From Candidatus Krakonobacterium acarorum (lineage in GTDB: Bacteria; Bacteroidota; Bacteroidia; SolTP2), in the NCBI GenBank assembly GCA_050311575.1, contig JBNOKO010000001.1:722239-786238 (forward strand): a DNA stretch of 64,000 nt, written 5' to 3'. How positions within the stretch are numbered: the first letter of the stretch is position 1; each line of letters opens with the position of its first letter. The notes beneath the pieces were generated by a model. That model ran no database searches and had not been told where the DNA came from. It was given only the letters and a program-made list of their open reading frames with translations. This document shows, piece after piece, positions 1-64,000 of this stretch. The position numbers were made by a program, and so were the translations under genes.

Positions 1-485
1 GTTCAGGTTTGCTATGGACCGCTAAAGAAGGTTTGTTGCCGGAAACTTTAGCTAAAACCAATAAAAATGGTGTTCCAAAAAACATTCTTTTAATACAGGC
101 AGTTATAGTTACAATTTTATCGTCTTTATATTTTGTTATAGATAATGTTAGTGTGGCTTTCTTCTTGCTATCTGCTTTAACCATAGGCCTTTATTTGATT
201 ATGTATATGCTTATGTACCTTGCAGGTATTAAGCTAAGATATACACAGCCTGATTTACCACGTTCCTACAAAGTACCTGGAGGTAAAAAAGGCATGATAA
301 TAATTGCAGGTATTGGTCTTGTATCAGTAATATTTTCATTTATAGTTAGTTTTTTCCCTCCGTCTCAATTACCAATAGGCAGTGTTAGTTTATATGTAAC
401 ATTAGTTGCTTTAGGAAATATAATATTTGTAGCTTTACCATTTATAATTGTTAAAACTAACCAAACATCTAAAAACTCTAACTAA
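1..485 (+). CDS. APC-superfamily amino acid permease, C-terminal fragment (5' end lies outside the window)
   Basis: Reading frame is open from the window edge (first Met at 9 is internal). Hydrophobic TM segments (ILLIQAVIVTILSSLYFV; IIIAGIGLVSVIFSFIVSFF) and a short hydrophilic tail are typical of APC transporters. Stop at 483-485. Confidence 0.6.
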   Translation, partial: SGLLWTAKEGLLPETLAKTNKNGVPKNILLIQAVIVTILSSLYFVIDNVSVAFFLLSALTIGLYLIMYMLMYLAGIKLRYTQPDLPRSYKVPGGKKGMIIIAGIGLVSVIFSFIVSFFPPSQLPIGSVSLYVTLVALGNIIFVALPFIIVKTNQTSKNSN

Positions 486-496
486 ATAACAATACG

Positions 497-1813
497 ATGG
501 TAAAAAATATTTATAAAAAATTCTTTGTTGTAGTATTATTTTTACTAACTGCTTATAACAGCAATGTATATTCTCAGGATTTGGATAAAACTAATAAGGA
601 TGACCCTTTTGTCGATAGGTTCGATAAACGTTTAGATATATTACAAATAGAGGAAGATAAAAACAAAGAGGCCATTAGACATTTGCTTGAGGAGTTGCAA
701 GATCTTAATGGCCCAAATGATAATCCTAAAAAAGAAAATTATACTAATCCTATAGAATTAAACATTGCAAATACTAAACTTACTATAGGCGGTTTTGTAC
801 AGTCAGATTTTATATACGATTTTAACGTATCTAGTATGGGAGGTTCTTTTATACCTTCATCTATCCCTATTAAATCGCTCTTAGATCCTAAATTAACTTT
901 TAGTTACTTACAAAGTAGATTTACATTAACATCCCAGTCAAATACAAGTATAGGGATATTGAAAACTTTATTTGAATATGACTTATTTAGTGATGGTATG
1001 TCTCCTGGGTTCCACGTGCGTCATGCTTGGGGTGAGCTTGGTAGCTTTGGTGTAGGTCAATATTGGTCGGCATTTATGGATATAGATGTATTCCCTAATA
1101 TACTTGATTATCAGGGGCCTAATGCTATGGTATTTGTAAGACAGGTGCAATTGAGATACACCCATAAGATTGGTAAGAATTTTAAAATAGCTTTGAGTAT
1201 AGAGAAGCCATATAGCGGTGTTCAGCAAGCTGCAGAATACCAAAATAAAAGTCTTGTCCCTGATTTTGCTCTACATTTGCGTTATGCAGGTACAAGGGGA
1301 CATATGCAACTTGCCGGTATATTACACTCAGTTAGATATCAGAATAATAGCACGAAAATTAATAGTACGGGCTGGGGACTTAATTTAACAGGATTATACA
1401 ATATAGGTACTGAATTAAATGATAGTATTATGTTTCAGGCTACCTATGGTAATGGTATAGCTCGTTATTTTAATGATATATCCGGTTTAAATTATGATGG
1501 TTTTATTAATAAACCTAATGATAAGATTGAGCTTGATTTATTGCCGGTATGGTCTATCATGGCTTTTTATAATCATAGTTGGAGCTCTAAATTTAGCAGT
1601 GCTTTAGGCTGGGGTTATTTAAATTTGGAGAATAATAAACTACAAATGGATAACGCATTTAACAATAGTCATTATGGTGTAGCAAACATTATATACTATC
1701 CAATAGATCCTATAAAAGTGGGTTTAGAATACTTATATGGAATGTTAATGGATAAACATAAAGATAGCAGCACTAATAATAGATTGCAGCTGTCAATTAT
1801 GTACAAGTTTTAG
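497..1813 (+). CDS. outer-membrane beta-barrel protein, porin-like, with N-terminal coiled-coil segment
   Basis: Sec signal peptide (FFVVVLFLLTAYNSNVYSQ), a charged coiled-coil-like stretch (LEELQDLN), alternating aromatic/polar beta-strand pattern and a C-terminal Phe (..SIMYKF). Sits 11 bp downstream of the permease gene. Confidence 0.55.
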   Translation: MVKNIYKKFFVVVLFLLTAYNSNVYSQDLDKTNKDDPFVDRFDKRLDILQIEEDKNKEAIRHLLEELQDLNGPNDNPKKENYTNPIELNIANTKLTIGGFVQSDFIYDFNVSSMGGSFIPSSIPIKSLLDPKLTFSYLQSRFTLTSQSNTSIGILKTLFEYDLFSDGMSPGFHVRHAWGELGSFGVGQYWSAFMDIDVFPNILDYQGPNAMVFVRQVQLRYTHKIGKNFKIALSIEKPYSGVQQAAEYQNKSLVPDFALHLRYAGTRGHMQLAGILHSVRYQNNSTKINSTGWGLNLTGLYNIGTELNDSIMFQATYGNGIARYFNDISGLNYDGFINKPNDKIELDLLPVWSIMAFYNHSWSSKFSSALGWGYLNLENNKLQMDNAFNNSHYGVANIIYYPIDPIKVGLEYLYGMLMDKHKDSSTNNRLQLSIMYKF

Positions 1814-1867
1814 TAGTTTTATAATAGTATCACCTAAGTAATAAAAATTTAATTATAAAAAAATTAC

Positions 1868-2893
1868 ATGAAAAAAACTAATAATAGCTTAAAGTTTAAG
1901 GCCTTGGCTATAGGAATTTTATTTATATGTGTAAATGTTTCCTTAAAAGCGCAGTTTAAATATCCTAGCGAAGCAGAAATAAAACTTGCGATGCAAGAAG
2001 CTCATGGAGATTTTCAATATATTAATGAAGGTCGCAATGCCGATTATATACCTTACTTAAGTAGCGTAGATGCGAATCTATATGGTATAGCAGTGGCTAC
2101 TGTTGATGGTAAAATATACGAGATAGGGGATACTAAATATGAATTTGGCATAGAATCTATTTCTAAAGTATTTGTTTTAGCAAAAGCTTTGCAGGAAAGG
2201 GGGTCTAAGGTAATAGAAGAAAAAATTGGAGTAAATGCAACAGGATTTCCTTTTAATAGTATTTTACCTATAGAATTAGAAGGTAAAAAGGCTATTAGCC
2301 CATTAGTGAACGCTGGAGCTATGGCAACCAATAGTTTGATAAAAGGTAGTAGTAAGGAGGATCAATTTAATAAAATTAATGCTTTTATTGACCAATTAGC
2401 AGGTAGAAAAATAAGGGTTATTAATATTTTATATCAATCAGAAGCGGCTACAAACTCTCATAACAGAGCTATAGCTTGGTTGCTGTCATCTTACAACGGC
2501 CTTGAAGGGGATCCGGAACAAGCCCTTGATTCATATACAAGACAATGTTCATGGGGTGTAACTGCTACTGATTTAGCTGTTATGTCAGCTACACTTGCTA
2601 ATAAAGGGATACAACCTATAACGAAAAAACGTGTTATAGACGAGCAATATGTACCTAAAGTACTAGCTAGTATGGTAACAGAAGGTTTGTATGAAAAATC
2701 AGGAGAATGGTTGTATAATGTTGGAGTTCCTGCAAAAAGTGGAGTAGGCGGTGGCGTAATTGCAGTAATACCTGGTGTTATGGCAATTTCAGCGTTTGCA
2801 CCACCATTAGATGAAGCTGGCAATAGTGTAAAAGCTCAGAAGGCAATAGCGCATATAGTTAATAAATTAGGGTTAAATATGTTTAACAGATAA
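1868..2893 (+). CDS. glsA: glutaminase A (GlsA family) with N-terminal signal peptide
   Basis: Catalytic Ser-x-x-Lys block (ESISKVF), GVGGGV near the C-terminus and ~310 aa length match the glutaminase family. The hydrophobic N-terminus (LAIGILFICVNVSLKAQ) predicts export. Confidence 0.85.
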   Translation: MKKTNNSLKFKALAIGILFICVNVSLKAQFKYPSEAEIKLAMQEAHGDFQYINEGRNADYIPYLSSVDANLYGIAVATVDGKIYEIGDTKYEFGIESISKVFVLAKALQERGSKVIEEKIGVNATGFPFNSILPIELEGKKAISPLVNAGAMATNSLIKGSSKEDQFNKINAFIDQLAGRKIRVINILYQSEAATNSHNRAIAWLLSSYNGLEGDPEQALDSYTRQCSWGVTATDLAVMSATLANKGIQPITKKRVIDEQYVPKVLASMVTEGLYEKSGEWLYNVGVPAKSGVGGGVIAVIPGVMAISAFAPPLDEAGNSVKAQKAIAHIVNKLGLNMFNR

Positions 2894-2920
2894 AATATCA
2901 ATTATAGCAAAAAATAAAAA

Positions 2921-2966
2921 ATGGATTTTAGAATTAATTAATTCTAAAATCCATTTTTTATTTTAA
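2921..2966. terminator. perfect inverted repeat (atggattttagaatt / aattctaaaatccat) flanked by an A-run and a T-run; probable bidirectional rho-independent terminator
   Basis: 15 bp perfect stem centred on the palindromic ttaattaa, followed by ttttttatttt. Immediately downstream of the glsA stop. Confidence 0.6.
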
Positions 2967-3003
2967 TTAATAATAACTTTGGTTGATATTAATTAAAGTT
3001 ATT

Positions 3004-4134
3004 ATGGCTAGAAAAAGTAAATCTAAAAGGTTTCCTCGTAAATATTGCACTATAGATTTTTTACTATGTATAGAGTATAATTACAAAGGTCAAGGTATAG
3101 TAATATGAAACGATAAACCTTTTTATGTAAATGGCTTAATTATTGGAGAGAGTGCGCGTATAATAGTTTTTGCCGAATTCCCAGACTATGGTGAAGCTAG
3201 AGCGATAATGCTTTTAAAACCATCTGTTGATAGAAAACTGCCTTTAGACCATCCTAAGTTAGAATTAGGAGTTTATCATATAGCACATTTAACTGATCAG
3301 GCTCAGGATGCATTCAAACAAAATCGAGCTTATTCTTTGTTTGGATCCATTACTAAATCTATTATTGTTGGTGATCGTACCTACTACCGTAATAAGGTTG
3401 TATTAACTGATGGCGGATTCAAGCCACCAGGTTGGAAGCGTAAATTATCTATTATACCTACTAAAGAACAGTTTGATTTAATGGACATAGACTTTTCTAA
3501 ATACTCCGTAGAAAAAGGTGATACAATAATCAGGCGTCTAGATTATGAAATATCTGGTAAACCGGGCGAAGAAAAATATGTAACCGATACATTTTTAAAT
3601 AAAATTTATCGCGTTAATCTTAACTCGTTTTACCAAGTAAATACCAATATGGCAAAAAAGGTTTATAAAGCTATAAAAACTTTTATAACACCTAATACTA
3701 TAGTATTTGATTTATTTGCAGGAGCAGCTACCATAGGCATATTTGTATCGGATATAGTTAATAAGGTCTATTCTATAGAAATTAATACGGAATCTATTAA
3801 GGATGCTTTAGAAAACAAAAGAATCAATAAAGCTAATAATGTAGAGATTATAAAGGCCGATGCTAATTTGTGGCTTGTAGAAAATGGGGATATTTTACAA
3901 GTACATACTATAATTTTAGATCCAGCTCGCAGCGGTATATCTCCACAGTCAGCTGGTATAATAAACCTATCGCAAGCAAAAAGGATTATTTATTTATCAT
4001 GTAACATTGATACTCAAAAACGCGATATCGATTTATTAACATCTTATGAAGTTGTACACGTGCAACCATATGATTTTTTTCCGCAAACTTATCATATAGA
4101 AAACTTAGTTGTACTAGATAAAAAACCTATATAA
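3004..4134 (+). pseudogene. rlmD/rumA-like 23S rRNA (uracil-C5)-methyltransferase interrupted by one in-frame TGA at 3106-3108
   Basis: ATG at 3004 is in the same frame as the 3208 ORF. The upstream segment translates to MARKSKSKRFPRKYCTIDFLLCIEYNYKGQGIVI*NDKPFYVNGLIIGESARIIVFAEF.., which aligns to the TRAM N-terminus of E. coli RlmD (..[29 protein letters not shown]..), recalled from memory. A single stop codon separates it from the rest of the gene. Confidence 0.45.
3208..4134 (+). CDS. RNA (uracil-C5)-methyltransferase, TrmA/RlmD family (TRAM-less product if initiated at Met 3208)
   Basis: SAM motif I (DLFAGAATIG), FYQVN block, DPARSG (the DPPR-like motif) and catalytic Cys motif YLSCNxxTxxRD. 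Confidence 0.55.
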   Translation: MLLKPSVDRKLPLDHPKLELGVYHIAHLTDQAQDAFKQNRAYSLFGSITKSIIVGDRTYYRNKVVLTDGGFKPPGWKRKLSIIPTKEQFDLMDIDFSKYSVEKGDTIIRRLDYEISGKPGEEKYVTDTFLNKIYRVNLNSFYQVNTNMAKKVYKAIKTFITPNTIVFDLFAGAATIGIFVSDIVNKVYSIEINTESIKDALENKRINKANNVEIIKADANLWLVENGDILQVHTIILDPARSGISPQSAGIINLSQAKRIIYLSCNIDTQKRDIDLLTSYEVVHVQPYDFFPQTYHIENLVVLDKKPI

Positions 4135-4363
4135 TTAAGATTTTTTATCTAGTAAATGAAATTCTCTACTTTATGTGTTAATAAATGAAATATTTAACCT
4201 AAATACTGATAACAATGCTCAAGAAATCTTAACTATAAAATAGAAACACTGTTCATAATTCCAGCTTTGTTTTTATAAAAAACATTAATCGCTGTAATAC
4301 ACAGTATAATCTGTTAGCATTAATTTAAATATACAATAGTATTGATTTTTAAAAGATTATACT

Positions 4364-5656
4364 TTAAAAATGCTTTACTAAATGCCTTAATCTTTGTTTA
4401 TCGGATTCAAAAGGTAGAGATATTTCTGATATAGTTAAGGCGTTAATAGAACATTTTTTAGCTTCTTTCATAAATTTACCAGGGCTACTTTTTGCTAAAC
4501 CCATCAAAGTTTTCTGCAATATAATCTGTATCTCTATGTTTGCTGCTCCGTCTCTTGCTATAGGCGTAAATATATCATCAAAAAGATCTGACAAATATAT
4601 TGGACACGCATACAATAAAGGAAATAATACTTTATGATTGTATTGTGTAGTTTCTTTATCCCAGATAATTAATAATCTCATAGCCCTTCCAAGAACATCT
4701 ATAACAGTTCCTTTGTCGTTAGTATTAATAGCTTTAGATGCAATTTCTGTAAGTACTGCCAAACCAAATCTAGGGTCTTGATCAAAAGATCGTGTAGAGT
4801 TAATAGTTATAGCATTTAAAAGAGAGTTGATATCTATAGAGCCTGAATCTTTGCTATACTGTATTAATAATACCGGTTTACTTGGGTGTATAAAAATACC
4901 AGGAGTGCCCTTAATATAAATTTTGATCTGATTTGTATCAGCATAATCAGATATAGCTTTCATATCTATATGCGTAACATAACCAACACTTTGAGAATAT
5001 ATTGGGTAAACATCTTTTAGTCTCTGATTGGGATTATACCATGGGTTTGCTCCAAGGTAAGGATTTTTAGCACGCTCAATAAGCGCCTTGGCAGTAGTTT
5101 TTTCTATTCGAGAAGATGTTTCTGTTACTCTACCTAGTAAGGATAAATGCTGTATCCATTTTAATAAGGTGATAACGATTAAAATTACTATTACTATTGA
5201 TACAATGAATAATATAAAACGGCCTTTATGGTCGTAAATGCCGGCATTTATAGTAATTATACCTACTAAGCTAAATAAAAAAGAGCCAATAAAAGTTGCA
5301 AGTACATTTTGTGTGGTAGAATCTTCCATTAGTAATCGCGTCGCCCTGGGGGTAACATTATTTGTTGCTGAACTATATGCTGATATCATTATGTTTAAGG
5401 AAAAAGTCGTAACAGTAAGCATGCTAGAGGCAAGAATATTCAGTATTTCGTCAACAGAGTTACCACCAATATTTGTGTAGGTATTATCTGGTATAATAGG
5501 ACGCAATATCATTGAGAAGAAAGGCACTATAACAGCTAACAAAGCAAATAAAGCAACCCTGATCCATAGTTTTCGTGAAACTATACTTAATATCCACTGC
5601 CATTTAGAAGTCATTATTTTATATTGGTTAATTTTAATTGATATGTTTAAATACAA
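4364..5656 (-). CDS. integral membrane protein, probably DUF2254 family
   Basis: Four N-terminal TM helices followed by a soluble domain containing the DPRFGLAVLTEIASKA block, which resembles the DUF2254 signature. The start may be the internal Met (MTSKWQW). Confidence 0.4.
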   Translation of the reverse strand: MYLNISIKINQYKIMTSKWQWILSIVSRKLWIRVALFALLAVIVPFFSMILRPIIPDNTYTNIGGNSVDEILNILASSMLTVTTFSLNIMISAYSSATNNVTPRATRLLMEDSTTQNVLATFIGSFLFSLVGIITINAGIYDHKGRFILFIVSIVIVILIVITLLKWIQHLSLLGRVTETSSRIEKTTAKALIERAKNPYLGANPWYNPNQRLKDVYPIYSQSVGYVTHIDMKAISDYADTNQIKIYIKGTPGIFIHPSKPVLLIQYSKDSGSIDINSLLNAITINSTRSFDQDPRFGLAVLTEIASKAINTNDKGTVIDVLGRAMRLLIIWDKETTQYNHKVLFPLLYACPIYLSDLFDDIFTPIARDGAANIEIQIILQKTLMGLAKSSPGKFMKEAKKCSINALTISEISLPFESDKQRLRHLVKHF

Positions 5657-5693
5657 TCAAAAAACTAACCAATGATTGTTATATACTAATTTC

Positions 5694-6161
5694 CTAATCT
5701 ATAATACTAAATTGATTAGCTATATACGAATCGAAAAATGGCTTTATTAAAGCAAGTTGCTTAATTATATGCTCTCCTTTTGTATTATCAAATGGTACTT
5801 TATGTGTCTTTTTATTATTTAGAAAATTAATAATATCTCTAGTGCCACTGTTAACATCTTCCATTAGTAACACTAAGTTTTCGAGCTGCTCTTTGTCAAA
5901 ATTTGATAATTGTGTATTAAGATTTATGATTTTCTTGTAAAAACTATTTCCATAAGCTAATAATGTTTTGTAAGATTTATCGCTATATTGGCTGGGTTCA
6001 GCTTTTCGTGCTTTTCCTAATTCGTTTTTAGCTGCATTAATATTATTTAAAGCTTCTTTGATACTTGATTTAGCTTTCCTTATTTCTTCCTTATCCATAT
6101 TACATGACATACAGAATATTATTAATAAAGCTCCGAGGTAAAAAAATAATTTTTGTTTCAT
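5694..6161 (-). CDS. hypothetical lipoprotein
   Basis: Signal peptide with a lipobox-like Cys (LLIIFCMSCNMDKEE). Lys/Glu-rich helical remainder. No recognisable catalytic motifs. Confidence 0.5.
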   Translation of the reverse strand: MKQKLFFYLGALLIIFCMSCNMDKEEIRKAKSSIKEALNNINAAKNELGKARKAEPSQYSDKSYKTLLAYGNSFYKKIINLNTQLSNFDKEQLENLVLLMEDVNSGTRDIINFLNNKKTHKVPFDNTKGEHIIKQLALIKPFFDSYIANQFSIID

Positions 6162-6237
6162 AAAAAAATGTAATAAAAGGTAGATGTGTTTTAATTGTTT
6201 AGTTAAAAGCTAATTTATAACAAAATCATTGTTTAAT

Positions 6238-6993
6238 CTATATTAATATTTTATTGATCCCTAATATATATTGATTAATATAGTTTTTAATAAATTTTTC
6301 GTTAATATATTTTATGCCATTGATATTATTTTTTAATACTTCTGTCTCTAAATTATATTTTAAAAAATCGCTCAACATATTTTTAGAAAGTGGCATATAA
6401 CTAAAATGCCATGGTTCATAATTAAATCCGGTACGATTAATATCTTTAGTATAAACTTCGTAGAACCCAAATTTTGCTGAATTTTTGTTTAGCCACGATT
6501 TTAAAGGATAAAATATTCCACTTTGTGTAAAATACTTTTCTTGTAAAGGATCGTGTTTAGAAAAATATTTGTTATCTACATTACCTTGTATTATGTCTAA
6601 GTCGCTTCCCCAATGGTGTCTGGATGTTCCTGGTAAAGTAGAATATTTAATAATTTCCTTAATGGCATCTTCATGACCGTACCCCTTAGCGATATATCGA
6701 TTAAATTTGTTGTTCCATATTTTTACCTGATGGTTATAATCTCTAAATGAAGAAACTACTTTTATTAATATTCCATCTTTTTTTGCGTAATCTTGCATTT
6801 TCTCAAAAGCTCCAGCTGCATCTTTATGCAATGTATAACCATTGCCGCTGACTAAATTCTTGGGTTTAATCCCCATTAACTCATCTAAAGTGTATGTGAG
6901 TTTGAGATTAAAAGAACTATTAGTTAAAAAAGTAAAATATGCCAGACCAGAAGAGATAAATTCTCTTCTGGAGATTGTTTTGAGTTTTCGCAT
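6238..6993 (-). CDS. peptidase M15 (VanY-like D-alanyl-D-alanine carboxypeptidase) with twin-arginine signal
   Basis: Tat-like N-terminus (SRREFISSGLAYFTFL). Zinc-ligand motifs SRHHWGSDLD (S-x-H-x-x-G-x-D) and EPWHFSY match the M15 family. Confidence 0.7.
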   Translation of the reverse strand: MRKLKTISRREFISSGLAYFTFLTNSSFNLKLTYTLDELMGIKPKNLVSGNGYTLHKDAAGAFEKMQDYAKKDGILIKVVSSFRDYNHQVKIWNNKFNRYIAKGYGHEDAIKEIIKYSTLPGTSRHHWGSDLDIIQGNVDNKYFSKHDPLQEKYFTQSGIFYPLKSWLNKNSAKFGFYEVYTKDINRTGFNYEPWHFSYMPLSKNMLSDFLKYNLETEVLKNNINGIKYINEKFIKNYINQYILGINKILI

Positions 6994-7105
6994 GGTTTAA
7001 TTGTATAATTAATATATAAAAATACAATTAATTATGGCATTAATCTTGATTTGTAAATATTTACTATAAAGACATAAATTAAACAAAAAGAAATTTAATA
7101 TTCAT

Positions 7106-7921
7106 ATGTACAAGTATAATTTAAAAACAGCACTATTTGTGTTATGTTTAATATATATAATTTTTGCTTACAATATAAATGTTTATAGTTTTGGCATTGA
7201 CAATAACGACTCTGGCGTTGCTAATGTAAAGACCGTATATATTACTTCCGATGATGGCCCATGGTCTGGTACAGAAAATATTATTAAAGTTGCAACTGCA
7301 ACAAAAACGCCAATAAGTTTATTTTTTATAGGCTATAGATATTACAAGGCAAACGATAATTTAAAGCAAGTAGTTCAACAACTCAAAGATAATCCGTATA
7401 TACAGATTTGTAATCATAGTTATTCACATGCCTGGGGCAGATACGGTAAATTTTATCATACCGATAAACTTGCCTACGAAGATTTTAAAAAAAATACTCA
7501 GGAATTAGGTATCAGTAACGCTTCTCCTATTCACAGCAGATTCCCTGCACGAAATGTTTTTAGACTTCCTAATTTGAGAAAAAACGATGATTATGTAACG
7601 AAGCATTGCAAAAATCCTAAGCAAGAAGAAGCTATTTATGATGAAGTATACGATAATGGAAAATACTATGTGTATGGCTGGGATGTCTATTGGGACTTTA
7701 ATAATAAAGGAAAACCTTTACTAACGCCTAAAGAAATAGTAAGCAGAATTAATAAAAAATTTAAAGAAAACACTACTGTTATGCCGAATAAGTGTATACT
7801 AATAATGCATGATGTAATGTTTATGGATAAATTTAGCGGCAAAGAAAATTTAACTAATCTTATAGCCTTATTAAAAAAAGAAGGGTATAGGCTGGATTTT
7901 ATAAAGAATTATATAAATTAA
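7106..7921 (+). CDS. polysaccharide deacetylase (NodB / CE4 family), secreted
   Basis: Signal peptide. NodB motif 1 (TSDDGPWSG) and the His-His motif (NHSYSHAW). Confidence 0.6.
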   Translation: MYKYNLKTALFVLCLIYIIFAYNINVYSFGIDNNDSGVANVKTVYITSDDGPWSGTENIIKVATATKTPISLFFIGYRYYKANDNLKQVVQQLKDNPYIQICNHSYSHAWGRYGKFYHTDKLAYEDFKKNTQELGISNASPIHSRFPARNVFRLPNLRKNDDYVTKHCKNPKQEEAIYDEVYDNGKYYVYGWDVYWDFNNKGKPLLTPKEIVSRINKKFKENTTVMPNKCILIMHDVMFMDKFSGKENLTNLIALLKKEGYRLDFIKNYIN

Positions 7922-8102
7922 AATGATTCTATTTAAAATAATATAACTTCTGGTTTTATAATGCCTTATCTACTAGTTTATAGTTTGGCTTATGCCAAAA
8001 ACAGCTAAAGTCGCTTAAAACTATTTAATAGCAAAGATTAATAATATTTTGCATGGTTACTTATAATAAGAGCAGTTTCCTATTTTGATACAATAATATA
8101 TT

Positions 8103-8666
8103 TTAAACTCGTAGTGATGCGCGGAATCCTCTGGAGCTATAGTATGAAGATGCACCGTTATGATAAATAAATACGCTAGAATATCTATAATCGCCAAATA
8201 TGGCCCCGCCCAAGGCTCTTATTTTATCTGGAGTCATTATCCAACTGGATGTTTTGGTATCGAATTCACCTAGTGTCTGTAAATACCTATATTCTTGCTC
8301 TGTTAGAATTTCTACCCCCATAGACTTTGCCAGGTCAATAGCACTATTTTCAGGTCTATGTTCTTTTCTTGTATCTAGTGCTTTGCGATCGTAGCAAAGG
8401 CCTCTTCTACCTTTAGGGCTTTCTTTTGAACAATCATAGAATATATATTCGTCTTTATCCACGTCGTACTTAACTATATCAGGCTCGCCACCGCTTATTT
8501 CCATTTCGTTAAGCGACCGCATCTTATCGTTATTGGATTTTAATTTATTTATTATGCTGTTAAAATCCAGATCCCTATGGCGATGCATATTAGCTAAAAA
8601 TCTAGTATTTAGTTTTTGTATCAGACTCTCATAGTCATATTGACTTAATTCTTTATCAGTATTCAT
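8103..8666 (-). CDS. hypothetical protein (possibly DUF4256-like)
   Basis: 187-aa ORF. No catalytic motif recognised. Length and composition resemble a small conserved Bacteroidota protein family. Confidence 0.4.
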   Translation of the reverse strand: MNTDKELSQYDYESLIQKLNTRFLANMHRHRDLDFNSIINKLKSNNDKMRSLNEMEISGGEPDIVKYDVDKDEYIFYDCSKESPKGRRGLCYDRKALDTRKEHRPENSAIDLAKSMGVEILTEQEYRYLQTLGEFDTKTSSWIMTPDKIRALGGAIFGDYRYSSVFIYHNGASSYYSSRGFRASLRV

Positions 8667-9455
8667 GATAAAATTTTAACGGTTATTAATATACTAAGAT
8701 AGCTATTTTATATAATTCAACATTTCGGAAGTTTTTGTTTTCAAAAAAACTAATTCTTCATTTCGTTTTCAGCAGCTTTTTTAAGCTATTCAACTACTGA
8801 ATTATTTTAAGTTAATGTCCTCATTTAAAGTTCAATTCCCACACCTTTATATTTTTCTACCAAGTCACTAATTTTTTGAAAAACACTTTGTTTTTGTCAA
8901 ATATTGTGGATTTAACGGGCTAATTTTAGGCAAAATAGCATTTAAATAAAGATTGCTACTATAGGAAAAATATTTCAAAAACGTATAAGTAGTTTGAAAT
9001 CTATACAAAAAGGGGGATTGCTTGTTTGATATTATATCAATGATTCTCGGTTGGTGGAATATTTGTAGTACTGTTATAATAATTTATTTTAAACTTTATT
9101 ATTTCTAATAAACGCATAGGCTATAAAATAAGAGGGCGGGAAATTCGAATAAGTCAATTAGCAGTTAGGGGAATTTTGAACCCTTAATCACTTTTTTAAA
9201 GACCGATCGAAACGATTATTAAAAATAGTCCAAATGACAAATTAATTATAGTTCCGAAAATGTCAAGTCTCAAATGAAGGTTGCTTTTAAATATTCGCAA
9301 GGAAAAACAATTTGGTAAGATAAGCCAAATTACAAAATACTGAACCTAAATAACCCCTGGCAAACTTATATATTACTATAATTTTTCAGCTAATACTGAA
9401 AAGAAATTACAGTCTGACCATAATCTTAAAAGGTAAGTTCCCAAAGTAATTTATT

Positions 9456-9504
9456 ATCTAATCCTATAGATTTGGCGTTGGAAGGCAAATCTATAGGATT
9501 AGAT
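9456..9504. repeat. perfect 19 bp inverted repeat (atctaatcctatagatttg ... caaatctataggattagat) with an 11 nt loop
   Basis: Read directly from the sequence. Lies within a 1.24 kb ORF-free region and is not followed by a T-tract. Confidence 0.8.
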
Positions 9505-9906
9505 TTCAATATCTTTCCAAAATGATAATATTGCTTTTTACGCGTTCAACTTAGTTTTTGAATGTTATGTGAAGCTAAAAATACAGATTTTTGTATATAA
9601 GCTCAAAACAAACTGTTAGTTTAAATTCAAATTTAAGTTGATAAATGTATGTTTTGGCACATTTTTGGTCATATTTTTAATACTCAGCTAATTTGCTCTG
9701 AAAATTAATTTATTGTAGTAAAAACCCTTCCATAATGGGCATGTATTAAAAAAAGCAAAAAGGAAAATTGGTATAAATGAGGGTTTTTCAAATGCTTGTC
9801 CTTCGTCTGGAGAAGTTTATAGCGTAAAAAACTGCAAACTTTATCTTTAGAATAAACAATAAAAATAAAACTGAGAGAAATTGCAATAATTTTAATTGAT
9901 ATCTAG

Positions 9907-9978
9907 TAGCCCATAGGGGAGTCGAACCCCTCTTTCAAGAATGAAAATCTTGCGTCCTAACCGATAGACGAATGGGCC
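9907..9978 (-). tRNA. tRNA-Glu (anticodon TTC)
   Basis: Reverse complement reads GGCCCATTCGTCTATCGGTTAGGACGCAAGATTTTCATTCTTGAAAGAGGGGTTCGACTCCCCTATGGGCTA. Acceptor stem pairs; anticodon stem CAAGA/TCTTG with loop TTTTCAT gives anticodon UUC; T-loop GGTTCGACTCC. Confidence 0.9.
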
Positions 9979-9989
9979 GAAGAAATTAG

Positions 9990-10061
<72 letters not shown>

Positions 10062-10157
10062 ATATTAACAATAAAAACAAATATATTTATATTAAAAAAC
10101 ATAAGCAAGTTTTCAAAACGATAAAAACATAAGTATTACAATAAAAAAAGACTAATT

Positions 10158-11039
10158 ATGCATAAATCAGCATTTATTAATATTATAGGGCTACCTAACG
10201 TAGGAAAATCAACATTATTAAACGAAATAATTGGAGAAAAAATTTCTATTGTAACACATAAAGCTCAAACAACACGTCATAATATTTTGGGTATACTTAA
10301 TGGAGACGACTATCAACTTATATTTTGTGATACACCTGGAATCATAGATCCTAAATATGCTTTGCAGGGAGCTATGATGAAAGCTGTAAAACAATCCATG
10401 GAGGCAGCTGACATAGTTCTCGCAATAGCTTCTCTAGATCCTAAGGAGTACAAAAAAAGTACAAATTTTATTCTTGAGTACTGTAAAAATATTAGCCAAC
10501 CATTAGCTATAGTTTTTAATAAAGTAGATACATCAACGGAAGATATAGTTCAAGAGAGTACTCAGCTTATTAGCAGTAATATTAATTATCAGCGTTTATT
10601 TGTTATATCTGCTTTGCATAAATATAATATTAATTGTTTGATTGAATTTGCTTTAGAGAATAGCCCAAGCCATCCACCATACTACGAAAAAGATATGTAT
10701 ACAGATAAAGACTTACGATTTATAGCTGCAGAAAAAATTAGAGAGCAAATACTACTGCATTTTAAGCAGGAAATACCTTACTCTGTAGAAGTAATTATAG
10801 ATGAATACAAAGAGAAAGAAGATATAGACCATATATCTGCAAAAATTATAGTTGAACGAGAATCTCAAAGAGCAATTATAATAGGTAAAGGTGGTAATGT
10901 CTTAAAAAAAATAGGAACAAATGCTAGAAAAAATATACAAAACTTTAGCAAAAAGAAGGTATTTTTAGAAATATTTGTAAAAGTGATGCCTAATTGGAGA
11001 AATAATAAGAACTTTATACACTCAAGAAATTACGAATAA
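10158..11039 (+). CDS. era: GTPase Era
   Basis: G1 P-loop GLPNVGKST, DTPG, NKVD and a C-terminal KH domain (IIIGKGG). Confidence 0.9.
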   Translation: MHKSAFINIIGLPNVGKSTLLNEIIGEKISIVTHKAQTTRHNILGILNGDDYQLIFCDTPGIIDPKYALQGAMMKAVKQSMEAADIVLAIASLDPKEYKKSTNFILEYCKNISQPLAIVFNKVDTSTEDIVQESTQLISSNINYQRLFVISALHKYNINCLIEFALENSPSHPPYYEKDMYTDKDLRFIAAEKIREQILLHFKQEIPYSVEVIIDEYKEKEDIDHISAKIIVERESQRAIIIGKGGNVLKKIGTNARKNIQNFSKKKVFLEIFVKVMPNWRNNKNFIHSRNYE

Positions 11040-11045
11040 ATAATT

Positions 11046-12410
11046 ATGAAAAATACGGTAGCAATAGTAGGGAGACCCAATGTTGGAAAATCCACATTGT
11101 TTAATAGGTTAACCAGCAGTCAGAACGCAATAGTATATAATCAGCCTGGTATAACACGCGATAGACAGTACGGGATATCTGATTGGCAAGGCAAAGAATT
11201 TAATATTATAGATACTGGTGGATATCAGCCAGCTAATGACGATATCTTTATAGCATCGATAGCCAGACAGGTTGAAGTAGCTATAAAAGAAGCAAATGTT
11301 ATAATATTTCTTGTTGACGTATATACAGGCATAACTGATACAGATTTGATAATATCTAGAATTTTAAGAAAAAGTAATAAGAAAGTTTTTGTGGTTGCTA
11401 ATAAGGTTGATAATGCCAACCAAATCAATCAATCATCTGAATTTTATAAACTAGGGTTAAGCAACGAAATTTTTGAAATATCAGCTACAAGTGGTTCTGG
11501 TACGGGAGATCTTTTAGATGCTATAGTGCAAGATTTTGACACCAGTGACCAGGAAGCTGAGTTAGAAATAGATTCGGAAATAAACGATTCGGATCCGGAG
11601 CCAGAAGATTTACAGATTCATTATCCTCCTAAAATAGCCATAGTTGGTAGGCCTAACGTAGGTAAGTCAACATTATTGAATACTTTTATCAGTGACGAAC
11701 GTGTTATGGTATCTGATATAGCTGGCACAACTCGTGATACGATAGAGGTGCCATTTACAAAATTTGGGTACGATATAATATTACTAGATACAGCTGGATT
11801 AAGGCGTAAAACAAAAGTACATGAGGACATAGAATTTTATTCTACTTTAAGATCGATTAGGGCTATACAAAAAGCAGATGTATGCTTTCTTGTTATAGAT
11901 TCGATAGAGGGGTTAAAAGCTCAAGATCTAAAAATTTTCAGTTTAATATATAAGCATAACAAGGGCTTAGCTATTGTAGTTAATAAATGGGATTTGGCTA
12001 TAGAATATAATCTTAGTAAAAATCAAATGAAACAGGAGATATTAGATAAAATAGCTCCTTTTACTGATGTCCCTATAATATTTGTATCTGCATTAAAAAA
12101 GGAAAAACTGTTAAAAGCTCTAGATACAGTTATTGATATTAGTAAAAATAAAGTTAGGCGTATACCAACCTCTAAGCTTAATGAGATAATGCTTGATATA
12201 ATAGAATGTTTTCCTCCTCCACAAATTAGAGGTGCATCTATCAAAATAAAATATGTAACCCAAATAAAGGGGGCTATACCGACTTTTTTATTTTTTGCTA
12301 ATAAACCTAAACACATTAAGGAAAATTACAAACGCTTTTTAGAGAATAAACTTAGAGAACATTTTAATTTTCATGGGGTACCTATTCGTCTATATTTTAG
12401 GGAAAAATAG
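11046..12410 (+). CDS. der: ribosome-associated GTPase Der (EngA), tandem GTPase domains
   Basis: Two P-loops (GRPNVGKST twice), DTGG/DTAG and NKVD/NKWD motifs, and a C-terminal KH-like domain. Immediately downstream of era. Confidence 0.9.
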   Translation: MKNTVAIVGRPNVGKSTLFNRLTSSQNAIVYNQPGITRDRQYGISDWQGKEFNIIDTGGYQPANDDIFIASIARQVEVAIKEANVIIFLVDVYTGITDTDLIISRILRKSNKKVFVVANKVDNANQINQSSEFYKLGLSNEIFEISATSGSGTGDLLDAIVQDFDTSDQEAELEIDSEINDSDPEPEDLQIHYPPKIAIVGRPNVGKSTLLNTFISDERVMVSDIAGTTRDTIEVPFTKFGYDIILLDTAGLRRKTKVHEDIEFYSTLRSIRAIQKADVCFLVIDSIEGLKAQDLKIFSLIYKHNKGLAIVVNKWDLAIEYNLSKNQMKQEILDKIAPFTDVPIIFVSALKKEKLLKALDTVIDISKNKVRRIPTSKLNEIMLDIIECFPPPQIRGASIKIKYVTQIKGAIPTFLFFANKPKHIKENYKRFLENKLREHFNFHGVPIRLYFREK

Positions 12411-12500
12411 CTAATTGTTATATATCTTTCAATTATTACTTTAAAGTATTTGAACCAATAAATAGGTTGAACATTATAGGATTATTTTTGTCTTATATTT

Positions 12501-13409
12501 TTAGTGTATATGACCAGGGTAGTTTCCTTTAGTGATTAAAGACATTATTTGTTTTTTTAATAAAGCTTTGTCCTCTTTATAGGTTACACCATACCATTGA
12601 TCTGGAGTACAGTTAACCTGGACATTTATTAGTTTGTTTTGTAACAATTCATTAATTGTTTGAGGAATATAAAATTCATCTTTTTGTAGATCAGTATTTT
12701 TGTTATCTAAAAATTGTTTTAGCGAATTTTCAAATAAAGGGAAGATAGTAGGATTAAATCCCCATAGGTTCATAGAAACTATTGCGTTATTATCAATCGT
12801 TTCTTCTGTGTTGTTTCTTAGGTCTTTGGATGTTATTGTATTATTTATACGTTTTATATCTAATTTTTCTTCAATTTTAATCAAATTATTATCTTCATCT
12901 ACTTGGCAAAGTCCTCTTGATACGCTGCCGTTATCAGATAGGGTATTTTCTATATTATACCCTATCATAAAATATTTAGAAGTAGAATTATCCGAATTTA
13001 TAATATTATTATAAATTATTTTATAGGAATCTAATCCATAAAAATCATCAGCATTAATTATGCAAAATGGGTTGTTTACAATACCATCAAGCAAAGTTAT
13101 TATATGTCCCGTACCCCATGGCTTTTCTCTATCAAATGGTTTTATGCCGAAATTAGTAGTATTCAGGGGACCTTGCTCTATACATCTAAAGGTTACATGG
13201 CTAAAAGTTTTTTTTGATTGCAATTTTGAAAGATGGTCTTTAATGTTTTTGTTAACTATTAGTACTATATCATTAAATCCAGCTTTTATTGCATCATAAA
13301 TAGAGTACTCGAGTAAAAATTCATTGTTTGGGCCAATGCCGTCTATTTGTTTGAAAGAACCATATCTACTGCCTATTCCTGCAGCCATTACTACTAAACT
13401 ATATGTCAT
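12501..13409 (-). CDS. nucleotidyltransferase family protein (sugar-phosphate nucleotidyltransferase-like)
   Basis: N-terminal LVVMAAGIGSRYG matches the GxGxR(L) signature of NTP-transferase folds. The substrate cannot be assigned. Confidence 0.5.
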   Translation of the reverse strand: MTYSLVVMAAGIGSRYGSFKQIDGIGPNNEFLLEYSIYDAIKAGFNDIVLIVNKNIKDHLSKLQSKKTFSHVTFRCIEQGPLNTTNFGIKPFDREKPWGTGHIITLLDGIVNNPFCIINADDFYGLDSYKIIYNNIINSDNSTSKYFMIGYNIENTLSDNGSVSRGLCQVDEDNNLIKIEEKLDIKRINNTITSKDLRNNTEETIDNNAIVSMNLWGFNPTIFPLFENSLKQFLDNKNTDLQKDEFYIPQTINELLQNKLINVQVNCTPDQWYGVTYKEDKALLKKQIMSLITKGNYPGHIH

Positions 13410-14386
13410 TTGGTTATATTAGTGTGTTGTTTGCAAAATCCTATAGGATTTGAGCTATTGTTTTTAATGTAATTATAGTGGTGTATGCTAAACTTTGCTT
13501 TCTCAGTTTTTTTAAATAGAATATTCCATGATCCATCATAAATAATTTTATTTGGCAGGTATAAATTATTTATGATAGTTGTTTCAATATTCATATTAAT
13601 GTCGAAATCAAAAAGAAAGTTTTTGTATTTTAAGTGTATGAATCTAGATAAAATTTTTGAATTTTGTTTGTCTATTATAGTATTTAATCGCTGAATAATT
13701 AAAGAATTATCTTTTGCATATTCCGGGCGTATGTAATATTCAAATTTGTAGGCTTCCTGGTTGTTGTAATAAATTTTGGTAATCTTAGATTGATATAATC
13801 GCTTTAGCTTAGGTTTAAAGATTTCTGATTTACTACTTATAAAAGGTATATCTGTTATCTGTTTGCCAGGATTAAAAATGAGAATTTTTAGCTTTGCTTT
13901 GTATAGTTCTTTATTAAAGATATTTTTTTTGTTATTTGGTATATGAGCAGTAAAGTCGGTGCTGTGAATGTTTTCAAACATATAGTTGAACATCTGTACT
14001 GTAAATAATCTATACTTACCGTTATTTTTATAGACTTTTCCACTATCTAAACTATCTAAAATTATTTGTGCGTAGTTATTATTAGAATTACAGTGAGCAA
14101 TTTTTTTATATATATGCCCTTCTATATTTTGTTTGTCAAAAGTAAATATTTCGTTCTCGGCGATAAAACTAAAAGCTTTCATATTTGTGAAGCTTTCGTA
14201 TAAAGATTTATCATTTAGTATTAAATCAATAAAAAAATTCTCGTCTATAGCTTTAGATGTTATAGTTATAGCTTCTAAATCATGATTTTTTTGTGCATCG
14301 CTGTTTAAAGGTTGAGCATAAACTGCAGATTGAATTAAATAGCATAAAATTAGAAGAGCAACTATATATTTTGTGTATAAGTACAT
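13406..14386 (-). CDS. hypothetical secreted Asn/Lys/Ile-rich protein
   Basis: Signal peptide (IVALLILCYLIQSAVYAQ). Overlaps the downstream nucleotidyltransferase gene by 4 bp (ATGA), implying co-transcription. Confidence 0.5.
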   Translation of the reverse strand: MYLYTKYIVALLILCYLIQSAVYAQPLNSDAQKNHDLEAITITSKAIDENFFIDLILNDKSLYESFTNMKAFSFIAENEIFTFDKQNIEGHIYKKIAHCNSNNNYAQIILDSLDSGKVYKNNGKYRLFTVQMFNYMFENIHSTDFTAHIPNNKKNIFNKELYKAKLKILIFNPGKQITDIPFISSKSEIFKPKLKRLYQSKITKIYYNNQEAYKFEYYIRPEYAKDNSLIIQRLNTIIDKQNSKILSRFIHLKYKNFLFDFDINMNIETTIINNLYLPNKIIYDGSWNILFKKTEKAKFSIHHYNYIKNNSSNPIGFCKQHTNITK

Positions 14387-14472
14387 AATATTATCTAAGG
14401 TTATTAAAGGATAAAATACTTAACTTTGCATTAAAGTTCAAATCCGTTTTAATAATTAAATAATAAAATATT

Positions 14473-14898
14473 ATGATGCAAGCTATATATTCAGAAATGC
14501 AGATTAAACCTTTGCGTGATGAGTTAACAAATGCAGGCTTCTCACAAATTACCGAAGTGGATGCAGTTGAAGAAACTATAAATACAAAAGGTTTTGTTAT
14601 ATATGTAATCAATTCTGTTTGTTGCTGTGCAGCTAATAATGCTAGACCAGCTGCTGTACAAGCCCTTGATATGGCAAAAACTAAAGGTTTAGATGTTAAA
14701 GGTATAACATCTTTTGCAGGTGTTGATATTCAGGCAGTCAATAAATTTCGTGAATTAACTAGTGATTATCAACCCTCTTCCCCATGTATAGGGCTATTTA
14801 AAGATGGTAGATTACTTACTGTAGTTGAACGCAAGAACATAGAAAAAAGCACCGTTCCTGAAGTTTTATCAAGAATAACTCCATTTTTTGATAAATAA
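14473..14898 (+). CDS. bacilliredoxin-like thiol-disulfide oxidoreductase (BrxA/BrxB, DUF1094 family)
   Basis: ~140 aa with the redox motif region VINSVCCCAANNARP, read as a CxC motif whose middle residue is Cys. Confidence 0.55.
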   Translation: MMQAIYSEMQIKPLRDELTNAGFSQITEVDAVEETINTKGFVIYVINSVCCCAANNARPAAVQALDMAKTKGLDVKGITSFAGVDIQAVNKFRELTSDYQPSSPCIGLFKDGRLLTVVERKNIEKSTVPEVLSRITPFFDK

Positions 14899-14919
14899 TT
14901 AAGGGTATAGAGTACTTGT

Positions 14920-15570
14920 ATGTCTGAAGAATTATCCAGGAAAGAGCTTTATATACAGATAATAAATCTTTTTTCTTCTGTTAATTCTTCAGCTAAAACA
15001 GAGCTAATTTATAAAACTCCTTTTGAGTTATTAATAGCAGTAATTTTATCTGCACAATGTACAGATAAAAGGGTTAACATAGTAACTAAAGAATTATTTA
15101 AAAAATTTCCAGAACCAAAGGATTTAGCCAACGCACATTTTGACGAAATTTTTACGTTAATACGGTCCATAAATTATCCGAACAGTAAAACAAAATATCT
15201 GATAAAAGCTTCTTGTTTAATTGTAGATAACTACAATTCTATAGTACCGTCTAATTATTATGATTTAATAGCGCTTCCGGGCGTTGGCAGGAAAACAGCA
15301 AATGTGCTATTAGCCGAATTATTTAACCAGGATGTTATTGCTGTTGATACTCATGTTTTCAGGGTTTCTCAGCGCATTGGTTTAGTAACAAACGCTAAAA
15401 ATGTACTTGATGCTGAAAAGCAGCTTACTAAATATATACCTGTGGGAAGCCGATCTATAGTGCACCATTATCTTATTTTGCATGGAAGATATGTTTGTAA
15501 AGCAAGGCGCCCTGATTGTAAAAATTGTGTAATAAAAAACATATGTAGGTTTGGTGAAAAATCGATATAA
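14920..15570 (+). CDS. nth: endonuclease III (DNA glycosylase/AP lyase)
   Basis: HhH-GPD motif LPGVGRKTANVL and a C-terminal 4Fe-4S cluster CKARRPDCKNCVIKNIC. Confidence 0.9.
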   Translation: MSEELSRKELYIQIINLFSSVNSSAKTELIYKTPFELLIAVILSAQCTDKRVNIVTKELFKKFPEPKDLANAHFDEIFTLIRSINYPNSKTKYLIKASCLIVDNYNSIVPSNYYDLIALPGVGRKTANVLLAELFNQDVIAVDTHVFRVSQRIGLVTNAKNVLDAEKQLTKYIPVGSRSIVHHYLILHGRYVCKARRPDCKNCVIKNICRFGEKSI

Positions 15571-15603
15571 ATAATTAACTTAAATACGAAAAATATAACA
15601 GCA

Positions 15604-16644
15604 ATGGAAAATAAGGAAGAAAAATTGAAAGTATTAGAGGCTACTTTAAGTAAGTTGGACAAATTATATGGTAAAGGAACCGTTATGAAACTAGGCGATA
15701 AAGCTGTATTAGATCAAATTGAAGTGATTTCTACAGGTTCTATAAGCCTGGACATAGCTCTTGGTGTAGGAGGGCTACCTAAAGGGAGAATAATAGAAAT
15801 ATATGGTCCGGAATCTTCGGGGAAAACAACTCTTGCTATACACGCTATTGCTGAAGCACAGAAGCTTGGAGGTTTAGCCGCTTTTATAGACGCTGAACAT
15901 GCATTTGATAAAATTTATGCTCGTAAATTGGGCGTAGATGTAGATAACTTATTAATTGCTCAGCCTGATAACGGCGAGCAGGCTTTGGAGATTGCTGATA
16001 GCTTAATAAGATCTTCAGCATTAGATATTATAGTTATAGATTCTGTTGCAGCTTTAACGCCAAAAGGTGAAATAGAAGGCGAGATGGGTGAATCTAAGAT
16101 GGGTTTGCAAGCTAGATTAATGTCACAGGCACTCCGTAAACTAACTGGTACTATAAATAAGACAGGTTGCTGTTGTATATTTATAAATCAGTTGAGAGAT
16201 AAAATAGGTGTTCTGTATGGTAATCCGGAAACTACAACCGGAGGGAATGCTTTAAAATATTATGCTTCTGTTAGACTAGATATTAGAAAGGCTGGCACTC
16301 CTATAAAAGATGGAGATACAGTTTTAGGTGTACCAACAAAGGTTAAAGTTGTAAAAAATAAAGTTGCCCCTCCATTTAGAGTTGCCCAGTTTGATATTAT
16401 TTATGGACAAGGGATTTCTAAAACTAGCGAAATTTTAGACTTGGGAGTTAACTTAGATATAGTTAAAAAATCCGGATCTTGGTTTAGTTATAACGATATA
16501 AAATTAGGTCAGGGTAAAGACGCGGTTAAAGCATTCTTGTCAGATAACATAGAGCTTCTTAATGAAATAGAAGCCCGGGTTAAACAGAATGCAACAGGCG
16601 ATATGTTAGAGCAGGTTATCTCAGATAGTTCCGATTTTTCTTAA
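15604..16644 (+). CDS. recA: recombinase RecA
   Basis: Walker [10 protein letters not shown], and the [36 protein letters not shown] block. Confidence 0.95.
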
Positions 16645-17917
16645 ATAAAATAAACATAAGGGCAGAAGCTCCTAATAAAAAAGTGTAGAATTGGTATTTC
16701 ATAATCTCAATAGGTGAGATTATGAAGCCAGTTAAAGCTACTGCAGTTAGTATTTGTGCTCCATATGGTATTAGGCCTTGTGCAAAACACGAAAATGTAT
16801 CTAATAAGCTGGCTGATCTAGCTGCGCTAATATTAAATTTATTTGAAATATGTTTAACTATATCGCCGGTTAGAAGTATTGCTATAGTATTATTTGCTGT
16901 GCATATGTCTACGATTATTACCAGAGCGGCTATACCTAATTCTGCTGTTTTTGAGCCTTTAACGTATTTTGAGATAAATTGTATTAGAAATATAATTCCT
17001 CCATTTAGCTTTATTAACTGCATAACCCCTCCTATTATCATGCAAAGTACGCTTAGTAAAGCCATGTTTTCAAAGCCTTTAGAAATGCTTTGCATAGCTG
17101 ACCATATAGTTAGGTCGTTTGTAAGTATACCCATAGTAACGGCGATACAACATCCCAGTGAAAGAACTATGATAACATTAACACCTGCTATAGCAGTCAT
17201 TAATACTATTAGGTATGGTATAGCTTTAATCCATGGTATTGTTTTAATGTCTATTGTTTGTTGGCTATAACTTATATCGCTGGAAATAAAAATATATATT
17301 AGAATAGTAACTATAGCTGCAGGTAATGCAATTAAAATATTTGCTTTGAATTTATCACTGAGTTTACTGTTTTGCGTTCTACTAGCAACTATTGTTGTAT
17401 CTGATATCATTGATAGGTTATCTCCAAACATAGATCCACTTATTACAGCTCCTAATATCATAGCTAAAGAAATATTTGCTTCACTTGATAAGGCTATAGC
17501 AATAGGAGTTAGTACGTTTATAGTCCCTACTGAAGTGCCTATTGATAGCGATACACAGCAAGCAATCATAAATAGACTAACTATAAACAAAGATTTTGGA
17601 AGCGTAGCCAGACCTAAATCGACTACTACTTTTATAGCGCCAATATCTTTGCATAATTGACTAAATGCACCAGCAAGTATAAATATAAGGCACATAAGCA
17701 TTATATTGGGATGGCCCATGCCTTTGGTAAAATTTTTAATTCTTTCGTTAACAGAAGAATTTTTATTCATAACAACTGCAAAAAATGCAGCTACTAGAAA
17801 GGCCACGTGAACCGGAATTTTATAGAAATCTCCAATTATAATGGATCCTCCTAAATAAACGATTATAAAGATTATTAATGGTAGTAAGGACCAAAAATCG
17901 GGCTTCTTGTTATCCAT
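16616..17917 (-). CDS. Na+/H+ antiporter, NhaC-like polytopic membrane transporter
   Basis: 433 aa with ~11-12 TM helices and Gly-rich re-entrant segments. The family assignment is tentative. Its 3' end overlaps recA convergently by 29 bp. Confidence 0.5.
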
Positions 17918-17950
17918 ATAGGTTAAAATATAAAGCTTTGTAAAATTTTA

Positions 17951-18499
17951 TTAATTGAGCCATTTTAATACAGCTAAATCTATGTTGTCTAATTCTTTGA
18001 GTTTTACATCTATATATTCTTCTTTAACTGTCGATAATTCTAAACCAAAAAAATCTACGTTAATCGGAAATAATTTATGACTCCTATTTATTAATACCGC
18101 TGTTCGTATTTTATACACGTTAATAGGAAATAGATTGTATAAAGCTTTCAGCATGCTTTTACCAGTGTTTAAAAGGTCATCTATTAATACTACAGATTTA
18201 TTTTCAAGATGGTTAAATGCCTGTTTGAAGTCGCTACCAGATAAATTTATTGATATTACGCTCGCTTGTATATTAGAACTATTGTTTATTTTTTTGCAAA
18301 TGCGATCGGCTATTACTTTGCCTTTTGTTTGTAATCCTCCAAGGATGATTTCCGTTTGGTCAAAATTATCTTCAATAATTTCATAAGATATTCGGTCTAA
18401 TTTCCGGTTTATTTGGGACGAATTTAGGATTACGGTTTCACTCATTTTTGATGTTGTATAGTTTGTATCTATAAAATAGCTATATAATACTAATTTCAA
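17951..18499 (-). CDS. type I phosphoribosyltransferase (hypoxanthine/guanine PRT-like)
   Basis: PRPP-binding motif VVLIDDLLNTGKSM. The likely true start is the internal Met (MSETVIL). Confidence 0.5.
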   Translation of the reverse strand: MKLVLYSYFIDTNYTTSKMSETVILNSSQINRKLDRISYEIIEDNFDQTEIILGGLQTKGKVIADRICKKINNSSNIQASVISINLSGSDFKQAFNHLENKSVVLIDDLLNTGKSMLKALYNLFPINVYKIRTAVLINRSHKLFPINVDFFGLELSTVKEEYIDVKLKELDNIDLAVLKWLN

Positions 18500-18774
18500 A
18501 ATTACTAAAGAATTATAGTAAAAACAGCTACTTTTTGATTATTAAATACTGTATTAATTTTAGATTAACACTTAATTATTAAAATTTAATGTGATGTATA
18601 TAAAATCTAATAAAAATTAGCTTTTATATCGATTAATGATGGTATTAAGAGCAAAAATCTTTAACTTAGCCCAATTTATAATTTTTAACCTATGGTTTTA
18701 ACCTGACTAACAGGTGGCTATACAATTATTTTTTAGTTATGTAGTTATCGTTAGTTACAAATCATTCAAAGCGT

Positions 18775-20196
18775 ATGCAGGAAATTAATACTATGTCTGT
18801 AAGCGATGCGACAACCTCGCAATCACATTTAAAAAGAACACTTAATAGTTCAAATTTAGTAATGATGGGGATAGGCTGTATAGTAGGTGCAGGTTTATTT
18901 TCACTAGTAGGCGTAGTTGCAGCAGAATCAACTGGCCCGGCAATTATAATATCTTTTGCACTTGCTGCAGTAGCGTGCTTCTTTTCAGCACTTTGCTATG
19001 CGGAATTTTCGGCAATGGTACCGTTAGCAGGAAGTGCTTATTCATATACAAAATATACTATGAGCGAGTTTCTCGCATTTATAATAGGGTGGGATTTGGT
19101 GCTCGAATATGCTCTAGGGGCAGCTACAGTAGCAGTAAGTTGGTCTCAATATTTAGTTCGATTTTTACAAAGTTTTGGGTTATACTTACCGCCTAAGTTA
19201 ATAATGTCTCCATTTGAGACAGTAACTTTGGCTGATGGAACAATAGTGAGAGGTTATTTTAATTGTCCTGCTGCTATTATCATTATAGGTATAACTTTGT
19301 TATTAGTTAGAGGAATAACTCTTACAAGTTTTGTAAATAATATACTGGTTACTATAAAATTTTTAGTGATATTTATCTTTATAGCTATAGGTTTTTTCTA
19401 TATTAATCCGATTAACCATGTTCCTTTTATTCCTGAAAATACGGGTGTATTTGGAGAATATGGATGGTCAGGTATATTTAGAGGTGCAGCTGTGCTGTTT
19501 TTTGCTTTCTTAGGTTTCGATGCACTATCGACTACAGCTCAGGAAGTAAAAAATCCTCAAAAAGCTTTACCGAGAGCTATAATGTTAGCACTTCTTATAT
19601 GTACTGTAATATATGTAGTGTTTTCATGGATATTAACTGGTATGGCTAATTATAAAGAATTTTCAGGTAATGCTGCTCCAATAAGCGTAGCGATAATGAA
19701 AACCCCGTTTTTATGGTTACAAAGTGGGGTGACAATAGCTATACTAGTTGGTTTTATGTCTGTAATAATAGTACAATTAATGGCTCAAACCAGAGTGTTT
19801 TATGCAATGTCAGAAGATAAATTATTGCCTAAAACGTTTAGTGACATACATCCTAAATACCAAACCCCTTATAAGAGTCATATGGTATTTGCATTGGCAG
19901 TTACTTTGCTGGCAGGGTTTGTTCCTGTTGCAGAGCTTGGACATATGGTAAGTATAGGAACATTGTTATCATTTGTGATAGTGTCAATTAGTGTAATTAT
20001 ATTGCGTAAAACTAAACCAGACTTAAAACGTCCCTTTAAGGTTCCTTTAGTTCCTCTTATACCAATTTTAGGAACTTTAATATGTATAGCTTTAATGTTA
20101 GCCTTGCCTTACCAAACATGGTTAAGATTAATTATATGGATGATTATAGGTTTAATTATTTATGTATCGTATAGTAGGCGTGCAAAAAAAAAGTAA
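18775..20196 (+). CDS. amino acid permease (APC family)
   Basis: 12-TM topology. Blocks MMGIGCIVGAGLFSLVG and FAFLGFDALSTTAQEVKNP are typical of APC transporters. Confidence 0.8.
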   Translation: MQEINTMSVSDATTSQSHLKRTLNSSNLVMMGIGCIVGAGLFSLVGVVAAESTGPAIIISFALAAVACFFSALCYAEFSAMVPLAGSAYSYTKYTMSEFLAFIIGWDLVLEYALGAATVAVSWSQYLVRFLQSFGLYLPPKLIMSPFETVTLADGTIVRGYFNCPAAIIIIGITLLLVRGITLTSFVNNILVTIKFLVIFIFIAIGFFYINPINHVPFIPENTGVFGEYGWSGIFRGAAVLFFAFLGFDALSTTAQEVKNPQKALPRAIMLALLICTVIYVVFSWILTGMANYKEFSGNAAPISVAIMKTPFLWLQSGVTIAILVGFMSVIIVQLMAQTRVFYAMSEDKLLPKTFSDIHPKYQTPYKSHMVFALAVTLLAGFVPVAELGHMVSIGTLLSFVIVSISVIILRKTKPDLKRPFKVPLVPLIPILGTLICIALMLALPYQTWLRLIIWMIIGLIIYVSYSRRAKKK

Positions 20197-20231
20197 CGTC
20201 TAAAAATAATTAGAATGTCTTTCTTAATTTA

Positions 20232-20281
20232 TTAGAAATAATAGCTGATGAGGCAAAGTCCTTATCAGCTATTATTTCTAA
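20232..20281. terminator. perfect 18 bp inverted repeat (ttagaaataatagctgat / atcagctattatttctaa) with a 14 nt loop
   Basis: Lies 36 bp downstream of the permease stop. No strong T-tract, so terminator function is inferred. Confidence 0.4.
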
Positions 20282-20749
20282 TGTCTATATATACTAAAAT
20301 ATATGCATTACATCTAAAAGAGATAGACATGTTAAATTTAAGAGTTCATGGTACTATAGGTATACCTGACTAAAAGTATAGTTATAATTGTCTATCAAAA
20401 GCTAATTTTCAATACTAATGATTTATAGAGTTGTATGTGTTAGATATAATTTGATGTCATATTAAAAAAGCACTAAGTAAAGGGCTACAGTCTTCGATTA
20501 GTGGCTACAAAGTGGTAAGTTATCTGGCTATGCTAAGTACTATATTTTCAAAATTAAATTAATACATAGTTACGGTATTCTTTATATTTTAGTGTGATAT
20601 TATTCATATTGATATACGTGAATTTTAATAATTTTATATTTATAGAGACATAATATATAGATTCTGATATTAGTTATACATAATATTAGCTACCTATATT
20701 TTTTAAACAAAGCATAATTACCAATAATGCTTAAACTGAAATAATAAGT

Positions 20750-22027
20750 TTGATACATTTAAGGCCAAAAACTAAAAATATTGTATGTTCAACTACAGTG
20801 CCTACGTCTAAAAGTGAAACCAATAGGGCTTTTATAATTCAAGCTCTATCCACAGTTCCAATAGATATACATAATGCTTCTACATGTTCAGATTCATTAA
20901 TATTAAAAAAATTACTCGAACAAATACATAATTATCAGAGAGAAGGTAATTTTAGTGATTATATATGTTTGGATGTTGGATCATGCGGAACTGCTATGCG
21001 TTTTCTTACATCATATTTAAGTATCCAAAAAGGTCAGTATGTTTTATCTGGCGATACCAGGATGGAAGATAGGCCGATAGGACCGCTTGTAGATGTTCTG
21101 TCATTATTAGGTGCTAATATAAAGTACGCCTCAAAATTTGGTTTTCCTCCATTAATAATAACAGGCGTTGAATTATTACAACAGGTAGATGATATAAAAG
21201 TTGATTCATCTTTAACTAGTCAATACCTATCGTCTTTAGTATTAATTGCTCCTTGTATTAAAAATGGTATCAAAATAACGTTGCCAAAATTTATAACTTC
21301 TAAACCTTACCTCGAGATGACTTTAGACATAATGAGGCAGGCAGGAATATTTTATAGTATATCTGATAATTATATAAGCATTGATAACCAAGAATATAAA
21401 AAATCGGATATAAGTATTAATGCTGACTGGTCGTCGGCATCCTATTGGTATTCGATCGCAGCATTGTCCAATCAGGCAACTATTATAATTAAAAATTTAA
21501 ACATTGCGTCAAAACAAGCTGATAAGGCGGTGGTGGATATAATGTCTGAAATAGGGGTTGCAACAACTTATAGGGATTCTAATATAATTATAACAAAAAG
21601 TGGCAACCGGAAATCCTTTAAAACCTCAATAATTGATTTTACAAACTATCCAGACTTAGCGCAAACAATTATACCATGTTTTGCAATGCTAGATTATAAA
21701 GTTAAATTTACAGGATTACACACACTGAAAATAAAAGAAACAGACAGGATCCAAGCTATTAAAAATGAATTGAAAAAACTTAACTATAACGTTGCTAGCA
21801 TGCCTTATAGTTTAAAAACATATTATAGCCATAAAAACTTATCGTATTTGCAATGCCATAACCAAAAAGGAATTATAATAGATACTTATAAAGACCATAG
21901 AATGGCAATGGCATTTGCCCCTTTAGCTTTGAAATTAGGCGGGATAAGCATAAAAGATGAGGGTGTTGTAGTCAAATCTTACCCAGAATTTTGGGAGGAC
22001 TTAAAAAAAATATTTATAATCCATTAA
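20750..22027 (+). CDS. aroA: 3-phosphoshikimate 1-carboxyvinyltransferase (EPSP synthase)
   Basis: TSKSETNRAFI (compare PGSKSISNRAL), GSCGTAMRF and RMEDRPIGPL motifs. Confidence 0.85.
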   Translation: MIHLRPKTKNIVCSTTVPTSKSETNRAFIIQALSTVPIDIHNASTCSDSLILKKLLEQIHNYQREGNFSDYICLDVGSCGTAMRFLTSYLSIQKGQYVLSGDTRMEDRPIGPLVDVLSLLGANIKYASKFGFPPLIITGVELLQQVDDIKVDSSLTSQYLSSLVLIAPCIKNGIKITLPKFITSKPYLEMTLDIMRQAGIFYSISDNYISIDNQEYKKSDISINADWSSASYWYSIAALSNQATIIIKNLNIASKQADKAVVDIMSEIGVATTYRDSNIIITKSGNRKSFKTSIIDFTNYPDLAQTIIPCFAMLDYKVKFTGLHTLKIKETDRIQAIKNELKKLNYNVASMPYSLKTYYSHKNLSYLQCHNQKGIIIDTYKDHRMAMAFAPLALKLGGISIKDEGVVVKSYPEFWEDLKKIFIIH

Positions 22028-22052
22028 TTCTTTTTTAAGAAACAATAAGGGC

Positions 22053-22060
22053 TAAATTTG
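22053..22060 (+). promoter_or_regulatory. Bacteroidota-type -7 promoter box TAAATTTG upstream of topA
   Basis: Matches TAnnTTTG and lies 39 nt before the topA ATG. Confidence 0.3.
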
Positions 22061-22098
22061 TAATAAACATAATCTAATTTATAAGAACAAAATACTAT

Positions 22099-24420
22099 AT
22101 GGCAAAAAACTTACTAATAGTTGAGTCACCAACAAAAGTTAAAACTATAGAAAAATATCTAGGAGACGATTTTGAAGTAAAATCCAGTAATGGGCACATA
22201 AGAGACTTAGTAAAAAAAGACAAGGGTATTAATGTTGACAATAACTTTGAGCATAAATATGAAATCCTTCCAGAAAAAAAAGCTATAATCAAAGATCTAA
22301 AAAATCGCGCTCAAAAAGCTGAAATAGTATATCTGGCATCAGATGAAGATAGAGAGGGGGAGGCTATAGCATGGCATTTATCAGAAGTATTAGAGCTGGA
22401 AAAAGAAAAAACTAAGCGTATAGTATTTAACGAGATAACAAAGGAAGCCATTATAAAAGCAATAAATAATCCACGATATATAGATTATAATCTATTGCAT
22501 GCACAACAAGCTCGACGCGCTATAGATAGGCTGGTAGGTTTTGAAGTATCGCCAATTCTATGGCGAAAAATACAAACAAATTTATCTGCAGGTAGAGTAC
22601 AATCAGTTGCTGTAAGATTAATAGTTGAAAAAGAAAGAGAAATAAATAAATTTAAATCGGTATCGACTTATAAAGTACTAGCTGAATTTACTTCTAAGGA
22701 TGGTAGTAGTTTTATCGCCCAGCTATCTAAAAAGAAATTAGATAAAAAAGAAACAATAGAAATATTAGAAAAGTGTATAGATGCAGAATTTACAGTTACC
22801 AACATAGAATCTAAACCTAAAACACGTAAACCCGGAGCCCCGTTTACAACTTCTACTTTACAACAGGAAGCTTCCGCTAAGCTGGGTATGTCTATAGCTC
22901 GTACAATGCAAATAGCACAAAAGCTATATGAATTAGGGCATATAACATATATGCGTACGGATTCCCTAAACCTATCCGGGCAAGCTATAAATGCAGCAAA
23001 GGAAGTTATAGTAGATAAATTTGGAACTAAATATTATAAAAAAAATCAATATAAAACTAAAGTAGCAGGGGCTCAAGAAGCTCACGAAGCCATTAGGCCT
23101 ACAGATTTTGCTGTATCAGAAATTACCAGTGACGCTTCCCTTAACAGACTATACAAATTAATTCATTCACGTGCATTAGCATCACAAATGGCTGATGCAA
23201 TCCTAGAGCAAACCACTATACAAATTAAAGCATCCACACTTAAAGATGAATATTTTAGTGCTGGCGGCGAGGTAATAAAATTTGACGGCTTCTTAAAACA
23301 ATATAAACCTGAAGTAAGTGAAGATGAAGACTCAAAAGATATAATATTACCTAAAATAAGCATAGACGAGAAACTAATTTATAAATCTATAAAAGCTCTG
23401 GAAGTCTACACAAGGCCTCCGGCCAGATATACAGAAGCAACTTTAGTAAGGAAATTAGAAGAATTAGGTATAGGTAGACCATCAACGTACGTTCCGACTA
23501 TATCGACCATACAAAAACGTGGTTATATAGTAAAGGAGGGCCGAGATAGCAAAACGCGCGATGTAACTATAATAAAGCTGGAAGGAGGAAAAATAACAGA
23601 AATTCAAAAAAGCGAATCTTACGGTGCCGAAAAATCTAAATTGTTCCCCAGCGATATAGGTATAGTAGTAACAGATTTCTTATTAAAAAGCTTCCCTAAA
23701 ATTATCGATTATAACTTTACCGCAAATGTTGAAAAAGAATTCGACGAAATAGCACAAGGAAGCAAGCAATACGTAGAATTACTAGAACATTTTTATGGAC
23801 CTTTCCATAAGAATATAGAAGAAATTGCTCACAATGAGGGCAGATTAAACAAAGCTCGTCTTTTAGGTACAGATCCTAAAACCGGAGCCCCAATATATGT
23901 CAAAATAGGTAGATATGGCACTTATATTCAACTTGGCGAACAAGCTAAAGACGACGATCCGAAGCCTACGTATGTAAAATTGCAACAAGGGCAACTATTT
24001 GACACCTTGACTTTGGATGAAGCAATTGAAAACCTAAATCATAAAGAAATCGATGCTAGAATCCTTGGCTCTGATCCCAAAACGGGCAAGCAAATAATAG
24101 CAAGGATTGCCAAATACGGACCCGTTATACAATTAGGAGAACAAACTAAAACCGAAAAACCCAAATATGCCAAGCTAAAAGCATCACAAACTATACAAAC
24201 GATTACATTACAGGAAGCTATCGACCTTTTTAGTTTGCCTAAAACGATAGGTACTTTTGAATCAAAAGAACTTGAAGTTGCAATAGGAAGATTTGGGCCA
24301 TATGTAAAACACGATAAAAAATATTATTCGCTACCTAAAAATCTTGATCCTATGTCAATAACTGAGCAGGAAGCTATAGAAGTAATAAATAAAAAGAGAG
24401 AAAAAACTAAAACAAAGTAA
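22099..24420 (+). CDS. topA: DNA topoisomerase I
   Basis: TOPRIM N-terminus (LLIVESPTKVKTIEKYLG), the catalytic Tyr region and three C-terminal Topo_C repeats (GRYGTYIQLGE, AKYGPVIQLGE, GRFGPYVKHD). Confidence 0.95.
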   Translation: MAKNLLIVESPTKVKTIEKYLGDDFEVKSSNGHIRDLVKKDKGINVDNNFEHKYEILPEKKAIIKDLKNRAQKAEIVYLASDEDREGEAIAWHLSEVLELEKEKTKRIVFNEITKEAIIKAINNPRYIDYNLLHAQQARRAIDRLVGFEVSPILWRKIQTNLSAGRVQSVAVRLIVEKEREINKFKSVSTYKVLAEFTSKDGSSFIAQLSKKKLDKKETIEILEKCIDAEFTVTNIESKPKTRKPGAPFTTSTLQQEASAKLGMSIARTMQIAQKLYELGHITYMRTDSLNLSGQAINAAKEVIVDKFGTKYYKKNQYKTKVAGAQEAHEAIRPTDFAVSEITSDASLNRLYKLIHSRALASQMADAILEQTTIQIKASTLKDEYFSAGGEVIKFDGFLKQYKPEVSEDEDSKDIILPKISIDEKLIYKSIKALEVYTRPPARYTEATLVRKLEELGIGRPSTYVPTISTIQKRGYIVKEGRDSKTRDVTIIKLEGGKITEIQKSESYGAEKSKLFPSDIGIVVTDFLLKSFPKIIDYNFTANVEKEFDEIAQGSKQYVELLEHFYGPFHKNIEEIAHNEGRLNKARLLGTDPKTGAPIYVKIGRYGTYIQLGEQAKDDDPKPTYVKLQQGQLFDTLTLDEAIENLNHKEIDARILGSDPKTGKQIIARIAKYGPVIQLGEQTKTEKPKYAKLKASQTIQTITLQEAIDLFSLPKTIGTFESKELEVAIGRFGPYVKHDKKYYSLPKNLDPMSITEQEAIEVINKKREKTKTK

Positions 24421-24433
24421 ATACTGTTTCAAC

Positions 24434-27259
24434 ATGAGCGATAACGATCAGGAGTATATAGAAATTTATGGTGCAAAAGAGCACAACCTTAAAAATATTA
24501 ATTTAAAAATTCCCAAAAACCAATTAGTCGTATTTACAGGCGTATCGGGATCAGGCAAAAGTTCTTTAGCTTTCGATACGATATATGCAGAAGGACAACG
24601 TCGATTTTTAGATACTTTAGGCAGCTATTTTAGAAATTTTATAGGGAACGGTTTACGTCCTGATGTAGAGAAAATTGATGGTTTGTCTCCGGTTATTGCT
24701 ATAGATCAAAAAACAGTTTCAAAGAACCCTCGTTCAACGGTAGGAACGATTACAGAAGTATATGATTTTTTAAGACTTTTATTTAGTAAAATATCAAAGG
24801 CATACTCTTACAATACGGGAGAGTTAATGAGGCAATTTTCAGAAGAAAAGATTATAAAAGATATATATGAACGATTTAATAATAAAAACATAATTATTTT
24901 AGCCCCAGTTATAAGGGAGCGTAAAGGTGCATACCGTGATTTGTTTATAAACTTTATGCGTAAAGGTTTTTTTGAAGCATATGTAGACGGAAATATTATC
25001 GAACTAAGCTCTAGCACTAAATTAGAGCCCCACAAAATTCATAATATTGAGATTGTAATAGACGATCTGGATATTAGTTATGAAGATAACCAAAGAATAG
25101 CAGCTTCAATTAAAACAGCTTTTTCTCTATCAAAAGATGCTATTAATATAATGCATAATGGTAATATAACTGCTTATAGCAAAATACTTATGTGCCCTAC
25201 AACAGGGGTCTCTTATGAAACCCCTGAACCTAGTAGTTTTTCTTTTAACTCTCCTAAAGGCGCTTGTCCTTATTGCAAAGGATTAGGTTATAAAATGCAA
25301 ACAAATGAAGATATTTTGGTGCCAGATAAAAACTTATCTATTAATCAGGGTGCTATAGAAGCTATTAAAACCAGGACAGATAATTCCTTAGAAAAACAGA
25401 TAATAAACTTTTTTTCACAAAAATATAATTTTTCTCTAGACGAGCCATATAAAAATTTACCTGAAGAAGTAAGAAAAATAATTTTAGAAGGATTTGATCA
25501 TCCTATAGAAGTGCCCATACATAAAAATTACAATAATAAGAGTTCCTACGATACGATAGAATATAAAGGCCTTATAAACTACATCTTGAGTCGTACATCC
25601 GATAGTAACGAAACAGCTCAAGATATATATACTAAATATTTAGATATCATAGTATGTCATGTTTGTAAAGGAGCACGGCTAAAAAAAGAATCTTTAAGTT
25701 TTAAGGTTTTAGGAAAGAATATCTATGAGCTGGCAAATTTAACAATAGAAGAGCTTTATGTGTGGTTTGATAATATTTATGATAATTTAGACTCTAATGA
25801 GAAGAAAATAGCTGAAGAGATAATAAAAGAGGTTAAGTTGAGGTTGAAATTTATGTTAGACGTGGGTTTGTCGTATTTGTCTCTATCTAGGTCGTCAACG
25901 ACAATTTCAGGCGGTGAGGCTCAACGCATACGTTTAGCAACACAGCTGGGATCACAACTTGTCAATGTACTATATATTTTGGATGAACCTAGTATAGGTT
26001 TACACCAAAGAGATAATACATTATTGATAGATTCTCTAAAAAAACTACGTGATTTGGGCAATACAGTTCTTGTTGTAGAACACGATAGAGATATGATTTT
26101 AGAAGCTGATTATATAGTAGATATAGGTCCTAAGGCTGGTGTACATGGAGGTGAGATAATTGCTTCGGGGGATAAAGACGATATATTAAAATCGGGTACA
26201 TTAACAGCTAAGTATTTAAATAAGGAGCTTGTTGTAGCAAAAGAATCTATACGTAACGATATAAAAGATTTAAAAAAAATTTCGCTTAAGGGCGCAAATG
26301 GGCATAATCTTAAAAATGCGAGCATAGATATACCATTGGGAGCTTTTACATGTGTAACTGGTGTCTCTGGTAGCGGAAAATCTACCCTTATTAATGGCAC
26401 GTTATATCCTATATTAAGCAACTATTTTTATAGATCTAAACAAAAACCGCTTCCTTATGAAAGTATAACAGGTTTAGATTATATTAACAAGGTTATCCAG
26501 ATTGACCAAAGCCCTATAGGTAGATTGTCTTATAGGTCCAATCCATCAACATATACAGGTTTATTTACAGATATACGCATATTTTTTTCTCAGTTATTAG
26601 AATCTAAAATTAGATCGTATACACCAGGTCATTTTAGTTTTAATATTAAAGGAGGCAGATGCGAGGAATGCAAAGGCGCAGGTGTAAGAACGATCGAAAT
26701 GAAGTTGATGCCAGACGTTACGGTTATTTGTGATGTATGTAATGGGAAAAGGTATAATGACGAAACTTTAGAAATTAAATATAAGGGCAAATCGATATCT
26801 GATATCTTATACATGGATATCGACCAAGCGTGCGAATTATTTGCGAATCAGCCTCATATATTAAATAAATTAAAAACCTTAAATGATTTAGGGTTAGGAT
26901 ATCTAAAGTTAGGGCAATCATCAAGTACTTTATCTGGCGGCGAGGCTCAGCGCATTAAACTTGCTACTGAATTGAGTAAAAAATCTACCGGCAAAACTTT
27001 ATATATTTTAGATGAACCAACTACAGGTCTACATTTTGAAGATATTAAAATATTATTAGAGTTAATTCAGCAATTAGTAGCTGTTGGAAACACTGTATTA
27101 ATGATAGAGCATAATATAGAGGTTATAGAATCGGCGGATTATTTAATAGATATAGGTCCAGAAGCTGGGAATCGGGGAGGTTGTGTTATATATCAAGGTG
27201 AACCAAGAGGTTTAGGCAAAGTTCTAAATAGTTATACAGGTAAATTTTTATTTAAGTAG
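24434..27259 (+). CDS. uvrA: excinuclease ABC subunit A
   Basis: Two ABC ATPase modules (GVSGSGKSSLAFDT; GVSGSGKSTLI), zinc-finger Cys clusters (CPYCKG; CEECKG) and two LSGGEAQRI signature motifs. Confidence 0.95.
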   Translation: MSDNDQEYIEIYGAKEHNLKNINLKIPKNQLVVFTGVSGSGKSSLAFDTIYAEGQRRFLDTLGSYFRNFIGNGLRPDVEKIDGLSPVIAIDQKTVSKNPRSTVGTITEVYDFLRLLFSKISKAYSYNTGELMRQFSEEKIIKDIYERFNNKNIIILAPVIRERKGAYRDLFINFMRKGFFEAYVDGNIIELSSSTKLEPHKIHNIEIVIDDLDISYEDNQRIAASIKTAFSLSKDAINIMHNGNITAYSKILMCPTTGVSYETPEPSSFSFNSPKGACPYCKGLGYKMQTNEDILVPDKNLSINQGAIEAIKTRTDNSLEKQIINFFSQKYNFSLDEPYKNLPEEVRKIILEGFDHPIEVPIHKNYNNKSSYDTIEYKGLINYILSRTSDSNETAQDIYTKYLDIIVCHVCKGARLKKESLSFKVLGKNIYELANLTIEELYVWFDNIYDNLDSNEKKIAEEIIKEVKLRLKFMLDVGLSYLSLSRSSTTISGGEAQRIRLATQLGSQLVNVLYILDEPSIGLHQRDNTLLIDSLKKLRDLGNTVLVVEHDRDMILEADYIVDIGPKAGVHGGEIIASGDKDDILKSGTLTAKYLNKELVVAKESIRNDIKDLKKISLKGANGHNLKNASIDIPLGAFTCVTGVSGSGKSTLINGTLYPILSNYFYRSKQKPLPYESITGLDYINKVIQIDQSPIGRLSYRSNPSTYTGLFTDIRIFFSQLLESKIRSYTPGHFSFNIKGGRCEECKGAGVRTIEMKLMPDVTVICDVCNGKRYNDETLEIKYKGKSISDILYMDIDQACELFANQPHILNKLKTLNDLGLGYLKLGQSSSTLSGGEAQRIKLATELSKKSTGKTLYILDEPTTGLHFEDIKILLELIQQLVAVGNTVLMIEHNIEVIESADYLIDIGPEAGNRGGCVIYQGEPRGLGKVLNSYTGKFLFK

Positions 27260-27286
27260 AGGCATAAAAATAACTATTCTTTATAT

Positions 27287-27334
27287 ATTTAATGCTTATA
27301 AAATGGTTAATTAATCATTTTATAAGCATTAAAT
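27287..27334. terminator. perfect 18-19 bp inverted repeat (atttaatgcttataaaatg / cattttataagcattaaat); probable bidirectional terminator between convergent uvrA and paralog A
   Basis: Read directly from the sequence. Confidence 0.5.
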
Positions 27335-27376
27335 ACCTCAATTTAGAGCTATCGCAGATGCGCTTATTAATTTTTA

Positions 27377-28399
27377 TTATTTAATGCTTATAGTTTTTAA
27401 TAAAATAGGAGCTCGGCGATTACTAATATCCTTAAGTTCTACGCGATAATTTATGCCATAGGTAGCTTCTATATTGGCCATATTTCTATAAACTAATTCC
27501 TTTTTATCGTTAGTGACAAAGTGAGGGTAATCATTAGCAGCATCTGGATCATATTTTCTAATATTCTTTAATAGATCTTCTTTATTATTAAAGAAGCCGA
27601 ATCCCAGATTATCAGGAGTTTTAGCAAAGAAAATGCTATTAAATTTAATAGGAAACTCTAAAAAAGCCTTGCTTTCCATATGTTGTCGGTCTATAACAGC
27701 AACTAGCTCGTATGTGTGTTTGGGGGGTACAATTAACTTCTGAGATGGAAAAGTATAAATATCTTCATCCATTACAGTTTTAGTATTTGTAGAGGTACGA
27801 CTAAAAGTAAAATCTAAAGAAATCTTTACTCCGTCTTCAGCTATAAACGGTATAGCTACTTTTGCTTCGTTTGATCCGTGTAATGCTATTCCCCAAGTTT
27901 TACTGACTGTTGTAGAAGTAATCTTAGCTAATTTTTTAGTATATGCTAATGAAGTAAATGTTTGGGGTCCATCAGTATCGTTTACAAAAGTTCCTATTGA
28001 ATGGTAAAATGCTTCTAGATTTTCTTTACGCGGCTTGCCTGAAATTTTTGCATTCATCGGTTCAACAGAGGATTGGCAATATGTCCTGTCTACTAAATGC
28101 AATGTCAGGTTATTGTTATAAGGCGGAATATCCTTATTATGATCATTTATATATGCAGTGGCAATTTTTGCTACTACATCGTCTAAGTCCTTCATTACAG
28201 CTCTATCTGTATCGTCTTGTATCTCGTCAATTTGAATGCAGCCTCCTAGTGTAGATTTAGATTCTATACTGTTAGGCTTTAATTGTGACGAATTAGATAC
28301 AGCCTCGTATCTAGAGCATTGATAAAATGCGACAGAAACCAATAAAACTACAAGTAACCTTCCAGGTCCTTTAAGCAGTTTAAAAATAGAAGATTTCAT
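27377..28399 (-). CDS. paralog A of a tandem family of putative surface lipoproteins with an aerolysin/ETX-MTX2-like amphipathic hairpin
   Basis: Start placed at ATG 28397-28399 (MKSSIFKLLKG..), matching the MK(Y/S)..FKL N-termini of paralogs B and C; the ORF track extends it further using a TTG. Lipobox-like Cys (AFYQCS), two conserved Cys, a Ser/Thr-rich segment of alternating polarity (KISLDFTFSRTSTNTKTV) and the conserved C-terminal block YPHFVTNDKKELVYRNMANIEATYG. Confidence 0.6.
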   Translation of the reverse strand: MKSSIFKLLKGPGRLLVVLLVSVAFYQCSRYEAVSNSSQLKPNSIESKSTLGGCIQIDEIQDDTDRAVMKDLDDVVAKIATAYINDHNKDIPPYNNNLTLHLVDRTYCQSSVEPMNAKISGKPRKENLEAFYHSIGTFVNDTDGPQTFTSLAYTKKLAKITSTTVSKTWGIALHGSNEAKVAIPFIAEDGVKISLDFTFSRTSTNTKTVMDEDIYTFPSQKLIVPPKHTYELVAVIDRQHMESKAFLEFPIKFNSIFFAKTPDNLGFGFFNNKEDLLKNIRKYDPDAANDYPHFVTNDKKELVYRNMANIEATYGINYRVELKDISNRRAPILLKTISIK

Positions 28400-29084
28400 A
28401 AAAAAATTTATTAAGATTAATAAAACAAGCTGGTTTGTTAGCAAACCAGCATATAAGCAATAGTAATAATATAATTTTATTATTACTAATATTTAACAAA
28501 TAAAATCAAAATAGTTGTTTAAAATTAATTAAAAGTCAAAATTTACCATGAAATTGTAGTGTTTGTGTAACTATTCTTGTATTTGTTGCATGTTCAATAT
28601 CTGAAATGATATATAAATATGCATTATTTGGCTTTATGATGCGATATTGATAAATTTATGTAAAAATCCAAATAAACAGTATTGTTGGCAAAGTATATTT
28701 ATCATTTAAGTAGACTTAAATAATAAATAGTTATAATATTTAGTTAAAACAGCGAAGTCGATACAAACTAAATCAAGTAAAGATATTGTGTAAATTAATA
28801 TAAATAGTTTATAATAATTTAGGAGAGTTAATCGTAAATAGGTCTGGATTTATCGTTAAAATTAATGCGCGTATTGCTATGATAAATTAATACATATTAA
28901 TGGCAATTTTATCTTTCATCATATACGTATAGTAATTCGATTGGAATATTCGATGTTTGTGTATTATTATTTCTTTTATATAATTATACTTAAAGTAGTA
29001 ATATTGAGGTTAATTGGTACCGTAGTAATATAGACTTTCAGCTATGTTATTTATTTTAGGGATTATAGGAGCGATTCTATAAAT

Positions 29085-29126
29085 TACCGTTATATGGTTA
29101 AACTTAAGTTTAACCATATAACGGTA
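29085..29126. terminator. perfect 19 bp inverted repeat (taccgttatatggttaaac / gtttaaccatataacggta) with loop ttaa, directly downstream of the paralog B stop
   Basis: Read directly from the sequence. 32 bp beyond the stop codon of the minus-strand gene. Confidence 0.5.
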
Positions 29127-29157
29127 TAGAAATTAATATTTATAAGTTTAACAGAAC

Positions 29158-30186
29158 TTATTTTTTTAAATGCAATAATTCTGTAGGTAAGGTTTTTATC
29201 GTTATAGGGTTTTTAGGATCAGTAATATCCTTAATTTCTCTATTTATTTTTGTACCGTAAGTGGCTTCTATATAAGCCTTATTTCTATAAACAAGTTGAC
29301 CTTTGTTATTAGTAGTAAAGTAAGGATAGTCGTTGTTCTTCTCATCCGGGTCATACTTATTCATGTTATATATTAGTTGTTCCGGGTTAAAGTATGTCGG
29401 TGATTCCCAGTCAGGAGTTTGGGCAAACAAAATGCCAGTAAAAATAATAGGGATATCTACTAAAACCTCATTATGCATGTTTTGTCTAGAGAAAATAGAA
29501 ATTAGTTCGTATTTTTTGTGAGGCGGAACAATCACGTTCATAGATGGCACTGTATAGATATTGTTTGTATCCTTGGAAGTACTCTCTGTAGAACTATTAT
29601 TAAAAGAAAATTCTAAAGTGATATCTACGTCAGTACCTGTAAAAGGTATGCCTACATCAGTTGATCCTTTTAAATCGACCCCCCAGCTTCTGGTAAATGC
29701 TGTAGTAGTATTAACAGCCTCTGAATGCGCATAGCCGTCTGATGGCATTGTTTGTGTTACATCAGTAATGTTTTTGAAAATCCCATCTGAAGAAAACTTT
29801 GGTGCAAGGTCGGTTATAACCGGGGCATGGAGGGGCGTTATAACCATTGAATCAGCATGGGCATTACAATATGTTCTATCAATTAATGATAATATCGTGT
29901 TATTATTAGGGTTATTAGCATTGTTATCATTTATATATGCGGTAGCAATATCTACAACTAAAGAGTCTACAACTTTCATTATAGCTCTATCTCTTTCATT
30001 TTCGAAGTCTTGAAGCTTCATGCAGTCGCTACGTTTAGCGCTGGATTCTACATTATTAACTTTAGATTTTGGTGAATTTAATAAATCGTTTTGTTTAGAG
30101 CATTGGTAGTAGAGAGTTGTAGCAACTAATGTAACTAAAAGTAAAATAGCACATACTTTAATTAGTTTAAAAATAGAATATTTCAT
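29158..30186 (-). CDS. paralog B of the tandem lipoprotein / putative beta-pore-forming-toxin-like family
   Basis: Signal peptide with Cys (LYYQCSKQND). Conserved blocks shared with A and C (DRAIMKVVDSLVVDIATAYINDNN; RTYC; TTAFTRSWGVDLKGSTDVGIPFTGTDVDITLEFSFNNSST; YPYFTTNNKGQLVYRNKAYIEATYG). Confidence 0.6.
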   Translation of the reverse strand: MKYSIFKLIKVCAILLLVTLVATTLYYQCSKQNDLLNSPKSKVNNVESSAKRSDCMKLQDFENERDRAIMKVVDSLVVDIATAYINDNNANNPNNNTILSLIDRTYCNAHADSMVITPLHAPVITDLAPKFSSDGIFKNITDVTQTMPSDGYAHSEAVNTTTAFTRSWGVDLKGSTDVGIPFTGTDVDITLEFSFNNSSTESTSKDTNNIYTVPSMNVIVPPHKKYELISIFSRQNMHNEVLVDIPIIFTGILFAQTPDWESPTYFNPEQLIYNMNKYDPDEKNNDYPYFTTNNKGQLVYRNKAYIEATYGTKINREIKDITDPKNPITIKTLPTELLHLKK

Positions 30187-30211
30187 AAATAGTGTTGTTT
30201 TAGATGGGAAA

Positions 30212-31207
30212 TTATTTTTTTATAGGCAATACTTTTGCGCCAAATCTTTTTATTAAAATAGGATTTTTAGGATCAGTAATGTCGTTAAGTTGTGTTTCTA
30301 AGTTTAGACCATAATCGGCGTTTATCGTAGCCTTGTTTCTATAAACAAATTGACCTTTTTTATTAGTAGTAAAATAAGGATATTCATCATAATAACCTGG
30401 TTTATATGCTTTTATACCACTCATTATCTCATGTTGATTAAAGTATACGTCTGCGTTATTATGACTCGCATTTTTTGCAAATAAAATATTTGTAAAATTA
30501 ACAGGGATTTCCAGGAAAACCTCAGCATCCATTTTTTGTCTATATAGCACAGCAGCTAGTTCGTATTTTTTATGCGCTGGAACAGATACTGACATGCTTT
30601 TCAATGTATCAGTGTCCGTTTTAGTATTCACTTTAGTGTTTGTTGAAGTAAGATTAAAAGAAAAATTTAATTCAAAATTTATCCCCTCACCTACAAATGG
30701 TATATCTACATCAGCTCCCAATTGAATTCCGATTCCAAAGCTCTTGCTAACTGTTGAAGAAGTCGTATTAGTTATTATCTCAGCATGCTCTAATGATGAA
30801 TATATTTGTGTTTGGCCAGTATTGTTTGCAAAAGTTTGTATTGTATGATACGTTGGCTTAAGATCATTTATATTTGGATGATCTATTAATGTCATAGCTA
30901 TGTGGCCCATATCGACATTGCAATATTTTCTAGAGACCAGGTATAGATTATTATCTTTAGGCTCCAGGCTATTAATATCCTTAATATATGCATTGCTGAT
31001 ATCTACTACTAAATCGTCTAAAATCTTTACGACAGATTTAGTAGCCTCGTCTTTCAATGAGTCAATTACAAGGCAATTTTCATTAGCAGATTGCTCATCC
31101 AGGCTTAAGATATCTTGTCTAGAGCATCCGTAATATAATGTTAAGAATGATATAATTAAGAGTAATGTTGTGCATAATTTAAATAGTTTAAAAGTATAAT
31201 ATTTCAT
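30212..31207 (-). CDS. paralog C of the tandem lipoprotein / putative beta-pore-forming-toxin-like family
   Basis: Signal peptide with Cys (LYYGCSRQD). Same conserved blocks as A and B (ILDDLVVDISNAYIKD; RKYC; STVSKSFGIGIQLGADVDIPFVGEGINFELNFSFNLTSTNTK; YPYFTTNKKGQFVYRNKATINADYG). Only 25 bp separate it from paralog B. Confidence 0.6.
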   Translation of the reverse strand: MKYYTFKLFKLCTTLLLIISFLTLYYGCSRQDILSLDEQSANENCLVIDSLKDEATKSVVKILDDLVVDISNAYIKDINSLEPKDNNLYLVSRKYCNVDMGHIAMTLIDHPNINDLKPTYHTIQTFANNTGQTQIYSSLEHAEIITNTTSSTVSKSFGIGIQLGADVDIPFVGEGINFELNFSFNLTSTNTKVNTKTDTDTLKSMSVSVPAHKKYELAAVLYRQKMDAEVFLEIPVNFTNILFAKNASHNNADVYFNQHEIMSGIKAYKPGYYDEYPYFTTNKKGQFVYRNKATINADYGLNLETQLNDITDPKNPILIKRFGAKVLPIKK

Positions 31208-31238
31208 GAATATATTTAGTTAGATAAATAAAATAGTT

Positions 31239-42341: not shown

Positions 42342-43814
42342 ATGAGCAATAATGAATCTAAATTCACTTTTTTAGGATTAACCTACGACGATGTATTACT
42401 TATACCTGCTTATTCGGAAGTGCTTCCTAGAGATGTTAATATAAGATCTTTTCTTACTAAAGATATAAAAATAAATATACCAATATTATCGGCTGCTATG
42501 GATACCGTAACGGAATCTAGCATGGCAATAGCAATGGCTCAACAAGGCGGTATAGGTATAATCCACAAAAATATGTCGATTGACGAGCAAAGTGAGCAAA
42601 TTAGATTAGTAAAAAGATCGGAAAGTGGGATGATTTTAGATCCTATAACTTTACATGAAGATGCTACAATTAAGCAGGCTTTAAAGATAATGAGTGAAAA
42701 CAAGATAGGGGGTATACCTATAGTAAATCATTCTAATCAACTAATAGGGATAATAACTAATAGAGATCTTAGGTTTGAATCTAACTTAAAACTTAAGATA
42801 AAAGATGTAATGACTTCAGAAAGGCTTATAACAGCTTCTATAGATACAGATTTAAAGCAGGCTGAAGGTATTTTGCAAAAAAGTAAAATAGAAAAATTGC
42901 CTCTTGTTAACGATAATAATGAGCTCTGTGGATTAATAACGTTCAAAGACATACAAAAGTATAAGTCTAATCCAAACGCTTGTAAAGACAGCCACGGCAG
43001 GCTAAGAGTAGGCGCAGCAGTAGGTACAGATGTCAATTCTGCAAAAAGAATAAAAGCTCTGGTAGATGCCAATGTGGATGTAATTGTAATAGATACTGCT
43101 CATGGACACAGTAAGTTGGTATTAGAGCAAATAAAATCTATAAGAAAACAATATCCTAATTTGCAAATTATAGCTGGTAACGTAGCAACTCCTGAAGGAA
43201 CTGAAGCTTTAATCCAGGCAGGTGTAGATGCTGTAAAAGTTGGTATAGGCCCTGGCTCTATATGCACAACACGGATAATATCTGGTGTAGGTATGCCGCA
43301 GTTAAGTGCCGTATACAGGTGCGGGCAGGTAGCAGGTAAATATAAAATTCCTATAATAGCCGATGGTGGTATTAACCAAACCGGAGATATCGCTAAAGCT
43401 ATAGCAGCCGGAGCAAGTTCTGTAATGATAGGTTCGTTATTTGCAGGCGTAGAAGAGTCTCCTGGAGAAACTATTATTTATGAAGGTAGAAAGTTTAAAG
43501 CATATCGTGGTATGGGTTCTTCTGAAGCGATGAGTAGTGGTTCAAGAGATAGATATTTTCAAGATAACGAAAAGGATATAAGCAAATTAGTTCCAGAAGG
43601 TATCGTTTCCAGAGTTCCTTACAATGGGAGTTTAGTAGAAGTATTACATCAATGTGTAGGGGGTCTAAGAGCGTCTATGGGTTATTGCGGTGCAGAAACA
43701 ATAAGTAAACTTCAACAGGCTAAATTCGTACAAATTACTATGGCCGGTATAAGGGAAAGCCATCCACATAGTGTAATAATCACAAAGGAAGCGCCAAATT
43801 ATTTTTCTAGATAA
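42342..43814 (+). CDS. guaB: IMP dehydrogenase
   Basis: Catalytic loop [15 protein letters not shown], tandem CBS domains and GGI..GDIAKA. Confidence 0.95.
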
Positions 43815-43823
43815 ATAGTTTTA

Positions 43824-45158
43824 ATGAAATATATATCTATACACGATCTTTATAACATATACTTAAAAAATACAGAGATAAGTATAGATTCGCGCTGTAT
43901 AGTTAAAGACAGTATATTTGTTGCAATTAAAGGAAAAAATTTTAATGGAAATCAATTTGCTGACCAAGCAATTAAACTAGGGGCTGGTTATGCTTTAGTT
44001 GATGACGCTTCTATAAACTATAAAAACAAAGATCAAATATTATTTGTAGAAAATTCATTGCAAAGTTTAGTTGAACTGGCAAAATTACATCGCGACCACA
44101 TAAAAGTACCGGTTATTGCGATAACGGGGACATCTGGAAAAACAACAACAAAAAATTTAATATCTGCTTTATTATCAACAAAATATAAATTATTATCCAC
44201 AAAAGGGAATTTAAATAGTAATATAGGGTTACCTTTAACTATCCTAAAAATTAAGCCGGAGCACCAGATAGTAGTGCTGGAAATGGGAGCCGACCAAATA
44301 GGGGATATAGAAAATAAATGTAATATCGCTAAACCGTCCCACGGGCTAATAACAATAATAGGTAAAGCTCATATAATAAGTTTTGGGTCGCTAGATAATA
44401 TAAAAAGAACCAAAGCAGAATTATATAAATATTTGTTAGATAATAAAGGCCTGGCTTTTGTAAACAGCGACGACAAAATGCTTATGGATTTGTCTGAAAC
44501 AATAGATAAAAAAATATTTTATGGTACAGATGCTGATAAAATAAATACTATATATGGCCAAGTTCAATTTGTTGAAAATAAAATACAGATAAAATGGAAA
44601 GCTTCCAGCGATAATAGTCCAAATTTCCATAGCGTTAATACCAATATGACAGGCACTTATAATTTATTAAACTGCCTGGCATCTATAGCGGTTGCCAAAC
44701 ATTTTAAGGTCCCTGACGACTCAATTAACTACGCTTTATCGGAGTTTAAACCTACCGATATGAGATCTGAGTTAATACATACTAATAAAAACAACACCGT
44801 AATAAATGATACTTACAACGCAAATCCATTAAGCATGAGCGAAGCATTAAAATCTTTTTCGTCGATGCAGGCAAAACAAAAAATAGCAATAATTGGGGAT
44901 ATGCTAGAGATGGGCAAATATGCCTTTCAAGAGCATGAAAAAATTATACAACTAGTCCAACACCTTAATATTAAAACTATAGTATTTATAGGAGAAGAAT
45001 TTTATAGTCTTAGGGAATTGTTTAAAGGCAGTAACAAATTGGAATTCTTTAAGAATATTAGTTTAGCCAAATCTTATGCTGACAATATATATAACTCACA
45101 TGTACTAATAAAAGCTTCTAGAGCATTGTCATTAGAAAATTTAATAAAGAATTTATAG
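43824..45158 (+). CDS. murF: UDP-N-acetylmuramoyl-tripeptide--D-alanyl-D-alanine ligase
   Basis: Mur ligase P-loop ITGTSGKTTTKNL and Mur-ligase middle and C-terminal domains. Follows guaB after 9 bp. Confidence 0.85.
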   Translation: MKYISIHDLYNIYLKNTEISIDSRCIVKDSIFVAIKGKNFNGNQFADQAIKLGAGYALVDDASINYKNKDQILFVENSLQSLVELAKLHRDHIKVPVIAITGTSGKTTTKNLISALLSTKYKLLSTKGNLNSNIGLPLTILKIKPEHQIVVLEMGADQIGDIENKCNIAKPSHGLITIIGKAHIISFGSLDNIKRTKAELYKYLLDNKGLAFVNSDDKMLMDLSETIDKKIFYGTDADKINTIYGQVQFVENKIQIKWKASSDNSPNFHSVNTNMTGTYNLLNCLASIAVAKHFKVPDDSINYALSEFKPTDMRSELIHTNKNNTVINDTYNANPLSMSEALKSFSSMQAKQKIAIIGDMLEMGKYAFQEHEKIIQLVQHLNIKTIVFIGEEFYSLRELFKGSNKLEFFKNISLAKSYADNIYNSHVLIKASRALSLENLIKNL

Positions 45159-45266
45159 TTAGTTATACACAAATCAACTGATTGATACCTAATATGCTGC
45201 CTATTTAGTTAATCTTTTAATGTTTCAAGGACTAAACATTAAAGAAATGTATTTTAGGATTAACGC

Positions 45267-46244
45267 TTATTTATCTAAAACCCACAAAGTTGCGTTGGTT
45301 AGTATATTGCTGACTTCATTAATATTAACTGGTTCTGCATGCACCTCGTAAAGTTCCTGACCTGGTTCATAATTAGGATAAGCAGTTGTGATATCTGCAT
45401 AGCTTGTTAATTGCTTAATATAAGTAATAGTTCCATCTATAGTAGTCTTAGCATTATAAGATGTTTTTAATTTTATAATGTCTTTAATATGCCATTTGTT
45501 AATTTTTGATGCAGGTGCAGTAAATCTAAAATAAATTTTATTTGGAAGATAACCAGTAAAAATGCCATACCCGGGCAGAGCCAATTCACCTGCTTGCAAA
45601 GCGATACTTTCTATACTGAAATTATCCGGGGCAATGATAAATCGTTCGTTTTTTGCTGCCAAAGCTTCTTTTAAGGCGCCATGAGCTCTATTAAGCTGTC
45701 CTAATGCCATAGTTTTTTCTTCGGAGCGTACTCCTCCGGTTTTAACATATTTAAGTTGTGCATTAACGGCGTCAAATTGCGCTTTAGCGCCTTGATATTT
45801 TGCATATACTTCGTCGTATTGTTGTGCAGGTATAAGGTTTTCATTGAACATAGCTTTTACTCTATTGAGAGATTTTTTAGCAAAATCAAACTGAGCTTTA
45901 ATCCCCCTGTATTTTGCTTGTAATTGATCTAGATCGGACGAGGTTGCTCCTTTTTTTGCCATATTATACTGTGCCTGTGCAGCTTCAACAGCACCTTGAG
46001 CTTGCAATATTTTAGCATCGATTTCAGGTGTGCTAATTTCAGCTAAAGTATCTCCTTTCTGAACCACGTCCGATTCTTTTACAAGTATATTTACAATGCG
46101 GCCCGGGATTTTGGATGCTATAGTAATAGTGTCTCTTTTAAGTTTAGCTTCTATTAAATTTTCTTTATTATTTTGCTTCTTGCAGCTAATTCCGAACAAT
46201 ACATATAAATGTAGAATTACTACCAACAGAGTTTTATATTTCAT
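45267..46244 (-). CDS. HlyD-family periplasmic adaptor (membrane fusion protein)
   Basis: N-terminal anchor, a long coiled-coil hairpin (AQGAVEAAQAQYNMAKK...AKYQGAKAQFDAVNAQL) and a beta-barrel C-terminus. Overlaps the tolC-like gene by 4 bp. Confidence 0.7.
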   Translation of the reverse strand: MKYKTLLVVILHLYVLFGISCKKQNNKENLIEAKLKRDTITIASKIPGRIVNILVKESDVVQKGDTLAEISTPEIDAKILQAQGAVEAAQAQYNMAKKGATSSDLDQLQAKYRGIKAQFDFAKKSLNRVKAMFNENLIPAQQYDEVYAKYQGAKAQFDAVNAQLKYVKTGGVRSEEKTMALGQLNRAHGALKEALAAKNERFIIAPDNFSIESIALQAGELALPGYGIFTGYLPNKIYFRFTAPASKINKWHIKDIIKLKTSYNAKTTIDGTITYIKQLTSYADITTAYPNYEPGQELYEVHAEPVNINEVSNILTNATLWVLDK

Positions 46245-47632
46245 AGGTTAATATTTTCTATAGATAATTGATTTGTTGATTGAAAAAATTTTATTGCTGC
46301 TAATCGCTGGTCATAAATAGCCTGTAAATATTCGAGTTCAGATAGTTGCATATTGGCTTCGGCTTCCAGTCTATCATTAATACTATTTAAGCCATATTTA
46401 TATTTGTTCGTTTCTATAACTAAAATATCTTTAGTTAGTTGAAGCTCTTCATCTTTAAGTTTTAATTTTGAACCGGATAATTCATAGTCTCCTTTAGTTT
46501 TATATACGTTTAACTGCAGTAGCTCTTTAGCTTTCTCTTTCTTAGTTTCAGCCTGTTTTATGTCTGCCTTAGTTTGTTGAATTTCTATACGACTATTAAA
46601 TCCATCGAATATATCCCATTTTAATCCAATTCCAATTAACATATTTGGGCCGGTTGATATATATTTGCTTGTAAAACTTATATCATTAACCAGGCCAGTT
46701 AATTTTCCATTAAAAGACTGAGCATAATTTATTTGTCCAAGTAGTTGTATTTTCGGTATTACCCATGTCTCAGATGCTTTTAAATAATAACTATAAGCCT
46801 TTATAGCTTCGTTTAAAGCTTTAATTTCGGGTCTGTTATCCGTATTAATTTCAATCTCAGTTGGTAATTTAGATGGTAATAGTTTTGTTTCTATGTTTTT
46901 TAATTCCGTTTCGCTGTAGTGCGTTAGTTGCTCTAAACGTTTAAAAAGAAGCATTTTATTGTTTTGATACTCTATATTCTTGGATTCTAATTTTATCTGA
47001 GCAACTTTTAATTTTTGTAAATCGGAATTTATAGCTAGTCCTACTTCTACAGCTTTTTTAACCCTTTTTTGTTCAGAATTTAAGCGTTCTTTGCTTTTTA
47101 GAAGTACCTTTTTAGCTTCATTTAGCAATGCAATTTTATAATATAATTCTGTTACCTCTAGTATTATATCTTCTTGTATTTTAGTGTGCATATTTTTTTG
47201 GACTTGTATCTTATGTTTTAGGCTTTCCTTTAACATAGGGATTTTACCGCCAGAATATATAAGCCATTTTACATTTAAAGAGCCGCCAATTTTAGGGCTG
47301 TTGGCTTGTATGGTAATAGGCTTAGAGAATAATTTAATATCGGGAAAATTATTTGGGAAAGGTATATATTCCGGCAAAGCCATACGTACCTTTTCGTTGC
47401 TATATGCACCAAGCATACTAATGCTAACAGTTGGTATATATTTATATTTTAATAAATTATTATTAAGATCAAGTTTTGTTATTTCGTTCTTAGAAATTTC
47501 CAGATCGTAATTTTTATTCAAGGCAGAGCTTAGCAATTGGTTTAAGGTTATAGGCTCTTGCGCTAATAATCTAATACAAATTGTCAATATACAAGTTATT
47601 GACACTAAAATGGATTTAAAGATCATCTGCAT
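46241..47632 (-). CDS. TolC-family outer-membrane efflux protein
   Basis: Signal peptide and two repeated coiled-coil/beta-strand halves, each with a tyrosine-containing block; TolC-family size. Confidence 0.7.
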   Translation of the reverse strand: MQMIFKSILVSITCILTICIRLLAQEPITLNQLLSSALNKNYDLEISKNEITKLDLNNNLLKYKYIPTVSISMLGAYSNEKVRMALPEYIPFPNNFPDIKLFSKPITIQANSPKIGGSLNVKWLIYSGGKIPMLKESLKHKIQVQKNMHTKIQEDIILEVTELYYKIALLNEAKKVLLKSKERLNSEQKRVKKAVEVGLAINSDLQKLKVAQIKLESKNIEYQNNKMLLFKRLEQLTHYSETELKNIETKLLPSKLPTEIEINTDNRPEIKALNEAIKAYSYYLKASETWVIPKIQLLGQINYAQSFNGKLTGLVNDISFTSKYISTGPNMLIGIGLKWDIFDGFNSRIEIQQTKADIKQAETKKEKAKELLQLNVYKTKGDYELSGSKLKLKDEELQLTKDILVIETNKYKYGLNSINDRLEAEANMQLSELEYLQAIYDQRLAAIKFFQSTNQLSIENINL

Positions 47633-47859
47633 ATTAGTTTGTTTAATTTGGCTTGTGCAACTTGGCAGGTAAATAAATTGTCACTAATATATTAAAATAA
47701 TATGTAGTTATTGTAAAAAAATGCATCATGTTAATTAGTTGTATTCTAAAACCTAAATTTGGATTAGCAAAGGCTATAATCTTAAATAATTAGTATCTTT
47801 CGTTAATAAGAAAACGATTTTAGGAAATATACTATAAACAATTAAACTCTTATTAGTGT

Positions 47860-48930
47860 ATGCAGGGGAATACATTTGGTAGAATTTTTTCTATAACAAC
47901 ATTTGGGGAATCGCATGGTAAGGCTATTGGGGTAGTAATCGATGGTTGTCCATCAGGCTTAAAAATAGATATAGATTTTATACAAAGCGAGCTTGACAGG
48001 CGCAGGCCTGGACAATCGAGTATAACCAGCGCGCGTAAGGAAGAAGATTTTATAACTATATTATCAGGTACGGATCAGAATATAACAACAGGTGCTCCGA
48101 TCGCTATAATTATTTATAATCAAGATCAAAAACCTGCGGATTACGATTTTAATAAAGATAAATTTAGGCCATCGCATGCTGACTATACATACTATAAAAA
48201 ATACGGCCTTAGAGATTTTAAAGGTGGAGGAAGGCAATCGGCCCGTGAAACAGCTGCCAGAGTAGCAGCAGGAGCTATCGCTAAGCTAATACTCAAAAAA
48301 TATGGTGTATCTATAAATGCTTTTGTGAGTACTGTAGGAAAGATAAGCATGGAAAGTAATATAGAAAACGTTCATTTAGATGCAATAGATGCAACTATCG
48401 TTAGGTGCCCGGATATAGAAATAGCTAACAAAATGATTGATTATATTTTAGATATTAAAAATAAAGGGGACAGTGTTGGAGGCATAATAACATGCATTAT
48501 CAAAGGAACTCCGGTTGGTCTGGGAGAGCCGGTTTTCGACAAGCTGCACGCCGATCTAGCCAAAGCGATAATGAGTATACAGGCAGTTAAAGGGTTTGAA
48601 TATGGATCAGGCTTTAATAGCGTAACAATGCTTGGCTCTGAACATAACGATATATTTAGTACGGGTTTTAGGACACAAACAAATAACTCTGGAGGCATAC
48701 AAGGGGGGATAAGTAATGGAGAAAACATTTATTTTAAAGCAGCCTTTAAACCTGTATCAACAATAATGAAAGAGCAGGAAACAATAGATATCAATGGTAA
48801 CAAAACTACGATACAGGCAAAGGGAAGGCACGATCCCTGCGTTGTTCCCAGAGCTGTACCGATAGTAGAAGCTATGTCAGCTATCGTTATAGTTGACCAT
48901 ATCCTAAGAAATAAAAATGCTCAGCTGTAG
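47860..48930 (+). CDS. aroC: chorismate synthase
   Basis: N-terminal FGESHG and the [19 protein letters not shown] and [13 protein letters not shown] blocks. Confidence 0.95.
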
Positions 48931-48966
48931 CTTAAATAAGCCTATGAAACTAAAATAAATATAAGA

Positions 48967-49491
48967 ATGGAAGAAAAAATTATACTTGAAGGGGACAAAT
49001 TTTTAGTTGTCCTTAAGCGTTTGTCATATCAAATTATAGAGGATGAAGACGATTTATCCGGCTTAGTGATTATTGGCATCCAACCTAGAGGAATAGAAGT
49101 AGCAAAAAAAATCCATAGTATACTAAAGCAAGAGACAGGAGCGCTGAAAATACCATTTGGCATGCTCGATCCTACACTATTTAGGGACGATTTACATACA
49201 AATAATATGGTACAAGTAAATAGAAGTAGTTTAGATATAGATATAGAAAACAAGAGGATAATATTAATCGACGATGTATTGTACACTGGTAGGACGGTGC
49301 GTGCCGCTATGGAATCTTTATTAAGTTATGGCCGACCAGGTAAAATAAAATTTTTATGTCTTGTAGAAAGACGCTTTGCCAGAGATCTACCCATAAAAAG
49401 TGATTATACAGGGTTAAAAGTAGATACCATAGCATCGCAGAAAGTAAAGGTTAGGATCAACGAAACACAAAATATCGTATCATTAACTTAA
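48967..49491 (+). CDS. pyrR: bifunctional pyrimidine operon regulator / uracil phosphoribosyltransferase PyrR
   Basis: PRT motif IILIDDVLYTGRTVRAAM. Length 174 aa. Immediately upstream of pyrB. Confidence 0.85.
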   Translation: MEEKIILEGDKFLVVLKRLSYQIIEDEDDLSGLVIIGIQPRGIEVAKKIHSILKQETGALKIPFGMLDPTLFRDDLHTNNMVQVNRSSLDIDIENKRIILIDDVLYTGRTVRAAMESLLSYGRPGKIKFLCLVERRFARDLPIKSDYTGLKVDTIASQKVKVRINETQNIVSLT

Positions 49492-49520
49492 TCAATCCAT
49501 AATAATTTTAGATTAATACG

Positions 49521-49528
49521 CTATATTT
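49521..49528 (+). promoter_or_regulatory. Bacteroidota-type -7 promoter box TATATTTG upstream of pyrB
   Basis: Matches TAnnTTTG, 19 nt before the pyrB ATG. A second overlapping TAAAATTTG copy follows. Confidence 0.25.
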
Positions 49529-49546
49529 GAAAAAAATAAAATTTGC

Positions 49547-50473
49547 ATGTTAGAAGCAAAACATCTTATAGGAATAAAATATTTAAGCCCACAAGATATT
49601 TATACAATTTTTAAACAAGCTGATATTTTTAAGGAAGTTTTACAAAGGCCAATAAAAAAAATACCTTCGTTAAAACACATAACAATCGCTAACTTATTTT
49701 TCGAAAATTCTACTCGCACCAGAGTATCATTTGAGTTGGCGCAAAAGCGCTTGTCTGCCGATATTATTAACTTTAATGGATCAGCATCATCCCTAAGTAA
49801 AGGCGAAACCTTACTAGATACAGTCAAAAATATATTGGCAATGAAAGTGGATATGTTGGTAATAAGAAATAAATTTGAAGGTACATGCGAATTAGTCTCT
49901 AAATATACCAATGCTATTGTAATTAACGCTGGCGATGGCGCAAACGAACACCCTACGCAAGGGTTATTAGACGCTTATTCATTGATACAACATTTAGGCG
50001 ATTTAAAATCTAAACGTATTGCGATAATAGGAGATATTCTACACTCTCGGGTAGCCATGTCTTCCATATATTGTTTAAAGAAACTTGGAGCCGAAATTAC
50101 ATTGTGTGCCCCTAGCACTTTGATACCTGAAAATATAGAACAACTAGGCGTAAATATAACATATAACATAGAAGAAGCTATTAGATGGTGCGATGCTGCA
50201 AATGTTTTACGAATTCAAAATGAAAGATTCCAAAGTCGATATTTTCCTTCGCTTAGAGAATACACTATGGCATTTTGTTTGAATCAGAATCTACTAAAAA
50301 AAGTAAAAAAGCAAATAATTATAATGCATCCTGGACCTATTAATAGAGGCGTTGAAATCACTAGTGAAGTAGCTGACTCCAACGATTCTATAATATTACA
50401 ACAAGTAGAAAATGGGGTAGCCATACGTATGGCGATAATATATCTTTTAGCACAAAATAAAATTAATAAATGA
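49547..50473 (+). CDS. pyrB: aspartate carbamoyltransferase catalytic subunit
   Basis: STRTRVSFE carbamoyl-phosphate motif and the HPGP/HPLP region. Ends with TGA in an ATGA overlap with folD. Confidence 0.9.
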   Translation: MLEAKHLIGIKYLSPQDIYTIFKQADIFKEVLQRPIKKIPSLKHITIANLFFENSTRTRVSFELAQKRLSADIINFNGSASSLSKGETLLDTVKNILAMKVDMLVIRNKFEGTCELVSKYTNAIVINAGDGANEHPTQGLLDAYSLIQHLGDLKSKRIAIIGDILHSRVAMSSIYCLKKLGAEITLCAPSTLIPENIEQLGVNITYNIEEAIRWCDAANVLRIQNERFQSRYFPSLREYTMAFCLNQNLLKKVKKQIIIMHPGPINRGVEITSEVADSNDSIILQQVENGVAIRMAIIYLLAQNKINK

Positions 50474-51342
50474 AGATACTTGATGGGCTTGCAGCCTCTA
50501 AAAATTTACAGAGTCAATTATTAAAAGATATAGAAATTGCTGGCAACCTAATTAATAGAAGGCCAAGAATAGCTATTGTCCTAATAGGAGATAATCCAGC
50601 TAGTAAAATATACGTTTCCAATAAGCAAAAAACCTGCGCGAGTGTGGGCATAGAAGCCATTTTGTATAGCTATGACAGCAGTATTACGGAAGATTCCTTA
50701 ATAGCCGTTATTAATAAACTGAACAAAGACGAGCAAATAGATGGTATTATTATACAGCAGCCATTACCTAAGCATATAAATGAAGAAACTCTGGTACAGT
50801 TAATATCTCCAGATAAAGATATAGATGGATTCCACCCGTTAAATTTAGGTAAAATGCAGCGTAACGACCCCACAGCGATTCTACCTGCGACCCCTTATGG
50901 TATTACCCTTCTTATGGACTATTACGGTATAGAAACAATAGGGAAACATTGTGTTGTATTAGGCAGAAGCTTAATAGTAGGGTCGCCAATAAGCGTATTA
51001 ATGGCTCGAAACAATCCCAAAGCTAACTCTACAGTTACTTTAGTACACAGTAGCACAAAAGATCCTGTAAATTACACAAAACAAGCAGATATACTAATAG
51101 TTGCGATAGGTAAAAGTAATTATGTAACTGCGGATATGGTAAAGGAAGGAGTAGTAATAATAGATGTTGGCATCAATAGGGTAAAACAAGGAGAGAAAAA
51201 TATAATAACAGGAGATGTTAATTTCAACTCGGTTGCAAGCAAAGCATCTGCTATTACGCCAGTACCTAAAGGAATAGGACCTATGACTATTTTTGCTCTC
51301 TTAAAAAATACAGTAAATGCAATAAAAATAAAATATTCATAA
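50470..51342 (+). CDS. folD: bifunctional methylenetetrahydrofolate dehydrogenase / methenyltetrahydrofolate cyclohydrolase
   Basis: YVSNKQKTC and GRSLIVGSPISVLM blocks. Length 290 aa. Confidence 0.9.
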   Translation: MKILDGLAASKNLQSQLLKDIEIAGNLINRRPRIAIVLIGDNPASKIYVSNKQKTCASVGIEAILYSYDSSITEDSLIAVINKLNKDEQIDGIIIQQPLPKHINEETLVQLISPDKDIDGFHPLNLGKMQRNDPTAILPATPYGITLLMDYYGIETIGKHCVVLGRSLIVGSPISVLMARNNPKANSTVTLVHSSTKDPVNYTKQADILIVAIGKSNYVTADMVKEGVVIIDVGINRVKQGEKNIITGDVNFNSVASKASAITPVPKGIGPMTIFALLKNTVNAIKIKYS

Positions 51343-51393
51343 ATAATATTTATATATAATAAAAAATATACTTTACTTACTTTAATTATAACG

Positions 51394-52005
51394 ATGAATA
51401 AGAATATAATATTATTGTTAATGCCATTATTAGCTTTAGTTGGATGTTCAAAAAAAATAAATAGCCAACATCTTAATAGAAAACCAAAGCCGGCTACTAT
51501 ATATAATACGCCTAAACCATCTCCTGCAGAACAGTATATATATCAGTACGCTAAGTTGTCAATGAAAAAAATGCGTGACTACGGAATACCTGCAAGTATA
51601 ACTTTAGCTCAAGGGATTCTAGAATCAGCTAGTGGTAACAGCTATTTGGCGCGCAAAGGCAATAATCATTTTGGTATCAAAGTTAATAGTGAGTGGGATG
51701 GGCAATATATTATTAGGAAAGATGATCAAAGAAAAGATCGGTTTCGTAAATATAAATGTGTAGAAGAATGTTTTAATGATCATTCTATATTCTTGAAAAG
51801 GGCTCGTTATACAGATTTATTTAAATTAAAACCTACAGATTATAAAGGTTGGGCCCTTGGATTACAGGCTAAAGGGTATGCTACATCTAAAACCTATGCA
51901 CAAAGACTTATAGCAATTATTGAAAAATATAAACTCTATGATTACGATAAAATAGCTATGGGCGATTTTCAAGTAATGAGGGCTAAGAAAGCATCCACTA
52001 AGTAG
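51394..52005 (+). CDS. glucosaminidase-domain lipoprotein (FlgJ/LytD-like N-acetylglucosaminidase family)
   Basis: Lipoprotein signal (LALVGCSKK). The block ITLAQGILESASGNSYLARKGNNHFGIK matches the mannosyl-glycoprotein endo-beta-N-acetylglucosaminidase-like domain. Confidence 0.55.
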   Translation: MNKNIILLLMPLLALVGCSKKINSQHLNRKPKPATIYNTPKPSPAEQYIYQYAKLSMKKMRDYGIPASITLAQGILESASGNSYLARKGNNHFGIKVNSEWDGQYIIRKDDQRKDRFRKYKCVEECFNDHSIFLKRARYTDLFKLKPTDYKGWALGLQAKGYATSKTYAQRLIAIIEKYKLYDYDKIAMGDFQVMRAKKASTK

Positions 52006-52017
52006 ATAAAGCGACCA

Positions 52018-53028
52018 ATGTACAAATTTATAAAATTTATACTTTTTACCTTTGATGCTGAAAAAGCACATAAAATAGTTATAAATTCTTTAAAAATATT
52101 CAAATATATCCCAGGAGTATTCTTTATTATAAGAAATATTTATTGTAGAAGTAAAAGGAACCCTGTAGTAATAGATAACCTAATTTTTAAAAATAAAGTA
52201 GGTCTGGCAGCCGGGTTCGACAAGAATGCAGAGGTATTTAACGAATTATCTACGTTCGGTTTTTCTTTTATAGAGGTTGGAGCTATAACTCCAAAGCCCC
52301 AACAAGGAAATACGAAACCTCGTATTTTTAGACTTAAAAAAGATGAGGCAATAATAAACAGGATGGGGTTTAATAATATAGGCCTGGAAGAAGCAAAAAA
52401 AAATCTGAAGAAAAGTCGTAGAAAAGATTTAATAATAGGTTGTAATATAGGTAAAAATAAAACCACACCTAATGAACAAGCTATAAAAGATTATCTACAG
52501 TGTTTTAAAGACCTATTCCAGCTAGTCCATTATTTCTCTATAAATGTTAGTTCGCCTAATACGCCAGGTTTAAGAGATTTACAGCAATCAGATTTTCTGG
52601 ATTGTTTACTTAATAAATTACAAGAAGAAAATTATAATTATCCTGTACAAAAGCCAATTTTTCTTAAAATATCTCCAGATTTAGACTTTGAAGAAGTAGA
52701 TGCAATTATTGAAGTTGCTATTAAGAATAATATTACAGGTTTAGTAGTTTCTAATACAACTACTACAAGACCCGATACACTCCAGGAAACAAAACTTGCC
52801 GTAGAACAAGGGGGGTTAAGTGGCAAACCCATATGTACTTTAAATACTCAATTGATAAAATATATAGCGTCTAAGTCTTCACAAAAATTGAAAATAATTG
52901 CATCCGGAGGTATTTTTTCTGTAGAAGATGCAAAAGATAAATTAATGAACGGTGCTGATTTAATACAAATATATACTGGTTTTATATATAAAGGGCCGGC
53001 TCTTATAAAAGAATTAGCAAAGCTATAA
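52018..53028 (+). CDS. pyrD: dihydroorotate dehydrogenase (quinone), class 2
   Basis: N-terminal membrane-association helix, and the GLAAGFDKN, NIGKNK and SNTT blocks. Confidence 0.9.
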   Translation: MYKFIKFILFTFDAEKAHKIVINSLKIFKYIPGVFFIIRNIYCRSKRNPVVIDNLIFKNKVGLAAGFDKNAEVFNELSTFGFSFIEVGAITPKPQQGNTKPRIFRLKKDEAIINRMGFNNIGLEEAKKNLKKSRRKDLIIGCNIGKNKTTPNEQAIKDYLQCFKDLFQLVHYFSINVSSPNTPGLRDLQQSDFLDCLLNKLQEENYNYPVQKPIFLKISPDLDFEEVDAIIEVAIKNNITGLVVSNTTTTRPDTLQETKLAVEQGGLSGKPICTLNTQLIKYIASKSSQKLKIIASGGIFSVEDAKDKLMNGADLIQIYTGFIYKGPALIKELAKL

Positions 53029-53077
53029 GCAAAAATCATAATATTTTCTACCTATAGCTTCACTTTGATTCCGGTGA

Positions 53078-53497
53078 TTATCTTAAAATCTGTTCTGAAG
53101 CGTTATCTACATCAACTTTGTCTATAACTCTTGATATTTTATTGTTTTCTATTACATAAGTAATCCTTTTTGTTTTTCCATCTTGGTCTGCTCCATAGGC
53201 TTTGATAACTTCTCTATTAACATCACATAATAGTGGGAAAGATAAATTATTATCGTAAGAAAAGGTGTTGTTAGCATCTTGATCATCTGCACTTACGCCT
53301 AAAAGGGCAAAACCTTGGTTTTGTAGTTCGTCGATATTTTTTTGAAAGTTTTTAACTTCTTTAGTGCAACCGCCGGTACTTGCTTTTGGATAGAAGAACA
53401 GTACGAGTTTTTTATTTGCATAGTCTTTCATTGACCGTTCCATTCCGTGCTGATCTACGCCTTTAAAATCAGGCGCAGTTGAACCTTGTGTTAACAT
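53078..53497 (-). CDS. bcp: thiol peroxidase / peroxiredoxin Bcp
   Basis: Peroxidatic Cys motif (STGGCTKEV, compare TPGCT). Length 139 aa. Confidence 0.75.
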   Translation of the reverse strand: MLTQGSTAPDFKGVDQHGMERSMKDYANKKLVLFFYPKASTGGCTKEVKNFQKNIDELQNQGFALLGVSADDQDANNTFSYDNNLSFPLLCDVNREVIKAYGADQDGKTKRITYVIENNKISRVIDKVDVDNASEQILR

Positions 53498-53646
53498 AGT
53501 TATTAAAAAATTAATAGTTAATTATAAAATTGATTTATAGATATACAAAACTTAGATAAAATATATGCATATTTTGTAATATTGTACATTAAAGTAAGTG
53601 ACAAAATATCTGCCAAGATTTATAATAATTTTCTTAAATAAGTTAT

Positions 53647-64000: not shown

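What the first reader, a model, noticed from the sequence alone, without database searches (positions are those of the whole stretch)
3004..4134. rlmD-like rRNA m5U methyltransferase gene split by a single in-frame TGA
The 101 bp upstream of the 3208 ORF, in the same frame from ATG 3004, encode ..YKGQGIVI, and after a TGA at 3106-3108 continue NDKPFYVNGLIIGESARIIVFAEF... Together these align with the TRAM-domain N-terminus of RlmD. Downstream, the catalytic SCN, DPARSG and FYQVN motifs are intact. The interruption is either a very recent nonsense mutation, a sequencing error, or a site of stop-codon readthrough or reinitiation yielding a TRAM-less enzyme starting at Met 3208. TGA is a genuine stop elsewhere (pyrB ends on TGA in an ATGA overlap with folD), which argues against code reassignment.
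Basis: partly seen in the sequence, partly recalled or inferred. Interest (0 to 1): 0.55.

Follow-up and report, generated by a model that had tools for sequence, protein, structure and literature searches.

The report
Mycoplasma-type rRNA methylase gene with stop
A mite-gut Bacteroidota bacterium carries an rRNA methyltransferase gene that came from mycoplasma-like bacteria; it is cut by one TGA stop at the exact codon where mycoplasma versions use TGA to mean tryptophan, so the gene is probably switched off or barely working.

Summary
ATG 3004 to TAA 4134 is one 376-codon frame broken only by TGA 3106-3108. This is the only in-frame TGA in about 17,900 codons of the window. It is identical in four assemblies, so it is not a sequencing error.

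The host is Ca. Krakonobacterium acarorum, a Bacteroidota gut symbiont of mites. It uses the standard code: TGA ends 3 of 49 genes, and RF2 is present and looks intact.

The gene is not a Bacteroidota rlmD. It is a TRAM-plus-catalytic-domain m5U methyltransferase of the mollicute type. It is 59-62% identical to genes that sit in conserved synteny on UGA=Trp mollicute contigs, and it nests inside that clade.

The stop falls in an aromatic column (F/Y/W). Six of 54 homologues have Trp there, and all three whose DNA I read encode it as TGA.

Codon usage is fully host-like, and the N-terminal 68 codons are as conserved as in intact genes. Both point to an old transfer that stayed functional for a long time.

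Best reading: a Trp codon that is now TGA, most likely a recent TGG>TGA change. An unrepaired donor codon is not excluded. The result is a young pseudogene or hypomorph. It is a curiosity, not a new kind of system.

The parts
2914..2961 (+). Terminator-like hairpin after the upstream glutaminase gene (1868-2893). It implies the methyltransferase gene has its own promoter within 2962-3003.
   Evidence: a 20-bp stem followed by a T run, with 6 terminator-like sites against 0.6 expected. Glutaminase A is identified.
2974..2981 (+). TAACTTTG, a match to the Bacteroidota -7 promoter consensus TAnnTTTG, 23-30 nt upstream of ATG 3004. This is only a weak hint.
   Evidence: the motif is not enriched in the window overall (102 matches against 104 expected). 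It occurs within 100 nt upstream of 7 of 50 genes, against about 4 expected.
3004..3105 (+). Codons 1-34: the family-typical basic N-terminus (M-x-R-K...RFPxxYC...C) and the first TRAM strand. ATG 3004 aligns with the start of the 370-374-aa homologues.
   Evidence: Mean identity to core homologues is 0.52, within the range of intact mollicute genes.
3106..3108 (+). In-frame TGA (codon 35), in a loop between TRAM strands 31-33 and 40-43. The homologous column is F 23, Y 19, W 6, I 4, H 2. Where it is W and the DNA was read, the codon is TGA.
3109..3207 (+). Codons 36-68: the rest of the TRAM-like beta-barrel. There is no ATG, GTG or TTG in frame before 3208.
   Evidence: strands 40-43, 50-58, 63-70. 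Identity to homologues is 0.51.
3208..4134 (+). The 308-aa ORF annotated by NCBI (P0001). It starts at internal Met69, in the last TRAM strand, and covers the central and catalytic domains. It contains SAM motif I DLFAGAATIG (3709-3738), motif IV DPARSG (3919-3936), nucleophile Cys333 (4000-4002) and general-base Glu366 (4099-4101).

Best explanation
The locus is a single gene for a TRAM-containing, SAM-dependent 23S rRNA m5U methyltransferase. It is of the type kept by Hominis-group mollicutes, where it is called RlmD and is responsible for m5U1939. An ancestor of the Bacteroidota mite symbiont Ca. Krakonobacterium acarorum acquired it from a UGA=Trp mollicute.

The gene has lived in this standard-code host long enough for its synonymous codons to become fully host-like. 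Over that time its whole protein sequence, including the N-terminal TRAM part, stayed under normal constraint. Codon 35 was a tryptophan codon. It now reads TGA, and this host, which has RF2, treats TGA as a stop.

The most likely history is a sense codon (TGG) during the functional period, followed by a recent G>A change to TGA that became fixed in the species. Ribosomes starting at ATG 3004 now mostly release a 34-residue peptide. At most a trace of full-length enzyme with Trp35 would come from near-cognate reading of UGA by tRNA-Trp. A TRAM-less product from Met69 is possible but unsupported. In effect the gene is a young pseudogene or a strong hypomorph of a dispensable rRNA-modification enzyme.

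Shown: the gene family and fold, the mollicute origin, the host code, the Trp or TGA state of the column in orthologues, host-like codon usage, and the fixed status of the TGA. Inferred: the order of events (TGG then TGA) and the present loss of function.
For: Family and fold. PF05958 at E 7e-18 and TIGR00479 at 1.7e-43. The family profile hits S. pneumoniae RlmCD in two stretches, TRAM plus central at E 3.5e-14 and catalytic at E 2.4e-50. The AF2 model has pLDDT 92.5, and the top Foldseek hits are RlmCD and RumA at TMq 0.78-0.85.

Mollicute origin. All full-length homologues are 370-374 aa, and the ones with names are Mycoplasmataceae, Mycoplasmatales or Mollicutes. The six contigs I examined use code 4: TGA:TGG is 48:15, 51:6, 25:17 and 24:2 on the four counted, none of those four has a TGA stop, and the methyltransferase genes on the other two carry in-frame TGAs at Trp columns. 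Several share the synteny S1-PGI-FtsH-DUF2779-MT-GT2-RDD-UvrD. The window protein nests inside this clade. Bacteroidota RlmD proteins match only the C-terminal half, at 35-40% identity.

Host identity and code. The window is 100% identical over 14 kb to JBNOKP, the SOL genome (PMC12323627). Porin and TolC-like genes are in the window. There are 0 in-frame TGAs in 17,868 codons and 3 TGA stops. RF2 is annotated, is 65-66% identical to Solitalea and Anseongella RF2, and has an intact GGQ.

Trp codon. W occurs in 6 of 54 homologues at this column, and it is TGA in 3 of the 3 read.

Old, functional residence. The codon-usage log-likelihood ratio is 0.162 per codon. Host genes give 0.166 +/- 0.058 and mollicute genes give -0.134 +/- 0.029. 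The result is the same against six different mollicute references, and the N-terminal 67 codons alone give 0.206. The ratio of N-terminal to C-terminal conservation is 0.87, against 0.73-0.90 in intact mollicute genes.

Dispensability. rlmD is non-essential in M. bovis and is a pseudogene in some M. hyorhinis strains (PMC7226160).
Against: The TGA sits exactly where mollicute orthologues have TGA=Trp. One of them is Mycoplasma sp. ATU-Cv-703, which branches next to the window sequence. A codon inherited unchanged explains this more simply than loss and regain of TGA. My rough count gives only about a 5% chance that a new nonsense mutation in this gene would fall on this Trp codon.

The gene has no second lesion and no polymorphism among strains, so I could not show relaxed selection. 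Nothing here measures expression, readthrough or rRNA methylation.
Confidence: 0.45

Rival explanations
1. Fossil codon. The TGA is the donor's own UGA=Trp codon, carried across the genetic-code boundary and never converted to TGG. The gene has kept working, or was tolerated, through low-level Trp-inserting readthrough of UGA or through a very low requirement for the enzyme.
For: The same column is TGA=Trp in all three W-bearing mollicute orthologues whose DNA was read. These include the lineage branching next to the window sequence, with context GIV-x-TGA-AAY. The column is one of only 8 of 372 with 3 or more Trp. A donor like L086 (TGA at codon 35, TGG at the conserved DANxW Trp) would deliver a gene with exactly one TGA, which is what is observed. 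Conservation of the N-terminus across the stop is what selection on a readthrough product would produce.
Against: Synonymous sites have turned over completely to host usage. In that time a single A>G change to TGG would have arisen repeatedly and should have been favoured. RF2 is present and looks intact. No stimulatory structure follows the stop (z = +0.97). TGA followed by A is not a notably leaky context; that last point is general knowledge and was not tested here.
Confidence: 0.3
2. TRAM-less enzyme. Whatever the origin of the stop, the functional product is the 308-aa protein started at Met69 (3208), as annotated by NCBI. It would lack the TRAM domain, like E. coli RlmC and TrmA, which have none.
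For: The ORF 3208-4134 is intact with all catalytic motifs. TRAM-less members of this superfamily are active enzymes: RlmC has no TRAM domain (PMC6235398), and an Acholeplasma paralogue group has lost TRAM (PMC7226160).
Against: Met69 is an ancestral internal residue lying in the last TRAM strand, not a new start. The column is Lys in 22 of 54 homologues and Met in 5. No homologue starts there. If this were the long-term product, codons 1-68 should have decayed, yet they are as conserved as in intact genes. The terminator at 2914-2961 places the promoter upstream of ATG 3004, so 3208 lies 200 nt inside the mRNA.
Confidence: 0.12
3. Recent, dead-on-arrival transfer. The gene arrived very recently from an unsampled mite-associated mollicute whose codon usage happens to resemble the host's. 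The TGA is simply an unexpressed relic.
For: The TGA column matches mollicute TGA=Trp codons. The gene is known from only this one Bacteroidota species.
Against: Six mollicute relatives spanning the family all have clearly different codon usage, for example ATT far more frequent than ATA, whereas the window gene has 26 ATA to 15 ATT. The nearest sampled relative is only 62% identical. Two of the three Trp codons are TGG, while the low-GC relatives use mostly TGA.
Confidence: 0.06
4. Artefact or different decoding. This covers a sequencing or assembly error, host-wide UGA=Trp reassignment, or selenocysteine insertion.
For: None beyond the bare presence of an in-frame TGA.
Against: The sequence is identical in four assemblies, including strains that differ elsewhere. 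There are 115 TGG and 0 other in-frame TGA in 17,868 codons, TGA ends 3 genes, and RF2 is present. No hairpin follows the TGA, and no homologue has Cys at this column.
Confidence: 0.02

Closest known systems
RlmD of Hominis-group mollicutes (SAM-dependent 23S rRNA m5U1939 methyltransferase; Sirand-Pugnet et al. 2020, PMC7226160)
   Same: They belong to the same protein family: 45-62% identity over the full length, the same length of about 373 aa, and the same N-terminal MxRRKK..RFPxxYC...C tail, TRAM, short central domain and catalytic domain. Like that gene, it is dispensable and prone to pseudogenisation.
   Different: It sits in a Bacteroidota genome, outside the mollicute synteny block. 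It has host codon usage. It carries a codon, TGA, that is sense in the source lineage but stop in its current host.
Streptococcus pneumoniae RlmCD (PDB 5XJ1, 5ZQ0) and Bacillus subtilis YefA
   Same: It is the best solved-structure match by sequence profile and by fold. It shares the three-domain TRAM-central-catalytic layout, and neither carries the RumA Fe-S cysteines in the aligned region.
   Different: The window protein is about 80 residues shorter, with a reduced central domain, and identity is only about 21-22%. Dual U747 and U1939 specificity is not expected: the literature reports no U747 methylation in mollicutes.
E. coli RlmD (RumA), PDB 1UWV and 2BH2
   Same: The fold matches (TMq 0.82-0.85), as do the catalytic Cys and Glu and the TRAM domain.
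   Different: Four-cysteine [4Fe-4S] site of RumA has no counterpart here. The score against TIGR00479 is 149 bits, below the 183.55-bit cut-off, so this is not an RlmD equivalog by NCBI's rule.
Nonsense-interrupted genes in genome-reducing symbionts; mollicute genes that fail in standard-code hosts because of UGA
   Same: A single premature stop interrupts an otherwise intact, dispensable gene of a 1.3-Mb symbiont. It shows the well-known incompatibility of UGA=Trp genes with RF2-bearing hosts.
   Different: Here the two themes coincide at one codon. I did not find a described natural case of this in the held literature. One targeted search returned six papers; I read only one of them, for another purpose, so this is not an exhaustive search.

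Membership tests
RumA/RlmD-RlmCD-TrmA superfamily (COG2265) of SAM-dependent RNA m5U methyltransferases | C-terminal class I methyltransferase domain matching the U5-methyltransferase profile | tested here: met
   PF05958 at E 7.3e-18, 65 bits against a cut-off of 23. The profile matches the RlmCD catalytic domain at E 2.4e-50.
RumA/RlmD-RlmCD-TrmA superfamily (COG2265) of SAM-dependent RNA m5U methyltransferases | Catalytic nucleophile Cys (SCN..T) and general-base Glu (H-x-E), plus SAM motifs I and IV | tested here: met
   Cys333, Glu366, DLFAGAATIG and DPARSG are all present. Cys333 and Glu366 are invariant across 28 aligned homologues.
RlmD/RlmCD subfamily (TRAM-containing rRNA enzymes) | N-terminal TRAM beta-barrel | tested here: met
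   It is met only if the frame is read through the TGA. The profile aligns to RlmCD residues 7-131 at E 3.5e-14. The AF2 strands are 31-33, 40-43, 50-58 and 63-70. Pfam TRAM itself does not reach threshold on this sequence.
RlmD equivalog (NCBIfam TIGR00479 / E. coli RumA type) | Score above the curated cut-off, and the [4Fe-4S] cysteine cluster | tested here: not met
   The score is 149.1 bits against a cut-off of 183.55. The only cysteines are C15, C22 and C333.
Mollicute (Hominis-group type) RlmD | Full-length similarity, and placement inside the mollicute clade | tested here: met
   It is 45-62% identical over 96-99% of its length. It nests within the clade in NJ trees: sister to P0002-P0006 in 54 of 100 bootstraps, with P0036 next.
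Mollicute (Hominis-group type) RlmD | Methylates U1939 of 23S rRNA | not testable with these tools
   The activity is known only for mollicute members, from mass spectrometry in PMC7226160.
Pseudogene by premature stop | An in-frame stop relative to intact full-length homologues, in a host that reads that codon as stop | tested here: met
Loss of function itself was not tested.
UGA=Trp genetic code (table 4) in the host | In-frame TGA at conserved Trp positions across many genes, no TGA stops, and no RF2 | tested here: not met
   There are 0 in-frame TGAs in 17,868 codons and 115 TGG. Three genes end in TGA. RF2 is present with GGQ.
Selenoprotein gene | A SECIS hairpin just downstream of the UGA, with Cys in homologues at that position | tested here: not met
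   The fold of 3095-3185 is no more stable than its shuffles (z = +0.97). The column is F/Y/W/I/H and never Cys.

The most novel reading that the evidence does not exclude
The TGA is a genuine fossil of the donor's genetic code: a UGA=Trp codon that crossed from a code-4 mollicute into a standard-code Bacteroidota genome. It would have persisted through complete amelioration of the gene, with function sustained by Trp-inserting near-cognate readthrough that restores the donor's own amino acid. If so, leaky UGA decoding can bridge a genetic-code barrier to horizontal transfer.
Probability: 0.25. Interest if true: 0.65.

Novelty: new member of a known kind. Interest (0 to 1): 0.4.

Why it matters
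The locus documents a cross-phylum transfer of an rRNA-modification gene from UGA=Trp mollicutes into a standard-code Bacteroidota gut symbiont. Within the held literature I did not find this described. Its one lesion sits exactly at a codon that the source lineage writes as TGA.

If the TGA is a later mutation, this is ordinary gene decay in a shrinking genome. In that case the public annotation, a 308-aa protein starting at Met69, should be treated as a truncated gene.

If the TGA is original, it would be a natural example of how a gene survives a change of genetic code. It would also give a concrete, testable construct (AUA-UGA-AAC) for measuring UGA leakiness in Bacteroidota.

Tried and rejected
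- **Sequencing error:** rejected, because four assemblies are identical.
- **Host code reassignment:** rejected.
- **Selenocysteine or a structured readthrough signal:** no hairpin downstream.
- **Natural start at Met69:** rejected by the homologue alignment.
- **Alternative in-frame start between 3109 and 3207:** none among ATG, GTG or TTG. The ATG overlapping the stop (3105-3107, ATGA) opens only a 3-codon frame.
- **Bacteroidota-type promoter as evidence of host adaptation:** TAACTTTG is present at 2974-2981, but the motif is not enriched in the window overall and only weakly so upstream of genes. I treat it as a hint only.
- **Closer relatives or an intact allele:**
  - The genome-contig scan returned only distant matches, the best being a Mycoplasmatales MAG at 36% identity.
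  - The metagenome-contig scan returned one distant hit.
  - No second Bacteroidota copy appeared among 70 homologues.
- **Strain polymorphism as a test of selection:** there are no differences inside the gene among the four assemblies, so this was uninformative.
- **Expression data:** the stored supplement of PMC12323627 is cut before this locus, and the SRA run identities could not be traced.
- **Impaired RF2 as a reason for leaky UGA:** the motif is SPY instead of SPF, but a free-living Solitalea sp. has the same, so it is not a symbiont-specific defect.
- **GC content:** the gene's GC3 is 0.204, against 0.241 +/- 0.026 for host genes, which is not discriminating.
Full report
**1. The observation.** Positions 3004-4134 on the + strand form one reading frame of 376 codons. 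It begins MARKSKSKRFPRKYCTIDFLLCIEYNYKGQGIVI, is interrupted once by TGA at 3106-3108, and continues NDKPFYVNGLIIGESARIIVFAEF... to TAA at 4132-4134.
- The mechanical ORF list shows only the 308-aa piece, starting at ATG 3208.
- I read every long frame with TGA as sense. This is the only real gene in the 64 kb with an internal TGA.
- The 49 genes I took as the gene set hold 17,868 codons, with 115 TGG and no in-frame TGA. They end in TAA 36 times, TAG 10 times and TGA 3 times.
The carbamoyltransferase gene 49547-50473 ends on TGA in an ATGA overlap with FolD.

**2. Not an artefact.** The 308-aa protein is found on four contigs.
- The region around the stop is identical in the window, in GCA_050311595.1 (JBNOKP010000002.1) and in two Logan assemblies of separate SRA runs.
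- The JBNOKP contig is 100% identical to the window over 14,134 bases.
- One Logan contig differs by a single base and the other by 18 substitutions and 3 indels over 7 kb. None of these differences lies inside the gene.
- The TGA is therefore fixed in strains that have diverged by up to about 0.6% locally.

**3. The host and its code.** NCBI names the protein as from the 'Solitalea-like symbiont of Tyrophagus putrescentiae'.
- JBNOKP and the single 1,312,108-bp contig JBNOKO are the genomes described as Candidatus Krakonobacterium acarorum. It is a Bacteroidota gut symbiont of stored-product mites, 1.2-1.6 Mb and 31.6-32.7% GC, with three genomes at 99.3-99.9% ANI (PMC12323627).
- The window fits a diderm: a DcaP/porin protein, a TolC-like outer-membrane factor and VanY.
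- The supplement of that paper lists prfA and prfB.
- The RF2 sequence given there is 65-66% identical to RF2 of Anseongella and Solitalea and has an intact GGQ. Its SPY motif, in place of SPF, is shared with a free-living Solitalea sp..
- The host therefore reads TGA as stop.

**4. What the gene is.**
- Pfam finds the U5-methyltransferase domain. NCBIfam's RlmD model matches at 149 bits, below its 183.55-bit cut-off.
- A profile of the homologues hits S. pneumoniae RlmCD in two stretches: residues 7-131 (TRAM plus the start of the central domain, E 3.5e-14) and residues 262-450 (catalytic domain, E 2.4e-50).
- The AlphaFold2 model of the joined protein is confident (pLDDT 92.5, pTM 0.89). Its best structural matches are RlmCD and E. 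coli RumA, at TM 0.78-0.85.
- Codon 35 lies between the first two modelled TRAM strands. Met69 lies in the last TRAM strand (63-70), so the annotated 308-aa product would lack the TRAM domain entirely.

**5. Where the gene came from.**
- All 54 full-length homologues are 361-388 aa (most 370-374) and cover 93-99% of the joined sequence, including the part upstream of the stop. Their start aligns with ATG 3004.
- The ones with names are Mycoplasmataceae, Mycoplasmatales, Mycoplasma sp. ATU-Cv-703 and a Mollicutes MAG.
- I fetched six of their contigs. On each one the methyltransferase gene does not translate under table 11 because it contains TGA at Trp positions.
- On four of the contigs I counted codons. 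In-frame TGA:TGG is 48:15, 51:6, 25:17 and 24:2, and no gene ends in TGA.
- Four contigs share the gene order S1 - PGI - FtsH - (DUF2779) - methyltransferase, and three of them continue with GT2 - RDD - UvrD. In the window the gene lies between a glutaminase gene and a DUF2254 gene.
- In neighbour-joining trees the window protein nests inside the mollicute sequences. It is sister to P0002-P0006 in 54 of 100 bootstraps, with Mycoplasma sp. ATU-Cv-703 as the next branch, and its branch length is ordinary.
- Bacteroidota RlmD-type genes match only the C-terminal 170-200 residues, at 35-40% identity.
- The literature places this enzyme in Hominis-group mollicutes as RlmD, responsible for m5U1939. 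It is non-essential in M. bovis and a pseudogene in some M. hyorhinis strains (PMC7226160; also PMC4014445).
- The direction of transfer is therefore from a mollicute into the symbiont lineage.

**6. The stop sits on a tryptophan codon.**
- At the alignment column of the TGA, the 54 homologues have F 23, Y 19, W 6, I 4 and H 2.
- I read the DNA of three W-bearing homologues, and all three write that Trp as TGA:
  - ATT GTC AAG TGA AAC GGC (Mycoplasma sp. ATU-Cv-703)
  - ATT GTT TTG TGA AAT GAC
  - CTT GTT GAA TGA AAC AAT
  - For comparison, the window reads ATA GTA ATA TGA AAC GAT.
- Only 24 of 372 columns have any Trp, and only 8 have three or more. The coincidence is therefore unlikely by chance, roughly 2-6%.
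- Of the sense codons one step from TGA, only Trp belongs to the residues this column accepts. Codon 35 was almost certainly Trp.
- The other two Trp codons of the window gene are TGG. One of them is the conserved DANxW Trp, which is TGA in three low-GC relatives and TGG in ATU-Cv-703.

**7. How long the gene has been in this host.**
- The log-likelihood ratio of synonymous codon choice (host against mollicute) is 0.162 per codon for this gene. Leave-one-out values are 0.166 +/- 0.058 for the 49 host genes and -0.134 +/- 0.029 for mollicute genes.
- The result holds against each of six mollicute references separately. It also holds for the N-terminal 67 codons alone: 0.206, against 0.125 +/- 0.077 for host chunks of the same size and -0.099 +/- 0.061 for mollicute chunks.
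- As an example, Ile is ATA 26 and ATT 15 in the window gene. In the relatives' copies ATT dominates, from 16 ATT to 2 ATA up to 32 ATT to 2 ATA; the least skewed copy has 25 ATT to 11 ATA.
- Protein conservation of residues 1-68 relative to 69-376 is 0.87, at the upper end of the 0.73-0.90 range seen in intact mollicute genes.
- So synonymous sites have been rewritten in the host while the whole protein, on both sides of the stop, stayed under family-typical constraint.
- This is what an old, functional acquisition looks like. It is hard to reconcile with an N-terminus that has been untranslated since the transfer.

**8. Mechanism and alternatives.** Two histories fit a Trp codon that now reads TGA.

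The first history is the one I rank highest, at about 0.45.
- After transfer the codon was, or became, TGG.
- The enzyme then worked for a long time.
- A recent G>A transition, the commonest route to a stop in an AT-biased genome, produced TGA, and that change became fixed.
- rlmD is dispensable, and the host genome is shrinking.

The second history, at about 0.3, is that the TGA is the donor's own codon and was never repaired.
- The position evidence in paragraph 6 favours this.
- A donor like ATU-Cv-703 would have delivered a gene with exactly this one TGA.
- On the other hand, over the time needed to rewrite the synonymous sites, a single A>G repair should have arisen and been favoured. RF2 is intact, and no structure follows the stop.

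Under both histories the present outcome is the same. Translation from ATG 3004 ends after 34 residues. Any full-length protein must come from near-cognate reading of UGA by tRNA-Trp, which would restore the ancestral residue.

A TRAM-less enzyme started at Met69 is conceivable, because RlmC and TrmA have no TRAM domain. However, nothing marks 3208 as a start, and the conserved N-terminus argues against it as the long-term product. A recent transfer from a donor with host-like codon usage, sequencing error, code reassignment and selenocysteine are all unlikely or excluded.

**9. Comparison with what is known, and novelty.**
- The gene is a member of the mollicute RlmD group within the RumA/RlmCD/TrmA superfamily.
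- It fails NCBI's RlmD equivalog cut-off and lacks the RumA Fe-S cysteines.
- A premature stop in a dispensable gene of a reduced symbiont is a known kind of event. So is the failure of UGA=Trp genes in standard-code hosts.
- What is unusual is that both themes meet at one codon of a cross-phylum xenologue.
- I rate it a new member of a known kind, with moderate interest (0.4). The fossil-codon reading would be more interesting (0.65) at a probability of about 0.25.

**10. Limits.**
- I could not scan the rest of the symbiont genome for a native rlmD, for tRNA-Trp, or for other mollicute-derived genes.
- I could not read the metatranscriptome, and I could not find a diverged relative carrying the gene.
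- The trees are distance-based, with modest support for the exact sister group.
- The ordering of events (TGG before TGA) is an inference, not an observation.

Noticed in passing
window 50470-50473, 46241-46244 (minus strand), 13406-13409 (minus strand): All three TGA stop codons among the 49 window genes lie in 4-nt ATGA overlaps with the start of the next gene. The pairs are carbamoyltransferase/FolD, TolC-like/HlyD-like, and two unannotated ORFs. TGA is never used as a free-standing stop in these 64 kb.
   Followed up: partly
window 7911, with SNP clusters at 6781-7510 and 9120-9502; L002 (Logan SRR25400109): One strain carries a 22-bp insertion 10 nt before the stop of the polysaccharide deacetylase gene 7106-7921, which would change its C-terminus. 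Its substitutions relative to the window are clustered rather than evenly spread.
   Followed up: no
outside the window: RF2 of the same genome (LOCUS_03610 in the supplement of PMC12323627); P0071-P0075: The symbiont's RF2 has SPY instead of the canonical SPF stop-recognition tripeptide. A free-living Solitalea sp. MAG has the same (P0072, P0074), while other Sphingobacteriales have SPF. GGQ is intact. The annotated CDS (308 aa) lacks the part upstream of the usual programmed frameshift.
   Followed up: partly
window 9-2893, and L001 4369-9686: Just upstream of the methyltransferase gene lies a pyridoxal-dependent decarboxylase, an amino-acid permease, a DcaP-type porin and glutaminase A. Together they resemble a glutamine/glutamate-dependent acid-resistance module, which would be plausible for a gut symbiont.
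   Followed up: no
L084, L085, L086, L087 (mollicute contigs): The mollicute rlmD homologues sit in a conserved block: S1-domain protein, PGI, FtsH, DUF2779, rlmD, GT2 glycosyltransferase, RDD protein, UvrD/PcrA. The family has a conserved basic N-terminal tail with two cysteines (RFPxxYC......C) ahead of the TRAM barrel. RlmCD and RumA do not show this tail in the alignment.
   Followed up: no
window 3105-3108: The stop is embedded in ATGA, the same overlap motif used between coupled genes in this genome. However, the ATG at 3105 opens only ATG AAA CGA TAA, so it offers no productive reinitiation.
   Followed up: yes

What the first reader, a model, noticed from the sequence alone, without database searches (positions are those of the whole stretch)
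8667..9906. 1.24 kb ORF-free region beside the tRNA-Met/tRNA-Glu pair, containing a perfect 19 bp hairpin
No ORF of 60 codons or more exists on either strand between the gene ending at 8666 and the tRNAs, although the rest of the window is densely packed. The region contains a perfect 19 bp inverted repeat with an 11 nt loop (9456-9504) that has no terminator T-tract. I could not recognise tmRNA, RNase P, SRP or 6S RNA signatures by eye. It could hold an unannotated ncRNA, a decayed gene or a regulatory element tied to the tRNA operon.
Basis: seen in the sequence. Interest (0 to 1): 0.5.

Follow-up and report, generated by a model that had tools for sequence, protein, structure and literature searches.

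The report
Restriction-gene relic in symbiont spacer
The 1.24 kb gene-free stretch is a gene-loss scar in the shrunken genome of a mite gut symbiont: it still holds the broken tail end of a restriction-enzyme gene and a leftover terminator-type hairpin, and nothing suggests a new RNA gene, so it is ordinary.

Summary
Window 8667-9905 has no ORF of 60 codons or more. It carries a perfect 19 bp hairpin with an 11 nt loop at 9456-9504 and lies just downstream of tRNA-Glu and tRNA-Met on the minus strand.

The window is 100% identical to Candidatus Krakonobacterium acarorum JBNOKP010000002.1, a 1.3-1.6 Mb reduced-genome gut symbiont of stored-product mites.

Positions 8825-8975 on the minus strand are the last ~50 codons of an EcoR124-family (type IC) restriction subunit gene, hsdR. 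The original stop codon survives and there is one frameshift. The relic is 71-79% identical in DNA to the 3' ends of plasmid hsdR genes. The repaired peptide matches PF12008 proteins at E=4e-13. No other hsdR, hsdM or hsdS sequence exists in the 64 kb.

The remaining ~930 nt match nothing in Rfam, Pfam, a 5.8-billion-protein set, phages or plasmids. They have random stop density, no DnaA boxes and no unusual folding apart from the hairpin.

The hairpin is one of nine long perfect hairpins in the window (none in shuffles). Six of the others sit 0-35 nt after a stop codon, also without T-tracts, so this one looks like an orphaned gene-end terminator.

Verdict: a deletion and decay scar. Interest is low.

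The parts
8667..8824 (-). Upstream region of the DUF4256 gene (ATG at 8666), lying between that gene and the stop codon of the hsdR relic. It presumably holds the DUF4256 promoter, but no canonical Bacteroidota -7 motif was found here.
   Evidence: The strain from Acarus siro (L006) shows a run of X->T differences at 8668-8728, which looks like an assembly artefact.
8825..8975 (-). Relic of the 3' end of an EcoR124-family (type IC) type I restriction endonuclease R subunit gene (hsdR). The stop codon TAA is at 8825-8827. Frame B (8828-8896) reads QKQSVFQKISDLVEKYKGVGIEL*. Frame A (8892-8975) reads [26 protein letters not shown]. A 2-nt deletion near 8893-8896 shifts the frame.
   Evidence: blastn gives 71-79% identity to the 3' ends of annotated hsdR genes on 23 plasmids. 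The Flavobacterium HsdR C-terminus reads ...[48 protein letters not shown]. tblastn gives E=7e-11. The repaired peptide scores E=4e-13 against PF12008 proteins. A custom HsdR HMM matches at positions 989-1032 of 1033.
8976..9455 (.). Unassigned spacer DNA with no detectable homology, coding signal or structure. All substitutions that distinguish two other strains fall within 9120-9502.
9456..9504 (.). Perfect 19-bp inverted repeat with an 11-nt loop. It has the same architecture as the hairpins found after stop codons elsewhere in the window, but no gene end lies next to it. It is read here as an orphaned, possibly still active, terminator-type hairpin.
   Evidence: It is unique in the window. 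Viral and metagenome collections give only single-arm chance matches. Two strains carry 9502 G>A, which gives G-U in a minus-strand RNA and C-A in a plus-strand RNA.
9505..9905 (-). Unassigned 401 nt between the 3' end of tRNA-Glu and the hairpin. It could be a trailer of the tRNA operon or further decayed DNA.
   Evidence: A 19/23 similarity of 9512-9534 to the tRNA-Glu anticodon arm is not significant (E=0.16 in the window).
9906..9978 (-). tRNA-Glu (UUC)
   Evidence: ARAGORN; Rfam RF00005 at 57.5 bits.
9989..10061 (-). tRNA-Met (CAU). It has a mismatched first acceptor pair and GGG/CCC in the anticodon stem, which are initiator tRNA features. A Bacteroidota-type -7 box, TATATTTG, lies at 10078-10085 (-), 16 nt upstream.
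   Evidence: (alignment).

Best explanation
The spacer is a deletion and decay scar in a genome that is shrinking. An EcoR124-type (type IC) restriction-modification locus, transcribed in the same direction as the tRNAs and the DUF4256 gene, once lay between tRNA-Glu and DUF4256. Deletion removed hsdM, hsdS and about 95% of hsdR. The last ~50 codons of hsdR remain, now frameshifted, and end 158 nt upstream of the DUF4256 start codon.

The other ~930 nt are most likely further eroded, non-functional DNA. The 19-bp hairpin belongs to this genome's class of gene-end, terminator-type hairpins. It has lost its gene, or it now stops read-through from the tRNA-Met/tRNA-Glu operon before it reaches DUF4256.

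**Shown:** the hsdR relic; the absence of the rest of the system from the window; the absence of any known RNA family, coding signal or extended structure; and the existence of a hairpin class at gene ends.

**Inferred:** that deletion rather than point-mutation decay removed the rest; that the unassigned DNA is former coding or mobile DNA; and that the hairpin terminates transcription.
For: **1. Organism.** The window is 100% identical to JBNOKP010000002.1. That record is Candidatus Krakonobacterium acarorum, a 1.3-1.6 Mb, ~32% GC symbiont whose free-living relatives have 4.5-5.2 Mb genomes (PMC12323627). Heavy gene loss is therefore expected.

**2. The hsdR relic.**
- blastn gives 71-79% identity over ~75-110 nt to 23 plasmids, always at the 3' end of hsdR wherever a gene is annotated under the match.
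- The two reading frames together reproduce the HsdR C-terminus down to the same stop codon.
- The repaired 59-aa peptide hits 143 proteins, the best at E=4e-13 in a 5.8-billion-sequence database. Nearly all of those listed carry PF12008.
- Pfam places the peptide at positions 212-260 of the 260-position EcoR124_C profile.

**3. Only the tail survives.** HMMs built from four HsdR, four HsdS and three HsdM proteins find only HsdR positions 989-1032, both in the spacer and in the whole 64 kb.

**4. Relatives have a short spacer.** In the nearest relative that keeps the tRNA-Met, tRNA-Glu / era-der arrangement (L010), the spacer downstream of the tRNAs is 242 nt. In Solitalea canadensis (L008), which has two tRNA-Met genes there, it is 166 nt. 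Here it is 1,239 nt.

**5. Base composition.** The spacer is 26.9% GC. The other intergenic DNA is 21.6% and coding DNA is 32.5%. The difference from other intergenic DNA is about 4.5 binomial SD (my own calculation from the figures), as expected for former coding DNA that has not yet reached AT equilibrium.

**6. Hairpin class.** The window has 9 long perfect hairpins against 0 in shuffles. Eight are intergenic, and six of those lie 0-35 nt after a stop codon. None has a T-tract.
Against: - About 75% of the spacer (8976-9905) has no identified origin, so calling it 'decayed DNA' rests on negative results.
- Two of those negative searches demonstrably missed the hsdR relic: the six-frame Pfam scan and the six-frame search of 5.8 billion proteins. 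Other relics, or a small gene, could therefore be hidden.
- The stop-codon density is fully random. Any other former genes are either much older than the well-preserved hsdR tail or were never there.
- No transcription data could be examined.
- The available strains are 99% or more identical and their differences are patchy. Selective constraint on the spacer or on the hairpin can therefore be neither shown nor excluded.
- No relatives between 52% and 100% Era protein identity exist in the databases searched.
Confidence: 0.7

Rival explanations
1. Part of the unassigned DNA encodes a lineage-specific small RNA whose 3' end is the hairpin. One candidate is a ~170-nt minus-strand transcript starting after the TAAATTTG box at 9628-9635. 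Another is a trailer-derived RNA processed from the tRNA-Met/tRNA-Glu primary transcript.
For: The layout of a promoter-like -7 box, ~120 nt, then a strong hairpin is the classical sRNA signature. Bacteroidota -7 motifs (TAnnTTTG) on the minus strand lie at 9628-9635, 9486-9493 and 9361-9368. The single hairpin polymorphism, 9502 G>A, keeps pairing (G-U) only in a minus-strand RNA. The stretch 9445-9622 (-) folds with z=-4.8.
Against: - Four TAnnTTTG motifs in the spacer is not an excess: about 2 are expected by chance from base composition (my own estimate), and the motif is not enriched window-wide.
- The 9628-9635 box has no -33 TTTG upstream.
- The folding z-score comes almost entirely from the hairpin. 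Neighbouring 120-nt windows score no better than -2.25.
- Rfam finds nothing at E<=10.
- No homologous sequence exists elsewhere, so covariation cannot be tested.
Confidence: 0.1
2. The spacer is the remnant of an integrative element (genomic island) that inserted at the 3' end of tRNA-Glu and brought the type I R-M system in. This is a more specific version of the best explanation, not an alternative to it.
For: The scar lies directly downstream of the 3' end of a tRNA gene, which is the usual target of integrative islands (established knowledge). The best DNA matches of the relic are on plasmids, some next to relaxase or conjugation genes. In Solitalea canadensis the equivalent position next to the tRNA-Met genes holds ISL3 transposases, so the site accepts mobile DNA.
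Against: - No integrase remnant was found.
- No significant direct repeat of the tRNA-Glu 3' end was found. The best tRNA-like matches are 9512-9534 to the anticodon arm (19/23, E=0.16) and a 14/19 match at 9154-9172, both within chance.
- The spacer has no matches to phages.
Confidence: 0.3
3. The region is functional regulatory DNA. In this reading a long tRNA-operon trailer ends at a working terminator hairpin, and a long promoter or 5' leader region for the DUF4256 gene follows. The length is kept because it separates the two transcription units.
For: Both flanking units are transcribed leftward, so read-through from a strong tRNA promoter (-7 box at 10078-10085) would enter DUF4256 unless stopped. 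The hairpin matches the architecture of gene-end hairpins. The spacer length is the same in three of the four other copies held and 8 nt longer in the Acarus siro strain.
Against: - A terminator needs about 50 nt, not 1,239.
- Relatives manage with 166-242 nt at this position.
- Part of the DNA is demonstrably a dead gene fragment.
- The strains are too similar for a shared length to indicate selection.
Confidence: 0.2
4. The large AT-rich gene-free region is the chromosomal replication origin.
For: It is the largest non-coding stretch in the window and is AT-rich.
Against: No DnaA box (TTATCCACA with one mismatch or fewer) occurs anywhere in 8667-9905, although 28 occur elsewhere in the window. 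Cumulative GC skew rises through the whole window with no turning point here. The spacer is in fact less AT-rich than the other spacers.
Confidence: 0.01

Closest known systems
EcoR124I-type (type IC) restriction endonuclease subunit HsdR, C-terminal domain (Pfam PF12008, EcoR124_C)
   Same: The last ~50 codons are colinear with the family's C-terminus down to the shared stop codon. They are 65-69% identical in protein and 79% in DNA to the 1,033-aa HsdR of the Flavobacterium sp. N2155 plasmid.
   Different: Only about 5% of the gene is present. It is frameshifted and has no start codon. The nuclease (HSDR_N), motor (SWI2/SNF2, ResIII) and T1R_D3 domains are absent, and no hsdM or hsdS lies in the 64 kb. 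It is a relic, not a working member.
Pseudogene relics and enlarged spacers in reductive symbiont or pathogen genomes (for example Rickettsia prowazekii, Mycobacterium leprae, Sodalis; from general knowledge)
   Same: The setting is a host-associated genome reduced from about 5 Mb to 1.3 Mb (PMC12323627). The spacer is oversized, its GC content lies between coding and intergenic DNA, and it carries a recognisable fragment of a dispensable defence gene.
   Different: Only one fragment is recognisable. In this window the other large spacers gave no detectable relics in the plasmid search.
Intrinsic (Rho-independent) terminators
   Same: The hairpin is strong and perfect, with the same size and loop range as the hairpins found 0-35 nt after stop codons of six genes in the window.
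   Different: It has no U-tract, though the other gene-end hairpins here lack one too. It is AT-rich rather than GC-rich. It lies 401 nt from the nearest upstream gene end (tRNA-Glu) instead of 35 nt or less. Termination activity was not tested.

Membership tests
EcoR124-family HsdR (type I restriction endonuclease R subunit) | C-terminal domain PF12008 (EcoR124_C) | tested here: met
   Met for the last ~50 residues only. The repaired 59-aa peptide matches PF12008-bearing proteins at E=4e-13. It aligns to profile positions 212-260 of 260, but at 15.3 bits, below Pfam's 23.1-bit cut-off because the fragment is so short.
EcoR124-family HsdR (type I restriction endonuclease R subunit) | N-terminal nuclease domain (HSDR_N) and SWI2/SNF2-ResIII motor domains in one intact ORF of about 1,000 aa | tested here: not met
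   The custom HsdR HMM matches only positions 989-1032 of 1033, in the spacer and in the whole window. The relic is frameshifted and has no ORF. It is therefore a relic, not a functional member.
Type I restriction-modification system | Companion hsdM and hsdS genes nearby | tested here: not met
   HsdM and HsdS HMMs give no hit in the six-frame translation of the 64-kb window. The rest of the genome could not be searched.
Any Rfam RNA family (tmRNA, RNase P, SRP, 6S, riboswitches, sRNAs) | Covariance-model match | tested here: not met
   cmscan of 8000-10600 on both strands at E<=10 finds no match inside 8667-9783; the only match inside the spacer is a chance-level snoRNA hit at 9784-9878 (17.5 bits against a cut-off of 101). 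The whole window at gathering scores gives only the two tRNAs. ARAGORN finds no tmRNA.
Intrinsic terminator | Stable hairpin followed by a U-tract, placed just after a gene end | tested here: inconclusive
   The hairpin criterion is met. The U-tract is absent. The position is 401 nt after tRNA-Glu rather than 35 nt or less. The genome's own gene-end hairpins also lack U-tracts, so the canonical definition may not apply here.
Bacterial oriC | Cluster of DnaA boxes and a GC-skew switch | tested here: not met
   There are no DnaA boxes with one mismatch or fewer in the spacer and no skew inflection.
tRNA-targeting integrative element | Integrase gene and a direct repeat of the tRNA 3' end | tested here: not met
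   No integrase signal was found. No significant repeat of the tRNA-Glu 3' end was found. Decay could have erased both.

The most novel reading that the evidence does not exclude
The ~930 nt with no recognisable origin, or the ~170 nt upstream of the hairpin on the minus strand, encode a Krakonobacterium-specific non-coding RNA. It could be an sRNA or a tRNA-operon trailer RNA, would be terminated by the 19-bp hairpin, and would be invisible to Rfam because the lineage has no sequenced relatives.
Probability: 0.08. Interest if true: 0.3.

Novelty: new member of a known kind. Interest (0 to 1): 0.12.

Why it matters
It matters little beyond annotation.

- It documents that this recently described mite symbiont once carried a type IC restriction-modification system and lost it. 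That fits defence-gene loss during genome reduction.
- It flags an unannotated pseudogene fragment in JBNOKP010000002.1, at about 273,576-273,726.
- It shows that long AT-rich perfect hairpins without T-tracts mark gene ends in this genome. That would help anyone mapping its transcription units.
- As a method note, six-frame protein searches missed the relic, and only a low-stringency DNA comparison with plasmids found it.

Tried and rejected
**Searches that found nothing**
- Rfam at E<=10 on both strands gave only the two tRNAs and chance-level hits.
- A six-frame translation with stops written as X gave nothing credible against Pfam at E<=10.
- The same six frames, concatenated, gave 2,626 word-sharing candidates against 5.8 billion proteins, none at E<=10.
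- Both six-frame searches were false negatives for the hsdR relic, which is split by the frameshift into pieces of 26 and 20 aa. Their silence on the rest of the spacer is therefore weak evidence.
- blastn against phages gave no match.

**Related genomes**
- tblastn of all ORFs from the era-der neighbourhoods of four distant relatives against the spacer gave nothing above noise.
- No relatives at useful distance exist. The nearest Era protein outside the species is 52% identical, so covariation and conservation tests were impossible.
- Strain comparison (99% identity or more) is uninformative about constraint. Substitutions are patchy: 7 in 6781-7510, 10 in 9120-9502, none between.

**Ideas tested and dropped**
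- oriC: there are no DnaA boxes and no skew switch.
- Structured RNA: sliding 120-nt folding z-scores on both strands are unremarkable except at the hairpin.
- A second, inverted copy of the hsdR tail at 9248-9331 (+), reading 'IVPKMSSLK*RLLLNIRKEKQFGKIS': the HMM score is negative and there is no DNA similarity to the real relic, so it is chance.
- tRNA-derived fragments or att repeats at 9134-9186 and 9512-9534: not significant.
- The hairpin as a repeated or mobile element: it is unique in the window. Only single-arm 19-mer matches, at the number I estimate from collection size to be chance, were found in viral and metagenome collections.
- Small ORFs: none of 20 aa or more ends next to the hairpin, and only one of the twelve has an ATG start.
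- Relics in the other large spacers: a plasmid blastn of eleven concatenated spacers gave only low-complexity hits.

**Could not be done**
- I tried to learn whether Logan contigs L004 and L005 (SRR25400109, SRR25399841) come from RNA-seq. The accessions are not in the papers or supplements held. The contig ends fall at a palindrome and inside tRNAs, which is explained by how assemblers behave.

Full report
**Observation**

- A DUF4256 gene ends its reading frame (start codon) at 8666 on the minus strand.
- tRNA-Glu(UUC) lies at 9906-9978 and tRNA-Met(CAU) at 9989-10061, both on the minus strand.
- Between them are 1,239 nt with no ORF of 60 codons or more. The longest ORFs are 46, 34 and 32 aa, all starting with TTG.
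- Every reading frame has 30-34 stops in ~413 codons, which is what 27% GC DNA gives by chance.
- The inverted repeat 9456-9474 / 9486-9504 is perfect, with 19-nt arms and an 11-nt loop. An 81-nt stretch around it folds far better than shuffles (z = -7.4 and -6.0). It has no T-tract on either side.
- 'Densely packed' is only approximately true. About 87% of the window is genic, and five other spacers measure 423-713 nt.

**Source organism**

The window is 100% identical to GCA_050311595.1, contig JBNOKP010000002.1. One paper cites this accession. It describes Candidatus Krakonobacterium acarorum, formerly the 'Solitalea-like symbiont'.
- Its genome is 1.3-1.6 Mb and ~32% GC. Free-living Solitalea have 4.5-5.2 Mb (PMC12323627).
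- The closest Era GTPase outside the species is only 52% identical among 5.8 billion proteins. No relatives exist at a distance useful for conservation or covariation analysis.
- Four other copies of the locus are available. Three come from other strains, L004, L005 and L006, and are 98.8-99.4% identical.

**What the region does not contain**

- Rfam at E<=10 on both strands returns only the two tRNAs and chance-level matches. The whole window at gathering thresholds gives the same two tRNAs. ARAGORN finds no tmRNA.
- Sliding 120-nt folding z-scores on both strands are unremarkable everywhere except over the hairpin. Longer candidate transcripts owe their z-scores to the hairpin.
- No DnaA box occurs in the spacer and GC skew does not switch, so it is not oriC.
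- No repeat family is present, and the hairpin arm is unique in the window.

**What it does contain**

A low-stringency blastn of the spacer against plasmids hit window 8837-8945 at 71-79% identity on 23 plasmids. The hosts include Flavobacterium, Moraxella, Psychrobacter, Shewanella, Vibrio, Salinivibrio, Zymomonas, Moellerella and Escherichia. Wherever a gene is annotated under the match, the match lies at the 3' end of 'type I restriction endonuclease subunit R'.

The Flavobacterium sp. N2155 protein (1,033 aa) has the domains HSDR_N, SWI2/SNF2-ResIII, T1R_D3 and EcoR124_C. It ends ...[48 protein letters not shown].

On the window's minus strand:
- One frame reads [26 protein letters not shown] (8975-8892).
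- After a 2-nt deletion that is visible in the DNA alignment, the next frame reads QKQSVFQKISDLVEKYKGVGIEL* (8896-8828).
- The stop codon is at 8825-8827.

With the frameshift repaired, the 59-aa peptide matches 143 proteins, the best at E=4e-13. Nearly all of those listed carry PF12008.

HMMs built from four HsdR, four HsdS and three HsdM proteins match only HsdR positions 989-1032. That holds for the spacer and for the whole 64-kb window. The spacer therefore holds the orphaned, frameshifted tail of an EcoR124-family hsdR gene. It points the same way as the flanking genes and ends 158 nt upstream of the DUF4256 start.

Note that the six-frame Pfam scan and the six-frame search of 5.8 billion proteins both missed this relic.

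**The remainder of the spacer**

Positions 8976-9905 match nothing. Indirect evidence suggests that this too is former gene or mobile DNA rather than an ancestral spacer.
- The equivalent spacer downstream of the tRNAs is 242 nt in the closest relative that keeps the tRNA-Met, tRNA-Glu / era-der arrangement. It is 166 nt in Solitalea canadensis, where ISL3 transposases sit next to it.
- The spacer is 26.9% GC. That is significantly above the 21.6% of the other intergenic DNA and below the 32.5% of coding DNA.

**The hairpin in context**

The window has nine perfect hairpins with stems of 14 bp or more and loops of 17 nt or less. Twenty composition-preserving shuffles gave none.
- Eight are intergenic, although intergenic DNA is only 13% of the window.
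- Six of those lie 0-35 nt downstream of a stop codon: 2911, 4112, 20231, 27286, 29085 and 38239.
- They are AT-rich, have unrelated sequences and lack T-tracts.

The hairpin at 9456-9504 has the same architecture, but it lies 401 nt from the nearest upstream gene end (tRNA-Glu). I read it as an orphaned gene-end hairpin. It is either a leftover from a lost gene or a still-active stop for read-through from the tRNA operon. That operon has a Bacteroidota-type -7 box, TATATTTG, 16 nt upstream of tRNA-Met.

The one polymorphism in the hairpin is 9502 G>A in two strains. It would keep a G-U pair in a minus-strand RNA and break the pair in a plus-strand RNA. That is a single observation and no more.

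**Rivals**

- *A lineage-specific sRNA ending at the hairpin.* It cannot be excluded without transcript data. The promoter-like motifs are at chance frequency and nothing beyond the hairpin is structured.
- *A tRNA-targeting island as the vehicle for the R-M system.* This is plausible but unsupported. There is no integrase trace and no significant tRNA 3'-end repeat.
- *oriC.* Refuted.

**Verdict**

The region is a gene-loss scar of a familiar kind in a reductive symbiont genome. It is worth a pseudogene annotation but is not a discovery. I put about 0.7 confidence on the main explanation and rate interest as low.

Noticed in passing
window 2911-2964, 4112-4154, 20231-20282, 27286-27335, 29085-29126, 38239-38283: Long perfect AT-rich hairpins (14-27 bp stems) lie 0-35 nt after stop codons, none with a T-tract. 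They appear to be this genome's usual gene-end signal, possibly U-tract-independent or bidirectional terminators.
   Followed up: partly
window 31239-31269: A perfect 15-bp palindrome with a 1-nt loop lies 31 nt upstream of the start of the minus-strand gene 30212-31207, between divergent genes. This is an operator-like position rather than a gene end.
   Followed up: no
L006 (Acarus siro strain, GCA_050311615.1) against window 8668-8728, 13800-13931 and 16411-16567: There are clusters in which A, C and G are all replaced by T. They break a 326-aa gene into two pieces, and recA is not called. The assembly has only 9x coverage, so these look like assembly or read artefacts rather than real pseudogenisation.
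   Followed up: partly
window 6781-7510 and 9120-9502, against L004/L005: Differences between strains are strongly patchy: 7 and 10 substitutions in two short tracts and none in the ~1.6 kb between them apart from two indels. This suggests recombination imports between otherwise near-identical lineages.
   Followed up: no
window ~7911 (3' end of the polysaccharide deacetylase gene 7106-7921): Logan contigs L004 and L005 carry a 22-bp insertion here relative to the window. It would alter the C-terminus of the protein.
   Followed up: no
window 9989-10061 (-): The 'tRNA-Met' has a mismatched first acceptor pair (C1/A72) and three G-C pairs in the anticodon stem. These are the hallmarks of the bacterial initiator tRNA-fMet (alignment). 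The layout of tRNA-Met and tRNA-Glu divergent from era-der is shared with a distant relative, L010.
   Followed up: partly
window 1-5656 and L003/L006/L007: Several acid-resistance-type genes lie close together: glutamate decarboxylase-like (pyridoxal_deC), amino-acid permease, a DcaP/porin, and glutaminase. This fits life in the mite gut.
   Followed up: no
window 20197-20749, 28445-29157, 31208-31846, 33539-33961, 35405-35921: Five further spacers measure 423-713 nt, which is unusually large for a bacterium. They may also be gene-loss scars, but a plasmid blastn found no relic in them.
   Followed up: partly
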